In this document: positions 1 through 64,000 of the stretch, in pieces
Layout of the letters: the number at the start of each line of letters is the position of its first letter
Position numbering within the stretch: position 1 is the stretch's first letter
From: Enterobacter phage vB_Ent31
Sequence record: OR567511.1
DNA: 64,000 nucleotides
Direction: 5' to 3' (one strand)
Program-made: the position numbers and the translations under genes
The notes under the pieces: model-generated
Told to the model about the DNA's origin: nothing
The model's database searches: none
The model's input: only the letters and a program-made list of their open reading frames with translations

Positions 1-1323
1 TCACTTTCAAATAAGAATTAATTTGCTTATTGAACAACGGAATGTACTTCTTAATTATTAAGCCTTTAATACCAGAATCCTTGAACATCTCCGTAAGAAT
101 ACCACGAAGATATTTTTCCATGACTGAATTGGATTTGGTATCAACTATTTTATTCAATTCTTCATTAAGCGTTTTGATTTCATCTGAATAATCAATGAAC
201 TCTTCAGCTGCTTTATCAATAGCTGCTTTAATCTTGCGAATACGCTCAACAGCTGCTTTTAACTCTTCAGTTTTGGCTGCTACCTGTCCTCGGATGTCTC
301 TGGCTCGACGTTTAACCGCTTCATATTCCATCTGGGATGCTTGAAGATTCTCTAGATGCGTTTTTAACTCAGCATGTTTGATATTACATTCATCAACTTT
401 CGAGTTAATCTGGCCGATTAGAGTGTCACTGGAGTGCAAATCCTGCAAACATGTTGGACAATGACCACCTTTATCATACAACGACAGAACTTTTGTGTAT
501 GACTCGATGCGGTTCAGGATAGTTATCCCAGCCATTTGAGTCTTCTGAATTCCCTCAGACACATCATCTTCTTCGCCAATTACGATATTAGCCAAGTTCT
601 TGTTCAACTCATCAATAGCAGAACGAATATTACGAGCATCAGCCATAGACTCTTCATACATGCTCTGCCAGCGAGCAACGTTTTCACCAGAAAGTTTCTT
701 TTGCTTCTCTATGTTTTCTTCATAGATTTTGATTTGTTGCTGAATTCCGTCTTTCTTTGCGTCAAGAACTTGAACTTGAGAATTCAACTCTCGAACAAGT
801 GACTTGTTCAGTTTATCCATTTCAGCAATGATTGAAACTTCAAGCAGGTCTTCTACTAACTTTCTCCGAGCGGGTGTACTAAGACCCATAAACGGAGTGT
901 AGCCTGCTGTTCCGAGTACCACGACCTGCTTGAAACTTGTGTATGACATTCCAATGAGTTCTTCGAAATAACTTTGGAAGTCTTTAACTGAAGCTGCTTC
1001 ATCAAGTTTAGCACCGTCGCGTTCAATTTCAAAGACATTTGGTTTCTGTCCACGTTTGATGTAATACGAATGACCATCATATTCCATCCACAATTCGCAG
1101 AGCAATCCTTTCTTATTTGTGGAATTAATTAATTGGCCTTTCTTGAAATCACGGAATGGCTTACCAAACAATGCAAATGTAATTGCTTCAAGCATTGTAC
1201 TTTTACCGGCGCCATTCTTGCCAGTGATTAATGTTTTGTGGACCTTGTCAAGTTGAATATCAATGGGCTGTCCGCCCACTGACATAATATTTTGATATTT
1301 GACTCGGTTCAATTTGAAAATCT
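1..1323 (-). CDS. 46: gp46 recombination endonuclease subunit (Rad50/SbcC-like), N-terminal part; gene continues beyond window start
   Basis: Minus-strand translation from ATG at 1323-1321 gives MKIFKLNRVKYQNIMSVG...LITGKNGAGKSTMLEAITFALFGKPFRD (Walker A), matching the T4 gp46 N-terminus. T4-like position downstream of 47. The ORF track shows no single ORF because the gene runs off the window. Confidence 0.85.
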
Positions 1324-1548
1324 TCATGTATTATTCGCCTTAATGAATCGTTCAACATGCTCTAGCATTTCTTCTGAATCTTCAAAGTATTCATCAAGTT
1401 CAGCATACCATGCTACGCCTTCAGAATATTCTGAAGTTACGTACATAGTGCCCTTGTAATGACAATTCTCTTCTGTCCATTCAACATTTCCAAACCACCC
1501 ATCGCCAATATTAAAATCGTGATGATATGAAAATTTTTGTTCTATCAT
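1324..1548 (-). CDS. hypothetical small acidic protein (74 aa) between 47 and 46
   Basis: ORF track. Packed tightly between gp47 and gp46 with a 4-nt overlap with gp47. Confidence 0.5.
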   Translation of the reverse strand: MIEQKFSYHHDFNIGDGWFGNVEWTEENCHYKGTMYVTSEYSEGVAWYAELDEYFEDSEEMLEHVERFIKANNT

Positions 1549-2567
1549 TGATTCTGAGCCTCAACATAAAGAGCTTGTGCGAATTTTTTCAGAGCTGCAT
1601 TATCGGTTGGAGGTAAGTCTTCCAATGCATCAATATATTCTGACATCAAATCCAATAAGCTTTTAACTTCGATATCTTCTTCATCATCAGATTCAACCGA
1701 GTTGTCAATCTTAGAAACCATGCGCAGTTCATGAACTACTTTTTCTAGTTCAGTTTCAAACTTCGTGATGTCTTTATCAATATCAGTGACAATTACTCGG
1801 ACTGAAAGATTTTTGTAGTCGTTGTAATCAATCTTACCTGTGAATGGATATTGAAGTCTTACATGCCAAGTGGTTTCATTTGGCACAAAATCCATACTTC
1901 CCGTTGCGGTATCGAAAATCCAGAATCCGCGAGGGTCGTTCTCGTCACCTGCTGTAAGGGTCCAGGGAGTGCCGATATACTTAACATTGGCAGCAGAGGA
2001 TATAGTATGGAAATGCCCTGACCACACTTGCTTATATGACTTAAGGAAATCTGGCTCGAGACCATGAGATTTTAAACCTTTGTAGTAATAGAAGCCATTA
2101 AGCTCCCAGTGTCCAATACAATACTCTGCAGATGATTCTTTAACATGCTTCATAATAGAAGCTACGTTTTCATCACAAAGCCATGGAATTAGGTCTATTA
2201 AGCATCCGTCAAAATCAACAGTAGTAGGCACATCATAAATTTTGATGTGGTCATGTTTGCCCAATACTTCTGTGATAGCATTAGGATGAATTTTATTCTT
2301 ATAATGCATGTCGTGGTTTCCGATGATTGTATGCATCGTAATCCCAGCTTCTGCTAGCATATCAACTATTTCACGAGCGAATTCCATCGTCTTGTGAGTA
2401 ATAGCTTTACGCACGTCAAAAATATCTCCATACTGAATCCACACAGTAATTCCGTGCTTCTTCGAATACTCAATTTTTTGACGAATACCATCACGTTGAA
2501 TTTCTTGAAGCCAAGGGTCATCACCCTTTACGCCCAGATGCCAGTCACCTGTGTGAAGAATTTTCAT
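1545..2567 (-). CDS. 47: gp47 recombination endonuclease subunit (Mre11/SbcD-like phosphoesterase)
   Basis: 340 aa. MKILHTGDWHLG...GNHD...GHWHT phosphoesterase motifs. Near-identical length and N-terminus to T4 gp47. Confidence 0.9.
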   Translation of the reverse strand: MKILHTGDWHLGVKGDDPWLQEIQRDGIRQKIEYSKKHGITVWIQYGDIFDVRKAITHKTMEFAREIVDMLAEAGITMHTIIGNHDMHYKNKIHPNAITEVLGKHDHIKIYDVPTTVDFDGCLIDLIPWLCDENVASIMKHVKESSAEYCIGHWELNGFYYYKGLKSHGLEPDFLKSYKQVWSGHFHTISSAANVKYIGTPWTLTAGDENDPRGFWIFDTATGSMDFVPNETTWHVRLQYPFTGKIDYNDYKNLSVRVIVTDIDKDITKFETELEKVVHELRMVSKIDNSVESDDEEDIEVKSLLDLMSEYIDALEDLPPTDNAALKKFAQALYVEAQNQ

Positions 2568-2699
2568 TTCTTTTTCCTCAATTTAAGACGGCGATGTGGA
2601 AGTTTTATTTTAATCGCAGATGTATGTTCTCTTTTACCTGATATTTGAATCCAGTTAATTTTCATATTTCACCTCAAAGAGATTATATTCTATACTCCA

Positions 2700-2733
2700 G
2701 AAAGCAGAAAAGGCCCGAAGGCCCTTTAAATTT
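2700..2733 (-). terminator. putative intrinsic terminator (GC hairpin GGCC-CGAA-GGCC plus T-rich run on the minus strand)
   Basis: aaaaGGCCcgaaGGCCcttt with minus-strand TTTTCTGCTTTCT. Imperfect stem. Confidence 0.4.
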
Positions 2734-2938
2734 TACTGTATGTGATAGTTACTTCGGCTTTTGCTTTATCATAGGACGTCTTGATCTGCCTCATCATTTC
2801 AGTCTTGCCGTTATGAATCTTTGCATAATCAATAGCCTTCTCTAAAGCTTTGGCTGAATAAACGGTTCCATTACGTGATACTACACCAGCCTTGGCTACC
2901 GCTGCCACCAGGGTTTCACCATCAGTGTGTCGACCCAT
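2726..2938 (-). CDS. hypothetical protein (70 aa)
   Basis: ORF track. Followed by a GC hairpin plus T-run. Overlaps a second frame (2896..3246), so the boundaries are uncertain. Confidence 0.4.
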   Translation of the reverse strand: MGRHTDGETLVAAVAKAGVVSRNGTVYSAKALEKAIDYAKIHNGKTEMMRQIKTSYDKAKAEVTITYSKI

Positions 2939-3070
2939 ACAATTTCCTTACGAGTAGCCTGAATTGGACGATCTGTAGTGCCCAGAATCCGGTAGTGAGT
3001 TTCGGAGAGCTTTACCGCCATCACCCCATCGGCAATAGACAGAGTAAAACCTGCATTAACTTTTAAACGC

Positions 3071-3397
3071 TTAAACGGTTTTTGTACCAGCATTGATGAT
3101 TTCCCATACTTGTTGGCGTGTAGTCTGCCAGTTAACACGGATGATTTCGTCATTATAAGGTTGTTTGTAAATGTCACGCAGTTTACAGAGAGCGTACTTA
3201 TATGCTTCGAAATTATTTTCGAGGACTGCGCCAGCTGCATGGTCATTCAGTCGCTTAATTTCACGACGATTCTTTTTGAAGATTTTAGTCGCCATAGCAT
3301 TTGCACGTCTCTGGCTTTCTTCTTCAATCAAACGCTTAATACGTTCTTCTTCGTTATCGTCGATTTGTTCTACGCTGTCAATATTACGTTCGTTCAT
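3071..3397 (-). CDS. hypothetical protein (108 aa), charged/helical
   Basis: ORF track. Coding-like composition in the 47-55 interval. Confidence 0.55.
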   Translation of the reverse strand: MNERNIDSVEQIDDNEEERIKRLIEEESQRRANAMATKIFKKNRREIKRLNDHAAGAVLENNFEAYKYALCKLRDIYKQPYNDEIIRVNWQTTRQQVWEIINAGTKTV

Positions 3398-3402
3398 TTG
3401 AC

Positions 3403-3657
3403 CTACTTACTTTTGTAATCAATTGTTATGCTAAAATCATTTTCTCCTAGATTATAACTGTGAGTTATCTCAGCATTATCAGAAGTGAATTCAGCGTCAT
3501 GTGGGTTCTTGGGGTCGATGTGAATGTCCAAATCTAATACCTCCCTCATATACATTTTAAGCAAATAAGGGATAGCATCGTAATCGGGCACTTCTTCCAG
3601 GAAACCTGCGAGGTTAATCGTCAGCCTCATATAAAAAATCCAAGTTCGGACCTTCAT
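3403..3657 (-). CDS. hypothetical protein (84 aa)
   Basis: ORF track. 5' end overlaps the gp55 stop region, so the start may be internal. Confidence 0.45.
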
Positions 3658-4147
3658 CTACAACATCGCTCTTTTTGTCAGACCCTGGCTGTTTGTAGGT
3701 GGAGGTTTCGTAATGCGTCATTTTATCGTAGATGTCTTGAATAAAAGTTTCATCTACTAACGCAACCATATCATCGTCACGAGCGTCATAGACGTTGTGA
3801 ACAAAATAGCTATACTTTTTAGCAACTTCCTTACGTTCTTTCTTGATACGTTGGACGAATGCGTTAAAGCAAGCACGGGTTATATACGCATGCGGGTTGT
3901 CGTACTTTGTTTCATCGAAGTTGTGTAGACCTTTGATAGAAGCTTCTACACCGTCTGAAATCATTTCATCTTTCCAAGAGCGGGTGTACCCCGAAAAGTT
4001 AAAACGCTTACTCAGACCCTCAGATATCAACATAATTGCTCTGCCGATAGTATCATTCTGACGAACGGGTTTACCAGCTTCGCGACATTGCTGTTTCCAC
4101 TCAGTGATGGCTTTCAGCAACTCCTTATTATTTACATAGTTAGCCAT
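3614..4147 (-). CDS. 55: gp55 late-transcription sigma factor
   Basis: 177 aa. ...[12 protein letters not shown]....[111 protein letters not shown] is near-identical to T4 gp55. Confidence 0.93.
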
Positions 4148-4213
4148 ATTACCTCTTCCGCTTCATTTAATAAGAATATTATAACACGTTTGGAGGAAGG
4201 GTATTTTAAGCAT

Positions 4214-4510
4214 CTATTTAAGGAGTTCGTAAAGCGAAAAGCACTTAATCATAAGTTTGCGGAAAGTAACAAAATCGAGTTCAGGCTCAAAAGCATTTTC
4301 ATTACAGAATCTGAGCCATGATTTCCAAAGTTCGATGTAGCCGTTTTCGTTCAGCTTAGATACATGACCTCGCCAGACGTATTCTAAACTCGGACCAGGT
4401 TCATTTGAATCTGAGAATGTAATTCCCATCCACTTATCTACGAAAAATTCACCTAATCCAGTAACACGGAATGATGCGATTTCAATATTATCTAAAGTAA
4501 TTCTGCTCAT
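4214..4510 (-). CDS. hypothetical protein (98 aa)
   Basis: ORF track. Translationally coupled chain of small early ORFs (55.x-like). Confidence 0.5.
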   Translation of the reverse strand: MSRITLDNIEIASFRVTGLGEFFVDKWMGITFSDSNEPGPSLEYVWRGHVSKLNENGYIELWKSWLRFCNENAFEPELDFVTFRKLMIKCFSLYELLK

Positions 4511-4758
4511 AGGTCAAATATCCTAAAAGTATCTTCGACTAAAGTCTTGAACGTATTGTAGTGCATAGGTTCAAGGTCTTCACAAGTTTCTTCACAGAAT
4601 TCACGATAAAGAATATCTGAAGTGTAATCGCGGAAAATAGCAATATCAGATTCCCAGTAAGCACCAGTTTCTTCATCAGAGAAATAAACAGTACCATCAC
4701 GACGAATAACCCAGTCGCCGTAGTTCAATACTGTGATAGTGAATTGATTATATTTCAT
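4507..4758 (-). CDS. hypothetical protein (83 aa)
   Basis: ORF track. 4-nt overlaps with neighbouring ORFs. Confidence 0.5.
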   Translation of the reverse strand: MKYNQFTITVLNYGDWVIRRDGTVYFSDEETGAYWESDIAIFRDYTSDILYREFCEETCEDLEPMHYNTFKTLVEDTFRIFDL

Positions 4759-4982
4759 AAGACAAGCTCCTTAGCGCATTCAATAGCTTCATCCATACTT
4801 CCGAATGCATCTACTGAGTGATAATCTTTCCCAGTGTATTCATAAACCCACCAGGCGTCAAAATCTTCTTCAATAACGAAATCAACATCGTTCTTTGAAG
4901 TACCTTCAATCATTAGGCGGCCGTCTTCAGTACGCTTTGTTTGAAATCCGGCTAGCTGCAAGTCACTTTCAATTTTATTCAT
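4755..4982 (-). CDS. hypothetical protein (75 aa)
   Basis: ORF track. Coupled to neighbours. Confidence 0.5.
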   Translation of the reverse strand: MNKIESDLQLAGFQTKRTEDGRLMIEGTSKNDVDFVIEEDFDAWWVYEYTGKDYHSVDAFGSMDEAIECAKELVL

Positions 4983-5238
4983 CGAGGTACTCCTTCAGTT
5001 CTTCCTCTGTCATTCCTTCTTCCCACATATGATAAAAAGGACAATCCACACTTCTGTTTTGGACCGGGAAATATCTAACTTGGAAATTTTTGTTTATCAT
5101 TTCGCATGCTTTGAGATAATCAACAGCATTATTGATATCTTCCCAATTGGTTCCAAAGACGAATCGAGCATGCAGCTTAGAATGCCAAACGTCTATTTTA
5201 TGAGATATCAATATGATAACATTTATACCTTCATTCAT
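4975..5238 (-). CDS. hypothetical protein (87 aa)
   Basis: ORF track. Coupled to neighbours. Confidence 0.5.
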   Translation of the reverse strand: MNEGINVIILISHKIDVWHSKLHARFVFGTNWEDINNAVDYLKACEMINKNFQVRYFPVQNRSVDCPFYHMWEEGMTEEELKEYLDE

Positions 5239-5573
5239 TTGGCAGCCTTAACAATTTTGAGGTCGACGAAGCCTTTCTTGCGCTGGTTCTTCATCTTACG
5301 GATAGTGCTGTCAGAGATTTCTTTACGCTTTGTAGTTGGAATACCGAAAGCATCAAGATTAAATTCGGACAGAATGTAAGCAACAACCAGTTCACGGATA
5401 CGAGCTTTACCAATTTTCTGGTCATTTTCTTTCATCGTACCATGCAGTTCAACTTCCCACTTATCCAGCAACTTAGGAGTCACGATAACGTCTTTGAACT
5501 CACCATCAACTTTCATTGCTTCCACCTTCGGGAATACGAAAGCGTTCAGTACGTTTTTGATAGCCTGTGACAT
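5235..5573 (-). CDS. hypothetical basic protein (112 aa)
   Basis: ORF track. Lys/Arg-rich C-terminus. Confidence 0.5.
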   Translation of the reverse strand: MSQAIKNVLNAFVFPKVEAMKVDGEFKDVIVTPKLLDKWEVELHGTMKENDQKIGKARIRELVVAYILSEFNLDAFGIPTTKRKEISDSTIRKMKNQRKKGFVDLKIVKAAK

Positions 5574-5638
5574 ATTGATTTCCTCATTTTAACTAAGTTT
5601 GACATAAGAGATTCTATTCCGAATCCCTTATAGCAAAA

Positions 5639-5904
5639 TTAGCAGTTTTTGACGTATTCGTAGATAGCACGAGTCAGTTCAGCCGCTTCATCTTTTTCAA
5701 TATCTGAAATCAGAGCATAGATAGCATTAGTGATTGAACTTGGGCGATGACGGGCAGCACTAATTGAAACTTCTGTCATACACGAACGACCACGAAGAAC
5801 AACTTCAACGTTGTTGATTTCAATGTTCATACGTTCTTGACCACGGCTTTCAGAACGAATGAAAACTCCTAACTCGACAGTTACTTTCTTTTTCAGTGTA
5901 ATCA
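5639..5904 (-). CDS. hypothetical protein (~88 aa; start moved to MITLKKKV)
   Basis: An early promoter (-35 GTTTACA at 5956-5962) and an AAGGAG RBS precede an ATG near 5904. The longer ORF-track start at 5977 lies upstream of that promoter. Confidence 0.5.
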
Positions 5905-5924
5905 TGTTACTCTCCTTGGTTGGT

Positions 5925-5963
5925 GTAAGAGTATAGTAACACCTTCCGCAACGGATGTAAACG
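5925..5963 (-). promoter_or_regulatory. T4-type early promoter (-35 GTTTACA, -10 TTACTATAC) for gene 5639..5904
   Basis: Minus-strand CCGTTTACA at 5964-5956, a 17-nt spacer, TACTATAC, then AAGGAG and ATG. Confidence 0.6.
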
Positions 5964-5971
5964 GTTGGTAG

Positions 5972-6001
5972 AAACAAAAATGGGGACCGCTAGGGTCCCC
6001 G
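5972..6001 (-). terminator. intrinsic terminator after the glutaredoxin gene
   Basis: Minus strand GGGGACCC-tagc-GGTCCCC followed by ATTTTTGTTT. Confidence 0.7.
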
Positions 6002-6051
6002 AAGATGTGAGCCATATGTTTATATGGACTTCAAAAGAAAGTGTCTTAGAG

Positions 6052-6366
6052 TTAATCCAGCGAATCGAGGTCGTAACCTAGTTCACCGAGTCTTTCTTTT
6101 ATTGTTCTTAGATTTGGGTAATATACACCACCGAGGACAACGACCGGGTAATTGACGCGCTTGCTTGGGAAAACTCCTGAGGCTTTAGCGGCTTCTTCAA
6201 TCGCCTTGTAGTTGTATTGGACGTCACCGGCCATGTAGATAACGTCGATGAACTCATACGGAATTTTGAATTCGTCAAAAATTTCTTTGACTGCTGCGCA
6301 ACCAGCGCAGCGATAGACGTCTTCCGGAATTCCATAAATTTTAGCTCTTAGTTGTGAGTTTTCCAT
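6052..6366 (-). CDS. nrdH: glutaredoxin-like protein (NrdH/Grx family, CxxC)
   Basis: KIYGIPEDVYRCAGCAAVKEIF... has the CxxC active site and a glutaredoxin fold pattern. Sits in the T4 nrdH position next to nrdG/nrdD. Start chosen at MENSQ. Confidence 0.7.
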   Translation of the reverse strand: MENSQLRAKIYGIPEDVYRCAGCAAVKEIFDEFKIPYEFIDVIYMAGDVQYNYKAIEEAAKASGVFPSKRVNYPVVVLGGVYYPNLRTIKERLGELGYDLDSLD

Positions 6367-6616
6367 TGACTGTAACCTCAAGCTTATCATCTAAACCAAT
6401 ATCCTTAAGCGCATCAGTCATTCGACGAATACGAGCAGTAACTTCTTCAGGAGAAAGTTTAGGCTTATCATCAGTCTTCGGAGCGATAATCACTGCCAGT
6501 CCGAATACCAAGAGTGCAGGTACAGCAACAATAATTCCGTAAGCAATAACAATATAAGCCAGAAGCTTAGATAAAGCAGTTCGAGTTCCGTTGAAGAAAG
6601 ATTTTATGTGTTTCAT
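6341..6616 (-). CDS. small membrane protein (91 aa, one TM helix)
   Basis: Hydrophobic stretch IVIAYGIIVAVPALLVFGLAVIIA in the ORF-track ORF. Confidence 0.5.
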   Translation of the reverse strand: MKHIKSFFNGTRTALSKLLAYIVIAYGIIVAVPALLVFGLAVIIAPKTDDKPKLSPEEVTARIRRMTDALKDIGLDDKLEVTVNGKLTTKS

Positions 6617-6715
6617 GTTTTTCCTTAGGAGAAAGTTACGATACCGGCGAAAACATACAGAGCTGGAAATTCTTCACCCCAACTTTGAATGATGAAGTTT
6701 GCGTTTAATGCGAGT

Positions 6716-7201
6716 TTATTCAGGATGTTCATTGTGTTCCTCATTCCAAGTTCCGCTGTTAATCCACAGCCTTTGATTATCACTGCCTCTCCAAAGCTTT
6801 TTAGTTGGTAGAGACTGTTCATATTTACCATCGATAATAACATCAACATAATTTAGCAGTTCCAAGTCCTTGATATCTTCGAACTTGTACCCAGTCCACA
6901 TCCAAACATCTTTGTGAGGGTGACTATTATGTAAGCACTTAAGTAGTGCTTCTATAGTTTCTCTATTGTCTGGATAAAGAGGGTCTCCACCGGTAAGAGT
7001 GATTCCTTGAATGTAATCTTTGCTTAAAAGCTCTCTGATTTCTTCAATGGTTTCACCGGTGAACTCTGTTCCATTACGCGGATTCCATGTAGATTTATTG
7101 TAACATCCTTCGCATTTATGCAAACACCCGGTGACGAAAAGAACGACCCTGCAACCAGGGCCATTCACAAAATCACAAGGATAGATTCTGTCATACTTCA
7201 C
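6716..7201 (-). CDS. nrdG: anaerobic ribonucleotide reductase activating protein (radical SAM)
   Basis: MKYDRIYPCDFVNGPGCRVVLFVTGCLHKCEGCYN... is near-identical to the T4 NrdG N-terminus, with the CxxxCxxC radical SAM motif. Confidence 0.92.
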   Translation of the reverse strand: MKYDRIYPCDFVNGPGCRVVLFVTGCLHKCEGCYNKSTWNPRNGTEFTGETIEEIRELLSKDYIQGITLTGGDPLYPDNRETIEALLKCLHNSHPHKDVWMWTGYKFEDIKDLELLNYVDVIIDGKYEQSLPTKKLWRGSDNQRLWINSGTWNEEHNEHPE

Positions 7202-9020
7202 AGTGTTTCGTCCTGTGCATTATTTCTTTGTTCTTGCCAAGATTAAATCCGCGTTCAGACGGATTACCAAGATATCCACAAGTGCGTCTGATTGTGTTCA
7301 TCTTTTTAGGGTCTGATTCACCGCATTCATGACAGACGAATCCATCTTCAGTTGGAGTCATTTCATGAGTTGAACCGCATGTAAAGCACTTATCAACCGG
7401 CATGTTCACACCGAAGTAATCAAGATGCTCAACAGCATAATCCCATACAGCTTCAAGGCCTTTGAGATTGTTCTTCATATCAGGAAGTTCTACATAACTG
7501 ATATGACCACCTTTGGCAATAAAGTGGAAAATAGATTCACGGTCAATTTTACCGAATGGAGAAATCTTTTCTTCTACTGAAACATGGAAGCTGTTGGTGT
7601 ACCACCCTTTATCGGTGACGCCTTTAATGTCACCATGGACTTCAGCATCAATCTTACAGAAGCGATAACACAAGTTCTCTGCTGGAGTTGAATAAAGGCT
7701 AAAAGCAAATCCAGTTTCTTTAGTCCATTCAGCGAGATAATCATTCAAGCATTTCAGAAGAAGCTTACCGATATCAGCACCAAGAAGAGTTTGAACTTCA
7801 TGGATTCCAATATACCCTAATGAAATTGAAGAACGACCATTTCGGAAGATGTCGAGAATCTCGTCATTTGGCTTAAGACGAACACCAAAAGCGCCTTCTT
7901 GATAAAGAATAGGAGCTACCGAAGCTGTTACACCACGGAGTGATTCAATACGAGCCAAAAGAGCTTCTTTACAAATCTTCAAACGGTCATCAAGAATATG
8001 GAAGAACTTAGTCAAATCTGGACGACCATCAACCATACAATCGAGTGCTACTCGTGGAAGGTTAATTGTCACTACGCCAAGATTATTACGTCCGTCAAGA
8101 ATTTCTTCACCGTCTTTGTTCTTCCATACGCCAAGGAATGAACGACATCCCATTGGAGAAACTGGAACAGAAGAACCAGTGATTAGACGGTTATTCTTTG
8201 AACTAATGATGTCAGGATACATTCGTTTACTTGCACATTCCAATGCAAGTTGTTTGATGTCATAATTCACATCAGTTGGATGAAGGTTAATTCCTTCTTC
8301 AACAAACATAACGAGCTTAGGAAAAATTGGAGTGATTCCGTCTCGTCCAAGGCCTTTGATTCTATTTTTGAGAATAGCTTTTTGAATCATTCGTTCATAA
8401 TCGCTTGTACCAGTACCAAAGGTAATTGTCACGAATGGAGTTTGTCCATTTGAACTGAACAGAGTATTGACTTCATATTCATAAGCCTGGAATGCATCAT
8501 ATACGTCTTTTTCTGTTTTCTCAATCGCGTATACGTAGTCATTGACGTGCTCAATACCGTATCTTTCTGCATCACGTAAATGCTTAAAGAAAGTCTTCTC
8601 TACAAAAGGAGCAAGCACAACATCAACATTAGCAAATGTCGTTCCACCGTATTGATGAGAAGCTACTTGAGCAGTGATTTGAGCCATGATAGCAGTTGCT
8701 ACACCAATTGACTTTGGAGTCTCAATTTGAGCATTACCAAGTTTAAATCCATTGCTGAGCATACCCTTCAAATCGACTAAGCAACAGTTAGTGAATGGAA
8801 GAGCTGGAGAATAGTCTAAGTCATGAAAATGAATAAGACCTTTATCATGAGCATTTAGAACAGTAGGAGAGATAACCTGACGAGCAATGTGTTTTGAAAC
8901 AATTCCTGCCATCAGGTCTCGTTGAGTTGGAAAAACACGAGAATCTTTATTAGCATTCTCATTAAGTAAGTCTTTGTTGGTACGGTTGATTAAACCCTGG
9001 ATTTCTGATTCAATTGTCAT
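7191..9020 (-). CDS. nrdD: anaerobic ribonucleoside-triphosphate reductase
   Basis: 609 aa. C-terminal glycyl-radical region RTCGYLG and a zinc ribbon CxxC...CxxC. T4-like position. The single ORF is uninterrupted, so there is no sunY-type intron. Confidence 0.95.
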   Translation of the reverse strand: MTIESEIQGLINRTNKDLLNENANKDSRVFPTQRDLMAGIVSKHIARQVISPTVLNAHDKGLIHFHDLDYSPALPFTNCCLVDLKGMLSNGFKLGNAQIETPKSIGVATAIMAQITAQVASHQYGGTTFANVDVVLAPFVEKTFFKHLRDAERYGIEHVNDYVYAIEKTEKDVYDAFQAYEYEVNTLFSSNGQTPFVTITFGTGTSDYERMIQKAILKNRIKGLGRDGITPIFPKLVMFVEEGINLHPTDVNYDIKQLALECASKRMYPDIISSKNNRLITGSSVPVSPMGCRSFLGVWKNKDGEEILDGRNNLGVVTINLPRVALDCMVDGRPDLTKFFHILDDRLKICKEALLARIESLRGVTASVAPILYQEGAFGVRLKPNDEILDIFRNGRSSISLGYIGIHEVQTLLGADIGKLLLKCLNDYLAEWTKETGFAFSLYSTPAENLCYRFCKIDAEVHGDIKGVTDKGWYTNSFHVSVEEKISPFGKIDRESIFHFIAKGGHISYVELPDMKNNLKGLEAVWDYAVEHLDYFGVNMPVDKCFTCGSTHEMTPTEDGFVCHECGESDPKKMNTIRRTCGYLGNPSERGFNLGKNKEIMHRTKHCEV

Positions 9021-9490
9021 TTTAAACTCTTACGAAGTTGCTTTTTGAATGAAGCAACAAGCTTTGGTTTGGAATCATCTTCAGAATAGGTAAACCCGTA
9101 AGCATTCATTTCAGCTATCATCTCGGGTTTACCAAGTCGACTGAATTCTTTTGACTTATCGCCAATGAAATTAGGATGAATGTTATTTTTAGTATAGTCA
9201 TTCTTCAGATAGGTCAGCAAACTCTCAAGCCACTCGAGGTAGTCGACTTCACGACCTTTTAAACCAGAGCGGTTGAACTTATGCTTCATTTGACCTTCTG
9301 CTGCGTTACACAGATTACATAGTAAACCACGAACTTTACCGGCTTTTGGTCCGTTCAATTCATGGTCGTGGTCAAGGTGGTTACTTTGAACATCGCTGTC
9401 TAATTCGCGTTTACAAATCGGACAGATACCATGCTGTGCATCAAATAGTCTTTGTTTTTCTTCTTTGTAGAGTTTGCTGGTCAATAACAT
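9017..9490 (-). CDS. 49: gp49 endonuclease VII (Holliday junction resolvase)
   Basis: 157 aa. NHLDHDHELNGPKAGKVRGLLCNLCNAAEGQMKHKFNRSGLKG...YLEWLE.LLTYLK.DYT.NNIHPNF.GDKSKEFSRLGK is near-identical to T4 gp49 and the same length. Confidence 0.93.
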   Translation of the reverse strand: MLLTSKLYKEEKQRLFDAQHGICPICKRELDSDVQSNHLDHDHELNGPKAGKVRGLLCNLCNAAEGQMKHKFNRSGLKGREVDYLEWLESLLTYLKNDYTKNNIHPNFIGDKSKEFSRLGKPEMIAEMNAYGFTYSEDDSKPKLVASFKKQLRKSLK

Positions 9491-9687
9491 AGTTCACCTC
9501 AATATTAGATGAACTATTTATTGTTAATTATGATACCACATCTGACGAGAATATTTTTTGCGACGACGAATCTGAGCTTTTGTTGGTTTAGTAGAGAACC
9601 ACCAACAAACACCATAATCATCATCAAAATCAATGTTCAAATGCCATCCAGACTCTTTACAAGATACATATTTTAATTCAATTTTCA

Positions 9688-10152
9688 TCAAAATTTCCTT
9701 GAGTTAAATTCAAGTTGAGCTTCAAGCCAACGAATATAATCTGCAGCAGCTTGCATCAAATCGTATTCTTCAGAATCACAATTTTCTTGACCAGCCATTT
9801 TATAGAGCTGCGCAGTGATATCTTTTCCGTTAAAAAGGTTACGAGGGATATCTTCAGAAGAGCCATATTGGTCAGAAGAAAGTTCTTCAAGTTCTTCTAA
9901 ATGGTCAATCTCATCAGAATAGAAGCACCAGAACCATGAATCTTGTCCGCTGATTTCTGGATGAGTAGCAGTTTTAACATGAACATAAGGGCCGTTCTTA
10001 AATTGAACAGAAGTCATGCCAGTTGATTCGCCTACTTTACTGATGCTAAGAACTTTAAATTCTGCGCCCTTAACAAATTCAGGGAATTGAGAAAGTAGCT
10101 CTTCATCTTCTGCAATAACACGAAAAACTTTATTCAGGAAACTCATATCCAA
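9688..10152 (-). CDS. hypothetical acidic protein (154 aa), in the T4 pin/49.x position
   Basis: ORF track. No motif recognised. Confidence 0.5.
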   Translation of the reverse strand: MDMSFLNKVFRVIAEDEELLSQFPEFVKGAEFKVLSISKVGESTGMTSVQFKNGPYVHVKTATHPEISGQDSWFWCFYSDEIDHLEELEELSSDQYGSSEDIPRNLFNGKDITAQLYKMAGQENCDSEEYDLMQAAADYIRWLEAQLEFNSRKF

Positions 10153-10260
10153 ACTCCATATCGATTAATTCATTGTTGGTAGGTTCATTATAATCATCTT
10201 CAGGAAAGCGTTCTTCTTCCTCTGGCTCGAGGGTTTCCCATCGAGCCGCATACCAAGGTT

Positions 10261-10572
10261 TTAGAGCGTAACCCATTCTGTGATAGTCTTAGTTACTTCA
10301 CGTTCGCGTTTTTCAACTAACGATACATCAGGTTCCATGTAGTACCAATCAGTATGATACGAACCAGAACGAGTTTCATTTACAGCAACGTGTACGTCAT
10401 GCTTCTTGCTGTAGTAAACTACTTGACGATATTGATACTTGTGATTCTGAGTCCATTCATCATGGTCTACTTCTTCAAGATAATCGGAATCTTCAAAGTC
10501 ATAATACTCTGAATGCCCATCATGGTCTTCCATGATTTCTTTCAGAATTTTTTCTTTCATTTCAGAAATCAT
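10261..10572 (-). CDS. hypothetical protein (103 aa), His/Tyr/Asp-rich
   Basis: ORF track. Confidence 0.5.
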   Translation of the reverse strand: MISEMKEKILKEIMEDHDGHSEYYDFEDSDYLEEVDHDEWTQNHKYQYRQVVYYSKKHDVHVAVNETRSGSYHTDWYYMEPDVSLVEKREREVTKTITEWVTL

Positions 10573-10741
10573 TATTCACCTCGTAAAGTTTCAAGAACTT
10601 CATCATCAACCCAAGATTCTAAACCACTTGGAAGAGAACGTTCGACTTCCCAAAGTAAAGCTTCGCATTCGCGAAGACGAGCAAGCTCAGCAGAGCAAAT
10701 TACTTCTTCTGTCTTTGGGTCAATCAATACAGAGTTCAGAC

Positions 10742-11038
10742 TCATTTCAAATATTCCTTCAATTCAGTAAATCCACCGATAGGCGAACCTTTTTCATCAA
10801 AAATCTGGGGCATTGTCAGACCAACACGAGATGGTCTATTCAAACGCGTCAGAAGCTCAGAGATAACTTCTTCATTAAAGATTGGTGTACCATCTTCATT
10901 ATTACCTGAAGTCACAGAGATGAACTCGTAATCTTTACGTTTAGCATCTAACAGACGCTTAGAGTTAATGCATGGAACACATTTAAAATGCTTGCTGTCG
11001 TAACCGAAAACCTTGAATGTCACTAGAGATGTCCTCAA
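10742..11038 (-). CDS. nrdC: thioredoxin/glutaredoxin for aerobic RNR
   Basis: FKVFGYDS.HFKCVPCINSKRLL...GLTMPQIFDEKGSPIGGFTELKEYLK aligns with T4 NrdC (MFKVYGYDSNIHKCVYCDNAKRLL...GLTMPQVF...GGFDQLREYFK). The start codon is uncertain and a non-ATG start is possible. Confidence 0.8.
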   Translation of the reverse strand: MRTSLVTFKVFGYDSKHFKCVPCINSKRLLDAKRKDYEFISVTSGNNEDGTPIFNEEVISELLTRLNRPSRVGLTMPQIFDEKGSPIGGFTELKEYLK

Positions 11039-11276
11039 TAACTGATGAGACTACTTTATCGTAGTCGGGATGATTTTGTGTGCGATGGTCCCATTTAACA
11101 CCAAGACGTTTTGCAACTTCACGGTTAATTGATCCAAACGCAAATGAATGAGCACGGGTTAAAGCACTCTTCAAAACTGAATAAGAATCCGGCATTTTAC
11201 CATGGTCTTTATGATAAGCTACCATCATTCGGAGGAGGCTGTCTTCAGCCTCAATCATATATTCTTTACGGCTCAT
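10983..11276 (-). CDS. hypothetical protein (97 aa)
   Basis: ORF track. nrdC.x-like small early ORF. Confidence 0.5.
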   Translation of the reverse strand: MSRKEYMIEAEDSLLRMMVAYHKDHGKMPDSYSVLKSALTRAHSFAFGSINREVAKRLGVKWDHRTQNHPDYDKVVSSVIEDISSDIQGFRLRQQAF

Positions 11277-11566
11277 AGTTCTTTCAATCTCTTATAAGAC
11301 TCGTGAGCTGCAACAGCAATCTTTTCACTCATTGGAAGAGAAGTGTTAGGCTGACTATTCAATTGATGGTATGCATATGTTTTGAACATTATAACATCAA
11401 AATCAATTGAAGCGTGAAGAGAACGATGGACATGGTCCATGTTAAGATTTTCACCTTTTTCTTCAGCGTATTGAAGACAAATACGCCCGGCAACTTCACG
11501 AAGCTCTTTAAACAGAGATTTCATCTCTTCAGTTTCAGAAATAGCACTACTTTGAAATGGATTCAT
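11273..11566 (-). CDS. hypothetical protein (97 aa)
   Basis: ORF track. 4-nt overlap coupling. Confidence 0.5.
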   Translation of the reverse strand: MNPFQSSAISETEEMKSLFKELREVAGRICLQYAEEKGENLNMDHVHRSLHASIDFDVIMFKTYAYHQLNSQPNTSLPMSEKIAVAAHESYKRLKEL

Positions 11567-11898
11567 TTGACCGCCTTAACACCAGGAACGTTGCGGATGA
11601 CTTCTAACACTTCGTCAAAATCGTCTTTGTTGACTGTGACCACAATAGTGCGAGTTGTTTGCTTCTTTTTCCAACGCTTAAAGAAAGTTTCTAAACGAAG
11701 GTCATGAGCTGTAAAACTGTCTTCATCATTTTTATAGACGTAACCAGACTCAATTGTAACTACTGCATCTGGAGCTGGGTCTTCATAATCTTCAACTTCT
11801 ACACCATCAAACAGAATCAGTGTATCGTCATGATAATAGCCTTCCCAGAAGGCTTCATCGTTGTAGAATTCTTTCCAAAGCGCGCCAGTAGTTTTCAT
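11563..11898 (-). CDS. hypothetical protein (111 aa)
   Basis: ORF track. Coupled. Confidence 0.5.
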   Translation of the reverse strand: MKTTGALWKEFYNDEAFWEGYYHDDTLILFDGVEVEDYEDPAPDAVVTIESGYVYKNDEDSFTAHDLRLETFFKRWKKKQTTRTIVVTVNKDDFDEVLEVIRNVPGVKAVK

Positions 11899-11983
11899 TT
11901 CTTCACCTCAGGGAAAGCGGCAGCGATACGTTCAGCAATTGCTTTGTAAAGCATATCACCGAAGTGATTATTCATACGAGCTG

Positions 11984-12241
11984 TCATTTTAATTCCTTCA
12001 CAAATTTATGAAAACAAATTCGGCATTTCATCTGAAGTTGAGGAGTCTGCCAGTTAACTAATTGTACTTGAATACTATCACACTTTGGGCAAGGCGTAAC
12101 TTGTTTAGCTGCTGCTTCACGTCGTTCAACCATTTCCATCATCGCTTCCCAGCGAGTAGCGGCCAGAAGCCGCTCCATTCCTTCAGGGTCATCTAAAATT
12201 TCTTGACTTAAGTCAATATCTTCATGTAATTGCTTTTTCAT
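11984..12241 (-). CDS. hypothetical Cys-containing protein (85 aa; CPKC...CRIC zinc-ribbon-like)
   Basis: ORF track. Two CxxC pairs. Confidence 0.5.
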   Translation of the reverse strand: MKKQLHEDIDLSQEILDDPEGMERLLAATRWEAMMEMVERREAAAKQVTPCPKCDSIQVQLVNWQTPQLQMKCRICFHKFVKELK

Positions 12242-13302
12242 ACGCCAGCCTTAGGTTCAGAAATAACTTCTAATGAGATTCGCAGTGTTTCCATTTGGCG
12301 TTTCAGCTGAATAGTACGTGAACTGATTCGTGAAACTTCGTCATTAAGATTACGCTTTTTCGTTTCAAGTTCATTGAACTCTTTTTCAAGCTCGTTAATT
12401 TTCGCTTTAATAACTTTGCCTGCATCTACAGGAGTTTCAACAATTTCTTTGACTGTGTTAGGAGTCACAATTGGCTCTTCTGGAGCAACGAAATCTTCCT
12501 TTTTCTTAATATTCAAGTTAACCATAATTTGATGCTGACGTGGTGTTTCAACAACAAGATTATGGAAACGCACAATATTCATTCGTTTAAGAGCTGAAAT
12601 AATCTGCTTAGAGATTCGTTCCATATCACCATTTTCACGGTGTCCAGACCGAATAACGATTGTCATTACATCATCACTTTCTTCAATAAATGAAATTGTT
12701 GGAATAGTCCATTTACTAGTTGAAAGCATGAAGTTAGTTTTAGCTTTGTCGTTTTCAGTCAGAAAAGCTGCACCCAAACGTAACAGACGAGGAAACTCAA
12801 AAGAAAACTGATTAATGATGAAATTAACAGCGCTTTGATTATGCATTTTATTCGTGTGCACATTAGTCTTATCACCATCAGCGTTATAATAAAGAGCATT
12901 GTATTCGTCAGGAGCTTGCATTAAGTAATGACGAAGACGGTTATTTGCTTTAACACGGCGGAGAATTCCACTGGTGCGTAGTACATCAATCCAGGCGTCG
13001 GGTTTATTAGCATCTCCAGCAGATATTCGCGCAGCGTTGATGCGAGCATCAATTCCCATTTTACCAAATTCAGTGTTTAAAATGGTTGAAATCCACTGAC
13101 GAATACATCCAAGTTTTTCAATTCGGTCAGCTCGTAATCCTTCGCCTGGGACGAAGTTGAAAGACGTTTCAGCATTAGCAATAAGTTCTTTGATGTAAGT
13201 ATTGAAATTGTTGTTGGTCAACACATTTACTAATTTCATTTCTATTCCTTCATTGTCAGGCGTAAGATTTGATTGAGAATCCGTGAAACCATTATACATC
13301 AC
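12238..13302 (-). CDS. hypothetical protein (354 aa) with C-terminal coiled coil
   Basis: Long ORF. C-terminal region ...KINELEKEFNELETKKRNLNDEVSRISSRTIQLKRQMETLRISLE is heptad-like. No catalytic motif recognised. Confidence 0.6.
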   Translation of the reverse strand: MMYNGFTDSQSNLTPDNEGIEMKLVNVLTNNNFNTYIKELIANAETSFNFVPGEGLRADRIEKLGCIRQWISTILNTEFGKMGIDARINAARISAGDANKPDAWIDVLRTSGILRRVKANNRLRHYLMQAPDEYNALYYNADGDKTNVHTNKMHNQSAVNFIINQFSFEFPRLLRLGAAFLTENDKAKTNFMLSTSKWTIPTISFIEESDDVMTIVIRSGHRENGDMERISKQIISALKRMNIVRFHNLVVETPRQHQIMVNLNIKKKEDFVAPEEPIVTPNTVKEIVETPVDAGKVIKAKINELEKEFNELETKKRNLNDEVSRISSRTIQLKRQMETLRISLEVISEPKAGV

Positions 13303-13315
13303 GGATTTTAAAGCA

Positions 13316-13522
13316 TTAATCGAAGATGATTGCGCAAATCCAAAACAGCGGCCAAGTTGCTACTTTAAGGATAAAAATAACCCAAACCACTGGCCAAAGC
13401 ATCATAATAAATGCAGCAGTATCACCATCAATGTCGATGAACCAGTCTTCTACAAGCTTAAAGAATCCAGTTGATACTGCGCCGATGGCCAAGTAAACCA
13501 GAATAGCTCCTACGATTTCCAT
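13316..13522 (-). CDS. small membrane protein (68 aa, two TM helices)
   Basis: Very hydrophobic ORF (IVGAILVYLAIGAV...WPVVWVIFILKVATWPLFWICAIIF). Confidence 0.5.
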   Translation of the reverse strand: MEIVGAILVYLAIGAVSTGFFKLVEDWFIDIDGDTAAFIMMLWPVVWVIFILKVATWPLFWICAIIFD

Positions 13523-13947
13523 AGTATTTCTCTCGCTTCAATGATACGAAGTTGTGCTTGCTTGTAAGTATACACTGCTTCTTTTAGTTGAGCATTTGAA
13601 ACTTGAAGATGGTCTTTATACCACTTGTTCAAGTCCTGATGCTTTTTAAAAGTTTCAACCAGTTTGTTATTTGATTCAATTAAAGCTTCTTGAAGTTTAT
13701 CAAAAGTCTTTTCAATAACTTCGCGCTTTACTGAACCGTCATAGTTCAATTTACAAAGAATGTTAGCATGACGCCAAATTTCTCTGAGTTCTCCAAGGAC
13801 GTTTTTCTTATCACCCCAAGTGAACTTATAAAGCTCTTCACAAATAGCTTCCGCCTGCTTTTCTGCTTTACTTTTAGCCATTCCAGCGTAGATATAAGCA
13901 GGAGGATAAAGGGCCGTGTTATCGACCCAGTTAGAAAGAATCAGCAT
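13510..13947 (-). CDS. hypothetical protein (145 aa)
   Basis: ORF track. Confidence 0.5.
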   Translation of the reverse strand: MLILSNWVDNTALYPPAYIYAGMAKSKAEKQAEAICEELYKFTWGDKKNVLGELREIWRHANILCKLNYDGSVKREVIEKTFDKLQEALIESNNKLVETFKKHQDLNKWYKDHLQVSNAQLKEAVYTYKQAQLRIIEAREILWKS

Positions 13948-14717
13948 ATAACCACCTTAGTTGGACGCTTAAAGAATGAATGAGTGCTATCGTCTTTAGC
14001 ATGTTCAAAAGTTGCAGAGAATTCAATGACTCCACGATAATCCATCGGAACTGCTTTTGGCAGAGAGCCGTAGACCGTTGCACCGTTTTCAAGACGGACA
14101 GTCATTTTGACTTGCATCCCGTAATAATCTTCCCAGCACTTAACTGAGACGACTTTACCTTTAACTACTTGCTTACCAGTAGGTGCTTCGCCTTTGTTCT
14201 TTTTGAACGATTCATACAGTTCATCAAAGAACTTCTTAGAAGCTTCTTGAATAGCTACAAGAATGTTCTTATGAGCTCTGACTTCAACCATCATAACGGT
14301 GGTGAAATCTTCAAGTTCCCAACGTTTGTAAGGTTCACGGACCTCGATAGGATGTCCGTAAAGTTTAAGTTCAACATACATTGCTGCAGTTAAACGAAGT
14401 TTCCACCATCCATGGTCTCTTGTGTACTCTGGTTTGTCAAAGTAATCAAGTTCCGTAACGTATGGAAGATAACTACCAGCGTGATATGCTTCCACTTCGC
14501 CTAAATCATTTTCCCAGAGATAACCATCGAACGGAGCATGTGGACGATCATCAATTCCCCAGGTTGGAGCAACCACCTTATCAAATCCTTCACGACCGTA
14601 GTGGGTCTTCGCCCATCCAGCATTCAATTCCAAAGCGCGTTCTTCAACTTTCGCTCGGCGTGCTGCATGTGCTTTACGATTTTCATCTAAGATTGAGTCG
14701 ATGATTTCAGTTAGCAT
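13941..14717 (-). CDS. hypothetical protein (~259 aa; start moved to MLTEIIDS)
   Basis: An early promoter (-35 at 14771-14777) and an RBS precede the ATG at 14717. The ORF-track start at 14795 lies upstream of that promoter. Confidence 0.55.
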   Translation of the reverse strand: MLTEIIDSILDENRKAHAARRAKVEERALELNAGWAKTHYGREGFDKVVAPTWGIDDRPHAPFDGYLWENDLGEVEAYHAGSYLPYVTELDYFDKPEYTRDHGWWKLRLTAAMYVELKLYGHPIEVREPYKRWELEDFTTVMMVEVRAHKNILVAIQEASKKFFDELYESFKKNKGEAPTGKQVVKGKVVSVKCWEDYYGMQVKMTVRLENGATVYGSLPKAVPMDYRGVIEFSATFEHAKDDSTHSFFKRPTKVVIC

Positions 14718-14741
14718 TTTGTTTCTCCGTTGGTTGATTAC

Positions 14742-14778
14742 GAGACTATCATATACTAACTTTTTAGTGTTGTAAACG
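14742..14778 (-). promoter_or_regulatory. T4-type early promoter for gene 13941..14717
   Basis: Minus-strand CCGTTTACA (14779-14771) then TATATGATAG. Immediately downstream of the 32-bp repeat and terminator. Confidence 0.6.
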
Positions 14779-14787
14779 GTTGAATGC

Positions 14788-14819
14788 GGATTCACCAGAA
14801 CGGTTGAGAGGAACTTTCT
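14788..14819 (-). repeat. 32-bp exact repeat GGATTCACCAGAACGGTTGAGAGGAACTTTCT, copy 1 (between terminator and early promoter)
   Basis: Identical 32-mer at 37608..37639. Flanking sequence is also similar over ~100 bp. Confidence 0.8.
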
Positions 14820-14849
14820 TGGGAGGGATGATAAATCATATTACGAGGA

Positions 14850-14878
14850 TACAAAAATGCCCCAGCGAAGCCGGGGCG
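14850..14878 (-). terminator. intrinsic terminator after gene 14883..15311
   Basis: Minus strand GCCCCGGC-ttc-GCTGGGGC followed by ATTTTTGTAT. Confidence 0.7.
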
Positions 14879-14882
14879 AACT

Positions 14883-15311
14883 TTAGTGATAAGCTGGAGC
14901 ATTAGGGTCGCCAGAAAACCACACAGACTTTTCTATAACAGCTGTTTGCAATTGATTGTTATAAAGAGTCTCATTAATAATTTTTTCCATCTCAAACAAA
15001 TGCGCAGCTTGCAACTGCTCGCGGTCCATTGCGATTAGAGCTTTACATTTTTCTTTCATATAAGTTCGTTTGCCAATCTGTCTTCCTACCAATGGCACTT
15101 CACTTCCCAATTTAAGCCAGTTATTAAAAGCAGCATCCGTAGAGTTTTTATATTCTACTATAGAATCAGTCATACGATTATAAAAGTCTAATTTTGCTTC
15201 TCTATTGTTCTTTCGAAGCATTTCCAAAGCTGTAGATTTCAAACTCATCGCTTCCACTCCTCTGTTCGACCTATTCGGTCGGGGTGACAATTCCAGAAAT
15301 AGTCCTTGCAC
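14883..15311 (-). CDS. hypothetical protein (142 aa or shorter from MSLKS)
   Basis: ORF track. Followed by a strong intrinsic terminator. Confidence 0.5.
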   Translation of the reverse strand: MQGLFLELSPRPNRSNRGVEAMSLKSTALEMLRKNNREAKLDFYNRMTDSIVEYKNSTDAAFNNWLKLGSEVPLVGRQIGKRTYMKEKCKALIAMDREQLQAAHLFEMEKIINETLYNNQLQTAVIEKSVWFSGDPNAPAYH

Positions 15312-15661
15312 TTATTTCCATTAGTGCGGCAGAACTTTTGCTGGTACGATTTCTTTTTAAACGGCTCACCACAGCTTGGACACACAAGTGTAGAACCAAC
15401 TTTCATTAATGCATTATTCCGGTAGATAGGTTCCATAATATCGTACCGGGTTGTTGGCTTCTGCCCTTTAGCACTTTTACTACTATGCTTTCCTTTTCCA
15501 TTTTTGTTCTGTCGCTGAGCATCACTAAGAAGTCTGAGGACTTCAATTCGCTCGCCATGCAAGTTGATGGGTCGAGGTTCATATCCATATTCTTCATTTT
15601 CATAGTCCTCGTCTTCATAATCATCATACCAATCGTTGAGTTCATCTAATCCGTAGCCCAT
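15245..15661 (-). CDS. hypothetical protein with C-terminal zinc ribbon (138 aa)
   Basis: CPSCGEPF...CRTNGNKCKDYFWNCH. Acidic N-terminus. Confidence 0.5.
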   Translation of the reverse strand: MGYGLDELNDWYDDYEDEDYENEEYGYEPRPINLHGERIEVLRLLSDAQRQNKNGKGKHSSKSAKGQKPTTRYDIMEPIYRNNALMKVGSTLVCPSCGEPFKKKSYQQKFCRTNGNKCKDYFWNCHPDRIGRTEEWKR

Positions 15662-15876
15662 TATTTACCTGCAATTAAAACGACAACCATGAAAATAATC
15701 CAGAATGGATAAAACAAAACCATAGACCATTCTGCTAAACATTTAACCACTTTCTGTTTAGCGGTGTGACAGCTTGATGCCGGCATTCCAAGACACCAAG
15801 CGAAAGTGCTGGCAAAGAAAACTCCGCCAAGTAAATAAATTGCAATAGCTATTGCAATAAGAATCGGAGTTACCAT
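15661..15876 (-). CDS. small membrane protein (71 aa)
   Basis: Two hydrophobic helices. Confidence 0.5.
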   Translation of the reverse strand: MVTPILIAIAIAIYLLGGVFFASTFAWCLGMPASSCHTAKQKVVKCLAEWSMVLFYPFWIIFMVVVLIAGK

Positions 15877-16055
15877 AAGTCTTTCCTTAGTAGATTTTCA
15901 ACATCGCTTCTGTAAATGGATGAAGAAGTTATAAGTTCATCGCCAAATTTCACTTCAACCTCTAACGTTCCAAATAATGAATCATTGCGAACTTCTATTG
16001 TTAAGTTCTCTTTAAGCATTTCTTTTAATAATGCTCGAATCTCTTCAGGGTTCAT
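15870..16055 (-). CDS. hypothetical protein (61 aa)
   Basis: ORF track. Coupled. Confidence 0.4.
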   Translation of the reverse strand: MNPEEIRALLKEMLKENLTIEVRNDSLFGTLEVEVKFGDELITSSSIYRSDVENLLRKDLW

Positions 16056-16555
16056 AATTTCACCTCAACTCGTTCTTTGCTTTTAACGCCTTTCCCATTA
16101 TCAGAATATTTGCGTTCCATAACAAAATCATATGGGTCATCAATGTCCATACGCATCCAGAAAACACCGAGCTGAATATTCTTAGGGTTACAATTTTCTG
16201 AAGCTGTGCAACGCCCTTGGTCACGACGAGTATAACGATGACAACCATTTTCGTCCATGATAGTTTCATAACCAGTGCGACGGTCCGGGCCAAGGTCTTT
16301 GAATTTCGTCATCAAGACTTTATCACCAGATAGAGTTTCGTAAGTCCAACCTTCTTCGAAATAAGATGGATTTCCGTCTTTTGATTGAACCATAACAATA
16401 ACGTCTTCAATGTTCTGGTCATCATTATAAGTGCCAAGATGCCATACAGCTTGATATTGATTCTCAGCTTTTACAGTTGCTACACGGAACTTTTCGTCCC
16501 AAATACCGTTGACAAAACGCTTAAATTTAATTTCATAAGTGATTAATTTACTCAT
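16052..16555 (-). CDS. hypothetical protein (167 aa)
   Basis: ORF track. Confidence 0.55.
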   Translation of the reverse strand: MSKLITYEIKFKRFVNGIWDEKFRVATVKAENQYQAVWHLGTYNDDQNIEDVIVMVQSKDGNPSYFEEGWTYETLSGDKVLMTKFKDLGPDRRTGYETIMDENGCHRYTRRDQGRCTASENCNPKNIQLGVFWMRMDIDDPYDFVMERKYSDNGKGVKSKERVEVKL

Positions 16556-16565
16556 TATAATTTCC

Positions 16566-16916
16566 TCAGATTAAGCCTAATGCACGTTTTTCTTCGGGGT
16601 TCAATTTAGATAAAGCATATTGTTTTACTTTTTCTAAACGAGCAACTCGTTCTGCTTCTGTTTCAGTGCGAATTTCAAAACCATCTTTCTTTAAGAAAGA
16701 AAGTTTGCTTCCGTCTTCAAAGGTAAGTGTCAAAGCTTTGACAGGCTGACGGTCAACAGTACCATTTGAACCATACCAAGATTTACCAGCGACACTCTCT
16801 TCAGCTTTAAAGTAAGAGTCATAGTAACCATAAACTTCTGAGCGGCGGTCGTCTGGCGAAATTCTGGCGACATATACATCACTTTCTTTTACACTGATTA
16901 CTTTCATTGTACCCAC
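16566..16916 (-). CDS. hypothetical protein (116 aa)
   Basis: ORF track. Confidence 0.5.
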   Translation of the reverse strand: MGTMKVISVKESDVYVARISPDDRRSEVYGYYDSYFKAEESVAGKSWYGSNGTVDRQPVKALTLTFEDGSKLSFLKKDGFEIRTETEAERVARLEKVKQYALSKLNPEEKRALGLI

Positions 16917-17088
16917 TCTCCATTTTCGTCGATATAATTAATCCAGTTTGAAATGGTCCAAGAAGAAGTATTTCCTTTAGGAACATCAACAATATACATT
17001 CCGCTTTTAAATAAAATTCGCTTTACATCATTGGAAATTAAAGAAGCCATAATATTTTCCTCAATTGGGGCTTTCGCCCCGTGGTTGA

Positions 17089-18066
17089 TTATTTCAGCAT
17101 AGTTACTTCAGCAATTTCAGTCCAGTTTTTCTCGTCAGTAGCGACGAAATCTGCCAGGTAAAGAGCTGTGCGGAGAGATACATTACGAAGACGATTAACG
17201 TTGTTTTGCATAAATGCCAGAACGTCAAGTACTTGGTAATGCTTTAATCCGCGGTTCTGCAACATGTCGGTTGTCATAATAACATCTTCAACACGAGACA
17301 TGATTTCTTCATTTGTGTGAACACCGAGGTCCAGATAAACAGAACGAGATACCAAAGCAGAAAGATGCGGAGCTAATTTGCTACCACGTTCTAATTCTTT
17401 GTCAATATCAACGTTAGTGATGAATACGATAGTACCTTCAAATTCAAATTCGTTTGGAATATCTTTTTCTTCCAGGAAAGCAGAAGCGGTTGACCAGCAA
17501 ACTTTACGTTTTTCGCCAGAATCAAGAGCAGCTTTCAGAAGATTCAAGATGTCCATATCAGAAAATACGTCCACATCATCAATAAGCAGAACAGAATTTG
17601 AATGGCGAGATTCCCAAAGACGGCAGTAAAGACCGATACCAGAAATCTTACCATTAACCATTTTGTATTCAATATCACCACGAGCATCTGCTTTAGTTAA
17701 TGCTTTGTCCAAGGAGAAAGTCTTACCGATACCAGCAGCACCTGAGATAATCAGTGAACGAATGTTCCCGTTAACCAGACCAGCAGTCATTAACCCCATA
17801 ACGTTGAAGCGTTTAGCGATACGTGCTTTCATTTCTTCAACAGATTCGGTCAGAACTTCTTTAGCTTCTTGACCTTCAATTTTGTAATCACCGTGGAAAA
17901 CCCATACTCCGCGTTTCTTACCATCGATGTTTACGAATACTTTACCATCACCCTGAGCAGCGTCAGATTCTGATAAATCTTTTGGGAACCACTGATCAAT
18001 GAATTCAAAAGTACCAGAAATTTCTTTACCGAAGTTAGTACCTTTAGCGATAGTGATGGTTTTCAT
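17089..18066 (-). CDS. AAA+/RecA-like P-loop ATPase with ~100-aa N-terminal domain
   Basis: Walker A SGAAGIGKTFS and Walker B VLLIDDVD. 325 aa. Own early promoter at 18098-18134. No T4 core homolog recognised at this position. Confidence 0.7.
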   Translation of the reverse strand: MKTITIAKGTNFGKEISGTFEFIDQWFPKDLSESDAAQGDGKVFVNIDGKKRGVWVFHGDYKIEGQEAKEVLTESVEEMKARIAKRFNVMGLMTAGLVNGNIRSLIISGAAGIGKTFSLDKALTKADARGDIEYKMVNGKISGIGLYCRLWESRHSNSVLLIDDVDVFSDMDILNLLKAALDSGEKRKVCWSTASAFLEEKDIPNEFEFEGTIVFITNVDIDKELERGSKLAPHLSALVSRSVYLDLGVHTNEEIMSRVEDVIMTTDMLQNRGLKHYQVLDVLAFMQNNVNRLRNVSLRTALYLADFVATDEKNWTEIAEVTMLK

Positions 18067-18097
18067 TTTGTTCTCCGAGTTTCTATTTGTTTGGTAT

Positions 18098-18134
18098 GAG
18101 GTAATAGTATCATCATCTCATACCGTTGTAAACA
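18098..18134 (-). promoter_or_regulatory. T4-type early promoter for the AAA+ ATPase gene
   Basis: Minus-strand GTTTACA (18133-18127) then GATGATACTATTAC. Confidence 0.6.
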
Positions 18135-18136
18135 AT

Positions 18137-18400
18137 TTATTTTAATGTCCGCCAAATTTTTACTGCTTCTCGTCGAGAAACTTCTACAGCTCCAAGCTCT
18201 ACAGCTTTTTGACGACGGTCTGCACGCAAGTCATAGTGCTTAATGCGTTTGTCCTGGAACCAAGAACGTTTCATTCCGATTGCTTCTGCTACTTTATGTA
18301 GCTCTTCGATATCTCCATCAGTGAACATGTGACAATTTTTAGTTGGATGACCGCGAAGCTTCCATCCGTGATTCATTAGAACATCCACGTAAACTGTCAT
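18137..18400 (-). CDS. DUF4031-like small protein (87 aa)
   Basis: MTVYVD....HGW......HMF.D...ELH..A..IG.KR.WFQ....HYDL.A..R.KA...GA.EV.RREAV matches my recollection of the conserved DUF4031 pattern. Confidence 0.55.
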   Translation of the reverse strand: MTVYVDVLMNHGWKLRGHPTKNCHMFTDGDIEELHKVAEAIGMKRSWFQDKRIKHYDLRADRRQKAVELGAVEVSRREAVKIWRTLK

Positions 18401-18545
18401 TGGTTTTTCTCCAAATAAGTTTCGATAATTTTCTGGGCGAGATAAACTGCGTTATCTTCGGTTGCATCTTCTAAGAAGCTTTCAAAACATGCTGAAATTT
18501 CTTCTGTGTCAATCAACTTCTTTACTTCAATCGGTGTAGTTTTCA

Positions 18546-18758
18546 TTAGCTTTCCAAAATTTCGTTGATGTAGTAAGGACGAACTGAAGAATTCAGGAAG
18601 AATTCATCTACGAAGTCAATCAGAGCATCTGAAGTACCTTCCAAAACGATGTAATACTTTTCTGAAATTTGCTTTTCAGAAGTGATTTCAACTTTATACT
18701 CCTGTGCTACTGCTTTAGCTTGAGCGATATTTTTAACTACGATTTCTAAAGTTTTCAT
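18546..18758 (-). CDS. hypothetical protein (~71 aa; start moved to MKTLEIV)
   Basis: The early promoter at 18782-18817 and RBS aaaggagaacaaaATG define the start. The ORF-track extension to 18818 overlaps the promoter. Confidence 0.5.
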   Translation of the reverse strand: MKTLEIVVKNIAQAKAVAQEYKVEITSEKQISEKYYIVLEGTSDALIDFVDEFFLNSSVRPYYINEILES

Positions 18759-18781
18759 TTTGTTCTCCTTTGGTTTTGATA

Positions 18782-18817
18782 GTGCTATAATACCATATGC
18801 TATAGCATCTGTAAACA
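18782..18817 (-). promoter_or_regulatory. T4-type early promoter for gene 18546..18758
   Basis: Minus-strand GTGTTTACAG ... GGTATTATAGC. Confidence 0.6.
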
Positions 18818-18837
18818 CTTTTTGAAAACTTTCTTCA

Positions 18838-18864
18838 AAAACAACAAAACCTCCCGAAGGAGGT
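18838..18864 (-). terminator. intrinsic terminator after the membrane ORF 18864..19124
   Basis: Minus strand CCTCC-ttcg-GGAGG followed by TTTTGTTGTTTT. Confidence 0.65.
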
Positions 18865-19124
18865 TATTTTGAGTGTTTTTCTAGCTGGCGTTCAGCAAAC
18901 AGCTTTGGCTGCATTAACAACCAACTTAAGATACGCCAGATGACTTGTATGACACCGACAGGCAACCATAATATAATACTAAACAAGTAATTAAAAGGTG
19001 TCTCTATGTACCCTCGTTTAACGAGAGCGTTTGTGATGAGCCACCCGGCGGCTAGATAAACCAATGCAATAAAGACGGGCATAATCCACCATAGTTGAGC
19101 CAAAAGTAAAGTAACCATAATCAC
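18864..19124 (-). CDS. small membrane protein (86 aa, two TM helices)
   Basis: Hydrophobic helices. Followed by the terminator at 18838-18864. Confidence 0.55.
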   Translation of the reverse strand: MIMVTLLLAQLWWIMPVFIALVYLAAGWLITNALVKRGYIETPFNYLFSIILWLPVGVIQVIWRILSWLLMQPKLFAERQLEKHSK

Positions 19125-20131
19125 CTGTAGTAAGAGTTGTGGTTCGCCAGATAAACCTCTTCAAGGAACTCGTCCCAGAATGTCATGTCAACTTTATCAG
19201 GCATACCGTTTTTAGAAGCGATGATGCTTTGGCGTTCAACTTCATCTACACAGTTTTCTAACCATTCTTGAACTTCTTTGAATGGAATAGTGCCAGCTTT
19301 AACTTTCTTGATAAACTCAGCATCTTTAAGCGGATAAACCAAATCACCGGTGGTGTAGATTTCCTGGAGCTGAAGACCGCCACGAAGAGCATGAGACAGA
19401 GCTTTCCAGTCTACACCTTCGTTAGCTTCCGCCTTACGTGCACGTTCACCATATTCGTTCCACAGCTTAGTGAGACTATACTTCATTTCAGTGACGGTGA
19501 TTGTCGTCTGGAACTTACGACCTAACACATTATAGAAGTGTTGTACGCCAGATTTATGGTCAACAAATTCAGTCCATTCCAGAAACTCTGAAGTCGGAAG
19601 CAAATGAGCAATATCACCAACTTTCCAACGAACATTATGAGCTTTGTCTTTTGGACGGTCTTCGAATCGCCATTCTGGATAAGGCTCTAATACTTCAAGC
19701 ACTTTACGAAGTTCAGCTAAACGAGAACCCTTAACACCATACTTAGCTGCTTGCTTACGAACATAACCAAGATAAGCTTTCATATCGGTGGTGTAGAAAC
19801 GCCAGCGGTTATCTTGAATGAATTTCCATACTTCAGGAAGTTCAGACTTAACGACCATATTTGCAGGAGTATGAAGCATGTCAAGCGCGACAGTTTCACC
19901 TGTAGCTGCTAATTGCAGGAAGTACTTCAAAGAATAGAGTTCATGGTCAACATCATCATGGGAGTTCTTTGTTGATGTGTTGTTTGTGTTCAAGTTGGTG
20001 TGATTCATTGCACGACCAAGAAGAATTTCCTTCGGATGAGGAACGAAGATTTCTTTGAAGTCTGTGTCACTTTCTGGTGTTGACGTACCATAAAGATGGC
20101 TACCGAAGTAGCCTTTCATAATTGTTTTCAT
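19121..20131 (-). CDS. Pol-beta-superfamily nucleotidyltransferase-fold protein (336 aa)
   Basis: N-terminal hG[GS]x(9-13)DxD signature YFGSHLYGTSTPESDTDFKEIFV with a large helical C-terminal region. 4-nt overlap with the downstream membrane ORF. Confidence 0.6.
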   Translation of the reverse strand: MKTIMKGYFGSHLYGTSTPESDTDFKEIFVPHPKEILLGRAMNHTNLNTNNTSTKNSHDDVDHELYSLKYFLQLAATGETVALDMLHTPANMVVKSELPEVWKFIQDNRWRFYTTDMKAYLGYVRKQAAKYGVKGSRLAELRKVLEVLEPYPEWRFEDRPKDKAHNVRWKVGDIAHLLPTSEFLEWTEFVDHKSGVQHFYNVLGRKFQTTITVTEMKYSLTKLWNEYGERARKAEANEGVDWKALSHALRGGLQLQEIYTTGDLVYPLKDAEFIKKVKAGTIPFKEVQEWLENCVDEVERQSIIASKNGMPDKVDMTFWDEFLEEVYLANHNSYYR

Positions 20132-20553
20132 AGATAAATGTGTTGTCCTTTGGCAAATTTTACTAGCTCATTGGTAATTTTAACACATTGTTCAACGTGT
20201 TCTTTATCTTCGCTTTTCTTTGAAGTTCTATTAATATTTCCAACTTTCTGTTGAGAATAATAGTATTTCACTTCATGCGTATGATATTCTTGGCCATCTG
20301 GATGTTGTTCCCGCTGAACATGTTCTTTTAACATAGTTTCATAGAGTGGAACTAATGCCCAATCACTTCCGGTATTAATGATTGCCACTTGAATGTTAAT
20401 CTTATTCCACTTAAAAGCATTAACATATCCAAGGACCCTTTGAGAAGGGTCCATCATAGCAAATTTTATTCCGGAAATAGAAGCCATTGGCATTTGTTTT
20501 AGCAATGACATACTAAGTTTTTTCTTAGTAGTTACAACTTCTATTTCAATCAT
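20128..20553 (-). CDS. hypothetical protein (141 aa)
   Basis: ORF track. Coupled to neighbours. Confidence 0.5.
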   Translation of the reverse strand: MIEIEVVTTKKKLSMSLLKQMPMASISGIKFAMMDPSQRVLGYVNAFKWNKINIQVAIINTGSDWALVPLYETMLKEHVQREQHPDGQEYHTHEVKYYYSQQKVGNINRTSKKSEDKEHVEQCVKITNELVKFAKGQHIYL

Positions 20554-21101
20554 TTAGTCGGACCCCATGTGAATTGACCACCGAAAGCCGCAATCAAGGA
20601 AGTGTCATTCAGATTAACTGGCAGACCGTCACCACTTTCAGATTCGAGGAACATTGTACCACCATTTTTAGTGATAGCAATTACGGTGAATTCTTTAGAA
20701 CCTTTTTGGAATACATCACCAACAACTACCGGAATATTTTTGAAACCAGAAGCTTCCGCTTCATAAATCTCACGATAACGCTCATCTTTTGTGGTGTAAA
20801 CCCGAAAATCAACCAAATACTTATTTCGGTTAGAAGTTACAAAAACACTAGTAACGCCGTATGATGTAATTTTATCTTCATCATAAATGAAGAGTTCAAT
20901 CATTACACGAGTTGAATATACTTTTAAAACAGCTCGTTGGTTTTTATTGATTTTAAGAAAAATATGAGTTGTTCCTTGACAACGGCTAATAAAATCAATT
21001 TCACCGTCAAATTCTGCAGTTCCAGATTGAACCGTAATTGAGCGGCCAACTTCAAGTTCTTTCTTTACAATACCTTTAGCTTTTACTTGACGAATAAACA
21101 T
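20550..21101 (-). CDS. hypothetical protein (183 aa)
   Basis: ORF track. Confidence 0.55.
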   Translation of the reverse strand: MFIRQVKAKGIVKKELEVGRSITVQSGTAEFDGEIDFISRCQGTTHIFLKINKNQRAVLKVYSTRVMIELFIYDEDKITSYGVTSVFVTSNRNKYLVDFRVYTTKDERYREIYEAEASGFKNIPVVVGDVFQKGSKEFTVIAITKNGGTMFLESESGDGLPVNLNDTSLIAAFGGQFTWGPTK

Positions 21102-21110
21102 AATATTTTC

Positions 21111-21332
21111 CTATACGAAGCGCCATGAACCATTACGATAAGCAATTGCACGGTCCATCAAATCGGAAGCGGTTGATGTACCTTTCAGGTTGTTGTGAAC
21201 AACTCGAATAATCTTGCCATCAGGGAAAGTGAATTCTGCCACAGGGAAGAGGCCCATAAGGCCTCGTTCAACCGTTGCATTAAACTTTGCAGATTCACCA
21301 TTAATTACATAATTGTGGTCTTGTTTAAGCAT
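21111..21332 (-). CDS. hypothetical protein (73 aa)
   Basis: ORF track. Confidence 0.45.
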   Translation of the reverse strand: MLKQDHNYVINGESAKFNATVERGLMGLFPVAEFTFPDGKIIRVVHNNLKGTSTASDLMDRAIAYRNGSWRFV

Positions 21333-21784
21333 TATTTAAATTCCAGTGTTGGACAGAACTTCTCTTTGCGGGCTTTAATGAATGCAATAACGATATTAGG
21401 CTGTGGTGGAACGTAAGTACCATTTATGATAGCTTCCCATTTTTTATCTTCTTTCTTTTCTTTTTGTCTTTTAACGACTCGATAAATTCCGTAACCAATA
21501 CAGAAAATTGTACCAAAAATAGCGGCCAGAATAAGCCAACCAACAATCAACCCGGGAATAATTGCTGCGGCAGAAGACAGAACTACACCGCATTGAGCAA
21601 ACAACCATGTAGCTACATCAACACCAGAACCCCAGCCAGCGAAGCATACAGCAAACGCAGCGAAAGCCAGCAGGAACGTGTGCCATACGCCTTTCCAAAA
21701 ATAAGGACACAGAGAACGTGGAGCGCTTTCGGCACCATTCATAGTAACGAGTTTATAGTGCCAAGAGTTAGTATTGATTTGCAT
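21332..21784 (-). CDS. integral membrane protein (150 aa, about four TM helices)
   Basis: Multiple hydrophobic segments and a basic C-terminal tail. Confidence 0.55.
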   Translation of the reverse strand: MQINTNSWHYKLVTMNGAESAPRSLCPYFWKGVWHTFLLAFAAFAVCFAGWGSGVDVATWLFAQCGVVLSSAAAIIPGLIVGWLILAAIFGTIFCIGYGIYRVVKRQKEKKEDKKWEAIINGTYVPPQPNIVIAFIKARKEKFCPTLEFK

Positions 21785-21812
21785 TATAATTTCCTTTCAG
21801 TTCAGGTTTTAG

Positions 21813-22058
21813 TTATTTAAAGTTTTTGGAAGTGATCATATGAGGTATTGTAACCTGTAACCAGGAAAGCAATTTCTCAGCTTCTTCTTTAAGAAGCTCA
21901 ACTTCTTCGCCTTGAGAATAGATTGTGATTGTATCTTTCTCATCATCAACAGAGAGATGAGTTTTAATATCAACATGGGCACCATTTAGCGTGTCCGCTT
22001 CATACTTGATAGTAGCATCTAATCCTGGGACTTTCCAGTCTAAAGTGCATTTAACCAT
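21813..22058 (-). CDS. hypothetical protein (81 aa)
   Basis: ORF track. Confidence 0.45.
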   Translation of the reverse strand: MVKCTLDWKVPGLDATIKYEADTLNGAHVDIKTHLSVDDEKDTITIYSQGEEVELLKEEAEKLLSWLQVTIPHMITSKNFK

Positions 22059-22329
22059 TTGCTTGTTCCTTACGAGCGCGTTCTTTTAGTTGCTCTTGAA
22101 TTTTGAGCATTGTTTCCGGGTATTCTTCTGAATTAGCTTTTATGATGCTAGAAGAATACGGAAGGGATTCATGATATTTTAAAAATCTCTCAAGATACGG
22201 TTTATATTGAGTAGAGAAATTGTACATCAAAAATCCTGTAGCACTTACGTGAGTACAAATCTCATACTGAAATGTTCCGTCATACTGACGAGTAACAATA
22301 AGGTCTTTTAACTCAAGACTTAGGCTCAT
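22051..22329 (-). CDS. hypothetical protein (92 aa)
   Basis: ORF track. Confidence 0.45.
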   Translation of the reverse strand: MSLSLELKDLIVTRQYDGTFQYEICTHVSATGFLMYNFSTQYKPYLERFLKYHESLPYSSSIIKANSEEYPETMLKIQEQLKERARKEQANG

Positions 22330-22619
22330 TGCATTTCCTTAATAGCTTTTAAGAAGTTATCAAGATTCTCTTTACTGCAAAAAGATACGCAGCCATAGCT
22401 TCCGTCTTTTGCTTCAAAAGTAAATGAATCATCACCGTAATCAGTGTAATCAATATTAGGGCATTGATTGAATGCAATCAGATGTGCTTTGTCCAGACGA
22501 AAATGGATTTTGAACAAATCTTCATCGCCTTCATGACCAAGTTTGCAAAAGTTTCCACGTACTTCAAGAACCAGAGGACCATGTACTGAACCGCTTTCAA
22601 ATGTATGTTTCATAATCAC
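22326..22619 (-). CDS. hypothetical protein (97 aa)
   Basis: ORF track. Confidence 0.45.
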   Translation of the reverse strand: MIMKHTFESGSVHGPLVLEVRGNFCKLGHEGDEDLFKIHFRLDKAHLIAFNQCPNIDYTDYGDDSFTFEAKDGSYGCVSFCSKENLDNFLKAIKEMQ

Positions 22620-22885
22620 CTCAATTGCGAATCTTTTGAACCGCGTCTGTTGTAAGACGCTTTAATGATAGTGTCATGTGAGCTTTGGCAAGCTACGCAC
22701 CGGGTGCATCCTTTTTGAGCTTTGCGTCTAGCTTCCGGAATTTCTCCGTCGCAATCTTCACAGTATTTTTCACTCTCACGATTTTGAGATTTGATGAGCT
22801 CTAAACGAGCCCATTCAATTCCATCACTTACTGTAGCTTCAATAGCTGCAAATCCGTCGTCACTTGGACCCCATCCACTTGCCAT
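22616..22885 (-). CDS. DksA/TraR-family C4 zinc-finger protein (89 aa)
   Basis: CEDCDGEIPEARRKAQKGCTRCVAC has the CxxC-x17-CxxC spacing typical of TraR/DksA C4 fingers. Confidence 0.6.
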   Translation of the reverse strand: MASGWGPSDDGFAAIEATVSDGIEWARLELIKSQNRESEKYCEDCDGEIPEARRKAQKGCTRCVACQSSHDTIIKASYNRRGSKDSQLR

Positions 22886-22991
22886 TACAAACTCCTTTGA
22901 ACGAAGTCCATTATACCATTAACCAAGTTGTATGTAAACAACGGATTGTGGTATTGAACAAATAGATAAAGCAGTACAAATACCGTTCTCA

Positions 22992-23450
22992 TTACCAACC
23001 TGCCGTATCAAATTCACCATCATCGTAGATGTCCCAAGCCATTCGTTCTTCCAGAACTCGGACTGGTGTCCAATAGTCCGCATATTCTTGGTCTTCCGGA
23101 GAAGAGAATTTATTTGCTTTAAGTTCAGCCATAAATTCCAAAGCAGATTCAACATCACCGAACAGACGGTTCAAGTTGTGAGGTTTACGTTCAGGGTCTT
23201 CAAATACTGCGTTATCACCCGGGCAAATTTGAGTACGATAAGAACGCTTTGTTTCGCCGTTGATGTCAGTATACTCGCAGATGATATCAACCATCAAGAT
23301 ATCTGATGTTGGACTACGATATGGTTTACTGAGGATAATGTACTTGCTAACTTCATCAAGCGACACAGTAGTTTCAGTACGAGATACACCGTACACATGA
23401 TACATGATGCGGCCTGGAACGAAATCAGATAATTTAGTAATGCGATTCAT
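22992..23450 (-). CDS. hypothetical protein (~153 aa; start moved to MNRITKL)
   Basis: The early promoter at 23472-23509 and RBS agaggagaacatcATG precede this start. The ORF-track start at 23555 is upstream of the promoter. Confidence 0.5.
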   Translation of the reverse strand: MNRITKLSDFVPGRIMYHVYGVSRTETTVSLDEVSKYIILSKPYRSPTSDILMVDIICEYTDINGETKRSYRTQICPGDNAVFEDPERKPHNLNRLFGDVESALEFMAELKANKFSSPEDQEYADYWTPVRVLEERMAWDIYDDGEFDTAGW

Positions 23451-23471
23451 GATGTTCTCCTCTTGTTTGTG

Positions 23472-23509
23472 TAAGGTCATAGTATCACCTTTTGAAGAGG
23501 ATGTAAACG
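23472..23509 (-). promoter_or_regulatory. T4-type early promoter for gene 22992..23450
   Basis: Minus-strand CCGTTTACA ... GGTGATACTATGACC. Confidence 0.6.
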
Positions 23510-23516
23510 GTTCCTT

Positions 23517-23552
23517 TAAAACAACAAAAGCCCTGACCAAAAAGTCAGGGCT
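23517..23552 (-). terminator. intrinsic terminator after gene 23557..23949
   Basis: Minus strand AGCCCTGAC-tttttg-GTCAGGGCT followed by TTTTGTTGTTTT. Confidence 0.75.
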
Positions 23553-23556
23553 CAAA

Positions 23557-23949
23557 TTATTCCAAAGACAGCAAGTATTTGGTTTGAAACACTATACCAT
23601 TGATTTCGTCAATTGTGTTTCTGATTGCTCCAGGCATCTTATCGTAGATGCTTTCAGCTTTTGCTGTGATGCTATCGAGCATCTCAATCGTGTCAGTAGG
23701 CAAATCCTGTTGCGATGGTATAGATGGGGTGTACTTTTTACCGGACCATCCAAGCCATTGCTCTCCGAACTTGTCGGTTAACTCAGGGATTGCATCAAAG
23801 AAGAAATTGTATGCTTTGTGACGAGCATAACTTTTAGTTTCAAAATGAGCTGAATGGAAGTATGACGCAGAAGCCATCAAAAGACCAATGAACTCATCCT
23901 CTGGAAGTTTCTTTCCGGTTGTTATGAAATCTTCAAATTTCGTTTTCAA
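23557..23949 (-). CDS. hypothetical protein (130 aa)
   Basis: ORF track. Followed by a strong terminator. Confidence 0.5.
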   Translation of the reverse strand: MKTKFEDFITTGKKLPEDEFIGLLMASASYFHSAHFETKSYARHKAYNFFFDAIPELTDKFGEQWLGWSGKKYTPSIPSQQDLPTDTIEMLDSITAKAESIYDKMPGAIRNTIDEINGIVFQTKYLLSLE

Positions 23950-24208
23950 GTTTAACCTTCGTTAGAGAAACATATTGCTTACCAGCATGAACTCCTTCTT
24001 CAGTGCACTGGGTAGTACAACTTGAAGCTGCCCATTTCTGCTTAATGAAAGAAAAGAAACGTTCAGATTCTTCTTTAGAAGGTTCTTTGAACTTGCTATA
24101 TACTACCATAGCACCATCAGCGTATTGTTCAAAGTTTGCTTCTTCTGCCGATACGGGCGAGATTAAAGTGGCTGCAAATAAAATAGCAGCCAATGCGCGT
24201 AGAGTCAT
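23933..24208 (-). CDS. secreted small protein (~92 aa, signal peptide MTLRALAAILFAATLISPVSA)
   Basis: N-terminal signal peptide after trimming to the internal Met. Four Cys in the mature part. Confidence 0.5.
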   Translation of the reverse strand: MTLRALAAILFAATLISPVSAEEANFEQYADGAMVVYSKFKEPSKEESERFFSFIKQKWAASSCTTQCTEEGVHAGKQYVSLTKVKLENEI

Positions 24209-24215
24209 AAAAGCC

Positions 24216-24428
24216 TCAGCGTTGTCCTGTATTAAGTTTGTGCTGAAGAACAGCCTTAACTTTATCGAGGTATTTTTGCAGCTGGCGTTTACGCAAATAG
24301 TCTGGACGTGCACCATGCTGGCGAAACTCTTCGTTTAGACTTGAGATAGCGTGGCCAATCTCGCACTTAATTTCTTCCAGTTGAGATACACCAAGATTAC
24401 GAAGTTGCTTATCGTTCAAATGCTTCAT
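24216..24428 (-). CDS. hypothetical protein (70 aa)
   Basis: ORF track. Confidence 0.45.
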   Translation of the reverse strand: MKHLNDKQLRNLGVSQLEEIKCEIGHAISSLNEEFRQHGARPDYLRKRQLQKYLDKVKAVLQHKLNTGQR

Positions 24429-24487
24429 ACATACCTCATTAGTTAGTAATAGTATTTATAAAGGGGAGCATGCTCCCCAATTTAACT

Positions 24488-24871
24488 TTAGTCCCACAAC
24501 ATTTGGCACAGACCTTTCTCATACTTACGAGCAGCCTTTTCGTCCCAGTTATAGTCCGTACCGTTTCTCAACGAATGTTTGATTTCCATCTTGTGAAATA
24601 CACGAGGAATCGGTGAAGCATAGCGCATCCAGCGCAGAGTCTTCCAGAATGAATCACGATGGCGCTTTTTCATCATAGAAGCAAGCTCTAACGGTCTTTC
24701 CATGTTTTCGACAATTTTCTTATCAACGTATTTCTGCTGATATTCTTTGTCTTTCTTTGTCTTAACATATTCGGTATATCGTTTAATATAAGCGAATTCG
24801 TTATTCTTCTGGTCGTGCCATTTAGCTGAAGTTGTTACGTGCCAGCCTTTACGACGAATAGTTCTTGACAT
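24488..24871 (-). CDS. hypothetical basic protein (127 aa)
   Basis: ORF track. Lys/Arg/Trp-rich. Confidence 0.5.
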   Translation of the reverse strand: MSRTIRRKGWHVTTSAKWHDQKNNEFAYIKRYTEYVKTKKDKEYQQKYVDKKIVENMERPLELASMMKKRHRDSFWKTLRWMRYASPIPRVFHKMEIKHSLRNGTDYNWDEKAARKYEKGLCQMLWD

Positions 24872-25193
24872 ATCTACCTCTTGAGTTAAAGTACCTCAAT
24901 GGTAGTAAAATCCTGCTTTAAAATATTTCATGGTGATACTTTCCCTTCAATTAAAATCTTTAAGAATCCAAGTAAAGCTGCTATGATAAATCCAGCGGCT
25001 GGAAAAGCGAATAACCAAAATAATACTTCAATAGTCATCCTAATATTACCTTACATTTGCATTTTGGGCATTCAGCTTCTTTTACTCGAAGACGCTTTGT
25101 CTTTGTACGAGGAGCGGTATCATGGTCATAAACATGAAGACAACGATAACAGATGACTAATTTCATCAGTAGATAGCCTCGAAGATTTTTACA

Positions 25194-25778
25194 CTATTCA
25201 TAAATACCAGTCATTTCACACCAATGTTTTCGACAGAGTGAGACGTATTTGTCTTCACCACCTAATTCAATAGTATCACCTTCTACGATAGCATTTCCTT
25301 CTTGGTCAACACGAGCAACCATTGTTGCTTTACGACCACAATGGCAAACACCCTTCAGTTCGCAGAGTTTATCTGCAGTCGCCAGAAGAGCGGCAGAGCC
25401 CTTAAATAGGTTACCACGGAAATCTGTACGAAGTCCATAGGCCATCACTGGAGTGTTATAGAGGTCAACAATCTGACATAACTGAAGTACATGAGACTGA
25501 GTCAAGAATTGAGCTTCATCAACAAACACACAATGAATATCTTTTTGAGTCTGTGCCCATTTGAAGAACTCAAGAATGTCCATGTCTTCAGTGATGGTAT
25601 TTGCTTCAGCATGTAGACCAACACGAGATACAACTTCATTTGCTGAATCTCGTGTGTCAATAGCCGGTTTAAGAATGAGTGTTCCCATTCCACGCTCTTT
25701 ATAGTTATGAGCTGCTGTAAGCAGAGATGCTGATTTACCAGCGTTCATTGAAGCATAGTTAAAATAAAGCTGAGCCAT
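25194..25778 (-). CDS. tk: thymidine kinase
   Basis: 194 aa. LYF.YA.MNAGKSASLL.AAHNYKERGM..L.LKPAIDTRDS...VVSR.G...ANIIT.DMDI.EF.KWA..QKDIHCVFVDEAQFL......QL..IVD.YN.PVMAYGLRTDF.G.LF.GS..LLA.ADKL.ELK.VCHCG.KA.M is near-identical to T4 Tk. Confidence 0.93.
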   Translation of the reverse strand: MAQLYFNYASMNAGKSASLLTAAHNYKERGMGTLILKPAIDTRDSANEVVSRVGLHAEANTITEDMDILEFFKWAQTQKDIHCVFVDEAQFLTQSHVLQLCQIVDLYNTPVMAYGLRTDFRGNLFKGSAALLATADKLCELKGVCHCGRKATMVARVDQEGNAIVEGDTIELGGEDKYVSLCRKHWCEMTGIYE

Positions 25779-25987
25779 TACTTTGGTTCCTCAAATTCAA
25801 TCCAGTCTGGGGTGTTTTGGAAAATTCCTTCGCCTACATGGTTTTCACACCCTTTATTAGAGCAATAGTTCCAATAGTCCCAATCACACGCCATTTCATC
25901 ATTACAGAGCGCAAATACTACTGGCCATTTACACTTCTTACACCGCTTGTTTTTATAGATGTAAGTTTGCATTATTCGCCGTCCCAA
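25778..25987 (-). CDS. small Cys-rich protein (69 aa)
   Basis: CKKCKW...C....C.W..W..CSNKGCENH, a metal-binding pattern. Confidence 0.45.
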   Translation of the reverse strand: MGRRIMQTYIYKNKRCKKCKWPVVFALCNDEMACDWDYWNYCSNKGCENHVGEGIFQNTPDWIEFEEPK

Positions 25988-26427
25988 TCAACTACAATAA
26001 TATTAACATTCGTAGTGAACATATTAATTAGTGCTTCAATTTTTTCCCAATCACCACCAGCGATGCCAGCACCAATACGAGGAATATAAACATCCATTTT
26101 GAACAAAGACCCAGATAAGAATTTGTCCATTTTCTGAAAAGCATTAACTAATGCACCATAATCAAGATTAGGACCAGGCTCATATTGAGTGTAAAGATTA
26201 AAGCAAGCACCACCATTTAATGCTAACGCTAAGCTAAAAGTTCCAAGCTTTTTATGGTCAGCATAATCTGTAGCTGCTTTATCAGTTGACAAAATAACAG
26301 GAAATTTTGAAGCAAGTTGTCCTGCTACGCCAGCACCCATAGTATGGAAACAGTTACAACCATGAGCAATGACTTTGCCTTCAGAATACAGCTTAACAAT
26401 ATCACCTTTAATGTAATTTACAATCAT
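25972..26427 (-). CDS. macro-domain-like protein (151 aa)
   Basis: GDIVK...AHGCNCFHTMGAGVAGQLA...RIGAGIAGGDWEKI resembles ADP-ribose-binding macro domain motifs (N-x6-GG[IV]xxAI and G[AV]G[IV][FY]G). Confidence 0.5.
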   Translation of the reverse strand: MIVNYIKGDIVKLYSEGKVIAHGCNCFHTMGAGVAGQLASKFPVILSTDKAATDYADHKKLGTFSLALALNGGACFNLYTQYEPGPNLDYGALVNAFQKMDKFLSGSLFKMDVYIPRIGAGIAGGDWEKIEALINMFTTNVNIIVVDWDGE

Positions 26428-26843
26428 CTTTTCCTCAACTCAGGTATGCTTTTAAATTGATAAGTAGCGTAGTTTTCGAATTCATCGTAAACTCGCACAT
26501 AAATTTCTTCGCCACATGTTAAATTCTTAAAAGACTTCAAATCTCTTTCAGAAAAATCTATCGATACTCCATTGATGATTCCGGAGGATTTGGCTCCGCA
26601 ACCTCGAAAATGAATTGAACCACCCGGAATAATAGCTTGGTCTTCTTTGCTGGAGTAATTGTAAAATGATACACCAAAAGCTTTCTTTTTCGGATAGTAA
26701 GAAACTTCAATATTCTTTTTAAACGAACCAGTTGTTTCAACTAGCTTACCATCAATAGCGTAGATATTATCAGGATAGCCTGGGAGTTTTTCCCAGGCAT
26801 TTACCGATAATGGTAGAGCTAGCAGAAATGCTGCTATTTTCAC
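26424..26843 (-). CDS. secreted protein (139 aa, signal peptide MKIAAFLLALPLSVNA)
   Basis: Canonical Sec signal peptide. Confidence 0.55.
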   Translation of the reverse strand: MKIAAFLLALPLSVNAWEKLPGYPDNIYAIDGKLVETTGSFKKNIEVSYYPKKKAFGVSFYNYSSKEDQAIIPGGSIHFRGCGAKSSGIINGVSIDFSERDLKSFKNLTCGEEIYVRVYDEFENYATYQFKSIPELRKR

Positions 26844-27166
26844 TTAGATAATCCCGCTATATACACCCTCAATAACGTGTCACGATATTCTTCGCAAACA
26901 TTCATATCAGGTGCATTATCACACAACGACTCCAGGTCTTTAGCCTTACGAGCCACCAAGGTAGACCATTTAAAGCGGCTACCAGAATCAGTTTGTCCTT
27001 CAGCGTAAGTTTTGTCAAAGTCAAATGACAAAATGTTCAAACACTCCGTATTAGTCTTAGTGCAGAATTGCTTTGCTAATGCCAGGGAATCGTCCTGCTC
27101 AGTAGCAAAATCCATCTTACACCCAGATAGAGCAACAACTACTAGAAGTACAAACAGCTTTTTCAT
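26840..27166 (-). CDS. lipoprotein (108 aa; lipobox LSGC)
   Basis: MKKLFVLLVVVALSGCK is a signal peptidase II lipobox. Confidence 0.6.
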   Translation of the reverse strand: MKKLFVLLVVVALSGCKMDFATEQDDSLALAKQFCTKTNTECLNILSFDFDKTYAEGQTDSGSRFKWSTLVARKAKDLESLCDNAPDMNVCEEYRDTLLRVYIAGLSK

Positions 27167-27714
27167 TATTCCACCGTATAATGAAGCATTTTACGAGATT
27201 TCAAGTAATTCGCCTTTGCTAATACATCAGAGGCGTACTTGTTACCGGCTTTCCACTTGTTTCCAGCGTTATATGACGCTATGGCTTTTCTCATATCACC
27301 GTTATGACGGTCCAACCAATAGCTTAATTCAATGTACGCCCAAGAGGCGGAGTGCTTCCGGTTCTTTAGCATGCGGATGATTTCAGCGTCTGTCATTGAC
27401 CATCCGGCTTGTTTAACTCTTTCCCTAAGTGTAGGAAGATAATTTTGAAATATCCCGTAGGCGTGGTGGCCTTGTTTACCGGTTGTAATTACTCCAGCAG
27501 AACTTTCCTGCCAGGCTAATGCAGCCATGATATAACCAAGTCCATTGTTATCATACCGCTTACTGGGTTCTTTAAACTTCCCATTCTTCTGAAATTGTTC
27601 ACCAAACGAATATGCGTAATGCAAATTGTCGAGTTGGACATTACTGAAGGTGTGTTCGGACGCGAATCCTAGAGACGAAACTAGGAGTAACGCCGCGCAT
27701 AGAGCTTTTTTCAT
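27166..27714 (-). CDS. periplasmic lytic transglycosylase-like protein (SLT/goose-lysozyme fold)
   Basis: Signal peptide MKKALCAALLLVSSLGFA. Motifs E(S)S, AYGIFQ and ASYNAG are typical of SLT domains. T4 vs.1-like position next to regB. Confidence 0.6.
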   Translation of the reverse strand: MKKALCAALLLVSSLGFASEHTFSNVQLDNLHYAYSFGEQFQKNGKFKEPSKRYDNNGLGYIMAALAWQESSAGVITTGKQGHHAYGIFQNYLPTLRERVKQAGWSMTDAEIIRMLKNRKHSASWAYIELSYWLDRHNGDMRKAIASYNAGNKWKAGNKYASDVLAKANYLKSRKMLHYTVE

Positions 27715-27732
27715 GTTTACCTCAAATTAAAG

Positions 27733-36325: not shown

Positions 36326-36928
36326 TTAGCCTTTCAGACTTTCCAGATATTCCTGGAGGTCAGCGGTGGTGGTTTCAATACCGACCGGGGTGGTGTTGAA
36401 GGTATCAATACGAGACAGGGTAGTTTGTACATCAACTTTCATCAGGGATGCAGATTCAATGATATCTGCTACGTTGTCCAGACCCATGGAGTTGGCAGCA
36501 CGAGTTTCACGGATGTACTCGAGTTTCACCTTAAGGTCTTCACGCTGGTCGTCCAGAGCTACGACAGTATTTTCAATTTCAGTGAGCATCTGTGTCAGTT
36601 CAGTTGCTTTGTTACGCAGAGCTTCTGCGGTACGACGATACAGAAGACCAAGTTTAGCATGAGTCTGTACGTCAGCGTTAGGATTTTCAGCCAGAATCCG
36701 GCGAATTTCTTTTTCTTTGCTTTCAGCCTGTGCATCTTTTTCAGCAGCAGCTTTGGTTTTGTCGTTGATTTCGCGAGTAGCGGTCACATGACGAGTTTTC
36801 AGTTTGTGAACTTCAGAGATAATCTGCTCAGCAGCATGTGTCATCTGGTCTTCAACCGAAGTGTTTTTGGTCATGAAGGCACCCAGTTTAATGCGGATGA
36901 ATTCAACAATTTTCTTCAGAATAGCCAT
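36326..36928 (-). CDS. PspA/IM30 (phage-shock protein A / ESCRT-III-like) family protein
   Basis: 200 aa, all-helical and charged. N-terminus MAILKKIVEFIRIKLGAFMTK..EDQMTHAAEQIISEVHKLKT parallels PspA [39 protein letters not shown]. Local GC content is clearly higher than the flanks. Own promoter and terminator. Confidence 0.6.
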   Translation of the reverse strand: MAILKKIVEFIRIKLGAFMTKNTSVEDQMTHAAEQIISEVHKLKTRHVTATREINDKTKAAAEKDAQAESKEKEIRRILAENPNADVQTHAKLGLLYRRTAEALRNKATELTQMLTEIENTVVALDDQREDLKVKLEYIRETRAANSMGLDNVADIIESASLMKVDVQTTLSRIDTFNTTPVGIETTTADLQEYLESLKG

Positions 36929-36982
36929 GTTTATTTCCTTTTTGTTTAGAGATTTGAATTTTATACTCTATGTTGTAAAGCA

Positions 36983-37183
36983 TTAAATTTTATCACCGAA
37001 GATAACTTCAGCGGTGCACCAGTGTGCATTAACATACTCAACGATATCAGTCATTTTCTTACTTTCAACGATGTTAGTTACGTGGTACTCGTGTTCGCCT
37101 CTATTGAGTATTGCTCGGAACTTCTCAAAGCGACCGAAATCATCAGTTATTTCATTAATGGTTACTGTATTGAATTTAACCAT
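36983..37183 (-). CDS. hypothetical protein (66 aa)
   Basis: ORF track, with promoter at 37214-37251. Confidence 0.5.
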   Translation of the reverse strand: MVKFNTVTINEITDDFGRFEKFRAILNRGEHEYHVTNIVESKKMTDIVEYVNAHWCTAEVIFGDKI

Positions 37184-37213
37184 GATTTATTCTCCGATTC
37201 AATTTTGTTTTGA

Positions 37214-37251
37214 TGAGGTAATAATATCATACTACCCCATCATTGTAAACA
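37214..37251 (-). promoter_or_regulatory. T4-type early promoter for gene 36983..37183
   Basis: Minus-strand TGTTTACA ... GTATGATATTATTACC. Confidence 0.55.
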
Positions 37252-37254
37252 ATT

Positions 37255-37515
37255 TTATTTCATTCTGTTGAAATATTTTTCAGCTGCTTCGTCGTCTTTA
37301 TGGTAGGTCTTAGTCAAAGCTACCGGGCGAACGTTGAAAGTGTTAAGAGAATCGCGAGCAATCACGATAGTAAACCAACGGCCGTCATCATTACCTAAAG
37401 CAGCATAACGATAAGTGTCCCACACAAATTGCTTAATGCTTTTGATATCATTCAATGAATTAGCTAAATCTGAATGACCGTTCTTAGCAAGTTTTTCTAT
37501 GATGTTGTTGAACAT
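37255..37515 (-). CDS. hypothetical protein (86 aa)
   Basis: ORF track, with promoter at 37532-37576. Confidence 0.5.
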   Translation of the reverse strand: MFNNIIEKLAKNGHSDLANSLNDIKSIKQFVWDTYRYAALGNDDGRWFTIVIARDSLNTFNVRPVALTKTYHKDDEAAEKYFNRMK

Positions 37516-37531
37516 TTTCTTTACTCCATTT

Positions 37532-37576
37532 GTTTTTGATAGAGCTATAATAACACATCTAGAACCAATGTAAACG
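37532..37576 (-). promoter_or_regulatory. T4-type early promoter for gene 37255..37515
   Basis: Minus-strand CCGTTTACA ... GTGTTATTATAGC, preceded by the 32-bp repeat. Confidence 0.55.
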
Positions 37577-37607
37577 GCTGAGGCGAAAGATTTTAAAGAA
37601 GATATTT

Positions 37608-37639
37608 GGATTCACCAGAACGGTTGAGAGGAACTTTCT
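37608..37639 (-). repeat. 32-bp exact repeat, copy 2
   Basis: Identical to 14788..14819 and in the same terminator-repeat-promoter arrangement. Confidence 0.8.
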
Positions 37640-37669
37640 AGAAGAGAATGATTAAACCATTGACTATGC

Positions 37670-37712
37670 ATACAAAAATGCCCTGAGTGTCATAGAGATA
37701 CCCAGGGCATTA
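37670..37712 (-). terminator. intrinsic terminator closing tRNA block 1
   Basis: Minus strand ATGCCCTG-(17-nt loop)-CAGGGCAT followed by TTTTTGTAT. It is the first strong terminator downstream of tRNA-Thr. Confidence 0.65.
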
Positions 37713-37961
37713 AAATTGTTGTATTTATATGCAACAACGCCCCGTCCGAAGACAGGGCGTAAGAATCGACAGCACCACCCACTGGCAGATGGTCTGCAGA
37801 TGTTCATTCCCAGCGACTCGGAGGCATCAGTCTCGCCACTGGAAATATAGCGCCGTGGAGGTTATGCTTGCGACAGGGAACAACCGACTAGCGGCAATGG
37901 AAAACCATTCTCTTCTAACACGACGTCTCAACGAGGGCATACGCAAGTTTCCCTTCGAATT

Positions 37962-38037
37962 TGGTGCCGATTGCAGGAGTCGAACCCGCGGCATCTTCAT
38001 TACAAGTGAAGCGCTCTACCAGCTGAGCTAAATCGGC
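37962..38037 (-). tRNA. tRNA-Thr (anticodon TGT)
   Basis: Reverse complement GCCGATTTAGCTCAGCTGGTAGAGCGCTTCACTTGTAATGAAGATGCCGCGGGTTCGACTCCTGCAATCGGCACCA has canonical arms and encoded CCA. Confidence 0.9.
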
Positions 38038-38039
38038 TT

Positions 38040-38137
38040 AAGACGGAAATAAGGATTCGAACCTTATGTAGTTGCACAGACGTATCTGCCGTTGAATTCC
38101 TCACTAAGTTTAAGCAACTATTCCCGGGGTCTTAATT
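38040..38137 (-). ncRNA. tRNA-like element / small stable RNA candidate (T arm present, cloverleaf not resolved)
   Basis: Contains TAAGGTTCGAATCCTTA (T arm) and a possible acceptor CGGGAAT/ATTTCCG, but no canonical D or anticodon arm. ~98 nt. Wedged between tRNA-Thr and tRNA-Leu. Confidence 0.35.
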
Positions 38138-38222
38138 TGGTGCATCAAGAGGGATTCGAACCCTCAATCCTTTCGGCGGAAGATTTTAAGTCTTCTGTGT
38201 ATACCAGTTCCACCATTGATGC
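38138..38222 (-). tRNA. tRNA-Leu (anticodon TAA), class II
   Basis: Reverse complement GCATCAATGGTGGAACTGGTATACACAGAAGACTTAAAATCTTCCGCCGAAAGGATTGAGGGTTCGAATCCCTCTTGATGCACCA with long variable arm. Confidence 0.9.
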
Positions 38223-38228
38223 GAAATT

Positions 38229-38313
38229 TGGAGCTAGGAGTGAGATTCGAACTCACGAAGGGATACCCGGCGGATTTGCAATCCGCTGCCTTTGGCCACT
38301 CAGCAACCCTAGC
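38229..38313 (-). tRNA. tRNA with Cys-type anticodon arm (GCA) and discriminator U, but an 85-nt class-II-like architecture (13-nt variable arm)
   Basis: Reverse complement GCTAGGGTTGCTGAGTGGCCAAAGGCAGCGGATTGCAAATCCGCCGGGTATCCCTTCGTGAGTTCGAATCTCACTCCTAGCTCCA. The anticodon arm GCGGATTGCAAATCCG is as recalled for E. coli tRNA-Cys. Confidence 0.7.
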
Positions 38314-38317
38314 AAAT

Positions 38318-38396
38318 TGGTCGAGGTAGAGGGATTCGAACCCGTCGACCTGTGGATTAGAAGTCCACTGCTCTATCCAGCTGAGCTATACCCCGA
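38318..38396 (-). tRNA. tRNA-Arg (anticodon TCT)
   Basis: Reverse complement ...CGGGGTATAGCTCAGCTGGATAGAGCAGTGGACTTCTAATCCACAGGTCGACGGGTTCGAATCCCTCTACCTCGACCA. Confidence 0.85.
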
Positions 38397-38500
38397 GTGT
38401 GTTCAGACAGGACTCGAACCTGTAAGCATGTTCTTGCGGCGTTTTACCACCATCGTCAGCGTATGATTCAATACGCGAACTCAAAAGGTGTTGGACCCCT
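38397..38500 (-). ncRNA. tRNA-like remnant / small RNA candidate (T arm ACAGG-TTCGAGT-CCTGT, no matching acceptor)
   Basis: The T-arm motif sits immediately 5' of tRNA-Arg but a cloverleaf could not be completed. Could be a T4 rnaC/rnaD-type stable RNA or a pseudo-tRNA. Confidence 0.25.
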
Positions 38501-38535
38501 TGTCTACCAATTTCAGCACTGAACAACTTTATTTA

Positions 38536-38763
38536 TTACATATCAACTTGTGTAAACCAGTTGATTTTGAAATACTCATCAAAATGAAGAGCAGGCTCAA
38601 CTTGAGTATCCTCCTCAAGAAGAATTAAATTCTTTCTTACAAGAGGGTCAAGATGAGTTGTGTTTAAGCAACTATCATGCCAATATGTAAGTACTCTATT
38701 AGATTCGGCGGTATCAACAAGATAACGAACATTCATATCAGGATGTCGGTACAGATTAATCAT
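38536..38763 (-). CDS. hypothetical protein (75 aa)
   Basis: ORF track. Confidence 0.45.
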   Translation of the reverse strand: MINLYRHPDMNVRYLVDTAESNRVLTYWHDSCLNTTHLDPLVRKNLILLEEDTQVEPALHFDEYFKINWFTQVDM

Positions 38764-38766
38764 AAT

Positions 38767-39216
38767 CTATTTCTCTTGAAGCATTTTGCGTAAACGATAG
38801 AGCTGATTACAAAATTCTTTTTCAGTCAAAACTGTTTCGGAGATTTTGTTCTTGCCCATACTGTGAGTTAATGTTGCGTTACGAGTGGCAATTAATGCTT
38901 TTTGGAATCCAGTGTTTTGAGAAAGTGCATCATATGCTCCAGTTAAAAGATTCTGGTATGCTTCAGATGCTCGATGAATAGGAACACCCTTCCAATAAAG
39001 GGTTTGAGTAGGCCACCAACGTTTCTTCTTGCCTTTGAACTTTGCTGCCTTTCCAACTAAAGTGCAAACATGAGCTTGCATTTCAGGGTTAGAAAATTTG
39101 AGGGATTGTAAGAATCCCTCCATTGATGCACATTCTACATCATCGTAAACGAAAGCATGTGGTGCAAAGTTACTTAAAGCACAAGAAGGATATGAACTTC
39201 CAGAGCCAATGTCCAT
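38767..39216 (-). CDS. hypothetical protein (149 aa)
   Basis: ORF track. Confidence 0.5.
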   Translation of the reverse strand: MDIGSGSSYPSCALSNFAPHAFVYDDVECASMEGFLQSLKFSNPEMQAHVCTLVGKAAKFKGKKKRWWPTQTLYWKGVPIHRASEAYQNLLTGAYDALSQNTGFQKALIATRNATLTHSMGKNKISETVLTEKEFCNQLYRLRKMLQEK

Positions 39217-39447
39217 TTAATTACCGTGAGATATTCTAGAAGGTTTCTTACCAAAATAATATTCATATGAGCCATCTAAACGACCTGCTTTAGTGCGGCA
39301 ATATGAATCCCGTTTCTTATAATGCCGCCATTCATCATTGTATCTTGGACGACGGTCAGCGATTAAAATCTCTAATGGCCAACCAGGCGCAAAGGAACGG
39401 AGCCGTTCGACTTTTCTAATGTATCTTTTCTTTAAGATTTTCTTCAT
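39217..39447 (-). CDS. hypothetical basic protein (76 aa)
   Basis: ORF track. Arg/Lys-rich. Confidence 0.45.
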   Translation of the reverse strand: MKKILKKRYIRKVERLRSFAPGWPLEILIADRRPRYNDEWRHYKKRDSYCRTKAGRLDGSYEYYFGKKPSRISHGN

Positions 39448-39665
39448 ATAGATTCCGACATTACGTGAGTAGTTCTCTTTCTGATTGTAAATTGAGTTAA
39501 TTCATCAACTTCACCACAACGCCAAGCGTCATCTTCAGTTTCAAAACCAAGAGCCTCAAATAGGTTACCTAAACGCCAACCTTCGTCAAACTCGGGGTCT
39601 CCTGAAAAATAGTAATAGTAATCGGCAGTTACTAAATCTTGAATTACAAAATCAAACTTTTCCAT
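39444..39665 (-). CDS. hypothetical acidic protein (73 aa)
   Basis: ORF track. Confidence 0.45.
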   Translation of the reverse strand: MEKFDFVIQDLVTADYYYYFSGDPEFDEGWRLGNLFEALGFETEDDAWRCGEVDELTQFTIRKRTTHVMSESI

Positions 39666-40162
39666 CAGATACTTACCACAGTAATAGCTTCAGGAGCTTT
39701 AGGAATAACGATATCTTCTTCGATGTAGAAGAGCTTAAATTTTTCAGCTACACGCATGAAGTCAGTATCATAACCAACTGGAGTTCCAATCAATTCTTGG
39801 ATTTTATCCATCACTTTATACTGAACTTGATAGAAATCTTCAAGACGAGCATCGAATTCATCTTCAGTATAATTGCCTTCTGGGATTACAAAGCCAAGCA
39901 CTTCTGAACAGAACTCTGGAGTGATTTCTTCATTTTCAACACAATATTCAAAGAAAGCATCACCGGAATAATCTTCGTTACCCATTCCATTAGGGTCTGA
40001 ATTATCAGACGCGAAACATTTCGCAACGGCACACCAACCTGAAATGTGTCTAGCATTTACATTATAAATCACATTCTCTTGATAATCATCGCCGTCGTTT
40101 TCCCATGATACACATGATACTGCATAGCCTTTAGGGATAGTTTGACCAAAGCGGAGTTCCAT
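39665..40162 (-). CDS. hypothetical acidic protein (165 aa)
   Basis: ORF track. Confidence 0.5.
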   Translation of the reverse strand: MELRFGQTIPKGYAVSCVSWENDGDDYQENVIYNVNARHISGWCAVAKCFASDNSDPNGMGNEDYSGDAFFEYCVENEEITPEFCSEVLGFVIPEGNYTEDEFDARLEDFYQVQYKVMDKIQELIGTPVGYDTDFMRVAEKFKLFYIEEDIVIPKAPEAITVVSI

Positions 40163-40172
40163 AATATTTCCT

Positions 40173-40577
40173 TCAATTAAATGGTGGAAGTGGTTTCATG
40201 TACAAATCTATCAACATACGCCATTTAGCAATTACTTCAGCATACGTATCATTGCATAAAAATCGTGTGATGTCAGAATAATCAATTGCTGGTAGCGGAG
40301 TTAAATGATTCATCAATTCGCGAGGAAATTGATTAAAGCATTTCATCATATCTTTGTAAACATAATCAAGTAAGTCTTGAACAGAGAAGAACTCAGTGTT
40401 TCGTCCTTCTTTGGAATACCGATATTTCAGAAATTTCCAATGGCCGGAGTCTCTGTCTTGAGTGAATGCGTAGTCACTATGTAACATGACATTACGAACT
40501 AAATCTTCAGAGAAGAAGATGGAGTGAGTGCAACCATAATAAATCATAATATTTTCCTCAGAATTTGGTGGCCCCAT
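40173..40577 (-). CDS. hypothetical protein (134 aa); 5' end abuts/overlaps the 3' end of tRNA-Met
   Basis: ORF track. Confidence 0.45.
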   Translation of the reverse strand: MGPPNSEENIMIYYGCTHSIFFSEDLVRNVMLHSDYAFTQDRDSGHWKFLKYRYSKEGRNTEFFSVQDLLDYVYKDMMKCFNQFPRELMNHLTPLPAIDYSDITRFLCNDTYAEVIAKWRMLIDLYMKPLPPFN

Positions 40578-40641
40578 CCGGATTCGAACCGAAAACCTAC
40601 CAGTTATGAGCCGGGTGCTCTACCAATTGAGCTATAGGGCC
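40566..40641 (-). tRNA. tRNA-Met or Ile2-type (anticodon CAT)
   Basis: Reverse complement GGCCCTATAGCTCAATTGGTAGAGCACCCGGCTCATAACTGGTAGGTTTTCGGTTCGAATCCGGATGGGGCCACCA. The GGCCC acceptor resembles lysidine-type Ile2. Confidence 0.8.
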
Positions 40642-40665
40642 AAAGTCCTCCGAAGAGGACGAATG

Positions 40666-40890
40666 TTATTCAACCATGAAATCTGCTACTTCATCAAAGT
40701 CGTTATCAATAACAACAGTAAATGGCAGAGCTTCATCGCTTGTTTTGATAGTCAGCTTAACGAAGCCATCGACAGTTTCAACCAAACCTACAATTTTATC
40801 AGAACGTACTACAGCACGAGCTACGTCAACAATTTTACCAGTCAGTGCAAATGTAGCGATTTGGTTAACTTCAACAACGATACGTTTCAT
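40666..40890 (-). CDS. hypothetical protein (74 aa)
   Basis: ORF track, with promoter at 40902-40935. Confidence 0.5.
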   Translation of the reverse strand: MKRIVVEVNQIATFALTGKIVDVARAVVRSDKIVGLVETVDGFVKLTIKTSDEALPFTVVIDNDFDEVADFMVE

Positions 40891-40931
40891 TCTTTTTCCT
40901 TAGTGGTTTTGATGTAGTAATAATAACATCA

Positions 40932-41489
40932 TTATTTTAAAGCGTAATATCTGAACGGATTGATATGAAATGATAACATTGCTCTGTCATTCTTTTCAGG
41001 CTTATCAACTTCAGATTTCAGTTTCCACCCACAGTAAACTCGTAAGCAGAATTGAATTTTTCCAATTTTAAGCCAAGGCTGATATCCAAATACACCCCAA
41101 GCTGATTCATTCCACATAAGCAACCAACCGTTAGATTTACCGTTAGATTCTACAGTCGGATTGCCCTTCCATTTAAACTCTGAAGTAGCTTCTCGTCCAA
41201 GAACATAATAAGCAAAGTTATATGCTTTATTTCGCCATAGCCATGCTACGCGTTGCATATATTTTCCAACGATCGGAATTTTACGAATCTTTTCCCAGCG
41301 CTTAACATGACCGCCATCTCCGTCAATTGGATTATCAAATGTCATCATCCAATTGAATCCATATGGAAGTTTTCCGCTAACTTCATTATAGAATGGAACT
41401 ACAAATGGAGCAAGCAAAATAGCTAGCACGCCAGTAATCCAATCAAGTGGTACAAGAACAATATAACTTAAGTATTTTAGCAGTTTCAT
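40932..41489 (-). CDS. membrane-anchored hypothetical protein (~185 aa; start moved to MKLLKYL)
   Basis: The ORF-track start at 41591 overlaps tRNA-Phe, so the internal Met at ~41489 was used. One N-terminal TM helix. Trp/Tyr-rich. Confidence 0.5.
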   Translation of the reverse strand: MKLLKYLSYIVLVPLDWITGVLAILLAPFVVPFYNEVSGKLPYGFNWMMTFDNPIDGDGGHVKRWEKIRKIPIVGKYMQRVAWLWRNKAYNFAYYVLGREATSEFKWKGNPTVESNGKSNGWLLMWNESAWGVFGYQPWLKIGKIQFCLRVYCGWKLKSEVDKPEKNDRAMLSFHINPFRYYALK

Positions 41490-41556
41490 AGTAGTCTCCT
41501 TTGACACTCTATTTATGCTAAAAAGCCCGAACAGATTTCTCTGCTCGGGCGTTGTT

Positions 41557-41631
41557 TGGTGGGAAGTGTTGGAATCGAACCAACCTCTCATGCTCTTCAG
41601 GCACGCGCTAATCCATCTCAGCTAACTTCCC
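41557..41631 (-). tRNA. tRNA-Phe (GAA)
   Basis: Reverse complement GGGAAGTTAGCTGAGATGGATTAGCGCGTGCCTGAAGAGCATGAGAGGTTGGTTCGATTCCAACACTTCCCACCA. Confidence 0.85.
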
Positions 41632-41632
41632 T

Positions 41633-41709
41633 TGGTCTCCATACGAGGATTTGAACCTCGGACCCTCTGGTCCCAAACCAGATGCTCTACCAGACTGAGC
41701 TACACGGAG
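41633..41709 (-). tRNA. tRNA-Pro (TGG)
   Basis: Reverse complement CTCCGTGTAGCTCAGTCTGGTAGAGCATCTGGTTTGGGACCAGAGGGTCCGAGGTTCAAATCCTCGTATGGAGACCA. 1-nt spacer to tRNA-Phe, so a dimeric precursor is likely. Confidence 0.85.
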
Positions 41710-41803
41710 ATATTTTTCAGGATGGACGCCACTCTACATTTATGGGTCGAGTCTCCATCATAAAACGTCACGGTCCTCGGCGATTTTCCGTGGTCTGAAA
41801 ATT

Positions 41804-41878
41804 TGGAGCATCCAGAGAGAATCGAACTCTCATCTACTGGGTGGAAGCCAGTCATAATAGCCGCTATACGATGGATGC
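41804..41878 (-). tRNA. tRNA-Gly (TCC)
   Basis: Reverse complement GCATCCATCGTATAGCGGCTATTATGACTGGCTTCCACCCAGTAGATGAGAGTTCGATTCTCTCTGGATGCTCCA. Confidence 0.85.
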
Positions 41879-41883
41879 AAATT

Positions 41884-41958
41884 TGGCAGGCCCTGAAGGA
41901 ATCGAACCCTCATCACTGGGTTTGGAGCCCAGCATAATAGCCGTTATACTAAGAACCT
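41884..41958 (-). tRNA. tRNA-Trp (CCA)
   Basis: Reverse complement AGGTTCTTAGTATAACGGCTATTATGCTGGGCTCCAAACCCAGTGATGAGGGTTCGATTCCTTCAGGGCCTGCCA. Discriminator G. Confidence 0.85.
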
Positions 41959-41964
41959 GTTATT

Positions 41965-42040
41965 TGGTGGGAGTAACTGGACTCGAACCAGTCACCGCTC
42001 GATTATCGGTCGAGAGCTCTACCAAATGAGATATACTCCC
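41965..42040 (-). tRNA. tRNA-Ile (GAT), copy 1
   Basis: Reverse complement GGGAGTATATCTCATTTGGTAGAGAGCTCTCGACCGATAATCGAGCGGTGACTGGTTCGAGTCCAGTTACTCCCACCA. Confidence 0.8.
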
Positions 42041-42106
42041 ATGGAAAGCTAATCATCTAATTGTTGATGTACCACTGCTATGGACAGTGTTTAACTTTCA
42101 TAAATT

Positions 42107-42191
42107 TGGCGGAGAGTAAAGGAGTTGAACCCTCACCGTTTCCGATGGCCCGGATTTCAAGTCCGGTTTGCTACCACTAGCGCTACTCTCC
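42107..42191 (-). tRNA. tRNA-Ser (TGA), class II
   Basis: Reverse complement GGAGAGTAGCGCTAGTGGTAGCAAACCGGACTTGAAATCCGGGCCATCGGAAACGGTGAGGGTTCAACTCCTTTACTCTCCGCCA. Confidence 0.85.
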
Positions 42192-42197
42192 AGTATT

Positions 42198-42283
42198 TGG
42201 TGAAGGAAGTGTCATATAGACACAATTCGCTTAGCGACAGCCACAGCGTTTTGCGGGCCGTGTATTTTTCCACCATTCCTTCA
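42198..42283 (-). ncRNA. tRNA-like small stable RNA candidate (86 nt, acceptor GAAGGAA/TTCCTTC + ACCA, non-canonical T loop)
   Basis: Reverse complement TGAAGGAATGGTGGAAAAATACACGGCCCGCAAAACGCTGTGGCTGTCGCTAAGCGAATTGTGTCTATATGACACTTCCTTCACCA. Paired termini and an internal GTGTC/GACAC hairpin, but no TTCRA T loop. Same strand and spacing as the flanking tRNAs. Confidence 0.4.
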
Positions 42284-42287
42284 TTGT

Positions 42288-42363
42288 TGGGGTGACCGGA
42301 CGGATTTGAACCGTCGACGGCAGCAATCACAATGCTGAGTTCTACCAACTGAACTACGGCCAC
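42288..42363 (-). tRNA. tRNA-His (GTG)
   Basis: Reverse complement GTGGCCGTAGTTCAGTTGGTAGAACTCAGCATTGTGATTGCTGCCGTCGACGGTTCAAATCCGTCCGGTCACCCCA. Discriminator C. Confidence 0.85.
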
Positions 42364-42455
42364 ATCAATATTCACTCCATCATGAGGACTTCATACGAAA
42401 TTAAGAGAAGAATGATTAGTTCAACCCCTGTAGACGCGTTGAATGAATATTAATT

Positions 42456-42530
42456 TGGCTGGACTATCTGGATTCGAACCAGAGATACCGGAGTCAAAGG
42501 CCGGTGACTTAACCGCTTGTCTATAGTCCA
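42456..42530 (-). tRNA. tRNA-Gln (TTG)
   Basis: Reverse complement TGGACTATAGACAAGCGGTTAAGTCACCGGCCTTTGACTCCGGTATCTCTGGTTCGAATCCAGATAGTCCAGCCA. Similar to E. coli tRNA-Gln. Confidence 0.85.
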
Positions 42531-42536
42531 ATTGTT

Positions 42537-42612
42537 TGGAGGCGGGTGATGGACTCGAACCATCGCGTAACGGGATATGAACCCGTCATTCTACCAACTG
42601 AAGTTAACCCGC
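42537..42612 (-). tRNA. tRNA-Met-type (CAT), second CAT tRNA (GGG/CCC anticodon stem)
   Basis: Reverse complement GCGGGTTAACTTCAGTTGGTAGAATGACGGGTTCATATCCCGTTACGCGATGGTTCGAGTCCATCACCCGCCTCCA. Confidence 0.75.
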
Positions 42613-42770
42613 ATTTATCCGGGTTCTTGAAGTACTAACAAGTAGCTTGATGTAGAACACGCTAAAGATATAATCTTCCGAATATAGAGCTTATCCCGTG
42701 GGAACAAACAGCTTCGTCCTCGGCATTATCTTATAGGACTCAAACTCATCTTCAAGAACTGCCTCATATT

Positions 42771-42847
42771 TGGCAGTGCTGACGGGTTTCGAACCCGCGA
42801 TCTCTCCCGTGACAGGGGAGTGTCTTGACCATCTCGACTACAGCACT
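42771..42847 (-). tRNA. tRNA-Asp (GTC)
   Basis: Reverse complement AGTGCTGTAGTCGAGATGGTCAAGACACTCCCCTGTCACGGGAGAGATCGCGGGTTCGAAACCCGTCAGCACTGCCA. Confidence 0.85.
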
Positions 42848-43093
42848 ATAAATTTACTTTCGTGAGTATGGGATTACCCTCAAGCCTTCCGGAAAGCTGA
42901 ATAGGCGTTATTGGCTCTCATATACCCGTGCACAGATATAATCTTCATTAACACAATAACTTCATCAATATACTCCGAAAGTAAACTTTCGGCGCCGTAT
43001 TTAATTTGAGCTATGTGGTTATCGTTGAGGGAACTCATAGTCAGGGATTAAAGTGCCGACGACTTTGTCAGAACGTCTTCCAACTTCTATATT

Positions 43094-43178
43094 TGGCGGG
43101 TCGTGCAGGTATCGAACCTGCCTAGTCATTTCTGACACGGATTAACAGTCCGCCGCTTACCCTCTCAGCCAACGACCC
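43094..43178 (-). tRNA. tRNA with Asn-type anticodon arm (GTT) and discriminator G, but 85 nt with an extra 15-nt variable stem-loop
   Basis: Reverse complement GGGTCGTTGGCTGAGAGGGTAAGCGGCGGACTGTTAATCCGTGTCAGAAATGACTAGGCAGGTTCGATACCTGCACGACCCGCCA. The anticodon arm GCGGACTGTTAATCCGT is as recalled for E. coli tRNA-Asn. Confidence 0.7.
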
Positions 43179-43184
43179 TAAATT

Positions 43185-43259
43185 TGGTTCTCCGTAAGAG
43201 AATTGAACTCTTCTTTCCGACGTGAAAGGTCGGCGTCCTAACCGATAGACGAACGGAGA
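43185..43259 (-). tRNA. tRNA-Glu (TTC)
   Basis: Reverse complement TCTCCGTTCGTCTATCGGTTAGGACGCCGACCTTTCACGTCGGAAAGAAGAGTTCAATTCTCTTACGGAGAACCA. Confidence 0.85.
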
Positions 43260-43260
43260 T

Positions 43261-43337
43261 TGGTAGGACACGAAAGATTCGAACTTTCGACACCCGGATT
43301 AAAAGTCCGGTGCTCTAACCAGCTGAGCTAGTGTCCT
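43261..43337 (-). tRNA. tRNA-Lys (TTT)
   Basis: Reverse complement AGGACACTAGCTCAGCTGGTTAGAGCACCGGACTTTTAATCCGGGTGTCGAAAGTTCGAATCTTTCGTGTCCTACCA. 1-nt spacer to tRNA-Glu. Confidence 0.85.
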
Positions 43338-43375
43338 GTAGATATTTATAATATCAAAAATATCTTTAAGCAAAT

Positions 43376-43451
43376 TGGTGGGAATAACTGGACTCGAACC
43401 AGTGACCTAACGATTATCGGTCGTTTGCTCTACCAACTGAGCTATATTCCC
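43376..43451 (-). tRNA. tRNA-Ile (GAT), copy 2 (diverged duplicate of 41965..42040)
   Basis: Reverse complement GGGAATATAGCTCAGTTGGTAGAGCAAACGACCGATAATCGTTAGGTCACTGGTTCGAGTCCAGTTATTCCCACCA. Confidence 0.8.
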
Positions 43452-43457
43452 GGAATT

Positions 43458-43545
43458 TGGTGGGGAGTGATGGAGTCGAACCACCCGAGTCGCAATGACA
43501 ACAGATTTACAGTCTGCACCGCTACCTCTACGGAATTAACTCCCC
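43458..43545 (-). tRNA. tRNA-Tyr (GTA), class II
   Basis: Reverse complement GGGGAGTTAATTCCGTAGAGGTAGCGGTGCAGACTGTAAATCTGTTGTCATTGCGACTCGGGTGGTTCGACTCCATCACTCCCCACCA. Confidence 0.85.
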
Positions 43546-43550
43546 GAAAT

Positions 43551-43910
43551 TTATTTAAGAACTGTAGAATTCATGGACTTAACCAAGAAAACTTGATGTG
43601 GCGAACGAAGTGAACCTTCAATATAACGATGTTCTGGAAATCGTGTTGAAGTTTGGAAACCAGCTATACGATAACCTTGTTCAGTCCAACCCAAAAGTAT
43701 ACCAACCATGCATCCAGAAGTTTTTCCGCCTTTATCAAAGGCTACAATATCACCAGGAGCAATTTCATTACCCATTGAATCAGGCTTAATCCATTGTGGA
43801 GTAACCAGTTCTATAGGTATATTTATACCGCTTGAAAATTCGTAGTATTCGTCAGAACGAAGACCTTTGATATCATTAAACAGTTTGTTCCAGGTGTTGC
43901 TGATGCTCAT
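43551..43910 (-). CDS. hypothetical protein (119 aa)
   Basis: ORF track. First gene upstream of tRNA block 2 in the transcription direction. Confidence 0.5.
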   Translation of the reverse strand: MSISNTWNKLFNDIKGLRSDEYYEFSSGINIPIELVTPQWIKPDSMGNEIAPGDIVAFDKGGKTSGCMVGILLGWTEQGYRIAGFQTSTRFPEHRYIEGSLRSPHQVFLVKSMNSTVLK

Positions 43911-44136
43911 AATGTTCTCTCGCAGTATTTTGGTGAATCAACGATAATTCATCGAAGATTGACTTCATTGCATTTTTCACAAAAACTTTTTCAGATGGCT
44001 CCATCGACGTATTGTTGATGATTCTTGCCATTCGTTCTTTTAGCTTCTTTTTCCGATTCCGGACCGTCTCCTTAGAAGCGGTCCTCATGTGAGCAAGATT
44101 AGTCATCATGTTCCGTCGATAGATTAATAATATCAA
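43876..44136 (-). CDS. hypothetical basic/helical protein (86 aa)
   Basis: ORF track. Confidence 0.45.
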   Translation of the reverse strand: MILLIYRRNMMTNLAHMRTASKETVRNRKKKLKERMARIINNTSMEPSEKVFVKNAMKSIFDELSLIHQNTAREHYEHQQHLEQTV

Positions 44137-44152
44137 GTAGTTCTTTAAGCAT

Positions 44153-44350
44153 TTAACTGCGTTTGTATGCGTGGTGAATCAGAATACCAAGTACACCACA
44201 AGAAACTATAGCGCTTTTAATAATAGTTAAAACAACGCCAGTAGCAATGCCGATAAGAATCCAGTCAAACTTATTCATCGGAGAGTCGACATCATAAGTC
44301 TTCTTAGCCCACGCTTTAGCTTTGACGAACAGTTCTTTAATTTGAGTCAT
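44153..44350 (-). CDS. small membrane protein (~65 aa from MTQIKE)
   Basis: ORF-track ORF trimmed. One TM helix (WILIGIATGVVLTIIKSAIVSCGVLGIL). Confidence 0.45.
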   Translation of the reverse strand: MTQIKELFVKAKAWAKKTYDVDSPMNKFDWILIGIATGVVLTIIKSAIVSCGVLGILIHHAYKRS

Positions 44351-44517
44351 TTGCAATTTTATCCATAACGAATGAAATGATACCAGCAACGAGTGTAAGT
44401 ACTACGCTACTGATGAGTTCAGAATTTGAAAGGAACGGCCATCCGAAGATTGAAGTTCCAAGTGCTCCCAGGGTTACTACAGTAAAGATGTTTCCGATGA
44501 TTTCGCAACGTTTCATT
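44340..44517 (-). CDS. small membrane peptide (59 aa, MKRCEIIGNIFTVVTLGALG...)
   Basis: Not in the ORF track (below 60 aa). Found by translating downstream of promoter 44535-44578 and RBS aaggagattaaaaATG. Confidence 0.45.
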
Positions 44518-44534
44518 TTTAATCTCCTTGTGTT

Positions 44535-44578
44535 GATAGGGCTATAGTATCATAGCCCTCAAGGAAAGTAAACGGCTA
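44535..44578 (-). promoter_or_regulatory. early promoter with the GGGCTATAGTATCATAGCCC palindrome; copy 2 of the duplicated cassette
   Basis: Minus-strand CCGTTTACT ... TATGATACTAT in the palindrome, then AAGGAGATTAAAAATG. Confidence 0.55.
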
Positions 44579-44581
44579 AAA

Positions 44582-45592
<1,011 letters not shown>

Positions 45593-45596
<4 letters not shown>

Positions 45597-46321
45597 TTAA
45601 TTACCTTTTCAATTTTAGAATAGAGGTCCTCTAAAGAACCATCGTTTGTTATTACAATATCACCGTCTCTGATTGGTAAACCAGCTTCAGTGATGTGAGT
45701 ATCTTGTGAACTTTCACTATCTGGACGAACTACATGAATTACTGTAGCACCCATCGCCCGAGCAGCATCGAGTTCATGGTCCTGACGAGTATCTGGAACA
45801 ATGTAAAAATCCAGGTCGTCATGGAAGCTATCGACATAATCAATAGCGAATAACTTCAACCAATACATGCGGTCAACCATGTTGCAGAAAATATCAGTCC
45901 CAAGGGTCTGCATGAGACGACGTACTGTCCATGGTTTGGTATTTTTATTTATTAGGGCTTCAATCTTGGTATTTCCACTGAATGAAAAATCACCATTGTC
46001 ATGAATGAAGAACCCGTTTTCTCTTTTTCCAGCTTTTAATTTGCGGTCCAAAAGACGATAAACACACCGTTTCATGTAATCGATGACGTCTTTGTTATTC
46101 AGCAACAGAATCTGTTCGCGGTCATAACCTTTACCTTCAAAATCAAGGCGGTTCAAAGATACACCAGTTTTTTGGGTCAAATCTGGATTCCAGCAATCAG
46201 CTAATGTATCTTTAATTGGACCAGCAAGCTGGAACTTTTTAGTTTTGTAGTTATTCGCAAGATAGTCAGCGGTGGTATCTTTACCTGACCGTTTCTTACC
46301 TATGATGAAAATAAGTTTCAT
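45593..46321 (-). CDS. 1: gp1 deoxynucleoside monophosphate kinase
   Basis: MKLIF..G.KRSGKDTTAD......Y..KK.QLA.PIK..LA......RRLMQ.LGTD...N..DRMYW.KLFA.DY.......DYYIVPDTRQDHE.DAARAMGATVIHVVRP.......THITEAGLPIRDGD.VITNDGSLE.L.SKI is near-identical to T4 gp1. Confidence 0.93.
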
Positions 46322-46322
46322 A

Positions 46323-46913
46323 TTACCTCATAGAAGGATGCATTCCAACAGATGAACGAGACTGAGCAGCCTGTTCGATATTTTGTTTACCTACTATGAT
46401 TTTACCATCTTTTTCTATTTGCAAATACTTGAATGGGAACATTGCAGTGCAAATAACCGCTGGGTCAGTATCTTCAGTATAACTGAATTCTACTTCGCCT
46501 AAATCAGAACACCAAGCTCCATAATAATGAAAACTCATTACAATTTTCTTCTTGGAGTTATCAAGCATATGCACAGAAACATGAGGTGGAACGAATCCGG
46601 GTTTCCACGCTTGAGAGTTAAAATCTACGTAGTTGTTAATCGAAAGCATCCATTGATACATCTGAAGCCAAGAGTTTAGGTCTTCATCGACTAAAAAGCG
46701 TATGACCAGTGGGTCATGCTCAAAAGTTGAGCCTGGCAGTTGAGAACGTGCTAGACCACCTTGTCCAGATGGAGTTTCAGTGATAGGGATGCGTATACCT
46801 GGTATATTAGCTGATTGCACGTTAAGCGTAAAAGCTTTTGTCAATCCAGCATCAGGAATATCTACTATAAAGTTAGTAATATTCGTTTGGTTAAAAAGTT
46901 GATTAGCGTCCAA
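46323..46913 (-). CDS. 3: gp3 tail completion / sheath stabiliser
   Basis: 196 aa between genes 1 and 2 as in T4 (T4 gp3 is 176 aa). Call is by position. Confidence 0.7.
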   Translation of the reverse strand: MDANQLFNQTNITNFIVDIPDAGLTKAFTLNVQSANIPGIRIPITETPSGQGGLARSQLPGSTFEHDPLVIRFLVDEDLNSWLQMYQWMLSINNYVDFNSQAWKPGFVPPHVSVHMLDNSKKKIVMSFHYYGAWCSDLGEVEFSYTEDTDPAVICTAMFPFKYLQIEKDGKIIVGKQNIEQAAQSRSSVGMHPSMR

Positions 46914-46994
46914 TTCGCTTTCCTTCTGAAGTAGTTATAATGGTTTTGAGTTCTTCCGGAGCAATCAATATCAATCAATCCGGAAGAAGATGGA

Positions 46995-47837
46995 TTAAGA
47001 TTTCCAAACAGCAGTAGCAGAATAACGCTTGCCTTTTGACATAAACTGCTGAAGAGGAAGTAGGACAACGTTAGCCCAGTCTGCTGGCTTAATCTCTACT
47101 AAACTTCCTTTGATATGACCAGGAAGATAAGCTTTAATCATCTTATCCGCGCCAGCGAAACCTTTAACTTGACTCCAATTAATCTTCAATTTAGTTTTGT
47201 TAGTAATAGTCGGAGTGTTAGCATATTGCTTTAGCAACTCTTCGAGAAACTGTTGTCGTGCTTTTGGTGGAATATAGTGCAAGTTCAAACCATACATCAA
47301 CGTAGTTGAGCCTTGTTTACCCAATCCCAAATAAATAATCAATGGAAATCTATCCCAGAATGGAAGTGTGTCTTTATGCTTAGCATCATACATATAAGCA
47401 TAAAGTTTTCCTGGAGTAGGTTTTGATACCTGATGACCACGAATATTTTTCTTCATAGTCTCGTTGAACCAACGAGCTGACTTATTGTTAACAGCTGCTC
47501 CTTCGTTAGCAATTTTTTGACGAATGCTCTGACGGAAACTGTTAATCATCACAAGCTGTCTTTCTTGACGAGTAAGTTTCTTTGGACTCTTTCCTTCGAG
47601 TTTAGCAACTTGAACAGCTGTCTTAATTCTCGAAGCATATCTGCTCATCGCCTTTGTAAATGTAGCATATTTTATGCCTTTTTCTTCGGCAAAAGATTTG
47701 GCGGTGGCACCTTTCTTTTTCGCTTCAGCATATTCTACACCTATCTCTACCCATTTTCTTTCGTCTTTAGGGACTGTTCGAGCTATCGGTTGAGCACCTT
47801 CATTAAGTAATTCAAATATAGCCATTAGCCTTTCCAC
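46995..47837 (-). CDS. 2: gp2 DNA end protector protein
   Basis: 280 aa (T4 gp2 is 274 aa). Basic N-terminal half. Syntenic position. Confidence 0.75.
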
Positions 47838-48274
47838 CCTAATCTCTTCAGACCATCTTCTGTGAGCAATCTGAATTTAATGTTATTCTTTTCAGCAACT
47901 TTTTGAGCAGCTGTCCATTTATCCTGATTCACGCTCCACGTGTATATCTCATCAATATATCTTTTCTTTGCTGCTGTGGTAAGTTTAGCAGGCTTTGGAG
48001 GTGGTTGAGTTTCTTTCTTTGGTTTCACTTCAACAAAGAATTCTTGGCCATTTACATCTCTGAACCAAAAGTCCATGAAGTATCTACGTTTTTTGCCATC
48101 CGCATTACAGAAATAAGGAATAACAACTTCTTCACTATTCCATTTAACTATTTCTGGATTTGCATCGAGCCATTTCATGAACCATGACTCCCAGGATGAG
48201 CGATATGTTATTTTACGAATATCACCCCTGTACTTTTCATGGTTCTTAGGCATGAACTTTCCGCTGTAAGCCAT
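47825..48274 (-). CDS. 4: gp4 head completion protein
   Basis: 149 aa (T4 gp4 is 150 aa). Syntenic and overlaps the gp2 start. Confidence 0.75.
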
Positions 48275-48887
48275 TTGGATTCTCCTTGCATCTGTCGAAG
48301 TGCCAAGATTTCATTCCGGTTAGTTTACCGGTTTTACCACACCATGGACAAGTCATTGTGATATTTATTTTAGCTATACTTTTTGACTGTTTAGATTTGG
48401 TATCTTCACTTAAAACTTTTCCTAAGTGAGTTTGTCTTATCTTTTCTTTTCCTTCTGGAGTGGTGAAAGATTTACCTTTTAATTTTTCTGACAAAGCAGC
48501 TCTGTGTTTAGCTGATTTTGGTTTACCCTTCGAAGCTAAACTCATTTTACGCCGAGTTTCTTTTGAATGAGTTTTACCAGTCATTCCAGTATGTAATTCA
48601 GCATTCTTTCTTTTAATCCACTCAAACTCTTTATTGTTCCTTATTTGGCCATTCGATGAAGCTGTCATTAATCTACAAGCTTTGGCCAAACCGTGGTTTG
48701 ATGGATTCATTTTGAGTAAAAGCTGATGAGCTACAAAATGTTCTGCGGCATTTAGATAAACTAAATTATCTTTATCGTCTGAACCACCCATGCATCTTGG
48801 AATAATATGATGCAACTCTTTATAGCAATTCAAATTTCGGTCTTTTGCTCTATCCATCAAAGAGTTGTAATGTCTTTGATAGTCCAT
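48246..48887 (-). mobile_element. free-standing HNH homing endonuclease with NUMOD3-like repeats and a C-terminal zinc finger (213 aa)
   Basis: HNH core ELHHIIPRCMGGSDDKDNLVYLNAAEH. Three K/R-rich helix repeats of NUMOD3 type (TGMTGKTHSKETRRKMSLASKG / SAKHRAALSEKLKGKS / PEGKEKIRQTHLGK). C-terminal CPWCGK...C. Inserted between genes 4 and 53, where T4 has only an intergenic region. Confidence 0.8.
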
Positions 48888-48936
48888 TTCATTTTCCTCT
48901 AATAAATAATATTACTATTTATAAAGTGGAGGCTTT

Positions 48937-49512
48937 ATGTTATTCAGCTTTTTTGACCCTATTACATACACCGCTAAAACGGTTGATGAAAACGCTAAGC
49001 CTATTTCCATGACAGACATTTTCAGAAACTATAAAGCATACTTCAAAAGAGTTGCTGCTAACTATCGTCTGCGCACATATTATATCCAAGGTTCTCCACG
49101 ACCTGAAGAGTTGTCTAACATCATTTATGGAAACCCTCAATTGTATTGGGTACTTCTGATGTGTAATGATAACTATGACCCTTACTACGGTTGGATTACA
49201 AGCCAAGAAGCGGCTTATAGAGCTTCTGAACAGAGATATGAAAATGCTGGTGGAAATCAGGTGTTGTACCATGTTGATGCTAAAGGAGAAAGATACTATA
49301 ACTTAGTAGAATCTGAAACTAATCCAGGCACATGGTATGACAAAGGAGATACTCTTCAAGAACATCCTCAATATCAAGGTGCTTTAGCAGCTGTAGATGT
49401 TTATGAAGCAGCTATTCTTGAAAATGAAAAGAAACGTCAAATCAAAATTATTTCTCCTGCTGATATTGACACTTTTATTGCAGACTTAATCCGTGAGATG
49501 GAGATTGCATAA
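48937..49512 (+). CDS. 53: gp53 baseplate wedge protein
   Basis: MLF.FFDPI.Y.AKTV..NA..I.MTDIFRNYK.YFKR....YRLRTYYI.GSPRPEEL.N.IYGNPQLYWVLLMCNDNYDPYYGWITSQEAAY.AS....N.GG.Q..YHV is near-identical to T4 gp53. Confidence 0.93.
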   Translation: MLFSFFDPITYTAKTVDENAKPISMTDIFRNYKAYFKRVAANYRLRTYYIQGSPRPEELSNIIYGNPQLYWVLLMCNDNYDPYYGWITSQEAAYRASEQRYENAGGNQVLYHVDAKGERYYNLVESETNPGTWYDKGDTLQEHPQYQGALAAVDVYEAAILENEKKRQIKIISPADIDTFIADLIREMEIA

Positions 49513-51242
49513 TGGAAATGATTAGTAACTCTCTTCAATGGTTCACAGGGGTTGTTGAAGATAGAATGGACCCGCTTAAGCGTGGTCGCGTACGCGTAAG
49601 AGTGCATGGGCTTCATCCATTCCAGAAGACTCAAGGCCCAGTAATGGGTGTTCCAACTGAAGACCTTCCATGGATGAGTCCAATATTTCCTGTAACATCT
49701 GCAGCTATTTCTGGTGTTGGTGGTTCAGTTACTGGCCCCGTTGAAGGGACTCATGTGTATGGTCATTTTTTAGACAAATACAGACAAAACGGAATTATTC
49801 TTGGAACGTATGCAGCAAACGCAACTGCTCGTCCAAATAGAACAGAAGGATTCTCTGACCCGACTGGACAATATCCTCGATATCTTGGTAATGACACTAA
49901 CGCATTGAACCAGGGTGGAGTTGAAGGCGACGATTATACCGCGAATATAGTTCAAGATAGTAACCTTGACACTGGTATTAATCCAGATGATACTGACCTT
50001 TCTAATATCCCGGAAGACAATAATCCGAATTACACAATAGAAGCAATGCTTCGTCGTGACGAAGGTCTCCGTTTGAAAGTTTATTGGGACGTTAAAGGAT
50101 ACACAGTTGGTATAGGTCATTTTATCGGTGAATTCTCTCAGGGAGACATGGCTGGAGCAAATAAAGCTCTTTCTAAGCAAATAGGACGAGAAGTGACTGG
50201 AAACCCAGGTTCTATTTCAATTGATGAAGCATCTATGCTCTTTGAACAAGATGTTGAAAAAGTTCAAAAAGATATTAAAGCTAACTCTGCTGTTGGCCCA
50301 GTTTATGCCAAGATGAATAAGTCTCGTCAAATGGCTTTGGAAAATATGAGTTTCCAGATGGGTGTAGGTGGTGTAGCTAAATTCACTGGCATGCTCGCGG
50401 CTATGTTCATTGGTGATTGGAAAACTGCCTATAATGAAGCAAGAAATTCTCGTTGGTTCCAACAGACCAAAGGACGAGCATCTCGTGTTTCAATGATTAT
50501 ATTGACCGGTAACTTGGAGTCATATGGTATTCCAGTATCTCCTCCAAGCCCAAAAAGTTTATCAGCGGCTGCTGTAGCTATGGCAACTGGGTCATCTGAC
50601 CCGTGGGGACCACCAGTTCCTCAAACCGGAAGAATACTTTTTAAAGAACCGCCATCGTCATATAACGGTCAATATCCATATGTCCATACAATGGAAACTG
50701 AGTCTGGACATATTCAAGAATTTGATGATACCCCAGGATATGAACGTTATCGTATTGTTCATCCAACCGGGACGTATGAAGAAGTTGCTCCTGACGGACG
50801 AAGAACAAGAAAAACTGTCGGCGACCTTTATGATATGACCGGTGGTGACGGAAATATTTTAATTTCAGGCGATAAGAAAGTCAACGTCGGTGGTGATGAA
50901 ACTTATTACAATATGGCTAATAAGATTAATCAAATCGATGGAAACAATACTCTCTTTATTCGTGGTGATGAAACTAAAACTATTGAAGGCGACGGAACCC
51001 TTTATGTGAAGGGTAATATCAAAATTGTTGTTGATGGAAATGCTGATATTCTTGTGAAAGGCGATGCAAAAACACAAGTTGAAGGCAACCACGACTACAC
51101 TGTCAATGGTAATGTCACTTGGTCTGTTAAAGGTAACGTGTCAATGAATGTCACCGGAAACTGGGCTGAAACTATGCAGACAATGAGTTCTAAAGCATCT
51201 GGTCAGTACACTGTCGACGGTTCACGTATCGATATCGGTTGA
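49512..51242 (+). CDS. 5: gp5 baseplate hub / cell-puncturing protein with lysozyme domain
   Basis: 576 aa (T4 is 575). N-terminal OB domain, central lysozyme domain (E...D...T context, similar to T4 e) and C-terminal beta-helix VxGxxxxxx repeats. Confidence 0.93.
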   Translation: MEMISNSLQWFTGVVEDRMDPLKRGRVRVRVHGLHPFQKTQGPVMGVPTEDLPWMSPIFPVTSAAISGVGGSVTGPVEGTHVYGHFLDKYRQNGIILGTYAANATARPNRTEGFSDPTGQYPRYLGNDTNALNQGGVEGDDYTANIVQDSNLDTGINPDDTDLSNIPEDNNPNYTIEAMLRRDEGLRLKVYWDVKGYTVGIGHFIGEFSQGDMAGANKALSKQIGREVTGNPGSISIDEASMLFEQDVEKVQKDIKANSAVGPVYAKMNKSRQMALENMSFQMGVGGVAKFTGMLAAMFIGDWKTAYNEARNSRWFQQTKGRASRVSMIILTGNLESYGIPVSPPSPKSLSAAAVAMATGSSDPWGPPVPQTGRILFKEPPSSYNGQYPYVHTMETESGHIQEFDDTPGYERYRIVHPTGTYEEVAPDGRRTRKTVGDLYDMTGGDGNILISGDKKVNVGGDETYYNMANKINQIDGNNTLFIRGDETKTIEGDGTLYVKGNIKIVVDGNADILVKGDAKTQVEGNHDYTVNGNVTWSVKGNVSMNVTGNWAETMQTMSSKASGQYTVDGSRIDIG

Positions 51243-51249
51243 GGTAATA

Positions 51250-51753
51250 ATGGTTGACATACTTCCAGTAAACACTGAACTGCCTGATATTCAAGAAGGC
51301 GGTTCAGTTAATCAAACATTCACAGCTCAATTAGAAGCAACAGACACATTAGAGTCTATAAATATAATTGATTTTCAACCTACTCCTGGGATTATGGTCT
51401 CAGGAGCCAATTACAAAGGCGTATATGAAAGTGTCTTTTCCTTTGGAGGAGATGCTCTTAAATATCGAGAAGGTGATGAATTTAAAGTAGCACAATCGTG
51501 GGAATCTTTACCACCTTCTGGTACAGCCGATTTATACCTCTGGAAAGCCCCCTCTAAACTTGAGAGGACATTTACGTACACAGTTAAGGTTATATATTGG
51601 AGACAAGGCGAAGACACTACAGGACCATCTGGTGAACCTGTCACACCTCCTCCAGTTAAAATGGAAATGACCAAAACTTATTCTCAGTTAGTGTATGGTA
51701 ATTGGAGCAAATGGGCTGAACAACTTCGTTCATACGTATATGCGAGACCATAA
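51250..51753 (+). CDS. gp5.1-like hypothetical protein (167 aa)
   Basis: Sits in the T4 5.1 position between genes 5 and 5.4. Confidence 0.6.
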
Positions 51754-52049
51754 TGGCCGGATTAAGTTATGACAAAGCTTTAACTGCAGGACACTCTGCT
51801 TATCCTCCAACGCAAGTAAATGCGACACAGGGAAAAGTATTTGTTGGTGGAATTGCAGTTCTAGTAGATGGAGACCAAATAACTCCTCATACTAAAACAG
51901 TTAAACCCTACGACACTCACGGGGGTTCTGTTCAACCTCGTACAAGTAAAGTGTTCGTTACAGGAAAGAAAGCCGTTCAAATGGCTGACCCTATTTCTTG
52001 CGGTGACACTGTAGCCGAATCGAGTAACAAAGTATTCATTCACGGATAA
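51753..52049 (+). CDS. 5.4: gp5.4 PAAR-repeat tip protein
   Basis: [78 protein letters not shown] is near-identical to T4 gp5.4. Confidence 0.9.
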
Positions 52050-52053
52050 AACA

Positions 52054-54000
52054 ATGGCAACTACTGAACCCTTTAACTATCAATTAAAAAGAACCGCGAA
52101 TGCGATTCCTGAAGTTTTCATCGGCGGCACGTTCCAAGAAATTAAAAAGAACTTCGTTGACTGGCTGCGTGGCCAAAATGAGTTTTTAGATTATGATTTC
52201 GAAGGTTCACGCATGAACGTACTGCTGGACCTCTTAGCATACAACACTCTTTACATTCAGCAATTCGGTAATAGTGCAGTGTATGAATCATTCATGCGTA
52301 CTGCCAACCTCAGAAGCTCAGTTGTTCAAGCAGCTCAAGATAATGGATATCTTCCATCTTCTCGTTCGGCAGCTAAAACACAAATCATGCTGGAATGTAC
52401 TCATGCATTGAATGAAAACAGTTTAAGAATTCCTCGCGGAACAAGATTCCTTGCATACGCTCGAGACACAAGTGCTGACCCGTATCCATTCGTAACTACT
52501 GAAGACGTAATTGCGTTAAAAGACCAAAACAACTTATATTTCCCTCGTGTTAAATTAGCACAAGGTCGTATTGTTCGCACTGAATTAAAATACAATAAGT
52601 TGAAACCAATTATCATCAGGGACGAAAATATCGACCGTTCAGAGGTTCGTTTATTCGTTGATGGTGCAGAATGGACTAACTGGACTTACAAGTCAATGGT
52701 GCACGCTGGTTCTACATCAACAATTTATTACATGCGCGAAACTGTAGATGGTCACACTGAATTCTTCTTTGGAGAAGGTGAGCAATCTGTTTCCGTCGCT
52801 GGCGCAGCTTTAGAAGCTAACTACATCGGCGGGTTAAAACCTATTCAAGACCAAACTATCGTTATTGAATATATTCGTACTGATGGTGAACGAGCAAACG
52901 GTGCTACTGAATTTTCTTATGCTGATACACTCCCGTATATAAGTGTACAGAAAATCTACGAAAACCCAGATGATTCTCCAGATTACGTTGGTGCTGATGG
53001 TGGTGGTGACCCTGAAGATATTGAACGTATTCGCGAACTCGGAACTATTAAAAGAGAAGCTCAAGCTCGTTGCGTAACCGCAACTGACTATGATACTTTC
53101 GTTTCAGAGCGTTTCGGTTCAATAGTTCAAGCTGTACAGACATTTACTGACCAATATAAGCCTGGCTATGCATTTATCGCAATTAAACCAAAATCTGGAC
53201 TGTACTTAACTTCTGTTCAAAGAGAAGACATTCAGAACTATCTGAAGCCATTTAACTTGGCTACGATTACTCCATCTGTTATTTCTCCGAACTATTTGTT
53301 CTTGAAGCATAAAATTAAAGTTACTTATGCTTTAAACAAACTTCAAGAATCAGAGCAGTGGTTACATGGACAAATCATCGATAAAATTGATGAGTATTAC
53401 ACCAATGAAGTTGAAATTTTCAATGCTCAATTTGCTAAGTCAAGAATGCTGACTTATGTTGACAGAGCAGACCATTCAATTATCGGTTCATCTGCCGAAA
53501 TTGAAATGATTCGTGAAGTTCAAAACTTCTTTGAAACTCCATCTTCAGGTATTAAATACTATAACCAGATTACTCCACGCAGTTTAAAATCAAGCGAATT
53601 CAAATTCATTAAAGGCTCTTCATCTTACATGGTACGTTTAGCTGGTACTGTCGGTGATGGCAAAAAAGGTAAAATTGTTCTTGGGCCATTTAAAGCCGGG
53701 GATTTAGCAGCTACTCCAGCCGCTCCAATTTATACCGGTAGTGATTTTGAAAAGCTTCCAGTAACTGATGGAAGAAATACATATTTCGTTGTTGGTGAAG
53801 TAGATTATCCATCTGATTATATCTATTGGAATATCGCAGCTCTTAATATTAACTCAAGTTTATTTGACGTTCAATCAATTGAGCTTTATTCTTCACCAAA
53901 AGAAAACAACATTTTCACTAAAGATGGTTCATTGATTGTATTTGAGAATGATCTTCGTCCTCAATACACGACCATCACATTGGAGCCTATTGCACAATGA
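52054..54000 (+). CDS. 6: gp6 baseplate wedge protein
   Basis: 648 aa (T4 gp6 is 660 aa). Syntenic, with ATGA overlap to gene 7. Confidence 0.85.
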   Translation: MATTEPFNYQLKRTANAIPEVFIGGTFQEIKKNFVDWLRGQNEFLDYDFEGSRMNVLLDLLAYNTLYIQQFGNSAVYESFMRTANLRSSVVQAAQDNGYLPSSRSAAKTQIMLECTHALNENSLRIPRGTRFLAYARDTSADPYPFVTTEDVIALKDQNNLYFPRVKLAQGRIVRTELKYNKLKPIIIRDENIDRSEVRLFVDGAEWTNWTYKSMVHAGSTSTIYYMRETVDGHTEFFFGEGEQSVSVAGAALEANYIGGLKPIQDQTIVIEYIRTDGERANGATEFSYADTLPYISVQKIYENPDDSPDYVGADGGGDPEDIERIRELGTIKREAQARCVTATDYDTFVSERFGSIVQAVQTFTDQYKPGYAFIAIKPKSGLYLTSVQREDIQNYLKPFNLATITPSVISPNYLFLKHKIKVTYALNKLQESEQWLHGQIIDKIDEYYTNEVEIFNAQFAKSRMLTYVDRADHSIIGSSAEIEMIREVQNFFETPSSGIKYYNQITPRSLKSSEFKFIKGSSSYMVRLAGTVGDGKKGKIVLGPFKAGDLAATPAAPIYTGSDFEKLPVTDGRNTYFVVGEVDYPSDYIYWNIAALNINSSLFDVQSIELYSSPKENNIFTKDGSLIVFENDLRPQYTTITLEPIAQ

Positions 54001-57000
54001 CTGTAAAAGCACCTTCTGTTACAAGTCTCAGAATAACAAAACTATCTGCAAACCAAGTTCAAATTAAGTGGGATGACGTTGGTGCTAACTTCTTCTATTT
54101 TGTTGAACTTGCAGAGACTCGTAGCCCAAACGGGGAGGTTATACTCCCCGAAAATTATCAATGGAGAAATTTAGGCTATACTGCTGAAAATGAATTTTTC
54201 GAAGACAACTACATTCGCCCATTGAGTTATTATGTTATGCGAGTGGCTGTGGCCGCTGAAGGATTCGAGCAATCAAATTGGAAAATGACTGAAGAATTTC
54301 AGTCATTCGAAACGAACGTCTACACGTTTGAAATGATGCGTCAGATGACTTTATCTAAGCAGTTCATTGAAGAAAAATTCACTAAAGATAACGAAGATTT
54401 TGTGAATTTTAACCGTGATACTATCATGGCATCTTTGATGGATGAAACATTCCAATTTTCTCCTGAATATCGCACGGCTTCTTCTGTTAACAATTTTATT
54501 CTTAAAGAAGATGAATACCATGAAATTCAAGGCGACATAGCTAAAATCTGTAAAGATAAAGAGCGTGTAATGCTTATGGAATCTGAAGGGGTTCTTTATC
54601 TCTTTGAAAGATTCCAGAATATCGTTAAAGTATCAAACGATAAAGGACAGACTTGGAAGGCCGTACGATTACTCAATGATCGCGTAGGGAACCCAGTATC
54701 AAAAAATGTATATTACCAAACGCGGAACACTACGTATCTCCTGGGATACGACAGGGTCTTCTACGGACGTAAGAGTAATGACATTCGTTGGTCGGCAGAT
54801 GACGTAAAATTCAGTTCTCAGGACGTTACGTTTGCTAAAATTGGTGACCAACTTAAACTCGGATTTGATGTAGAAATTTTTGGTACTTATGCTCGGCTTC
54901 CATTAGCAGTTCAGAAATATGCTGAAGCTATCACAGCAACAGATAGTATGATTTATGTTGCTGGTCGTGATGTTGTTTACAGAGCTAAGACTAGAAATGC
55001 TCCTATCGACCAAGACCCATTATCACCTACGTTTGGTGAAAAACTGTTCGATAATTGGACTTCAAGAATCACTGGTAATTCAAAAGCAGTTTGTCATAAC
55101 TTAGTTTCCGTAGATGGTGTAACTTTAGCATTAATCACTGGTGAAGTTAGAAACGAATTAGACGATCGTACTATTCCAGATAATGTTATCGATTCAGAAT
55201 CTAAAGGTGTTTATCTTTTAGAAGGTGATAACTGGGTAAGAGTCTTTGGAAACACTGCAGAAGAACGTAGACGTATAGAACATGGTTATACTTCAATGTC
55301 TACTAATGGAACTGATATTTTCTTCAGTTCAAGTAACTTTAAGTTTCTGGACTCTAATGTGGTACCAGACCCAGAAACAACTGCAAAATATGGTCTTTTA
55401 GGCGCTGTTAAGTATGAGTTCACAAGAGAATGGTTGTCTGACAAACATTATCATATGATGAGTTTCAGAACCAATTCTAAGAGCGGATTTAAAACTTTTG
55501 TTCCAGGCGCGATGAATTACTACGCTGAACCATTCTTTAACTGGTCTCGTAAATCAAAAACTCGTTGCTGGATTGACACATCATACAGAATTGTGGTTGT
55601 TTATTCTGATATCACTCACTCTAAAGTCATTGATATTAATGGCTCGGGTTCTCCTGACCGAGTGTTGCATGAATACTGGGATAAAGGCACTTGTACAGTA
55701 ACAAGTCCTAACATTCAGTTTGACAATTTCACAAAATATGCTTCTGGTATTTTATTCCACAAAATGTCAGGTGAAATCATTTCATACTTCGAATTTGATT
55801 ATCGAGTTCGTGATGAAGTGTCTATCATATGGAAACCATCTGAAATTTTCTTAAAAGCATATCTTCAGAACCAAGAAAGAGTTGTTCCTTGGACTCCAGA
55901 CAATCGTGACGGACTTAAAGACCCTGATTTGCGTCCATTACTGAATACAATGATGCCAGATAGCTATTTGTTAGAAGAAAGCAACTTTGAGGCTTTCTGC
56001 GAAGCTTATATTCAGTACCTGTCAGATGGGTATGGAACTCAGTACAACAATTTGCTGAATTTAATTCGTAACAAATATCCTCGTGAAAAAGACGCTTGGG
56101 AATATTTGTGGTCTGAAGTTTATAAGCGCAATATCTATTTGAATCCAGATAAACGAGATGCTGTCTCAAGATTCTTTGAAGCTCGTAAGTCTGATTTTTA
56201 TTCAACTAAAGGTATTGAAGCTTCTTATCAATTCTTGTTCAAATTGTTATACAATGAAAACGTTGAAATTGAAATTGAATCAAATCCTGGAACAGAATAC
56301 GATATTATCATTGAATCTGATTCAGTGAACGACGATTTAGTTGGTCATACAATTTATACAGCGACCGGGCGTACAAACGTTACTTATGTTGAACGCCACT
56401 ATAATGAAGGTCGTTTGCAATGGCGAATTACAATTCACAACCTTTTAGGTCGTTTAATTGTAGGACAAGAGCTTAAAGCAGAACGTATGCCTGGATTTAG
56501 TGGTACTATTGTTCAGGGTGTACGTGGTAAAGAGTTAGTTGAAAATACCATAGAGTATATCAACCGTAACCGTTCTTACTATGTGATGAAAATTAAATCA
56601 AATCTTCCTACGTCAAGATACAGAAATGATGTTTTAAGATTTGTTCATCCAGTCGGTTTTGGATTTATTGGTATCACGTTACTGACTATGTTCATTAACG
56701 TTGGTTTGACCCTTAAACACGTTCAAACTATAATCAATAAATACAAAAACTACAAATGGGATGCAGGACTTCCACTTATTTGGCCTGACCGAGTAGCTCA
56801 ATTAGATTCAAATGGAAATATCGAGCATAACGATGTTACTGGAGAGGCTCTTTATTTACCTCATCCAAGAGCAAACGAAGACTTTGATATTCCTGACGAC
56901 TATGATGCTGAAAACAATAACTCAGTAATAGCTGGTCAGCTTCCATCGGAAAGACGAAAACCAATGAGTCCTACATTCGACCAAAGTGCAGTAACATTCT

Positions 57001-57095
57001 CCAATTGGAGAGATTTGGTTAATTCAAGACTTATTGATAAAGTTAATATCCCTCGTGACCCGGCTAATCCAACACAGGTTAAGATTAATGAATGA
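53997..57095 (+). CDS. 7: gp7 baseplate wedge protein
   Basis: 1032 aa, the same length as T4 gp7. Syntenic. Confidence 0.85.
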   Translation: MTVKAPSVTSLRITKLSANQVQIKWDDVGANFFYFVELAETRSPNGEVILPENYQWRNLGYTAENEFFEDNYIRPLSYYVMRVAVAAEGFEQSNWKMTEEFQSFETNVYTFEMMRQMTLSKQFIEEKFTKDNEDFVNFNRDTIMASLMDETFQFSPEYRTASSVNNFILKEDEYHEIQGDIAKICKDKERVMLMESEGVLYLFERFQNIVKVSNDKGQTWKAVRLLNDRVGNPVSKNVYYQTRNTTYLLGYDRVFYGRKSNDIRWSADDVKFSSQDVTFAKIGDQLKLGFDVEIFGTYARLPLAVQKYAEAITATDSMIYVAGRDVVYRAKTRNAPIDQDPLSPTFGEKLFDNWTSRITGNSKAVCHNLVSVDGVTLALITGEVRNELDDRTIPDNVIDSESKGVYLLEGDNWVRVFGNTAEERRRIEHGYTSMSTNGTDIFFSSSNFKFLDSNVVPDPETTAKYGLLGAVKYEFTREWLSDKHYHMMSFRTNSKSGFKTFVPGAMNYYAEPFFNWSRKSKTRCWIDTSYRIVVVYSDITHSKVIDINGSGSPDRVLHEYWDKGTCTVTSPNIQFDNFTKYASGILFHKMSGEIISYFEFDYRVRDEVSIIWKPSEIFLKAYLQNQERVVPWTPDNRDGLKDPDLRPLLNTMMPDSYLLEESNFEAFCEAYIQYLSDGYGTQYNNLLNLIRNKYPREKDAWEYLWSEVYKRNIYLNPDKRDAVSRFFEARKSDFYSTKGIEASYQFLFKLLYNENVEIEIESNPGTEYDIIIESDSVNDDLVGHTIYTATGRTNVTYVERHYNEGRLQWRITIHNLLGRLIVGQELKAERMPGFSGTIVQGVRGKELVENTIEYINRNRSYYVMKIKSNLPTSRYRNDVLRFVHPVGFGFIGITLLTMFINVGLTLKHVQTIINKYKNYKWDAGLPLIWPDRVAQLDSNGNIEHNDVTGEALYLPHPRANEDFDIPDDYDAENNNSVIAGQLPSERRKPMSPTFDQSAVTFSNWRDLVNSRLIDKVNIPRDPANPTQVKINE

Positions 57096-58098
57096 TTCAA
57101 GCGTAATCTATCGTTCCATAGTGACTTCAAAATTCCGTACTGAAAAGATGCTGAATTTTTATGAGTCAATTGGTGATGGCGATAATCAAAACACAATTTA
57201 CATCACATTCGGACGAAGTGAACCTTGGTCAGATAACGAATCGGAGGTGGGGTTCGCCCCACCATATCCAGTAGATAATACACAAGGCGTTGAAGACATG
57301 TGGACTCATATGATGGGTTCAGTAAAAGTAATGCCTTCTATGCTGGACGCAATTATTCCCCGTAAAGATTGGGGAGATATTCGTTATCCTAACCCAAGAA
57401 ACTTTTCAATTGGTGAAATTGTTGTTGTAAACAGTGCTCCATATAACGCCACAGAAGTAGGTAGTGGCTGGTTGGTATATCGTTGTATTGATATTCCTGA
57501 TGCAGGCACATGCTCAATTAATACTATCAAAAATAAAGAAGAGTGTATTAAGCTCGGTGGTAAATGGACTTCTTCTGTTCAATCAGCATTTCCTCCAAGA
57601 GGACGTGGCGATGCAATAAACGATAATAAGATTGATATGAAAGACGGATATCTTTGGGAATATCTTTATGAGATTCCACCTGATGTTTCTATCAACCGTT
57701 GCACAAACGAATATATTGTCGTTCCTTGGCCTGATGAAGTTAAAGAAGACCCAGAACGTTGGGGTTACAACAATAACTTGGAATGGGAACACGACGCGTA
57801 TGGAATTATCTATCGCGTAAAAGCATATACTATTCGATTTAAAGCATATTTCGATTCAGTATATTTCCCAGAAGCAGCTTTACCTGGTAACAAAGGCTTC
57901 CGTCAAATTTCAGTTATTACTAATCCATTAGAAGCTAAAAAGATACCTTCTGAGCCAAATAAAAAGGCTAAGAATTTATGGTACAACCCTATTGATTTAA
58001 GCCGTCATTCCGGTGAAATGATTTACATGGAAAACAGGCCTCCTATCATTATGGCTATGGACCAAACCGAAGAAATTAACATCATCTTCGAATTCTAA
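57088..58098 (+). CDS. 8: gp8 baseplate wedge protein
   Basis: Start moved to the ATG at 57088 (MNDSSVIYRSIV...), which overlaps the gp7 stop and gives 336 aa against T4 gp8 at 334 aa. The ORF-track start at 57034 lies inside gp7. Confidence 0.85.
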   Translation: MNDSSVIYRSIVTSKFRTEKMLNFYESIGDGDNQNTIYITFGRSEPWSDNESEVGFAPPYPVDNTQGVEDMWTHMMGSVKVMPSMLDAIIPRKDWGDIRYPNPRNFSIGEIVVVNSAPYNATEVGSGWLVYRCIDIPDAGTCSINTIKNKEECIKLGGKWTSSVQSAFPPRGRGDAINDNKIDMKDGYLWEYLYEIPPDVSINRCTNEYIVVPWPDEVKEDPERWGYNNNLEWEHDAYGIIYRVKAYTIRFKAYFDSVYFPEAALPGNKGFRQISVITNPLEAKKIPSEPNKKAKNLWYNPIDLSRHSGEMIYMENRPPIIMAMDQTEEINIIFEF

Positions 58099-58158
58099 TG
58101 CGGGAGCCTGAGGGCTCCCATTTTTGTATAAATAGCATATATCAATAGAGGACTTATT

Positions 58159-59067
58159 ATGTTCGAACAAGAAGCAAAGCAACTAATTGACGTCGGTGAA
58201 ATTGGTAACGCATCGACTGGTGATATTTTGTTCGATGGCGGTAACAAAATTAATAACAACTTCAATGGCATTTATAATGCATTTGGTGACCAAAGAAAAA
58301 TGGCCTTAGACAATGGCCAAGGTTCTGGAGTTGGACAAGTAATTCATGCTACCGGCTATTGGCAGAAATCAAATGACCCACTGGAATTTACTACTCCAGT
58401 ACCAAACGGCTCACAATATGACATTGACACTTCAGGAGGAGCTGTACAAGTTACTTTAAGTAAAGGCGTTCGCGGAGAAGCAGTATTTTTCTGCAACAGC
58501 AATGGCTCATTCTCTCCAACTAACCCATTAACTATTGATGCAAACGACACATTTGCAACTGTAACAGGTTCATTAAGAATTACGTCTCCTTACGTATTTG
58601 TAAAATGCTGGTGTATTTCTGACGAAGGCGGCCGTTCTGTTTGGGATTATTCAGTAGAAAGTATGTTTGGTGAAAAACATATTCCAACTGATGGCACTTG
58701 GCAATTAGGAGCCGTTGGTACTTCAGTAGATATTCCATTATTTCATAATACTGAATTTACTGTAGCGAAGTATCTTATTACTGCCGAAACCAGTAATGGT
58801 TCAAAAGCCAAAAGTTGCGAAATAAATATTCACATAGACAGAATTAAGAAAGAAGTTAATAGTGTAGAATATGCGGTAATTCGAATTGGAGCAGTTGACA
58901 CTCCAGCTACTTCTACTACACCTGAAGTGATTGATAAAATTTTCGTTCCTTCATTTGCTATTAACCCTAGCACAGGATATGTAGTCCTGACATTAACGCC
59001 AGGAGTCGCTGGTTTGAGAGCGGCAGTTAAAGCTATCGCTACACAGAAAATTGGGAATCCAAGATGA
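58159..59067 (+). CDS. 9: gp9 baseplate wedge protein (long-tail-fibre socket)
   Basis: 302 aa (T4 is 288). An RBS precedes the ATG. Syntenic, with ATGA overlap to gene 10. Confidence 0.8.
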   Translation: MFEQEAKQLIDVGEIGNASTGDILFDGGNKINNNFNGIYNAFGDQRKMALDNGQGSGVGQVIHATGYWQKSNDPLEFTTPVPNGSQYDIDTSGGAVQVTLSKGVRGEAVFFCNSNGSFSPTNPLTIDANDTFATVTGSLRITSPYVFVKCWCISDEGGRSVWDYSVESMFGEKHIPTDGTWQLGAVGTSVDIPLFHNTEFTVAKYLITAETSNGSKAKSCEINIHIDRIKKEVNSVEYAVIRIGAVDTPATSTTPEVIDKIFVPSFAINPSTGYVVLTLTPGVAGLRAAVKAIATQKIGNPR

Positions 59068-60872
59068 AGCAAGATATTAAAATTGGTCAAGCTGTTGACG
59101 ACGGCTCCGGCGACTACCTGCGTAAGGGTGGTCAAAAAATTAATGATAACTTTGATGAGTTGTATTACGAGCTTGGCGATGGAGATGTTCCATTTGCTGC
59201 TGGTGCATGGAAAAACCACAAGACCTCTACAGCAGCTACATTAAACGCTGAATGGGGTAAAGCTTATGTGCTTGATACTTCAACCGGCCGTTTAAATGTG
59301 CGTCTTCCTAAAGGTACTGCGAATGATTATAATAAAGTCATTCGTTTACGAGACGTTTATGCAACTTGGCAAGTTAACCCTATAACTGTTATTCCTGGTT
59401 CAGGAGATACTTTAAAGGGTGATTCTCGTCCAAGAGAAATTCGCACTCAATTCGCTGACTTGGAAATGGTATACTGTCCTCCGGGTCGTTGGGAATATGT
59501 TGAAAATAAGCAAATCAACAGAATTTCAAATAGCGAATTGAGTACAGTAGTTCGTAAAGAGTTTTTAGTTAAAACTAACGGACAAACTGATTTCCCTGAT
59601 GTATTCAGTGGAACAGAATACAACATTGGAAATACCCAAGTATTCCATCGTGGTAACATTCTGTATTACGGTGAGAAATTCAGTGCAACTGATTCTGATT
59701 TTGGCTCAATTGGACCAAATGGAACAAGAGTTGCGCTTGATGGCAAAAGCATTAAGTTGAAAAACCCGGCTAATGCGGGTGATACTGTAATTGTAGTATC
59801 TTACTTAGACGGTATTTCTCAGTTCCGTAGTTCTTACAATAGACGATCAGTTACTCTGAGAGATTCATCTAAAACTAACCAGACATCTATTGAAGGTTCA
59901 TTATTAGTTGACGATTTAAAAACTCTCAGATATTTTCCATTGAGTGCATTTGGTATTGATAGTTTTTCTCCTGTAAACCATCAATCCATGGAAGTTCGTT
60001 TTAACGGAATACTTCAGAATGAAGCTGGTACTGCAGGTCTTCCATTAGCTCGTTGTATTGATGCTATTGCAGACGACGCATTTACATGTCAGGCACTTGG
60101 TGGAACTTGGCAAAACAGTAAACTTGACTATGTTCTTGATATCGATGACAATAATAAATTGATTGGTATCGAAACAGACCGTGAAATGGAAGATGGCGAC
60201 ATTATTACTTTAACTTGGTACAACAACCAAATTGGTACAGTAATGGAGCTTGAAGACATTCTTAATGAAACTGACGCAAAATATGTATCTAAAGGCGAAG
60301 TTCTCAATCTCACTGGTCAAGTACGTATTACTAACCAAAACAAACCAGGTTGGCCTAATGTTGCTCCTGAGCCTTCTACTGCATTTGAAGTAAATAATGT
60401 TCAAAACTTATTTGATTTGGTTTATCCGATTGGAACAATTTACGAAAACGCAGTAAACCCTAATAACCCAGCAACATATATGGGATTTGGTACTTGGGTT
60501 CTTTGGGGACAAGGTAAAGTTGTTGCTGGCTGGAATAACGATACAACCGACCCTAATTTCGCAATGAACAATAACGATTTGGATGTAAATGGTAATCCAA
60601 GTCATACTGCTGGTGGAACTGGTGGTGTAATTAGCAATGAATTAGAAAATGCTCAAATTCCTGCTTCTCAAACAACCGAAAAAGTTTTAGTAGTTGACCC
60701 TAATGGACCTATTGTCGTCGGCGGATGTCAATTTGACCCGAATGAACAAGGGCCGGCTTATACTAAATATCGTGAATCGGTTGCTAACATCAACCCGACT
60801 CACACACCTCCAAAATCAGTAACTAATATTCAGCCATATGTTACCGCATATCGTTGGTTAAGGGTTTCTTAA
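59064..60872 (+). CDS. 10: gp10 baseplate wedge protein
   Basis: 602 aa, the same length as T4 gp10. Confidence 0.85.
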   Translation: MKQDIKIGQAVDDGSGDYLRKGGQKINDNFDELYYELGDGDVPFAAGAWKNHKTSTAATLNAEWGKAYVLDTSTGRLNVRLPKGTANDYNKVIRLRDVYATWQVNPITVIPGSGDTLKGDSRPREIRTQFADLEMVYCPPGRWEYVENKQINRISNSELSTVVRKEFLVKTNGQTDFPDVFSGTEYNIGNTQVFHRGNILYYGEKFSATDSDFGSIGPNGTRVALDGKSIKLKNPANAGDTVIVVSYLDGISQFRSSYNRRSVTLRDSSKTNQTSIEGSLLVDDLKTLRYFPLSAFGIDSFSPVNHQSMEVRFNGILQNEAGTAGLPLARCIDAIADDAFTCQALGGTWQNSKLDYVLDIDDNNKLIGIETDREMEDGDIITLTWYNNQIGTVMELEDILNETDAKYVSKGEVLNLTGQVRITNQNKPGWPNVAPEPSTAFEVNNVQNLFDLVYPIGTIYENAVNPNNPATYMGFGTWVLWGQGKVVAGWNNDTTDPNFAMNNNDLDVNGNPSHTAGGTGGVISNELENAQIPASQTTEKVLVVDPNGPIVVGGCQFDPNEQGPAYTKYRESVANINPTHTPPKSVTNIQPYVTAYRWLRVS

Positions 60873-61534
60873 TGATTAGTGTATCTTCTTCAAAGGCGGG
60901 ACTTAAGTCCCGCAATGCAGATTTCTTGCAATATGAAATCGCCCCAGGCAGTATTGATGTTATGAATACTCAGCCAATTGGGTCAAATACGATTTCACAA
61001 AAATATAAAGGTGTTGATTTTCCAAATGTTCAATCAGCGATAGAAGATGTTCGTGGATTCGCTATTCTTCCAATTGGAACAATTGTAATTAACGATACTG
61101 GCGTTTCTCCTGAAGGTATTCAACAAATTGATGATTGGACTTTCACTGGAACAGTAGCAGTTGATGGAAAATCTGAAGGTGAATCAGTTTTAGTTGATGT
61201 GTACGGATTTATGGTTCCAGCTTTAATTGGTGATACCGACACTGAATTTGCTGCGAAAGTTAAATTAGTTCTTGAAGACGCTATTACCGCTGGTGACGTA
61301 ATTTCTTCAGTTGAAGTATCTACATCTGCCGGTAATATTTTAAACGTTAAATATATCGATAACCAAGAACATATTCTTCCCTCATATTCTTCATGTGGAG
61401 TTTCCATCTCTGCTTCAATCCAGTCTCCTTCTAAGGTTGGTTATGGGTCATGGGATTTAATCGGTCGTCAATCATTAACTTTCGATGGAGCTACTTCACC
61501 GACAGTTTTACAATACTTTAAGAGAATGGGTTAA
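60872..61534 (+). CDS. 11: gp11 baseplate wedge / short-tail-fibre attachment protein
   Basis: Start moved to the ATG overlapping the gp10 stop (TAATG). MISVSSSKAGLKSRNADFL...IDVMN.Q..GS.TISQ...G...PN..SAI.DV..F.I...GTI..N.TGVSPEG..Q.D.W.F.GTV matches T4 gp11. Confidence 0.88.
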   Translation: MISVSSSKAGLKSRNADFLQYEIAPGSIDVMNTQPIGSNTISQKYKGVDFPNVQSAIEDVRGFAILPIGTIVINDTGVSPEGIQQIDDWTFTGTVAVDGKSEGESVLVDVYGFMVPALIGDTDTEFAAKVKLVLEDAITAGDVISSVEVSTSAGNILNVKYIDNQEHILPSYSSCGVSISASIQSPSKVGYGSWDLIGRQSLTFDGATSPTVLQYFKRMG

Positions 61535-63084
61535 TGGCTACTAATACTCTAAACCACATAAGTGACGAATCAAAATATAAAACATTTAACCCGGCTGGAA
61601 CTAGTTTTCCAGCCAACATAACAAACGTTCAATCAGCATTAGCCGCATTAAAGCCAATAGCAGTTAACGGCGTTCCTGACGCAACTGAAACTGTTAAAGG
61701 AATAATTCGTATTGCTACACAGCAAGAAGTTGATGATGGTGATTCAGCTAATACTGTAGTTACTCCAAAAACTTTAAAAGAACGTCTTGGTAATCCGCAA
61801 GCTTCTACTACAGTAATTGGTTTAACTCGATATGCTACTACAGCTGAAGCCACTGCGGGGTCTATTGGCAATGCTGCGGTTGTTCCGACTGGATTAAAAG
61901 CTTCAATTGACAATGCGTTTGCTACTCGTATTTCTAAAGAGTCAGTTTTAGGTGTAATTAAAATTGCTACAGTTGCAATGGCTGAAGCCGGTACTGATGA
62001 TACCTCGGCCATGACTCCATTGAAAACCCAAAGAGCAATTGCAAAAGCAACAGCAGTTCTTCCAGTTTATGGACCAGCGACAGAATCAGTAAGTGGTACT
62101 GTGCGTATTGCTACTAACGGGCAAGTTGCTCAAGGAACTCTAAGAGACGGGTATGCCGTATCTCCAAGTGGATTAGCCTCTTTAACAGCTACATCTTCTC
62201 GCAGAGGTTTAGCTCGTTCCGCTACTATCGCAGAAGTTAACGCAAATACCGCCGGAGATATTTTTGTTACTCCAAATGGATTGAACCAAAGAGTTGGTAC
62301 TACTTCAACAAAAGGTCTTGTTAAATTAACTACTACTGTAGGCTCAGGTGACGCAAATACTGCATTAGCATATAACGCTGACGTTGTTCATACTCGCGGC
62401 GGACAAACAATTAATGGAACCACAACGTTTGGTGCTGCGCGAGTAAATGGTCGTCTTGATGTTGGTTCTGGTTTTATTAACAACCAGCAAATTGCTACAG
62501 TAAACATGTTAGTTGATTCCGTTCCAATTGGAACAATTATCATGTGGCCAGGAAATAACCCTCCAAGCTCAGATTGGATGCATTGTAACGGAGCATTATT
62601 GAATAAAGGGGATTCTCAATATTCTACTTTATACAGCATTATTGGCACTATATATGGTGGAGACGCTACTCGGTTCGCTCTTCCTGATATGCGCGGTATG
62701 TTCCCTCGTGGTGTTGGTAAGTCAAACATCATGAACCAGTATTCAGGAAACGACTCAAAAGGTAAACCTGGTCTTGGTGCTGGGTGTGGTAACGCTTCAT
62801 TAGGCCAATCAATGCCGCAATCCGTTCGTAAACATAAACACGAGTCGAGTTGGGGAGAGCATCACAAACGCAATGAAGCTCGTAATGGCTGTACTGTAGG
62901 AAATGGTTATGTAGGGTCTAATAAAACTGACTACGATAACTATAAGTGGTTTACTAACGACGGTAGTGAAGTAGAAGCTGCTAATATTCGTGATGGATTT
63001 GGCACAATGAATACAGAAGGTCTAATGGGCGATGAAAACCGTCCTTGGTCAATTGCTCTAAACTTTGTAATAAAAGTAAGATAA
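61534..63084 (+). CDS. 12: gp12 short tail fibre
   Basis: 516 aa. T-HISDESKY..F.P....FP..IT.VQ.A.AA..P..VNGVPDA..T.KGI...AT.QEV.DG and C-terminal IPIGTIIMWP...PSSDW..C.G..L...D...Y....GT.YGG......LPDMRG.F.RG match T4 gp12. Confidence 0.9.
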   Translation: MATNTLNHISDESKYKTFNPAGTSFPANITNVQSALAALKPIAVNGVPDATETVKGIIRIATQQEVDDGDSANTVVTPKTLKERLGNPQASTTVIGLTRYATTAEATAGSIGNAAVVPTGLKASIDNAFATRISKESVLGVIKIATVAMAEAGTDDTSAMTPLKTQRAIAKATAVLPVYGPATESVSGTVRIATNGQVAQGTLRDGYAVSPSGLASLTATSSRRGLARSATIAEVNANTAGDIFVTPNGLNQRVGTTSTKGLVKLTTTVGSGDANTALAYNADVVHTRGGQTINGTTTFGAARVNGRLDVGSGFINNQQIATVNMLVDSVPIGTIIMWPGNNPPSSDWMHCNGALLNKGDSQYSTLYSIIGTIYGGDATRFALPDMRGMFPRGVGKSNIMNQYSGNDSKGKPGLGAGCGNASLGQSMPQSVRKHKHESSWGEHHKRNEARNGCTVGNGYVGSNKTDYDNYKWFTNDGSEVEAANIRDGFGTMNTEGLMGDENRPWSIALNFVIKVR

Positions 63085-63092
63085 GGAAAAAT

Positions 63093-64000
63093 ATGTCAAC
63101 TATTGATTTAACTCCCCTTCCTTACGTCAACGGCCTTCCGGATGAAGGCCAATCTCGTGTGAACTGGATTAAAAATGGCGAGGAATTAACAGGAGCATCC
63201 ACCAAGAATGGTGTAGACGGTAATTTGAACCGTGGACCTGTACAGGTCCAACAAAACGTGGAAGTGCTCGACGGGAATATCGTAGTTGTCCGTGATTCTC
63301 TTGAGCAATCAAATGTAAGAATTAAGAATGTCGAGGATGCCCTAGGAGTCATTGGGGATGTCGATGTTGTCAAACAAATAGGTATTAACACATCTGCAAT
63401 TAAAGTTCTCCAGAGTGACACAGAGGGACTTAAAACCACATCAGATGACCATGGTCTGCGTATAACTCACATCGAAGAAGATGTAGGTGAATATGACCCG
63501 TCACGTGATTCTGTTTATCGTCCAGTTCGTGAAGACTTGCTTTGGATTAAAACTGAGTTAGGCGCTTATCCAGGCCAAGACATCAACGGTATGTCTATTC
63601 CTATGGCTCCGGCGTTAGGTTTGAAGAAGCGTGTTATTGACACTGCTAAAGTTGTAAATGATAACTCAATTCGTATCGCTAATATTGAAAAACAATTCAA
63701 TGACTCAGATGTTGGTTCATTAACGATTGAAGTCCAAAACCTTCGAAATGAAATGGGTTCAAGAGCATCTGCTGGTATTGATAGTGTTTACGTTCGTTTG
63801 AACAAAATGAATGGAACTATTAGTACTTTAGCAATGGACATGGAAAATGTTTTAGATTCGATTGGGTATAACAATGGAGTTATCGATTTACACAACTTGG
63901 TTGTAATAAACCGCGATGCAATCACCGAGGTTAATCGTAAATTAAGTGACCCTACAATAGGATTAATTCCTCGTGTAGATTTAATTGAATCAGCTATCGG
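63093..64000 (+). CDS. wac: fibritin (whisker antigen control), N-terminal part; continues beyond window end
   Basis: M..I.L..LP.V.G.P.EGQSR..WIKNGEE.LGA.T..G..G..NR..V.V..NVEVLD.NI....SLE..N..IK and SVYR..R.DLLWIK.ELG.Y.GQDING match T4 wac. Confidence 0.88.
   Translation, partial: MSTIDLTPLPYVNGLPDEGQSRVNWIKNGEELTGASTKNGVDGNLNRGPVQVQQNVEVLDGNIVVVRDSLEQSNVRIKNVEDALGVIGDVDVVKQIGINTSAIKVLQSDTEGLKTTSDDHGLRITHIEEDVGEYDPSRDSVYRPVREDLLWIKTELGAYPGQDINGMSIPMAPALGLKKRVIDTAKVVNDNSIRIANIEKQFNDSDVGSLTIEVQNLRNEMGSRASAGIDSVYVRLNKMNGTISTLAMDMENVLDSIGYNNGVIDLHNLVVINRDAITEVNRKLSDPTIGLIPRVDLIESAI

Follow-up and report, generated by a model that had tools for sequence, protein, structure and literature searches.

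An oriented intergenic core sequence between stem-loop terminators and early promoters in a CC31-like Enterobacter phage

A 32-nt sequence repeated at two intergenic junctions, sites A and B, of a CC31-like Enterobacter phage (Karamvirus) is the core of a conserved module lying between a stem-loop terminator and the promoter of the next gene. The window, i.e. the whole stretch of DNA that was analysed, is 64 kb long and was compared with related phages. The comparisons give good support to sites A and B being two paralogous cassettes of the promoter-early stem-loop (PeSL) type, each with a stem-loop terminator, an early promoter and a ribosome-binding site (RBS), and to the module belonging to a small, oriented, intergenic and previously undescribed family in one clade of T4-like phages. 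The best explanation overall, to which we give a probability of about 0.4, is that the core of this PeSL-type module acts as a transcription-unit boundary. It is suggested, with low confidence, that this boundary signal is read mainly on read-through RNA and doubles as a recombination anchor.

Anatomy of the two junctions

The sequence GGATTCACCAGAACGGTTGAGAGGAACTTTCT occurs as two exact copies in the window, on the plus strand at 14788-14819 and 37608-37639, whereas its chance expectation was 0 in 100 dinucleotide-preserving shuffles. The two identical cores are direct repeats 22.8 kb apart. A third copy was absent from the window at up to 3 mismatches on either strand, the matches of a profile built from 22 cassettes were sites A and B only, and a search of the window for more diverged copies found none. 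A match at 9264 was rejected as an extra copy because it lies inside a gene, and those at 43929 and 51628 were rejected because the surrounding sequence resembles, by reading, ordinary coding sequence.

As shown in Table 1, a terminator, the repeated element and a GTTTACA-type early promoter follow one another on the minus strand at both sites. This order and the identity of the two 32-mers agree with the first-pass annotation, which had also described the surrounding ~40 nt as similar. The latter is true for the terminator side only, because the likeness of the two sites outside the 32-mer is limited to GGGCATTTTTGTAT, the ATCAT motif followed by a pyrimidine run, and TCA(A/G)CCGTTTACA, and a 22-nt indel separates them on the promoter side. 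A larger duplication that includes coding sequence, which had been raised as a counter-explanation, is excluded, as the repeat contains no coding sequence and the hairpins, linkers, −10 regions and flanking genes differ between the sites.

Table 1. Features of the two cassettes in the window, listed in the direction of transcription.
Site	Feature	Position	Strand	Description
A	Stem-loop	14859-14877	−	GCCCCGGC-TTC-GCTGGGGC; 8 pairs, 7 of them GC; terminator of the upstream DUF7203 gene (stop 14883); hairpin GCCCCGGCTTCGCTGGGGC then ATTTTTGTAT spans 14877-14849
A	T-tract	14849-14858	−	ATTTTTGTAT; same sequence as at site B
A	Spacer	14820-14848	−	29 nt; P box ATGATTTATCAT 14828-14839; pyrimidine run CCCTCCCA 14820-14827
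A	Core	14788-14819	−	32-mer AGAAAGTTCCTCTCAACCGTTCTGGTGAATCC; block I AGAAAGTTCCTCT; box II CTCAACCGTTCTGGTGAAT
A	Linker	14778-14787	−	10 nt, GCATTCAACC, from core to GTTTACA; without A/T-rich UP-like tract
A	Early promoter	14748-14777	−	GTTTACA-17-TATGAT; drives the 258-aa gene 13941-14717 (phrog_4750); GGAG RBS, then ATG at 14717
B	Stem-loop	37680-37708	−	GCCCTGGGTATCTCTATGACACTCAGGGC; end of the tRNA-cluster transcription unit; stem of 12 bp or more (folded)
B	T-tract	37670-37679	−	ATTTTTGTAT
B	Spacer	37640-37669	−	30 nt; P box variant ATGGTTTAATCAT 37648-37660; pyrimidine run TCTCTTCT 37640-37647
B	Core	37608-37639	−	Same as the site A core
B	Linker	37576-37607	−	32 nt; A/T-rich UP-like tract TTTAAAATCTTT
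B	Early promoter	37547-37575	−	GTTTACA-16-(TG)TATTAT; drives the 86-aa gene 37255-37515 (phrog_2678); GGAG RBS, then ATG at 37515

The stem-loop at site B was missed by a simple terminator scan because of its long loop. The spacer and core together contain 38-42% G+C, compared with 39% for the whole window, and are therefore not A/T-rich. On the transcribed strand of this segment, C exceeds G (30% against 12% at site A, and 23% against 15% at site B), which places its C-minus-G value at the 99th and 88th percentiles, respectively, among segments of the window. RNA of the spacer and core, on either strand, folds no better than its shuffles (z = −0.45 and +0.63) and is predicted to be unstructured, and the folds of the whole intergenic RNA are dominated by the terminator. 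The flanking proteins (DUF7203, phrog_4750, phrog_2678 and phrog_3720) provided no functional lead.

PeSL cassettes of T4-type phages consist of a stem-loop terminator, often an A/T-rich stretch, an early promoter of the TTTACW-N17-TAYWAT type, a Shine-Dalgarno sequence and a start codon (Arbiol et al. 2010, PMC2839356; Comeau et al. 2014, PMC4122927). They are repeated in plastic early regions at indels and replacements, chimeras arise from exchange between copies, and recombination of the copies during infection was shown by inverse PCR of mini-circles (PMC2839356, PMC4122927). Sites A and B share with them a stable stem-loop upstream of the promoter, a sigma-70-like promoter (TTTACA-17-TATGAT at site A and TTTACA-16-TATTAT at site B) followed by a Shine-Dalgarno sequence and a start codon, and a location at changes in gene content with chimeric cassettes. 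However, the stem-loop is not directly beside the promoter: the gap from the T-tract to the −35 element is 71 nt at site A and 94 nt at site B, whereas in described PeSLs and in the three other stem-loop early promoters of the window the stem-loop lies ~15-35 nt from the −35 element. This gap is mostly conserved spacer and core, forming an extra module of ~60 nt (P box, pyrimidine run and a core of 30-32 nt). In described PeSLs the homology is the promoter and stem-loop themselves, whereas here the conservation of the extra module far exceeds that of the stem-loop; this module is present about four times per genome and also precedes a late promoter.

Conservation and the module family

The first-pass annotation had proposed checking the 32-mer in related phages, and the core was found to be 90-100% identical across Karam-, Moon- and Gelderlandvirus. 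In the adjacent 258-aa gene, by comparison, the four-fold synonymous sites are 38-56% identical and the protein 71-80% identical between genera. Among 28 unique cassettes from three genera and two sites, 17 of the 30 core columns are invariant, including CCGTTCTGG, and changes recur at positions 14-16 and 26. At site B of Karamvirus, variation is free in the linker and in the left part of the spacer but not in the core, and spacer types that have diverged to ~55% identity stand beside an unchanged core. Of about 60 records of related phages, 59 contain site A; site B is naturally missing from CC31.

Related copies are present at two further junctions outside the window. Site C follows gene 52, and site D, which is on the opposite genomic strand, lies in the gap between genes 18 and 19, upstream of a TATAAATA late promoter. 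There are about four copies per genome, and all of them are oriented with the local direction of transcription. The motifs ATCAT and CCG.TCTGG..AA are invariant in 32/32 members of the family, which was sampled from the three genera named above. The comparisons support well a module order, along the direction of transcription, of the stem-loop, the P box (a TATAAT-like sequence and then ATCAT), a pyrimidine-rich stretch with a fixed length of 23-24 nt, box II (CTCRRCCGTTCTGGYKAAY) and the next gene's promoter. Sites A and B appear, with similarly good support, to be the closest relatives within the family, with block I AGAAAGTTCCTCT common to both, and purifying selection acting on the core, along with occasional gene conversion between A and B, has in all probability maintained their identity.

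At site D, a stem-loop stands on either side of the stretch, and box II forms the 5' arm of a hairpin in which 100% of the cells are paired, compared with 22-49% in slid controls. Both sides have changed in 3/7 pairs of this covarying hairpin, with five distinct sequences in the comparison. The covariation supports, indirectly, a role at the RNA level. The module is confined to a narrow range of phages. At the orthologous junctions in Winkler-, Kanagawa-, Jiaoda-, Marfa- and Tegunavirus it is absent and the promoter comes straight after the stop codon; scans of metagenomes and IMG/VR returned the same clade only, plus chance matches in coding sequence; and no match to the core was found in 185,579 bacterial and archaeal genomes. 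The core sequence was also not found in a phage context in the literature.

Exchange among the cassettes

Types of hairpin and spacer occur in shuffled combinations across sites and genera, and several cassettes are chimeric. Site A of CGG4-1 carries the linker and promoter of site B, site A of S16 carries GGTTAAC plus a linker of the B/C type, site C of Moon combines a site-C hairpin with an A-type core, and site A of myPSH1140 is also a chimera. Gene conversion between sites A and B is seen in the copies of S16, myPSH1140 and CkP1, and the two CkP1 sites have a pyrimidine run and a G15 variant in common. The downstream genes vary among relatives at both sites A and B, and no block of homology in the cassettes is longer than the core. 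These comparisons support well the view that the cassettes serve as junctions for the exchange of genes and cassette parts; the recombination hotspot suggested by the first-pass annotation is supported by the shuffled cassette parts, the A/B conversion and the changing gene content. By homology with PG7, the interval between sites A and B includes e, regB, tk, denV and rI, and a simple deletion between the two sites therefore seems unlikely to be viable.

The same mosaic structure, with its clear conversion or crossover events, might suggest that the spacer and core have no function and are merely what remains of a half-PeSL that has degraded or of an insert that was lost, kept uniform by recent horizontal exchange and conversion and serving only as portable homology. 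Degraded PeSLs near indels have been described (Comeau et al. 2014, PMC4122927), and the block of high identity between genera reaches from the hairpin to ~300 nt inside the downstream gene, which a recombinational import would be expected to produce. Box II (CAACCGTTCTGG) also resembles CAACCGTTTACA of the promoter and the P box a −10 element, as in a degenerate tandem promoter. However, a relic would not readily account for the uneven distribution of the core changes, which recur at positions 14-16 and 26 and spare the 17 constant columns, or for spacers that fall to ~55% identity while the core beside them is unchanged. Furthermore, ATCAT and box II are retained in the far more diverged copies at sites C and D, and the length of the variable stretch is held at 23-24 nt. 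A functionless relic is accordingly regarded as unlikely.

Candidate functions of the core

In the preferred explanation, the module would mark the boundary between transcription units and would act in cis, mainly on RNA that has passed the upstream stem-loop. A trans-acting factor, with Rho, an endoribonuclease and a phage RNA-binding protein as candidates, would recognise the unstructured stretch, in which C exceeds G and which contains the invariant ATCAT and UCUGGUGAAU. The read-through transcript would then be ended or cut, and the downstream gene would be expressed from its own promoter. Confidence is low for selection at the RNA level at sites A and B, for the identity of the factor and for the outcome of recognition.

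Rut sites and intercistronic RNase E sites flanked by stem-loops are known elements of this kind, the processing of T4 gene 32 mRNA being an example. The module resembles them in being an untranslated, unstructured stretch with more C than G straight after a 3' stem-loop and with an A/U-rich P box. However, such sites are degenerate and do not normally need perfect conservation over 30 nt, whereas near-perfect conservation over this length and the invariant ATCAT and UCUGGUGAAU are features of the module. At sites A, B and C, neither RNA structure nor covariation supports a role in RNA: a long-range helix pairing the P box with box II has 79.5% of its cells paired, equal to shuffles, and its central pair is unpaired in 19/32 sequences. 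The complement of UCUGGUGAAU does not occur above chance elsewhere in the window, and Rfam covariance models at a permissive threshold gave only sub-threshold chance matches, with nothing at either site. Since strong intrinsic terminators lie upstream of sites A and B, little read-through RNA may exist there. In addition, no RNA hairpin can arise from the small palindrome ATGAT-N2-ATCAT, which has more the look of a DNA site, and the distances from the core to the −35 element fall into classes ~11 bp apart, as would suit a factor bound to DNA along a single helical face.

A variant of the boundary explanation, which we entertain tentatively, is that the module is an undescribed boundary element that is sequence-specific and orientation-dependent. 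A dedicated factor would read ATCAT and UCUGGUGAAU and set transcript ends or cuts both early and late, and the same sequence would be the preferred crossover point. Such a factor might come from the phage, as a protein that binds RNA or DNA, or be a nuclease or termination factor of the host that is employed in a sequence-specific manner.

The core, perhaps together with ATGAT-N2-ATCAT, could instead be a duplex site for a host or phage protein that activates, represses or insulates the promoter, in a class-I-type arrangement or as a stoperator-like roadblock. The strong constraint on a bipartite and asymmetric core with an unconstrained centre, the fixed orientation relative to transcription and the lack of predicted RNA structure are consistent with such an operator, as is the retention of the palindromic P box across three diverged spacer types. 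The distances from the core to TTTACA, 11-13, 22-23 or 34-35 nt, are also about in helical register; these classes, which reflect few independent events, may simply result from inserted A/T-rich UP-like tracts. Against an operator, the promoter of the same gene lacks such a site in five other genera, other early-strand early-promoter candidates in the window lack the element, and one family member precedes a late promoter, a type of promoter that needs no upstream elements. The position of box II in the stem of the covarying hairpin at site D is not explained by a duplex site, and the absence of the core from the 185,579 bacterial genomes means that it is not a copied host operator. On balance, an operator of this kind is doubtful.

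Class I activator sites upstream of sigma-70 promoters, e.g., those of CRP, are centred at −61.5, −72.5 or −82.5. The core is likewise located upstream of the −35 element, with its centre near −62/−64, −73 or −85 and roughly on one helical face. However, it is not A/T-rich, the A/T-rich UP-like tracts of the longer versions being separate sequences between the core and the −35 element; in other genera the orthologous promoter does without it, and it also precedes a late promoter. An UP element is an A/T-rich sequence at about −40 to −60 that contacts the alpha C-terminal domain of RNA polymerase. The spacer and core have their 3' end at about −49 at site A and −71 at site B. In the interpretation of the first-pass annotation, the anatomy is correct, the recombination hotspot is supported, and the UP-like or activator-binding site is not supported, given the base composition of the core, its variable distance to the −35 element, the five genera without the module and the late-promoter copy. 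No match between the core and a known factor consensus was established; by-eye comparison with the consensuses of CRP, Fis, IHF, Fur, RcsAB, sigma-E, sigma-28 and sigma-54, and of the MotA box, late promoter, boxA, Chi and tRNA T-arm, gave no convincing or conserved match. Stoperators of cluster A mycobacteriophages are asymmetric repressor sites that are distributed across intergenic regions and oriented with transcription. The module is similar to them in being a short asymmetric motif in several intergenic copies whose orientation follows transcription on either strand, but it has only about four copies, one of which is embedded in a covarying hairpin. T4-like phages are virulent and are not known to have a repressor.

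Three further readings carry little weight. A site for replication or recombination, acting as single-stranded or duplex DNA in an origin, in primosome or helicase loading or as an endonuclease target, would be compatible with about four strongly conserved copies adjoining promoters and with a site D hairpin that could also form in single-stranded DNA. It is nevertheless very unlikely, because the sites show no likeness in location or motif to the described T4 origins, and sites A and B fall outside the regions named there (PMC3016281). Moreover, iterons are absent, an A/T-rich unwinding element is not a constant feature, and an endonuclease target would not stay intact in all genomes. It is highly improbable that the plus strand carries a promoter, TTGAGA-17-(G/A)ATGAT, from which a transcript antisense to the terminator and to the upstream gene's 3' end would start. 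Such a promoter matches the consensus at 9/12 positions at both copies and would account for the fixed distance between the core and ATCAT, but a match of this quality is expected by chance about once per 600 nt, and it is at the two T's of the putative −35 element that the core varies most (CTGAGA, TCGAGA, CCGAGA, TTAAGA). Block I, which would be its spacer, is conserved in sequence, and no terminator follows on the plus strand.

In T4, masking of the RBS is known for genes e, soc and 49. The least probable reading is that the CU-rich core pairs with the downstream Shine-Dalgarno sequence in read-through RNA in the same way, so that only promoter-proximal transcripts are translated. By reading, CUC..CCGUU of the core is complementary to a frequent AACGGAG ribosome-binding site; however, several cassettes have ribosome-binding sites without such complementarity, the pairing is absent from the minimum-free-energy folds, and RNAduplex paired the cores with their cognate ribosome-binding sites no better than shuffled cores (mean z = 0.08, 26 cassettes). 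A coding micro-ORF was rejected on both strands. The one on the minus strand has 15 codons at site A but is reduced to ATG-GTT-TAA at site B, and the one starting from ATGAT on the plus strand shifts frame between spacer types and has only 8 codons in S16.

PeSL cassettes have been proposed as vehicles of modular gene shuffling in T4-type phages, with the homology so far placed in the promoter and stem-loop. What is new here is a separate core of ~30 nt, which is the best-conserved part of the cassette, exceeding neighbouring synonymous sites and protein, and which is shared by four conserved junctions, including one in the late region. Should it prove to be a mere relic, the core would still be a clean case of concerted evolution in non-coding DNA of virulent phages. 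If it is a functional boundary signal, it would represent a new cis element in the gene regulation of T4-type phages, would explain the clustering of exchange points at the cassettes and would provide a starting point for engineering insertions into therapeutic phages of Enterobacter, Citrobacter and Salmonella.

The repeated cassette in the window

The 32-mer core is present at two cassettes, sites A and B, and the exact repeat reported by the first-pass annotation is borne out. No further match with three or fewer mismatches was found in the window, where none is expected by chance, and a profile HMM trained on 22 related cassettes recovered only these two copies. The proposed order of terminator, element and GTTTACA early promoter was present at both sites on the minus strand, which is the gene direction around them. 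The source of the window is a CC31-like T4-type phage of the genus Karamvirus, and the closest matches are the Enterobacter phages vB_EclM-UFV01 and EnC07 (96-98% identity).

Table. Composition of the cassettes and location of related and neighboring features.
Feature	Position or sequence	Strand	Basis
Site A, upstream neighbor	stop of DUF7203 gene	minus	
Site B, upstream neighbor	tRNA cluster end (tRNA-Thr 37962-38037), then ~245 nt without ORF	minus	
Site A, hairpin	GCCCCGGCTTCGCTGGGGC	minus	
Site B, hairpin	GCCCTGGGTATCTCTATGACACTCAGGGC	minus	folded
Sites A and B, T-tract	ATTTTTGTAT	minus	
Site A, spacer	29 nt; includes ATGATTTATCAT and CCCTCCCA	minus	
Site B, spacer	30 nt; includes ATGGTTTAATCAT and TCTCTTCT	minus	
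Sites A and B, core	same 32-mer, GGATTCACCAGAACGGTTGAGAGGAACTTTCT as read on the plus strand; 14788-14819 and 37608-37639	minus	
Site A, linker	10 nt	minus	
Site B, linker	32 nt, A/T-rich tract inside	minus	
Site A, early promoter	GTTTACA-17-TATGAT	minus	
Site B, early promoter	GTTTACA-16-TATTAT	minus	
Site A, downstream	GGAG, then ATG at 14717, 258-aa gene	minus	
Site B, downstream	ATG at 37515, 86-aa gene (37255-37515)	minus	
Second early promoter	37221-37250, GTTTACA-N17-TATTAT	minus	
86-aa gene with second promoter	37184-37515	minus	
ORF-less segment	37716-37961	minus	
GC-rich hairpin	~37740-37760, GCCCTGTCTTCGGACGGGGC	minus	
tRNA cluster	37962-43451, 19 genes	minus	ARAGORN
42-nt repeat	28211-28252 and 44531-44572		
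Site C	between gene 52 (upstream) and two small ORFs with motA (downstream); PG7 ~168.6 kb		PG7 annotation
Site D	gene 18 (tail sheath) / gene 19 (tail tube) junction	other genomic strand	

Outside the core, pairwise alignment of the two cassettes showed only GGGCATTTTTGTAT, ATCAT with a pyrimidine run, and TCA(A/G)CCGTTTACA in common; the similarity claimed for the flanks holds on the terminator side only. Stems and −10 regions are unrelated between the sites, as are linkers, genes and the left part of the spacer. Because these parts differ, the repeat is not a fragment of a larger duplication, and one including coding sequence, as considered in the first-pass annotation, is absent. Given the ~60% identity of the adjacent spacer, the 32/32 identity would be highly improbable unless constraint or conversion had acted.

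Several other features were observed in the window. The ORF-less segment, which separates tRNA-Thr from the site B terminator, contains the GC-rich hairpin and gave a single weak Rfam match (Ysr49, E = 0.043). In T4, a small stable RNA lies at the tRNA cluster end, and the segment could be such an RNA ending this cluster, in which several ORF-bearing gaps separate sub-clusters; PG7 has two ORFs in its place. The 86-aa gene and the second early promoter behind it look like an inserted unit; the e.8-like gene directly adjoins the site B cassette in mg118042, CkP1 and KM16, and the 86-aa reading frame seems disrupted in PG7. The 42-nt repeat (90% identical), with the near-palindrome GGGCTATAGTATCATAGCCC, is the reverse complement of another early-promoter cassette pair and represents a second case of paired regulatory cassettes.

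Conservation and exchange among related phages

With either cassette as the query, BLAST retrieved about 100 places in 59 phage records, where copies number mostly two per genome in Karamvirus (one in CC31) and two or three in Moonvirus, with one close copy in Gelderlandvirus. Among 22-28 unique cassettes, with both sites taken from representative genomes, the 30-nt core AGAAAGTTCCTCTCAACCGTTCTGGTGAAT hardly varies, with recurrent changes at positions 14-16 and 26; Moon site B has AACT in place of GTTC. The spacer occurs in three sequence types, ~55% identical, with its length kept at 33-34 nt from GCATTTTT, and the linker varies freely in length and sequence. The core identity of Karamvirus with Moonvirus and Gelderlandvirus is 90-100%, which answers the earlier call to examine its conservation; the adjacent 258-aa gene shows 71-80% protein identity and 38-56% identity at four-fold synonymous sites between genera. 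In a sliding comparison, the high-identity block between genera takes in the hairpin, the promoter and the initial ~300 nt of this gene, and imported blocks therefore probably account for part of the similarity; such import does not explain an unchanged core beside a diverged spacer and linker.

Orthologues of the 258-aa gene occur in Winkler-, Kanagawa-, Jiaoda-, Marfa- and Tegunavirus, with identities from ~50% (Tegunavirus) to ~70%. In these five genera, the early promoter TAGTTTACA... begins right at the stop of the upstream gene, and the orthologous junctions have no hairpin, spacer or core. Judged from this comparison, the module is an insertion, and the promoter of the 258-aa gene appears to be independent of it. 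EcS1 has a plain stem-loop and promoter ahead of its e.8-like gene, and three other early promoters in the window have an upstream stem-loop at ~15-35 nt from the −35, with no intervening core.

Hairpin and spacer types combine differently across sites and genera. Site A of myPSH1140 and mg118042 has a type-1 left half with a B-like pyrimidine run, that of S16 has GGTTAAC with a B/C-type linker, and that of CGG4-1 has the site B linker and promoter of the same phage, then a different gene. In CkP1, sites A and B have their pyrimidine run and the rare G15 variant in common, and in the third copy of Moon a site-C hairpin is combined with a spacer and core of A type. Depending on the phage, site B is followed by the 86-aa gene, an e.8-like gene or a DUF1190 lipoprotein, and site A by the 258-aa gene or small ORFs. 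These mosaics and downstream gene changes support the recombination hotspot that had been guessed at. Part shuffling and differing downstream genes are likewise described for the promoter-early stem-loop (PeSL) cassettes of T4-type phages (PMC2839356, PMC4122927). The cassettes at sites A and B share most defining PeSL features; however, their stem-loop is not just upstream of the promoter because the conserved module is inserted, and, unlike PeSLs, the module of this family also precedes a late promoter. The core sequence was not found in a phage context in the literature searched.

Related copies at sites C and D

Upstream of e.8 in CGG4-1 (Gelderlandvirus), a diverged copy consists of a hairpin and T-tract, then TTTATAATCTATCATCCTTTCT, ATACCCATTCTCT and CGACCGTTCTGGTTAAC. 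BLAST with this copy, together with a scan of IMG/VR for ATCATY-N22-23-CCGTTCTGGYKAA, led to sites C and D, both outside the window. Site C, carried by PG7, CC31, Pet-CM3-4, Merlin, CF1 and CGG4-1, has a hairpin, GGCTCTAGTGAATTCTAGAGCC, without a T-tract; downstream of it lie CCATATAATTAATCATCCTTTCT, a variable pyrimidine-rich stretch of 13 nt, CAACCGTTCTGGTTAAC and, ahead of an early promoter, an A/T-rich linker. The hairpin loop reads TGAATT or TTAATT and is similar to GGTGAAT / GGTTAAC within box II, one of the two parts of the core. Site D, examined in Pet-CM3-4 (L045 1445-1560), S16, Merlin, PG7 and CC31, is ordered as hairpin, ATAAATACAATCAT, ~21 nt, CGGCCGTTCTGGTGAAT, CAGAACGG and late promoter TATAAATA; it has two stem-loops, with the late-promoter-like CATAAATA right behind the first and TATAAATA right behind the second. 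All copies follow the local transcription direction, each with a 3' stem-loop before it and the next promoter after it. ATCAT and C..CCG.TCTGG..AA are unchanged in 32/32 distinct members, and block I, the other part of the 32-mer, is found at sites A and B only.

Box II supplies the 5' arm of the second stem-loop at site D. The stem is CCGTTCTG / CAGAACGG in Pet-CM3-4, CCGCTCTG / CAGAGCGG in PG7 and CC31, TGGCTC / GAGCCA in Merlin and TGGTTC / GAGCTA in S16; pairing is kept in 35/35 cells, with three of the seven pairs altered on both sides, and slid controls were 22-49% paired. This pattern points to a nucleic-acid hairpin, in RNA or single-stranded DNA, with the conserved loop GGTGAAT. For sites A, B and C, box II has no hairpin partner, folding of the region does not surpass that of shuffles, and the sole candidate helix is without covariation. 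The transcribed strand at the module has more C than G, and the variable stretch is pyrimidine-rich in every version.

In a metagenomic Karamvirus contig, an inserted 230-aa ORF (L065 4615-5307; phrog_5104; no Pfam match) separates gene 19 from the late promoter of site D, and the annotations of CW742, AS6, RZH, COW86c, KMB17, EnC07 and EnA02 show similar additional ORFs. The C-terminal part of the 230-aa ORF (..QIDHIVSK..NLQIIPWKKNLEKS..) is HNH nuclease-like by eye, and the ORF may be a putative free-standing homing endonuclease.

Possible role of the module

The UP-like or activator-binding site suggested by the first-pass annotation fits poorly, as the orthologous promoters of five genera stand without the module and the site D copy precedes a late promoter. 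A reading of the core at the DNA level is kept alive by the distances from the core to the −35, which are quantised at 11-13, 22-23 and 34-35 nt. A pure relic without its own function is difficult to reconcile with three observations: changes in the core are unevenly distributed, the boxes stay invariant even where copies have diverged strongly, and the variable stretch keeps its length. Further readings were rejected after testing, namely host origin, an antisense promoter, protein coding, masking of a ribosome-binding site and a known RNA family.

Considering the poor fit of an activator site, the difficulties of a relic and the rejected readings, we favor, with low confidence, a signal that acts in cis to mark the boundary between transcription units. 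With similarly low confidence, this signal would be read mainly on the read-through RNA, with Rho, an endoribonuclease or a phage factor as candidate readers. The conservation of such a boundary signal would also make the module the preferred crossover point.

Follow-up and report, generated by a model that had tools for sequence, protein, structure and literature searches.

Two probable non-decoding, tRNA-derived RNA families in the tRNA operon of a T4-like Enterobacter phage

The tRNA operon of Enterobacter phage vB_Ent31 (OR567511.1) contains two structured elements, designated A and B, which lie between canonical tRNA genes and combine a tRNA-like acceptor stem and T arm with a conserved insert in place of the anticodon. 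With moderate confidence, we interpret them as two unrelated families of non-decoding, tRNA-derived small RNAs, carried as exchangeable cassettes in a polycistronic tRNA operon. Compensatory base changes and conservation in other phages were found for both elements, which probably serve some job other than decoding.

Setting of elements A and B

The analyzed stretch of 64,000 nucleotides (the window) is from a T4-like Enterobacter phage, a Karamvirus, with its tRNA genes on the minus strand, and is 99.8% identical to phage EnC07 (1,021 bases compared). Both elements are also on the minus strand, as are all features described below, and each is placed between called tRNA genes. Their ends are fixed by the flanking canonical genes of block 1 (37962-38395): tRNA-Arg (38318-38395), tRNA-Cys (38229-38313), tRNA-Leu (38138-38222) and tRNA-Thr (37962-38037). 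All four of these tRNAs encode CCA at their end, followed by an A/U-rich spacer, whereas A and B have no encoded CCA. The window contains 16 copies of the T-arm motif GGTTCRANTCC (0.17 expected), all on the minus strand; 14 of the copies are inside called tRNAs and the other two are those of A and B.

Neither element was called by ARAGORN with default settings, and neither was matched by the Rfam tRNA model RF00005 even at E<=10, the gathering threshold not being reached. An Rfam covariance-model search for tRNAs and phage stable RNAs, proposed in an earlier note made from the sequence alone, assigned no family from Rfam 15 to A or B. With thresholds relaxed, the matches outside the tRNA model were confined to chance-level ones (YrlA, plastid UTR families and Ysr49), and these reuse the T arms or neighboring tRNAs. 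A Pfam search with the flanking ORFs matched only Phage_30_3, which was uninformative.

Structure of element A

The core RNA of A, counted from acceptor position 1 to the discriminator, comprises 86 nt (38042-38127). It scored 98.8 bits (E 3.5e-22) with covariance model R1, a value that is not independent since R1 was built from sequences including this copy. The 5' acceptor strand CCGGGAA (38121-38127) pairs with UUUCCGU (38043-38049), which is followed by the discriminator C (38042). Pair 1-72 is a C.U mismatch in the Jiaodavirus-type copy, the stem being counted as 6-7 bp, and each of pairs 2-6 shows changes on both sides across the homologues. The T arm, UAAGG-UUCGAAU-CCUUA (38050-38066), has covarying first and second stem pairs (UA/GC and AU/UA). 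The earlier note had recognized this arm (as TAAGG-TTCGAAT-CCTTA), a plausible acceptor and a GTTGC/GCAAC bracket, and each of these holds; the bracket is part of a 7-bp helix, TAGTTGC/GCAACTA in DNA letters.

This helix (P2) is formed by UAGUUGC (38114-38120) and GCAACUA (38069-38075). Its 5' strand follows the acceptor stem without a gap and takes up positions 8-9. A separate D arm is not present, as positions 8-14 pair in P2 with the nucleotides immediately preceding the T arm, and the anticodon arm is absent. In the jumbo phages the P2 strands change to UAGUCU/AGACUA, with compensatory changes in two pairs. P2 encloses hairpin P3, GCAGA-UACG-UCUGU (38076-38089), with a UACG cap, and loop J, UUAAACUUAGUGAGGAAUUCAACG (38090-38113). 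The CAGA/UCUG pairs of P3 are replaced by CGGA/UCCG, which is a compensatory change, and the loop is longer in CF1. Loop J is a purine-rich, nearly invariant segment of 24 nt with the consensus UUAAACYUAGUGA(R)GGAAUUCRAMG in six lineages whose helices differ. The GG within this loop could be a stand-in for G18-G19.

In addition, the leader UUAAGAC (38129-38135) can pair with the trailer GUCUUAA (38038-38044). The resulting outer helix, which is used by the minimum-free-energy fold, competes with the last acceptor pairs. According to the flanks of the other groups, read by hand, it is present in Jiaodavirus-type copies, weaker (5 bp) in Moabite and lacking elsewhere.

The four helices of A were examined on unedited genomic sequences, where 95.5% of cells were paired, compared to 36-44% with slid partners; in the covariance-model alignment of these sequences 11 pairs were changed on both sides. 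A hand alignment agreed with the covariance-model alignment on the four helices, all of which covary. It should be noted that the R1 build alignment was hand-edited (1-2 nt per sequence), that the effective sequence number of R1 is 1.3, A being represented by about six lineages, and that alignments A6 and A8 were fitted to models and lean towards the modelled structures. An RNAalifold consensus of A from a plain MAFFT alignment was meaningless, because 1-nt indels shift the strands out of register, and was replaced by the hand and covariance-model alignments. Single-sequence folding gave unremarkable z-scores of -1.1 for A and -0.9 for a B query limited to the 3' 121 nt, which lacks the acceptor 5' strand and U8-G9, and thermodynamics alone says little about either element.

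Loop J had no antisense target within the window at <=3 mismatches over 20 nt. When the conserved loops were inspected by eye for loop-E, sarcin-ricin, kink-turn and Shine-Dalgarno-like readings, none was consistent across types.

Structure of element B

The earlier note had correctly placed a T arm, ACAGG-TTCGAGT-CCTGT, at 38407-38423, but its statements that the element has no acceptor partner and ends at 38500 proved wrong. CTGAACA (38400-38406) pairs perfectly with TGTTCAG (38519-38525), whose strand runs from 19 nt past that end, and a leucine-type D arm is located at 38500-38516. Given this acceptor partner and D arm, B extends over 38399-38525 (127 nt, including the discriminator C at 38399). 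Exactly this interval is called by ARAGORN in intron mode, and covariance model R2, built from other insert types, scores B at 71.2 bits (E 5e-14).

In RNA form, the acceptor stem consists of UGUUCAG and CUGAACA, with seven perfect pairs; the 3' strand is followed by C, ACU and then tRNA-Arg, again with no CCA encoded. The D arm, CUG-AAAUUGGUAGA-CAA (CTG-AAATTGGTAGA-CAA as DNA), is of the tRNA-Leu (class II) type. Its first stem pair is a C.A mismatch in the window copy, and in types 2 and 3 the stem shows G-C/A-U covariation. The T arm reads ACAGG-UUCGAGU-CCUGU, with the first stem pair changing from A-U to G-C, and is preceded by a remnant of the variable region, GCAAGAACAUGCUU (38424-38437).

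B has the body of a tRNA-Leu, with about 47 nt of additional structure where the anticodon loop would be. It shares with tRNA-Leu the acceptor stem, U8-G9, a 3-bp D stem, the D loop AAAUYGGUAGA and the T arm. The 22-mer at its 5' end (degenerate pattern TTCAGTGNTGRAATYGGTAGAC) also heads the canonical tRNA-Leu genes in L046 and L050, which R2 scores at 45-56 bits. In contrast to tRNA-Leu, B lacks a 7-nt anticodon loop with U33, the stem running on into a structured insert of 47-50 nt, and its discriminator is not fixed as A73. The insert of about 47 nt was placed by ARAGORN in the anticodon loop at position 32/33, and the covariance-model alignment agrees.

The extended arm replacing the anticodon stem-loop spans about 62 nt (38438-38499). 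In the proposed layout, which is based on alignment of the window copy to the type 2/3 model, stem S1 pairs GGGGU (38495-38499) with ACGCC (38438-38442) and S1b pairs CACC (38487-38490) with GGUG (38448-38451). They are separated by the internal loop CCAA/GUAAA, and a second internal loop, UUUUGAGUUC/UGACGAU, would lie between S1b and the terminal hairpin S2/H2, GCGUAU-UGAAUC-AUACGC (38459-38476). Within type 1, S1 shows a compensatory change in one pair only, and in S2 a G-C pair changes to A-U and the flanking pair from U-A to C-G. The minimum-free-energy fold of the window copy consists of four local hairpins (-39.2 kcal/mol vs. -30.7 kcal/mol for the rod layout).

Three insert types of B are known, and the window copy belongs to type 1. 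All three fit one model (15 sequences), with 96.8% of cells paired compared to 26-43% with slid partners and 17 pairs changed on both sides, although much of this apparent covariation is between insert types, the alignment of which depends on the model. The RNAalifold consensus of types 2 and 3 shows a rod continuing from the anticodon stem, and 11 of its pairs covary. The helices of both A and B covary, contrary to the earlier note's provision for a lack of covariance support for any structured RNA. Type 1 copies measure 126, 127 and 128 nt, which rules out an ORF overlapping B. A promoter/terminator scan found no promoter directly upstream of B, so that transcription would reach B by read-through of the upstream ORFs.

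Distribution of A and occupancy of the Leu|Thr slot

Homologues of A were identified in Jiaodavirus, EnC07, the S16 group, CF1, and the jumbo phage N1M2 and Moabite group, the last two being unrelated jumbo-phage groups. They are always located within a tRNA cluster and are never annotated as RNA. R1 scores them at 83-99 bits, compared to 12-24 bits for ordinary tRNAs and T4 rnaC. No host copy of A was found in 5,426 E. coli genomes, and the sole match in 185,579 species genomes, on one Sulfurimonas contig, fails the model. Five metagenome motif matches (L021-L025) also fail R1, and a looser motif scan of viral contigs yielded 15 new marine-type contigs (L026-L041 less L034), with no family members according to R1.

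The slot between tRNA-Leu and tRNA-Thr that houses A is variable: it is reduced to 1 nt in VPA32, PG7 and VIPKPNOM02, contains A in others, and in Ra_O-2 is occupied by a different 121-nt element. As slots of 1 nt are tolerated, A is not required for processing, and neither A nor B is a spacer needed for maturing the flanking tRNAs. From these sequence comparisons, the non-decoding RNA families of such arrays appear to behave as exchangeable cassettes.

The same mobility could be explained if A and B were selfish or hitch-hiking DNA cassettes, moved around tRNA arrays by homologous recombination or homing-endonuclease-driven gene conversion, with RNAs that have no function of their own. The Leu|Thr slot shows both presence/absence and allele replacement, in two genera, and the A sequence of this Karamvirus is 100% identical to that of Jiaodavirus JD18, while the flanks differ and the surrounding region is only ~90% identical. 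Genes for HNH or Seg-type endonucleases have been found in or near such arrays (PMC13096335). Against this stand the compensatory changes, which keep four helices in A and several in B and therefore point to selection at the RNA level, and the retention of loop J, the most conserved segment, in jumbo phages with quite different flanks. We consider a purely selfish origin improbable.

Decaying or intron-bearing tRNA genes as unlikely alternatives

Pseudo-tRNAs, one of the suggestions of the earlier note, would be functionless relics of duplicated tRNA genes in the course of decay. Such an origin would fit the silence of both ARAGORN and Rfam on the two elements, as well as the mismatches at the first D-stem pair of the window B and at pair 1-72 of A. 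Yet the best conserved parts of the elements are those unlike tRNA, the helices covary, and A is common to unrelated phage groups; covariation and conservation across families argue strongly against decay, and the suggestion, finding no support in the sequences, is in our opinion quite unlikely.

We attach slightly less probability still to the view that B is an intron-bearing tRNA-Leu spliced to a decoding tRNA, and A an odd decoding tRNA. The B insert falls precisely within the anticodon loop, B is named 'tRNA-Phe(aaa)' with a 47-nt intron when ARAGORN is run in intron mode, and GenBank records name it tRNA-Phe (127 nt) or tRNA-Val; for A, ARAGORN at a lowered threshold returns 'tRNA-Phe(gaa)'. 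However, the amino acid differs between these calls, and the residual loop of B has 9 nt, lacks U33 and is type-specific (CCAA+GUAAA, AAUA+GGAAA, CGAA+GUAAC). No B type restores an anticodon loop, and B is therefore not a decoding tRNA. The insert of ~47 nt is far below group I intron size and no Rfam intron or ribozyme family was matched at E<=10, while the D stem drawn for A by ARAGORN fails in the Moabite copy and P2 covaries. Enterobacteria are not known to have a tRNA splicing endonuclease, which also counts against an intron in B. The earlier note's alternative of tRNAs with unusual insertions is thus borne out for B as far as structure is concerned (the anticodon loop of a tRNA-Leu body carries an insert), but not as regards decoding, and it does not apply to A, which has lost the anticodon arm altogether.

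Comparison with T4 rnaC and rnaD and with other tRNA mimics

T4 rnaC and rnaD (species 1 and 2 RNAs) are stable non-tRNA RNAs of no known function encoded in the T4 tRNA operon (PMC3014915, PMC9697503). The possibility that A and B are their counterparts, raised in the earlier note, is sustained as an analogy and not as homology. Like A and B, they are non-tRNA RNAs encoded inside a T4-like tRNA operon, and rnaC, in common with A and B, has tRNA-like ends: a T arm and a 7-bp acceptor-like helix, accompanied by a covarying long hairpin of the variable type. The T arm and acceptor-like helix indicate that rnaC is also tRNA-derived and released with the tRNAs. In its architecture rnaC differs from A and B, having a 44-nt 5' extension and a class-II-like body.

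That A and B are orthologues of these T4 RNAs seems highly unlikely to us, despite the shared setting, the T arm and acceptor-like helix of rnaC, and a short motif of 12 nt that is alike in A (UAGUGAGGAAUUC) and rnaD (GAGUAAGGAAUUG). There is no sequence or profile similarity by BLAST, nhmmer or covariance models: BLAST of rnaC and rnaD against the window gave E values of 0.13 or worse (0.76 at best for rnaD), and a three-sequence rnaC profile used with nhmmer had a best E of 0.65, with no hit at A or B. Model R1 gives rnaC 17 bits, as it does ordinary tRNAs, and R2 finds no match in rnaC or rnaD. Moreover, true rnaC homologues (79-85% identical) occupy another slot, between tRNA-Trp and tRNA-Gly in the sister phage PG7 and also next to these genes in L044. 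The window has no rnaC homologue, its tRNA-Trp (41884-41958) and tRNA-Gly (41804-41878) genes being only 5 nt apart.

The tRNA-like domain of tmRNA and YrlA (RF02553) are, like A and B, tRNA mimics in which an acceptor-like helix and a T arm are retained and the anticodon is missing. Compared with a tRNA, YrlA is circularly permuted, which A and B are not; the YrlA matches reached 23.5-24.2 bits against a gathering score of 69, in alignments that span the element and the neighboring tRNA and borrow the D arm of the latter. Also highly unlikely is that A mimics the tmRNA domain, whether to titrate SmpB or to supply stop codons as a minimal rescue RNA: besides the acceptor stem, T arm and missing anticodon arm, GGAAUUCGAC in A resembles the tmRNA motif GGAUUCGAC and loop J has UAA, UAG and UGA in one reading frame, but pair 3-70 of A is G-C, U-A or C-G and never G.U, the A core aligned with E. 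coli ssrA no better than shuffles did (69-287 of 500 scored as high), and the Rfam tmRNA model gave just a 5.8-bit T-loop match.

Proposed origin and role of the elements

We thus return to A and B as non-decoding, tRNA-derived RNAs. Judging from the sequences, they do not appear to be built for charging: homologues of A differ in both the acceptor pairs and the discriminator, while copies of B have an almost invariant acceptor stem and a discriminator that may be C, A, U or G. Both elements keep the coaxial unit of acceptor stem and T stem (7 + 5 bp) with a canonical T loop of the UUCRANY type. It is through this part that tRNAs are recognized by RNase P, by the 3'-trimming nucleases and by the CCA-adding enzyme. 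Its anatomy suggests that the host machinery maturing the neighboring tRNAs may also excise A and B, yielding stable tRNA-like molecules. Release by RNase P is compatible with the 12-bp minihelix and the tRNA-like spacing, and T4 species 1 RNA is liberated by tRNA-processing enzymes in this manner.

The space of the anticodon is given over to a conserved cargo. In A, the 7-bp helix P2 clamps loop J and the UACG-capped hairpin, while B presents its arm of ~62 nt with internal loops and a terminal hairpin. Our best guess is that this cargo acts in host takeover or counter-defence, by binding or titrating some factor of the host or the phage in the course of infection; such a decoy or titrating role is one we infer only.

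More tentatively, and with a probability that we would put as rather low, A, B, the T4 species 1 and 2 RNAs and other non-tRNA cassettes of these arrays might all be tRNA-scaffolded decoy or sponge RNAs, traded among phages as modules for counter-defence or host takeover. The tRNA body would allow them to engage or to evade host factors directed at tRNA (such as nucleases, transferases or synthetases) and the conserved cargo would provide specificity. If true, this would account for the movement of the cassettes between unrelated Enterobacterales phages and for the polymorphic slots.

The layout of a scaffold plus cargo would be a natural counterpart of the tRNA scaffolds of RNA engineering. 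Ponchon and Dardel reportedly engineered 'tRNA scaffold' RNAs in which the cargo takes the place of the anticodon stem-loop, and in such constructs the tRNA body ensures correct processing and nuclease resistance. A and B follow the same design, with the cargo at the site of the anticodon arm. In contrast to the artificial scaffolds, they are natural, conserved and phage-encoded, and in A the D arm is also replaced.

The function of the two stable RNAs of T4 has gone unexplained for about fifty years, and the present locus shows that such RNAs are not peculiar to T4. The tRNA arrays of T4-like and some jumbo phages would carry several unrelated, conserved families of non-decoding tRNA-derived RNA. 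The existence of near-identical natural phages with or without A, or with different B inserts, makes their function testable. Across some 85 GenBank records, A either has no annotation or is placed under a dubious ORF, and B is unannotated, misannotated as one of the two tRNAs named above, or covered by a hypothetical ORF.

Two tRNA-like elements in the first tRNA block

The phage is T4-like and belongs to the genus Karamvirus; over 37600-38620 (1,021 bases compared) it is 99.8% identical to Enterobacter phage EnC07. ARAGORN and Rfam identified 19-20 tRNA genes in the window, arranged in two blocks and all on the minus strand; the twentieth (43461-43545, minus) was an Rfam call of 39.1 bits missed by ARAGORN. 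Read along the minus strand, block 1 comprises upstream ORFs (a gp30.3-like gene among them), element B, tRNA-Arg (38318-38395), tRNA-Cys (38229-38313), tRNA-Leu (38138-38222), element A, tRNA-Thr (37962-38037), a structured non-coding sequence of ∼230 nt and, near 37690-37730, a hairpin with a T run after it. A promoter scan of the window found no promoter-like site directly upstream of B. The tRNA-Cys(GCA) gene, of 85 nt, has the class II shape, combining a long variable arm with a D stem of 3 bp, and its discriminator is U73; these features are unusual for a bacterial-type tRNA-Cys, and a similar gene is present in isolate L044.

The earlier note had described two tRNA-like elements in this block that do not fold as cloverleaves. 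The window contains 16 copies of the T-loop motif GGTTCRANTCC, compared to 0.17 expected, and all are on the minus strand. Fourteen are part of called tRNAs, while the remaining two, at 38053-38063 and 38410-38420, belong to A and B, respectively; the elements are thus real, beyond chance. With default settings ARAGORN called neither of them, and the Rfam tRNA model did not match them at thresholds as loose as E<=10. The T arm (38050-38066) and acceptor stem (38121-38127 paired with 38043-38049) proposed for A were confirmed, and its GTTGC/GCAAC bracket proved to be part of a longer helix. For B the T arm stood, but the reported lack of an acceptor partner did not: CTGAACA (38400-38406) pairs perfectly with TGTTCAG (38519-38525), a strand located just past the interval originally given and followed by the D arm CTG-AAATTGGTAGA-CAA. 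B therefore spans 38399-38525 (minus strand, 127 nt), and its first description was 25 nt too short.

Structure of element A

The structural model of A (38042-38127, minus strand, 86 nt) was obtained by reading homologous phage sequences side by side. A 7-bp acceptor stem is followed directly by a 6-7-bp helix, P2, in which positions 8-14 pair with the segment just 5' of the T arm. P2 encloses loop J, of 24-26 nt (consensus UUAAACYUAGUGA(R)GGAAUUCRAMG). A 5-bp hairpin, P3, carries a UACG cap in every group except that of Citrobacter phage CF1, and the 3' part consists of a 1-2-nt linker and the T arm. There is no anticodon arm. Compensatory changes back all four helices, with five acceptor, two P2, one P3 and two T-stem pairs changed on both sides. 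The seed alignment contained hand edits of 1-2 nt per sequence, made to bring the strands into register. When unedited genomic sequences were aligned with R1, the covariance model for A, 95.5% of the cells were paired, compared to 36-44% with slid partners, and 11 pairs were changed on both sides, in a family of only ∼6 independent lineages.

Within loop J (38090-38113) the triplets UAA, UAG and UGA share one reading frame (U-UAA-ACY-UAG-UGA), and the sole base that varies in this stretch is the Y of ACY, in third position; an EcoRI site (GAATTC) is also present in the loop. ARAGORN run at a low threshold reads A as tRNA-Phe(gaa). This call was rejected, as its D stem breaks in the Moabite copy, while P2 covaries. 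The acceptor sequence and discriminator vary freely among homologues and CCA is not encoded at the 3' end, which argues against a conserved aminoacylation identity.

Distribution of element A

BLAST detected copies identical to that of the window in Jiaodavirus JD18 and in EnC07, the sole Karamvirus match. Similar sequences were found in Salmonella phages of the S16 group (∼95% over the core), CF1 (79%), jumbo phage N1M2 (253 kb; 80%) and jumbo phages of the Moabite group (∼275 kb; 82-83%). This occurrence in unrelated phages is notable. In every phage group A lies within a tRNA cluster, and in GenBank records it is unannotated or placed under a dubious ORF. Members scored 83-99 bits with R1, compared to 12-24 bits for ordinary tRNAs and T4 rnaC. 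The window carries one copy; wider scans added only further Jiaodavirus-type copies and found none in bacterial genomes.

Three forms of the slot between tRNA-Leu and tRNA-Thr were observed. In VPA32, PG7, VIPKPNOM02 and further Karamvirus and Jiaodavirus genomes it is a single nucleotide; in other genomes A fills it, within ∼100 nt; in Raoultella phage Ra_O-2 it is occupied by an unrelated element of 121 nt, whose ends pair and whose terminus is ...UUCUUCACCA. Leu and Thr work when only 1 nt apart, so A does not serve as a processing spacer. The window combines a Karamvirus-type tRNA-Leu with JD18-type sequence in A and at the start of tRNA-Thr, a mixture that points to recombination inside the tRNA array.

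Element B: a tRNA-Leu scaffold with different inserts

The 5' 25 nt and 3' 24 nt of B are class II tRNA-Leu sequence; the viral contigs L046 and L050 carry canonical tRNA-Leu(UAG) and tRNA-Leu(UAA) genes with which B has its 5' 22-mer in common. Three insert types were distinguished: type 1 in the window, other Karamvirus and JD18-like Jiaodavirus genomes, type 2 in Marfa-like Jiaodavirus genomes, and type 3 in two further isolates, L043 and L044. Types 2 and 3 are alignable by sequence, and RNAalifold folded them into a cloverleaf with 11 covarying pairs, in which a 5-bp anticodon stem leads through an internal loop to a 4-bp helix, a conserved asymmetric loop (UUGAAAC/UGAGUA) and a 5-bp hairpin.

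R2, the covariance model for B, was built solely from types 2 and 3. It scored the window copy at 71 bits and a JD18-type copy at 81 bits, compared to 45-56 bits for canonical tRNA-Leu with the same scaffold and 35 bits for the phage's own tRNA-Leu(UAA); T4 rnaC and rnaD gave no match. R2 places type 1 in the same layout (S1 GGGGU/ACGCC, S1b CACC/GGUG and the H2 hairpin), and across 15 sequences 96.8% of the cells were paired, compared to 26-43% with slid partners, the alignment between insert types being fitted to R2. The structures of A and B are solid overall, but the predicted type 1 layout is less secure. In type 1 the four G-rich and C-rich segments could instead form two local hairpins, and folding of the window copy to its minimum free energy gives a multi-hairpin structure (-39.2 compared to -30.7 kcal/mol for the R2 layout). 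Within the type, compensatory changes were seen in the H2 hairpin, in the T stem and at one pair of S1.

An overlapping ORF was ruled out by type 1 lengths of 126-128 nt. The tRNA-Phe with a 47-nt intron reported by ARAGORN in intron mode, as well as the GenBank labels tRNA-Phe and tRNA-Val, are artefacts of the intact scaffold. CF1 carries, immediately upstream of tRNA-Gly, a 124-nt element (L006 2307-2430; 36.7 bits with R2) that combines a D arm of the leucine type with an extended arm and has mismatches in the acceptor and T stems; it may belong to the B family as a divergent or decaying member.

Relation to tRNAs and to the stable RNAs of T4

A and B are conserved tRNA-derived RNAs without anticodons, and they form new families of a kind already known from T4-like tRNA operons, that of stable non-tRNA RNAs. 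Five alternatives were all rated well below this explanation. The best placed, that both are selfish cassettes, is unlikely. Pseudo-tRNAs, an option raised in the earlier note, are improbable, as the non-tRNA domains of both elements are conserved and covarying. Slightly less probable still is an intron-containing decoding tRNA: no B type leaves a 7-nt anticodon loop under either fold, and A has no anticodon arm. The residual loop nucleotides of B are type-specific and lack U33, and its discriminator is C, A, U or G, depending on the copy.

In T4, tRNA-Arg is followed by rnaD (species 2) and then rnaC (species 1), whose roles are still unknown (PMC3014915, PMC9697503, PMC12685909). A and B resemble these stable RNAs in being encoded in a T4-like tRNA operon, and had been suggested as their counterparts. 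Rfam holds no family for rnaC or rnaD, and no relation to A or B emerged from BLAST, from an nhmmer profile or from either covariance model. Homologues of rnaC were found between tRNA-Trp and tRNA-Gly in Karamvirus PG7 (L048 8492-8630, 79% identical) and adjoining the same two genes in L044 (5308-5446, 85%). The window has Trp directly next to Gly and therefore lacks rnaC. Given the lack of similarity and the different slot of true rnaC homologues, orthology is very doubtful; A and B would instead be functional analogues of species 1 RNA. In the rnaC alignment a long hairpin covaries and a T arm is present, indicating that rnaC is itself tRNA-derived; ARAGORN mislabels the 3' 95 nt of the PG7 homologue as tRNA-Met. 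Mimicry of tmRNA, equally doubtful, fails on G3.U70 and in a shuffle test.

Proposed maturation and role

As tRNA-derived RNAs, A and B both retain the 12-bp acceptor/T-arm stack and the T loop, and lie within 4-11 nt of neighbouring tRNAs. By analogy with established tRNA maturation and T4 species 1 RNA, RNase P would cleave at 38127/38128 (A) and 38525/38526 (B), while the 3' ends would be set by RNase P cleavage of the downstream tRNAs and exonuclease trimming; CCA may be added by the CCA-adding enzyme. The tRNA-like fold would confer stability, and the cargo would be the working part, binding or titrating some factor. It is plausible that they act as decoys or in counter-defence; tRNA-targeting defences shape phage tRNA arrays, and a higher dose of a phage tRNA can defeat such a defence (PMC10264068, PMC13096335).

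Other non-tRNA elements in the array

Block 2 contains non-tRNA spacers of 66-96 nt with mutually paired ends, such as UUUUCAG/CUGAAAA and GAAGGAA/UUCCUUC (41710-41803, 42041-42106, 42192-42287 and 42364-42455, minus strand); no T arm was found in them. Together with two longer gaps, 42614-42770 (157 nt) and 42848-43093 (246 nt), they may represent further processed stable RNAs. The His-Ser spacer (42192-42287) has an 8-bp terminal helix followed by the end ...CUUCCUUCACCA, and resembles the Ra_O-2 element (L051; ...AUUCUUCACCA) that stands in the place of A. The two may form a third cassette family with an acceptor-like end and encoded CCA.

The non-coding region of ∼230 nt located 3' of tRNA-Thr (37725-37961, minus strand) is 84-92% conserved in Karamvirus and Jiaodavirus genomes. 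It has a conserved fold, with four compensatory pairs in one long helix, and terminates in a GCCCUGUCUUCGGACGGGGC hairpin, followed by a second hairpin with a T run near 37690-37725.

Follow-up and report, generated by a model that had tools for sequence, protein, structure and literature searches.

The tRNA gene at positions 38229-38313 of the window (the whole 64,000-nt stretch of DNA that was analysed) raises the question whether a tRNA that carries both a cysteine anticodon and a long variable arm acts as a tRNA-Cys or is a chimera that places another amino acid at Cys codons. According to textbooks, long variable arms are in bacteria confined to tRNA-Leu, tRNA-Ser, tRNA-Tyr and tRNA-Sec, and the arm is treated as an identity mark. 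Most likely, the gene specifies an oddly shaped but ordinary-acting tRNA and not a mischarging chimera. We put the probability that it is a functional phage tRNA-Cys, which decodes Cys codons and is, as we infer, charged by the host CysRS, at about 75%.

The candidate was called by ARAGORN as a tRNA-Cys(GCA) with a full cloverleaf drawing, on the minus strand and at exactly the boundaries given in a preliminary description of this DNA. The same interval was recovered with the Rfam tRNA model (RF00005) at 48.0 bits (E = 3.7e-7); this score exceeds the gathering score of 29 and, together with the 7-bp acceptor and the 5-bp anticodon and T stems, makes the candidate a member of the family. Parsed by hand, the molecule reads GCUAGGG UU GCU GAGUGGCCAAA GGC A GCGGA UUGCAAA UCCGC CGGGUAUCCCUUC GUGAG UUCGAAU CUCAC UCCUAGC U CCA, with stems of 7 bp (acceptor, containing a single G7.U66 pair), 3 bp (D), 5 bp (anticodon) and 5 bp (T). 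The variable region of 13 nt holds a GGG/CCC stem with a 3-nt loop, which places the candidate within the class-II (long-variable-arm) architecture, defined by a variable region of at least 10 nt and a stem-loop. The features required for translation are intact: the T loop reads UUCGAAU, G18G19 is present, the 7-nt anticodon loop contains U33 and A37, and U73 is followed by an encoded CCA. The hand parse and ARAGORN thus confirmed what the preliminary description had said about the GCA anticodon, U73, the length of 85 nt, the 3-bp D stem and the 13-nt variable stem-loop. In two minor slips, its 14 variable-region letters ran on into the T stem by one nucleotide (G49), and the discriminator was counted with the 3' strand of the acceptor. 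An alternative fold of canonical 76-nt length, which had been named as a possible refutation, was found neither by ARAGORN nor by RNAfold. The coordinates are collected in Table 1.

Table 1. Coordinates of the candidate tRNA-Cys gene, its structural parts and other tRNA genes of the window.
Feature	Position	Strand	Evidence and remarks
tRNA-Leu(UAA), downstream neighbour of tRNA-Cys, 6-nt spacer, ordinary class II, A73	38138..38222	minus	ARAGORN, Rfam
tRNA-Cys(GCA) gene, 85 nt including encoded CCA, 7/5 cloverleaf, long variable arm	38229..38313	minus	ARAGORN; Rfam RF00005; family alignment
Acceptor 3' strand UCCUAGC (38233-38239), U73 (38232) and CCA (38229-38231)	38229..38239	minus	Hand parse
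T arm GUGAG-UUCGAAU-CUCAC	38240..38256	minus	Hand parse, ARAGORN; same as T arm of class-I phage tRNA-Cys L157
Variable region CGGGUAUCCCUUC, 13 nt: C, GGG/CCC stem (38266-38268 with 38260-38262), loop UAU, UUC	38257..38269	minus	RNAfold hairpin
Anticodon arm GCGGA-UUGCAAA-UCCGC, GCA at 38277-38279	38270..38286	minus	E. coli cysT 16/17; both-sided changes at 27:43 and 28:42 in EcS1
D arm GCU-GAGUGGCCAAA-GGC, 3-bp stem, G13.A22, G15	38288..38304	minus	Hand parse, ARAGORN drawing
Acceptor stem 5' strand GCUAGGG (positions 1-7), partner 38233-38239	38307..38313	minus	G7.U66 becomes A-U (EcS1) or G-C (IMG/VR variant)
tRNA-Arg(UCU), upstream neighbour of tRNA-Cys, 4-nt spacer	38318..38395	minus	ARAGORN, Rfam
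Long-armed tRNA-Asn(GUU), G73, variable region GUCAGAAAUGACUAG, 15-nt hairpin	43094..43178	minus	ARAGORN; Rfam 49.8 bits
Class-II tRNA-Tyr(GUA), A73, same cluster as tRNA-Cys	43458..43545	minus	Rfam 39.1 bits; missed by ARAGORN; annotated tRNA-Tyr in relatives

The candidate belongs to a cluster of 20 tRNA genes in a Karamvirus-type, T4-like Enterobacter phage. Its comparatively low Rfam score is to be expected, as the general tRNA model is built with a short variable loop; the authentic class-II tRNAs of the window, for Leu, Ser and Tyr, scored 59, 32 and 39 bits, respectively. ARAGORN detected no second tRNA-Cys in the 64,000 nt, a low-threshold Rfam scan returned only tRNAs, and promoter and terminator scans gave no excess of promoter-like sites around the cluster over chance. 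On the flanks of the sub-cluster that contains the candidate, tRNA-like fragments were observed.

Comparison with related phages showed that the gene is 97.6-100% identical in 29 records, with a surrounding region that is 90-99% identical (listed for most). It is 100% identical in 18 independent records, in which the surrounding 5.7 kb, where listed, is 92-99% identical. GCA was also the anticodon of all related copies for which the sequence was examined, namely those of EcS1 and RZH and the variants from IMG/VR, and the diverged EcS1 copy preserves all helices by way of compensated changes. Within the family alignment 99.1% of the cells were paired, versus 39-55% with slid partners; in four pairs, split evenly between the anticodon stem and the variable stem, both partners changed, and relatives have Watson-Crick pairs in place of both wobble pairs. 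The variable stem of EcS1 reads AGC/GCU, and the variable region of RZH differs in the loop only, by an added AU. The candidate is a real, selected tRNA gene and not a product of chance or of sequencing. A BLAST search against 5,426 E. coli genomes yielded just six weak matches, all to unusual tRNA-Tyr genes.

With respect to identity, the two dominant elements for CysRS are present, namely the anticodon G34 C35 A36 and the discriminator U73, and the likeness of the anticodon arm to that of E. coli tRNA-Cys, suggested in the preliminary description, was borne out by the real cysT gene. The 3-bp D stem, however, is no mark of a class-II scaffold as was supposed there, since it occurs together with a purine13.A22 mismatch in E. 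coli tRNA-Cys, T5 tRNA-Cys and most class-I phage tRNA-Cys. For E. coli CysRS the core of the cognate tRNA, G15:G48 with A13:A22, is known to matter. The candidate has G15:C48 and G13:A22 in these positions, and the E. coli-type core is likewise absent from T5 tRNA-Cys (A15:U48, G13:A22) and from 62 of the 89 class-I phage tRNA-Cys compared; as T5 tRNA-Cys and most class-I phage tRNA-Cys do without G15:G48, this reservation extends to tRNAs that have no long arm. When the anticodon arm and the variable region were removed, the remaining body was, within the phage tRNA sample, closest to class-I phage tRNA-Cys (median identity 0.69, maximum 0.87), followed by Ser (0.65), Tyr (0.59) and Leu (0.58). 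The body is of the Cys type, and it departs from the norm solely in a variable loop of 4-6 nt that has grown into a short hairpin. Of the two readings offered in the preliminary description, the one as a tRNA-Cys with an unusual insertion is thus supported. Compared as a whole molecule with six E. coli K-12 tRNA genes (Cys, Asn, two Tyr, Ser-CGA and Leu-UAA), the candidate matched tRNA-Tyr best (61/85). The term 'chimeric-looking', applied to it before, is fair as a description, but the two chief Tyr determinants (A73, U35) are absent, as are most of those for Ser (G73, G2:C71, a stem of 5-7 bp). Whether an anticodon shift had turned a tRNA-Tyr into this gene, with U35C accompanied by A73U, was considered; such descent is unproven: the likeness to E. 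coli tRNA-Tyr is real, but class-I phage tRNA-Cys is closer. In view of that likeness and the shared variable-arm layout it is possible that the arm alone was acquired from a tRNA-Tyr by recombination.

As a functional tRNA-Cys the candidate would be transcribed within the minus-strand tRNA cluster and excised by the host tRNA-processing enzymes, the CCA being already encoded. The host cysteinyl-tRNA synthetase would load it with cysteine via the GCA anticodon and U73, the dominant Cys identity elements, and the charged molecule would read the UGU and UGC codons of the phage proteins, adding to the host tRNA-Cys. In E. coli K-12 the gene for the latter is present as a single copy. CysRS would probably tolerate the arm, which is expected to point into the solvent because this class-I synthetase binds the D-arm side. 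A helical form of the arm may have been kept to avoid the loss of stability in the tertiary core that would follow from a floppy loop of 13 nt.

The design is not restricted to this phage. A search pattern that specified the anticodon arm, the spacing and the T loop, and nothing else, recovered 51 distinct long-armed tRNA-Cys from viral contigs, and every one of these 51 has U73, a 7-bp acceptor and a 5-bp T stem. Their variable regions have a median of 14 nt and a median stem of 3 bp. The commonest long-armed tRNA-Cys in IMG/VR, used as a BLAST query, had no match among cultured phages. Outside the viruses, the chromosomal tRNA-Cys of the Phycisphaerae (Planctomycetota) is long-armed, with at least 113 distinct sequences and U73 in 117 of the 121 copies among the matches listed. 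These are solitary genes with conserved synteny, found on complete chromosomes as well as on MAG contigs. Since the chromosomal tRNA-Cys is long-armed, CysRS must charge such tRNAs in the Phycisphaerae. The long-armed design is the normal tRNA-Cys of one bacterial class and is recurrent in many phages; there is no evidence, in either direction, of direct descent between the two. We found no account of a 7/5 long-armed tRNA-Cys or tRNA-Asn in the searchable literature; in a survey of cyanobacterial tRNAs, both Cys and Asn are grouped with the isotypes that have short variable loops.

A sibling tRNA with an Asn arm, also pointed out in the preliminary description, shows the same combination (Table 1). 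Relatives of it occur in 634 phage records and, as 72 distinct sequences, in viral contigs, and its anticodon arm equals that of E. coli asnT (17/17). Long arms in normally class-I isotypes co-occur per contig, with odds ratios of ~21 (p = 2e-5) at the long-Cys loci and ~44 (p = 5e-12) at the long-Asn loci, both versus the control sample; on other viral contigs they were seen in Ile-UAU, Thr, Lys and other tRNAs. This co-occurrence suggests a pressure on the whole tRNA set, but could equally result from shared ancestry, recombination of clustered tRNAs or isotype errors of ARAGORN.

Such a pressure could come from host defence. According to this alternative, which we regard as unlikely but the most serious one, the candidate is a Cys-decoding tRNA whose arm, like the arm of tRNA-Asn, putatively blocks either a tRNA-targeting nuclease of the host or a nuclease that the phage induces and that destroys host tRNAs, so that the phage copy may keep a host-identical anticodon arm while it stays uncleaved. 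Phage tRNAs that evade the tRNA-cleaving nucleases of host immunity are known. [quoted passage not shown] The phage studied here has all three isoacceptors targeted by AriB; its Lys and Thr tRNAs are altered at 16 and 40/41, where substitutions in T5 act (PMC12409363), and its long-armed Asn retains the full host anticodon arm, whereas T5 and the sister phage EnC07 have class-I tRNA-Asn with altered anticodon stems. The arm moreover leaves the molecule next to where AriB cuts, at the 3' strand of the anticodon stem, and the co-occurrence of long arms points the same way, subject to the other origins given above. Against this, no enterobacterial nuclease that targets tRNA-Cys was found in the searchable literature, the long-armed Cys of EcS1 lacks a host-like anticodon stem, and the cellular tRNA-Cys of the Phycisphaerae has the same design with no obvious motive for evasion. 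The eLife paper on phage tRNA escape makes no mention of the variable region, Cys or Asn. T5 tRNA-Asn, whose contribution to overcoming PARIS has been demonstrated by experiment, was itself considered as a long-armed type and rejected, as the T5 reference shows an ordinary 78-nt class-I tRNA (T5 tRNA-Cys has 76 nt). The tRNA-Asn of the PARIS experiments thus being class I, neither the rescue data nor the T5 amber-suppressor notes can be transferred to long-armed tRNAs. Somewhat more doubtful still is the general proposition that long arms on normally class-I phage tRNAs constitute a counter-defence, in which the helix would putatively block nucleases such as AriB with retention of the host anticodon arm. 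Equally tentative is its corollary that the host synthetase and modification enzymes would go on recognising the tRNA, which would make the arm a second, structural escape route beside the published point substitutions in the loop and stem of the anticodon arm.

Far less probable than a defensive role is a mischarging chimera, in which a class-II tRNA of the Ser or Tyr type, fitted with a Cys anticodon arm, would accept Ser from SerRS or Tyr from TyrRS and deliver it to Cys codons, or would serve as a regulator. SerRS recognises its tRNAs by the long variable arm and not by the anticodon. Bacterial allo-tRNAs that combine a V-arm with non-Ser anticodons can be serylated, for which G73 or U73 is compatible (Mukai et al., PMC5389517), and U73 is found in 10 of the 114 tRNA-Ser in the fetched viral loci (G73 in 99). 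The candidate also has C11:G24, and of the six K-12 genes compared, tRNA-Tyr is the closest overall. Of the Ser determinants, however, C11:G24 is the only one in place in the sequence proper: C2:G71 and U73 occur where SerRS uses G2:C71 and G73, and the variable stem has 3 bp, whereas SerRS uses a stem of ~5-7 bp. The variable arm of the viral tRNA-Ser has a median of 18 nt and 6 bp, and the stem in the tRNA-Ser of the window has 5 bp; the candidate agrees in arm size with the phage Tyr class (14 nt, 3 bp) and is thus Tyr/Leu-sized, not Ser-sized. Conversion of E. coli tRNA-Tyr to Ser identity by Himeno in 1990 reportedly required both G73 and a lengthened arm. For TyrRS, the candidate lacks A73, which is present in 36/36 viral tRNA-Tyr, as well as U35 (it has C35). 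The near-invariance of U73 in the viral and Phycisphaerae copies is what selection by CysRS would give, the body is nearest to class-I tRNA-Cys, the candidate is the sole tRNA-Cys of the window, and a proteome-wide replacement of Cys by Ser would be harmful. The earlier reading as a Ser-like body with Cys identity is therefore not supported, and the suspicion of a mistranslating chimera is lifted for this tRNA.

A role outside translation is if anything slightly less probable again; the RNA would then be a stable tRNA-like RNA, or would draw off a nuclease or synthetase as a decoy or sponge. Stable tRNA-like RNAs of undefined role occur in the clusters of T4-type and T5-type phages (T5 annotation), overexpressed viral tRNAs have been put forward as competitive inhibitors in the PARIS paper (PMC12409363), and the fragments flanking the sub-cluster could be seen in this light, but a decoy would not need the full set of translation features that is intact and conserved here. 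Finally, a 48-bit Rfam score below that of most neighbouring tRNAs might raise the suspicion that the gene is a pseudogene in decay, or that an ordinary tRNA-Ser(GCU) was misassembled or had a base miscalled. This has a negligible chance, being refuted by full identity in 18 independently sequenced phages, an invariant GCA, U73 in 51/51 copies and a family alignment with compensated and helix-improving substitutions.

What we describe is a plain 7/5 tRNA-Cys and a tRNA-Asn that bear a long variable arm and retain their own identity elements, in a design that is seen in many unrelated phages. If CysRS and AsnRS charge the long-armed forms, the divide between class I and class II would be less strict than has been assumed, long-armed Cys and Asn tRNAs would have to be allowed for in annotation pipelines and isotype models, and tRNA engineering could make use of natural scaffolds that accept an extra helix without a change of identity. 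If the arm shields against tRNA-cleaving immune nucleases, this would be a new mechanism to explain why phages carry tRNAs.

Set against known systems, the candidate shares GCA, U73, a large D loop, a 3-bp D stem and the 7/5 branch with class-I tRNA-Cys (E. coli cysT, T5, L157), including 16 of the 17 anticodon-arm positions of cysT, and differs by G15:C48 versus G15:G48 in E. coli and by its 13-nt hairpin, in place of which class-I tRNA-Cys has 4-6 unpaired nucleotides, such as the AAAACC of L157. With E. coli tRNA-Tyr (tyrT/tyrV) it has in common the length of 85 nt, U8U9, the D loop GAGYGGCCAAAGG, A26 and the layout of the variable arm (C, 3 bp, a 3-nt loop, 3 bp, UUC), whereas C35 replaces U35, U73 replaces A73, and the acceptor and T stems are different. 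The allo-tRNAs and the nematode nev-tRNAs resemble it in combining a long variable arm with an anticodon outside the Ser/Leu/Tyr set. They carry Ser or Leu identity sets, however, and are mistranslating or inactive, whereas the identity set of the candidate corresponds to its Cys anticodon; the allo-tRNAs are moreover of the 8/4 or 9/3 type, and the arm of the candidate is too short for the Ser type. A functional precedent is the selC* tRNA-Cys described by Mukai et al. in 2017 (PMC5389517), which has a long V-arm, U73 and a GCA or UCA anticodon and is a working cysteine tRNA when paired with CysRS. U73, GCA and the long arm are thus common to the candidate and to a form that is cysteinylated by CysRS, but selC* has an 8/4 branch and a longer anticodon stem, mimics tRNA-Sec and is accompanied by selB*/cysS* genes; the candidate is a plain 7/5 tRNA in a phage cluster, with the 7-bp acceptor and 5-bp T stem of all 51 viral copies. 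The tRNA-Cys of the Phycisphaerae corresponds to it in the 7/5 cloverleaf, GCA, U73, G13.A22 and G15:C48, with a variable hairpin of 12-16 nt and 2-5 bp, and differs in being cellular, in its conserved synteny, in lacking an encoded CCA and in the sequences of its acceptor and T stems.

The Enterobacter phage vB_Ent31 belongs to the T4-like genus Karamvirus, and its 5.7-kb tRNA region is 99.0% identical to that of phage EnC07 and 90-98% identical to those of PG7, Pet-CM3-4 and other members. The region holds a cluster of tRNA genes (see table), of which Rfam recovered 20 and ARAGORN 19. The candidate gene reads GCUAGGG UU GCU GAGUGGCCAAA GGC A GCGGA UUGCAAA UCCGC CGGGUAUCCCUUC GUGAG UUCGAAU CUCAC UCCUAGC U CCA and was drawn by ARAGORN as a complete cloverleaf (acceptor 7 bp, D stem 3 bp, anticodon stem 5 bp, a short variable hairpin and a 5-bp T stem). 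It scored 48.0 bits (E = 3.7e-7) with the general tRNA model of Rfam, and RNAfold recovered the acceptor, anticodon, variable and T helices (MFE -30.1 kcal/mol, z = -1.78). The structure proposed in the preliminary description thus stands, apart from two small slips in the boundaries given for the acceptor strand and for the variable region, and the stated match to the E. coli tRNA-Cys anticodon arm is correct (16/17 identical to the real K-12 gene). The Arg-Cys-Leu sub-cluster is flanked by tRNA-like leftovers with the T-arm-like motifs AAGGTTCGAATCCTTAT and CAGGTTCGAGTCCTGTCTGAACA, which gave only weak Y-RNA-like (YrlA) matches (E around 0.1); phage EcS1 has a similar motif just ahead of its tRNA-Cys. 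These leftovers could represent decayed tRNA genes or, alternatively, stable tRNA-like RNAs of the kind annotated in T5.

Features of the vB_Ent31 tRNA region
Feature	Coordinates	Strand	Remarks
tRNA gene cluster	37962-43545	-	
tRNA-Thr(UGU)	37962-38037	-	C16, G40
tRNA-like leftover	38038-38137	-	
tRNA-Cys(GCA), candidate	38229-38313	-	coordinates match the preliminary description exactly
tRNA-like leftover	38396-38450	-	
tRNA-Ser(UGA)	42107-42191	-	just 32.3 bits on general tRNA model; T stem GAGGG/CCUUU with three weak G.U/A.U-type pairs; 36.5 bits on tRNA-Sec model, under its threshold
tRNA-Asn(GUU), long-armed	43094-43178	-	G73
tRNA-Lys(UUU)	43261-43337	-	C16, C41
tRNA-Tyr(GUA), class II	43458-43545	-	A73; Rfam 39.1 bits, missed by ARAGORN; G.U pair within T stem, unusual D arm; labelled 'tRNA-Pseudo-GTA' in one relative

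The D stem and the long arm had been taken together as signs of a class-II scaffold. In favor of this, tRNA-Tyr was the closest of six E. coli K-12 genes (Cys, Asn, Tyr x2, Ser-CGA and Leu-UAA), with 61/85 identical positions against 48/85 for tRNA-Cys, and it shares the layout of the variable arm (C, 3 bp, 3-nt loop, 3 bp, UUC). However, tRNA-Cys normally has a D stem of 3 bp with a purine13.A22 mismatch closing it: the mismatch is A13.A22 in E. coli cysT and G13.A22 in T5 tRNA-Cys, as in 62 of 89 class-I phage tRNA-Cys. When phage tRNA bodies were compared with the anticodon arm and variable region left out, class-I tRNA-Cys was the closest group (median identity 0.69, 90th percentile 0.79, maximum 0.87), followed by Ser (0.65), Tyr (0.59) and Leu (0.58). 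Individually, the best-matching bodies come from ordinary class-I tRNA-Cys genes, such as that of scan locus L157, which has U73, an identical T arm (GUGAG-UUCGAAU-CUCAC) and the D arm GCA-GAGUGGCCCAA-UGC-A, but a 6-nt variable loop, AAAACC. The tRNA-Cys of Pectobacterium jumbo phage CBB (L004, 192-266) is a class-I counterpart of this body type, with the same anticodon arm and a D arm near that of the candidate (CCU-GAGUUGGCUUAA-AGG-A), but a variable loop of 5 nt. Given that body and D stem are both of the Cys type, the candidate is best described as a tRNA-Cys in which the variable loop has turned into a hairpin, which may have originated by insertion or as a copy from a neighbouring tRNA-Tyr.

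The 85-nt gene is present in 34 phage records (100% identical in 18, 97.6-98.8% in 11 others) and is annotated as tRNA-Cys in every record that carries annotation. Since the region around it is 90-96% identical for most of these genomes, the gene is more conserved than its surroundings. The copy in Escherichia phage EcS1 (Kagamiyamavirus) is 85% identical and has the anticodon stem CUGGA/UCCAG in place of GCGGA/UCCGC, the variable stem AGC/GCU in place of GGG/CCC, and A-U and C-G in place of G7.U66 and U12.G23. Phage RZH carries two additional bases, placed precisely within the variable-hairpin loop. In a five-sequence alignment, a small sample in which one lineage gives most changes, standard pairs made up 99.1% of the cells, against 39-55% with slid partners. 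Four pairs, including two of the variable stem, had both partners replaced, every change kept or improved a helix, and GCA and U73 were invariant. Judging by the compensated changes, the variable helix is under selection.

Charging by CysRS is suggested by the identity elements. Discriminators sort cleanly by isotype (U73 in 49/49 Cys, A73 in 36/36 Tyr and 79/79 Leu, G73 in 99/114 Ser), and a tyrosine identity of the candidate is ruled out because A73 and U35 are both missing. The arm is of Tyr/Leu size: in long-armed tRNA-Cys the variable region has a median length of 14 nt and a 3-bp stem, compared with 14 nt and 3 bp for viral Tyr, 13 nt and 4 bp for Leu, and 18 nt and 6 bp for tRNA-Ser over the fetched viral loci. 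Serine identity involves G2:C71; the candidate has C2:G71. U73 was found in 10 of 114 viral tRNA-Ser and is by itself compatible with SerRS. GCA and U73, both present and invariant in the candidate family, are the dominant CysRS determinants (PMC5389517). Rather than the mischarging chimera suspected in the preliminary description, the candidate most likely is a tRNA-Cys that acts in the ordinary way. The G15:G48 pair, to which E. coli CysRS is sensitive, is absent from the candidate as well as from T5 class-I tRNA-Cys and most phage tRNA-Cys. CysRS, as a class-I synthetase, contacts the L-shaped tRNA from its D-arm side, so that a variable arm would stay in solvent in the complex. An 8/4 selC* tRNA-Cys (bp of acceptor/T stem) with a long V-arm can be charged by CysRS (PMC5389517).

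An IMG/VR scan for the Cys anticodon arm, a spacer beyond class-I loop length and the T loop yielded 83 loci, 80 of which were called tRNA-Cys(GCA) of 81-92 nt by ARAGORN. The 51 distinct sequences have very different acceptor, D and T stems, and all 51 possess U73, a 7-bp acceptor and a 5-bp T stem, features outside the search pattern. In 37 cases the variable region, 10-20 nt long in this set, folds into a hairpin with 3 bp or more, against 21.8 +/- 2.9 for shuffles (maximum 31 in 1000), with 21 different variable-stem sequences and at least 20 GNRA loops. One cultured phage with this form is Pseudomonas jumbo phage D6. The scan with a class-I spacer gave at least 120 loci, so class-I tRNA-Cys is no less common and the long-armed form is in the minority. 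Within the 120 control loci listed, no long arms were seen on Cys, Asn or other isotypes that are normally class I, except for Ile (15/31) and one Thr. The long-armed tRNA-Ile (IMG/VR L011-L213, ARAGORN; 21 distinct sequences, variable region around 24 nt, A73, anticodon UAU where checked) adds one more isotype, ordinarily class I, to those with long arms in phages; it might be akin to the allo-tRNA(UAU) described by Mukai et al., although ARAGORN calls a standard cloverleaf. Long-armed Thr, Lys, Glu, Met, Trp and Gly were scattered, mainly on long-Cys or long-Asn contigs (L011-L443), and many phage tRNA-Leu in the same loci were only 73-78 nt (around 24-33 of 61-82 per locus set), having apparently lost the long arm.

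In the cellular-genome scan, around 110 of 120 loci among the matches listed belonged to Phycisphaerae or other Planctomycetota. Phycisphaerae tRNA-Cys (L214-L333; e.g. L223, 6198-6280: GGCCGCG UG CCC GAGUGGACUAA GGG G GCGGA UUGCAAA UCCGC UGAGCUUGCUCAAC GUGGG UUCGAAU CCCAC CGCGGCC U) has a variable hairpin of 12-16 nt and no encoded CCA. The long-armed genes comprise at least 113 distinct sequences; among the matches listed, 117 of 121 have U73. Each gene is solitary, and they occur both on complete chromosomes and on MAG contigs. The same upstream gene was found in at least 52 loci and a MoxR-type AAA ATPase in at least 18. Conserved in synteny, this is a vertically inherited cellular gene, so the CysRS of these bacteria evidently works with the long-armed architecture. 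We found no description of it in the searchable literature.

The second tRNA, said to combine the same pattern with an Asn arm, indeed has a long variable region, GUU, G73 and an anticodon arm 17/17 identical to E. coli K-12 asnT (GGGUCGU UG GCU GAGAGGGUA AGC G GCGGA CUGUUAA UCCGU GUCAGAAAUGACUAG GCAGG UUCGAUA CCUGC ACGACCC G CCA). GUU and G73 make up the pair of AsnRS identity elements. Relatives were found in 634 phage records, around 280 of them from T5-like phages, the others including Klebsiella T4-like, Serratia, Proteus and Phapecoctavirus phages. Viral contigs gave 72 distinct long-armed tRNA-Asn. Of the 68 whose acceptor stem pairs well, 66 have G73, and the variable stems are mostly of 3-4 bp with GNRA loops; many resemble canonical bacterial tRNA-Asn in beginning UCC...GGA-G, and C2:G71 is present in 24. 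At the same site, EnC07 (99% identical) carries a class-I 76-nt tRNA-Asn with a different anticodon stem and lacks the adjoining Glu and Lys tRNAs. The two forms are thus swapped as cassettes within one genomic background, which argues for a shared function.

As to why the arm is kept, the minimal reading is that the region, once long, would need pairing to spare the tRNA core. That it is instead retained as counter-defence against tRNA-cleaving nucleases such as PARIS AriB seems unlikely. AriB reads the D loop and has its cleavage site at positions 40/41 of host tRNA-Lys, Thr and Asn, and T5 tRNA-Lys substitutions act against it at positions 16 and 41 (PMC12409363). vB_Ent31 carries all three isoacceptors, with Lys altered at 16 and 41 and Thr at 16 and 40, the latter within the cleavage site, whereas the long-armed tRNA-Asn retains the host anticodon arm. 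Other normally class-I isotypes with long arms were also enriched on long-Cys (odds ratio around 21, p = 2e-5) and long-Asn contigs (around 44, p = 5e-12), although contigs may be related and isotype miscalls are possible. On the other hand, the searchable literature knows no tRNA-Cys-specific nuclease, the same design is a cellular tRNA in Phycisphaerae, and the T5 tRNA-Asn tried against PARIS is class I.

Subscription journals aside, neither full-text searches nor the main reviews and phage-tRNA papers yielded any account of long-armed tRNA-Cys or tRNA-Asn of the 7/5 type, be it in phages or in Planctomycetota. We rate the 7/5 long-armed tRNA-Cys as a structural variant new to this literature, because the closest forms described there are set apart by defining traits: the acceptor-T branch is 8/4 or 9/3 in selC* tRNA-Cys and allo-tRNAs, and the identity of allo-tRNAs and nev-tRNAs is mismatched to their own anticodon.

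Follow-up and report, generated by a model that had tools for sequence, protein, structure and literature searches.

A tRNA-Asn(GUU) gene with the shape of a class-II tRNA was found in the window, the whole stretch of 64,000 nucleotides taken from sequence record OR567511.1 of Enterobacter phage vB_Ent31. It is read here as encoding a functional, asparagine-accepting phage tRNA whose extra arm is under structural selection, a reading that is given a probability of about 0.7. In the textbook account, a long variable arm is confined in bacteria, apart from tRNA-Sec, to the tRNAs for leucine, serine and tyrosine, which make up class II (PMC9976931). The vB_Ent31 molecule is almost certainly an ordinary one, a tRNA that accepts asparagine, in an unexpected, conserved and phage-enriched architecture. 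It would act as an elongator tRNA of this T4-like Karamvirus, reading AAC and AAU codons, with the asparagine identity elements (the GUU anticodon in a host-identical arm, and G73) grafted onto a class-II core. On the simplest reading it would be functional in decoding Asn codons, alongside or in place of the host tRNA-Asn.

Structure and context of the gene

The minus-strand letters of the gene, GGGUCGUUGGCUGAGAGGGUAAGCGGCGGACUGUUAAUCCGUGUCAGAAAUGACUAGGCAGGUUCGAUACCUGCACGACCCGCCA (85 nt), were called as tRNA-Asn(gtt) by ARAGORN with exactly the bounds listed in Table 1, and reached 49.8 bits with Rfam RF00005, whose gathering score is 29. Copies that are 100% identical occur in Karamvirus genomes, where they are annotated as tRNA-Asn. 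All the elements expected of a tRNA were present, namely a 7-bp acceptor stem, the D-arm GG (the D loop contains a G run, taken as G18G19), a 7-nt anticodon loop with U33 and a UUCRA-type T-loop motif. The earlier note on this DNA had described a gene of 85 nt with perfect 7-bp acceptor and 5-bp T stems, and both helices were indeed Watson-Crick throughout. It had also taken the GTT anticodon arm to match that of E. coli tRNA-Asn, and this was borne out: G26 and the 17-nt arm (G GCGGA CUGUUAA UCCGU) agreed with the E. coli tRNA-Asn gene at 18/18 nucleotides, with G73 present as well. The E. coli reference itself was verified by a 100% match, annotated as tRNA-Asn, in a set of 5,425 E. coli genomes.

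The GTCA-GAAA-TGAC hairpin had been placed by the same note where a short variable loop is expected, and the RF00005 alignment agreed, with 12 extra nucleotides in the variable region and none inserted in the anticodon loop. An intron-like insertion, named in the note as an outcome that would overturn its interpretation, was not seen. An intron-containing tRNA was rejected on the same grounds, the anticodon loop being an intact 7-nt CUGUUAA and the extra nucleotides aligning to the variable region. The molecule has the hallmarks of class II, both in a variable region of more than 10 nt (here 15) that forms its own stem-loop and in its core, where a 3-bp D stem is combined with a non-Watson-Crick 13:22 pair (G13.A22) and a purine at position 9 (G9).

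Agreement between ARAGORN and Rfam, together with covariation of the extra helix in relatives, places the assignment well beyond chance. The single-sequence minimum-energy fold of the 85-mer did not reproduce the D and anticodon arms; such a miss is common for tRNAs and was treated as uninformative. On both strands, only short mechanical open reading frames overlapped the gene, and promoter-like and terminator-like sites at the gene were found at about the frequency expected from shuffling. A plus-strand Rfam match to Plastid-ycf2 was dismissed as noise (19.7 bits against a gathering score of 65.7).

Table 1. Positions in the window of the tRNA-Asn gene, its structural parts, the surrounding array and the companion tRNA-Cys gene.
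Feature	Coordinates	Strand	Basis or remark
tRNA-Asn(GUU) gene, class-II shape	43094..43178	minus	ARAGORN, Rfam RF00005, identical copies in Karamvirus genomes
Acceptor stem, 5' strand GGGUCGU (tRNA positions 1-7)	43172..43178	minus	Perfect pairing with 43098-43104
U8 G9	43170-43171	minus	Read from sequence, 5' of D arm
D arm GCU-GAGAGGGUA-AGC	43155..43169	minus	3 Watson-Crick pairs plus G13.A22, direct reading
G26	43154	minus	3' of D arm
Anticodon arm GCGGA-CUGUUAA-UCCGU	43137..43153	minus	Identical to E. coli tRNA-Asn
Anticodon GUU	43144-43146	minus	Within anticodon arm
Variable arm, whole (15 nt, GUCA-GAAA-UGAC-UAG)	43122..43136	minus	Rfam alignment, covariation, RNAalifold
Variable-arm stem GUCA/UGAC (4 bp)	43133-43136 / 43125-43128	minus	
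Variable-arm GAAA tetraloop	43129-43132	minus	
Variable-arm unpaired nucleotides UAG (3 nt)	43122-43124	minus	
T arm GCAGG-UUCGAUA-CCUGC	43105..43121	minus	Perfect 5-bp Watson-Crick stem (GCAGG/CCUGC)
Acceptor stem, 3' strand ACGACCC	43098-43104	minus	7 perfect pairs with GGGUCGU
Discriminator G73 and encoded CCA	43097 and 43094-43096	minus	Direct reading
Co-directional array of 20 tRNA genes, including both long-arm tRNAs	37962..43545	minus	ARAGORN, Rfam
Long-arm tRNA-Cys(GCA), U73, 13-nt variable arm	38229..38313	minus	ARAGORN; Rfam 48.0 bits

The gene is part of a co-directional tRNA array (Table 1) in which ARAGORN detected 19 tRNA genes and Rfam added a tRNA-Tyr at 43461-43545. The local order is Tyr-Ile-Lys-Glu-Asn with spacers of 1-38 nt, and the tRNA-Asn is presumably cotranscribed with its neighbours. 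The long-arm gene was the sole tRNA-Asn that ARAGORN found in the array. A close relative, Enterobacter phage fGh-Ecl01 (Straboviridae, Tevenvirinae, Karamvirus), has this array in its annotation, with the gene labelled tRNA-Asn, and the tRNA region is 88-98% identical to those of Enterobacter, Klebsiella and Cronobacter phages of the CC31/PG7/myPSH1140 group. Asparagine codons were used at 57.7 per 1000 in the long open reading frames of the window; E. coli uses them at about 39 per 1000.

Conservation of the extra arm

Covariation was analysed in 14 representative phage sequences aligned to a five-helix structure (alignment A2). The structure was 99.4% paired, compared with 82% in column shuffles and 31-49% when the 3' partners were slid. 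The variable-arm helix was 100% paired, with double compensatory changes at 4/4 pairs and stem variants that included GUCA/UGAC, GUC/GAC, AUCC/GGAU, GUUC/GAAC, GAGA/UCUC and GAGGA/UCCUC, while the acceptor stem had double changes at 6/7 pairs. RNAalifold recovered the variable arm de novo.

A larger sample was obtained by anchor-based parsing of every ARAGORN tRNA in the fetched loci, which gave 88 unique long-arm Asn tRNAs. The hairpin in their variable region had a mean stem of 3.52, compared with 2.72 after shuffling (sd 0.08; reached by 0/500 shuffles), and 49 distinct stem sequences were present among the 88. The loop was a tetraloop in 63/88. A family-specific covariance model (R1) gave 634 matches; since it matched every tRNA in the loci, the alignment derived from it (A3) was set aside. 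The extra arm is a genuine feature under structural selection.

The bodies that carry the arm were very divergent and formed 30 pure long-arm clusters at 80% identity. Clustering of the Asn bodies neither demonstrated multiple origins nor ruled them out.

Distribution of long-arm tRNA-Asn

The 85-mer used as a query matched 634 phage records, 548 of 50,697 at a coverage of at least 80%, and these 548 spanned T4-like Straboviridae genera, Marfavirus, T5-like Demerecviridae and Stephanstirmvirinae. Representative records were re-annotated with ARAGORN. Genes for tRNA-Asn(GUU) of 83-86 nt were called in Karamvirus, Klebsiella T4-like phages, Marfavirus, Winklervirus and Aeromonas Biquartavirus, in the T5-like Tequintavirus, Epseptimavirus and Novosibvirus, and also in Phapecoctavirus and Justusliebigvirus. 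The Kanagawavirus phage ZX14 has an annotated tRNA-Asn of 84 nt that ARAGORN did not call and that carries one extra T-loop base (alignment A1). In phage T5 the corresponding locus is occupied by a tRNA-Asn of another kind, 78 nt long and class-I, a type present in 225 records. Among T5-like phages of the BASEL collection, TrudiRoth and SuperGirl have the long-arm gene; DaisyDussoix has the class-I type. Annotations of amber-suppressor conversion in T5 were set aside as evidence, the T5 tRNA-Asn being of the class-I type.

IMG/VR was scanned with the pattern GGACTGTTAATCC, a gap of 16-26 nt and GGTTC, and at least 120 contigs with the long-arm Asn pattern were found. When the gap was widened to 6-26 nt, the long form made up 15 of the first 120 matches listed; in arrays of at least five tRNAs it was, as a rough estimate, about one-fifth of the listed matches. 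Because the pattern used to retrieve the IMG/VR and genome sets prescribes the anticodon loop and a portion of the T arm, those two parts are necessarily invariant in the retrieved sets. The pattern left the discriminator, acceptor stem, D arm and variable arm free to vary. Among the fetched loci, 111 had the long-arm Asn only and 13 had both types.

In 185,579 bacterial and archaeal species, each represented by one genome, the long-arm pattern occurred in only 65 stretches, most of which were non-tRNA sequences or class-I tandem copies. Where a cellular multi-tRNA locus did have a long-arm Asn, it was an array of about 7-36 genes; such loci were seen in Micromonospora/Verrucosispora, Methyloprofundus, Agromyces and several MAGs. 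The long-arm tRNA-Asn is virtually absent from ordinary cellular tRNA sets. A distant BLAST search of 5,426 E. coli genomes with the 85-mer returned no full-length homologue; the matches were merely short ones to the T arm and acceptor of tRNA-Lys, and the 85-nt tRNA has on this basis no E. coli counterpart.

Many GenBank records already label the gene tRNA-Asn. Annotation pipelines nevertheless stumble on it, and in a few records it appears under another name, as 'tRNA-Asx' in PG7 and OSY-STA and as 'tRNA-Cys' in KpnM6E1. No description of a class-II-shaped tRNA-Asn, from phage or any other source, was found in the literature within reach, which did not extend to the T5/BF23 tRNA work of the 1980s.

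The earlier note had pointed out that two class-I identities, Asn and Cys, are combined with an extra arm in this one genome, and both tRNAs were called by ARAGORN and Rfam. Its argument that a random artefact is not involved was upheld by the double changes at all four arm pairs among the 14 phages and by the recovery of the arm with RNAalifold. Its suggestion of a lineage-specific feature was not supported, in view of the spread across phage records, IMG/VR contigs and some cellular arrays described above. The long-arm tRNA-Cys was itself found in 34 phage records, mostly of Karamvirus, and the unique long-arm Cys tRNAs in the data set (n = 9) all had U73 and a short arm similar to that of the Asn tRNAs.

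Amino-acid identity

AsnRS is a class IIb enzyme. Such enzymes approach the tRNA from the side of the variable region, where the arm could interfere. Asparagine identity consists of the anticodon and G73, a set that is transferable to a different tRNA body (Giege & Eriani 2023, PMC9976931). Both determinants are present in the 85-nt tRNA. G73 was found in 86/88 unique long-arm Asn tRNAs and in 18/18 class-I phage Asn tRNAs; in the same arrays A73 was found in 47/47 phage Tyr and 69/69 phage long-arm Leu tRNAs. Tyrosine identity requires A73 and U35, and A73 is crucial for LeuRS (PMC9976931). A tRNA-Tyr (A73, GUA) was rejected on account of G73 and GUU, and a tRNA-Leu (A73) on account of G73. 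Judged by these elements, the host AsnRS very probably charges the 85-nt tRNA with asparagine. AsnRS and CysRS both probably tolerate a class-II body.

The U1-A72 pair of tRNA-Asn is read by the GatCAB amidotransferase (PMC9976931). It was present in 56/88 long-arm Asn, 9/18 class-I Asn and 1/47 Tyr tRNAs, and was not among the pair types listed for Ser, Leu and Cys. The terminal pair of the vB_Ent31 tRNA-Asn is G1-C72. Relatives with U1-A72 could also use the ND-AspRS/GatCAB route.

Possible roles of the arm

The leading guess, a tentative one, is that the arm serves escape from enzymes that recognise the class-I body of tRNA-Asn. The arm would alter the shape of the tRNA body, so that nucleases or turnover systems (of the host or of a competitor) that read the class-I body would bypass the phage copy. 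The armed tRNA would still be acceptable to the synthetase, to the ribosome and to the enzymes that modify the anticodon loop. Because the anticodon stem-loop is identical to that of the host, the documented route of anticodon-loop mutation is not used and evasion could come only through body shape; for the same reason, nucleases that need the stem-loop only, such as colicin E5, would still cut the phage tRNA-Asn. We know of no defence system that reads the body of tRNA-Asn.

Variable arms were also found in phage arrays on tRNAs with other class-I anticodons (Thr, Trp, Glu, Lys, Ile and Cys), which points to a general benefit in the phage context. Such a benefit is favoured by the fact that the long-arm form is common in phages and mobile arrays and near-absent from core cellular sets, and by the conservation of the structure across very divergent bodies. 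The pairing could, on the other hand, have been conserved through structural entrenchment and not for any benefit that the arm brings. It is a possibility, and a somewhat doubtful one, that arms on class-I tRNAs, mostly Asn and also the six just named, reflect a general strategy of phages and mobile elements. Phage tRNAs would thus be made distinct and would escape tRNA-targeting immunity of the host, or the destruction of host tRNAs by the phage itself, yet host synthetases and ribosomes would still use them.

The arm could instead be an entrenched relic of a class-II ancestor (Tyr-, Ser- or Leu-like) that switched identity, or of a chimera with a tRNA-Asn anticodon arm, with no advantage attached to it and a core that has co-adapted. 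Identity would be easy to switch, since that of asparagine rests on the anticodon and N73 (PMC9976931), and GUU is one base from both Tyr GUA and Ser GCU. G73 is typically present already in tRNA-Ser; a tRNA-Tyr, with A73, would need to acquire it. The geometry of the arm (a 3-4 bp stem and 3-4 unpaired 3' nucleotides) matches phage tRNA-Tyr, some long-arm Asn members have a Tyr-like D arm (CCCGAG..GGG), and the long-arm tRNA-Cys (GCA, U73) fits the same one-step logic. Long-arm and class-I Asn bodies also appear to be mostly separate lineages, the best body identity being 0.87 from long to long and 0.75 from long to short. Note, however, that similarity pointed to no clear parent, the neighbours of the body, the D arm and the variable arm being scattered over Cys(L), Leu, Tyr, Ser and Lys tRNAs. 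The U1-A72 pair and the whole anticodon arm are of the Asn type, and the nearest anticodon arms in the data set were those of class-I Asn tRNAs (mean best identity 0.96). GNRA loops, moreover, capped 57% of the long-arm Asn arms (50/88) and only 4% of those of phage Tyr, and if the arm were a neutral leftover, its presence on Thr, Trp, Glu, Lys and Ile tRNAs of phage arrays and its near-absence from cellular tRNA sets would be unexpected. A relic origin is conceivable and somewhat doubtful.

It is unlikely that the arm is a handle for processing, folding or stability, in the sense that a GNRA-capped hairpin would steady the core or aid the folding and processing of a packed polycistronic transcript, and could offset host modifications that are missing during a short infection. 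The gene does lie 6 nt from tRNA-Glu in a dense array, and GNRA or UUCG tetraloops cap 53/88 arms. In addition, features of the class-II core co-occur with the arm, with G13.A22 in 44/88 long-arm Asn tRNAs as opposed to C13-G22 in 16/18 class-I phage Asn tRNAs, and G9 in 42/88 as opposed to A9 in 17/18. Most tRNAs of these arrays nevertheless cope without an arm, and a specific instability of tRNA-Asn is without evidence.

An altered or dual identity, in which SerRS would charge the tRNA partly or wholly and serine would be inserted at Asn codons, as deliberate or tolerated mistranslation in the manner of nev-tRNAs and allo-tRNAs, is improbable. There are precedents for class-II tRNAs with non-cognate anticodons (PMC5389517), and serine identity depends on the variable arm, with a moderate contribution from G73 and no regard for the anticodon (PMC9976931). 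The serine discriminator, G73, is present in the 85-nt tRNA and, being common to Ser and Asn identity, leaves Ser charging possible when taken alone. A class-II body with G73 is also the context of Leu-to-Ser identity switches (PMC9976931), so some serylation is possible. The arm itself points elsewhere, since in vB_Ent31 and most relatives it is shorter than that of phage tRNA-Ser and differs in the number of unpaired bases: phage tRNA-Ser had stems of 4-8 bp and at most one unpaired 3' nucleotide in 59/74, whereas the long-arm Asn tRNAs had stems of at most 4 bp in 79/88 and at least three unpaired 3' nucleotides in 67/88. A Ser-type arm was accordingly rejected for vB_Ent31, where the 4-bp stem is at the short end of the Ser range and is followed by three unpaired nucleotides. 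The Asn-specific U1-A72 pair and the host-identical Asn anticodon arm are conserved, and replacement of asparagine by serine across the proteome would be costly because the long-arm gene is the sole Asn tRNA in most arrays. The chief doubt about identity concerns residual serylation, above all in the versions from actinobacterial arrays, whose arm resembles that of tRNA-Ser (6-bp stem, one unpaired nucleotide).

A non-functional gene, or an intron-like or accidental 15-nt insertion that is removable or lies in a decaying tRNA gene, is very improbable, for although decayed copies exist in SelmaRatti (broken acceptor stem) and Pm5461 (a 5' remnant only), and the variable region of one Azoarcus tRNA-Asn contains an 11-nt tandem duplication, every helix of the present gene is intact and covarying, the insertion is in the variable region and not at position 37/38, and the form is conserved in hundreds of phages of different families.

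Significance

The class-II-shaped tRNA-Asn is a common and structurally conserved part of phage tRNA arrays, and its carriers include well-studied groups such as the T5-like phages of the BASEL collection, Klebsiella T4-likes and Karamvirus. If the arm is functional, it would offer a testable handle on why phages carry tRNAs, and would bear on how tRNA-targeting defences tell molecules apart. Tolerance of a class-II body by AsnRS and CysRS would be useful for the engineering of orthogonal tRNAs. If the tRNA is mischarged, it would amount to a natural mistranslation device.

Comparison with known systems

The vB_Ent31 tRNA-Asn resembles the phage tRNAs that counter host defences in being a phage copy of a host tRNA species, encoded in a large array and structurally unlike the host's. 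In published work, T5 tRNA-Lys counters PARIS (PMC11464382), the tRNA-Tyr of T5-like phages acts against retron-Eco7 PtuAB and tRNA-Lys against PrrC (PMC11555353), and mycobacteriophage tRNAs evade defence through mutations in the anticodon loop (PMC10264068). In the one related experiment found, the tRNA-Asn of SP15, which may be of the long-arm or the class-I type, gave no rescue from PrrC170. As far as these sources go, the known cases rely on changes in the anticodon loop or stem or on overexpression, and are backed by rescue experiments, whereas the vB_Ent31 tRNA-Asn has a host-identical anticodon arm and an added variable arm. Evasion by differences in the anticodon arm was rejected for it, given the 18/18 identity to the host tRNA.

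The combination of a long variable arm with the anticodon of a normally class-I amino acid is also seen in two of the nearest precedents, the nev-/nov-tRNAs of nematodes and the allo-tRNAs of bacteria. The nematode nev-tRNAs keep Leu or Ser identity, which leads to codon reassignment. Allo-tRNAs, too, retain the identity of Leu or Ser, and their acceptor/T branch is of the 8/4 or 9/3 type (Mukai et al. 2017, PMC5389517). Membership of the allo-tRNA class was rejected for the phage tRNA-Asn, which has a 7-bp acceptor and a 5-bp T stem (7/5), and from this branch together with the marks of Asn identity no codon reassignment is predicted.

Bacterial class-II tRNA-Tyr(GUA) is similar in G34 and U35 and in its short arm, where a stem of about 3-4 bp precedes 3-4 unpaired nucleotides, and tRNA-Tyr and long-arm tRNA-Asn are often neighbours in phage arrays. 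The two differ in that tRNA-Tyr has A73, A36 and few GNRA loops, while the long-arm tRNA-Asn has G73, U36, frequent GNRA loops and often U1-A72.

Another close system is the enterobacterial class-I tRNA-Asn(GUU) (asnT/U/V/W in E. coli). The host molecule is 76 nt long, its variable loop has 5 nt (AUGUC), its D stem consists of four Watson-Crick pairs, and it carries A9 and U1-A72; the phage molecule has instead 85 nt, the 15-nt arm, the 3-bp D stem with G13.A22, G9 and G1-C72. The two have in common the GUU anticodon, G26 with the 17-nt anticodon arm, G73 and CCA, and on the strength of these shared elements the phage tRNA-Asn presumably uses the same synthetase and reads the same codons.

Long variable arms in the tRNA array of the window

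The long-arm tRNA-Asn(GUU) is accompanied in its array by a second long-arm gene, a tRNA-Cys(GCA) (see the table). This companion was found in 34 records of cultured phages, nearly all of them Karamvirus, together with EcS1, a range far narrower than that of the long-arm Asn form. All nine unique long-arm Cys tRNAs in the fetched arrays carry U73. The variable arm of the array's tRNA-Tyr, UGUCAUUGCGACUCG, is similar to the Asn arm (GUCA...GACU.G); ARAGORN misses this gene. The array also contains two tRNA-Ile(GAU) genes and two tRNA(CAU) genes, one of the latter scoring only 44 bits with Rfam, and the gap between tRNA-Asn and tRNA-Asp is occupied by a 52-aa ORF. Hypothetical proteins are annotated in this interval in relatives.

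Features of the window and of loci fetched from phage genomes, IMG/VR contigs and cellular genomes (L-numbers)
Feature	Location	Strand	Remarks
tRNA-Cys(GCA), 85 nt	window 38229-38313	(-)	U73; 13-nt variable arm CGGGUAUCCCUUC
tRNA-Tyr(GUA)	window 43461-43545	(-)	Rfam 39.1 bits; A73, CCA not encoded
tRNA-Ile(GAU), two genes	window 41965-42040, 43376-43451		
tRNA(CAU), two genes	window 40566-40641, 42537-42613		
52-aa ORF	window 42880-43038	(-)	ATG start; begins MSSLNDNHIAQIKYGAESLL
Decayed long-arm Asn, Escherichia phage SelmaRatti	L012 151-236		3' acceptor strand ACCCGCU no longer pairs with GGGUCGU
Decayed long-arm Asn, Proteus phage Pm5461	L016 ~151-193		5' part through anticodon arm alone remains
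tRNA-Asn with duplication, Azoarcus sp. L1K30	L201 114-200		class-I, otherwise ordinary
Class-I tRNA-Asn, phage T5 (NC_005859)	L018 6953-7030		78 nt
ORF T5.069, phage T5	L018 7007-7525		overlaps 5' end of class-I tRNA-Asn
Thr(UGU), long variable region	e.g. L031, L117		
Ile(UAU), long variable region	e.g. L035, L038, L040, L042, L074, L159		
Trp, long variable region	e.g. L033, L075		
Glu, long variable region	e.g. L098, L159		
Lys, long variable region	e.g. L142, L159		
Micromonospora/Verrucosispora chromosomal arrays	L143, L144, L153, L194		23-36 tRNA genes in ~3.5-6 kb

Replacement, decay and duplication of tRNA-Asn genes

Most T5-like phages carry the long-arm Asn 8 nt past tRNA-Cys, whereas in T5 proper the same Cys-Asn position holds a class-I tRNA-Asn. 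In relatives, the annotation of the ORF that overlaps the class-I gene is either homing endonuclease or a protein with a T5orf172 domain. The arrangement suggests allele replacement tied to a mobile endonuclease.

Decayed long-arm copies were present in phages SelmaRatti and Pm5461, neither of them called by ARAGORN. The tRNA-Asn of Azoarcus sp. L1K30, the body of which is 98% identical to an IMG/VR class-I copy, contains an 11-nt tandem duplication (UCCGUAGGUCA followed by UCCGUAGGUC) across the junction of anticodon stem and variable loop. This duplication may be a snapshot of a long variable region arising, or else the mark of a damaged gene.

Some GenBank records, namely KJ101592/NC_023561 (PG7), MN187969/NC_048808 (OSY-STA) and MT580897 (KpnM6E1), give the long-arm Asn the label 'tRNA-Asx' or 'tRNA-Cys', and a number of others carry no annotation for it.

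Long variable regions on other class-I anticodons

Among the IMG/VR loci, phage or mobile arrays were found to encode many further tRNAs that combine a class-I anticodon with a long variable region. Thr(UGU) and Ile(UAU) are represented by eight unique tRNAs each. The Ile(UAU) variable regions measure 21-25 nt and a CAGAU(U/A)A motif recurs in them. Trp, Glu, Lys and still other isotypes are likewise affected. All these frequencies are biased because the loci were chosen for carrying the long-arm Asn.

Chromosomal tRNA arrays of Micromonospora and Verrucosispora encode a tRNA-Asn of 89-90 nt with a U1-A72 pair. A single unpaired 3' nucleotide follows the variable-arm stem in three of the four, and the arm itself is Ser-like, with a stem of 5-6 bp and a GNRA cap (GGAA, GUAA or GCAA).
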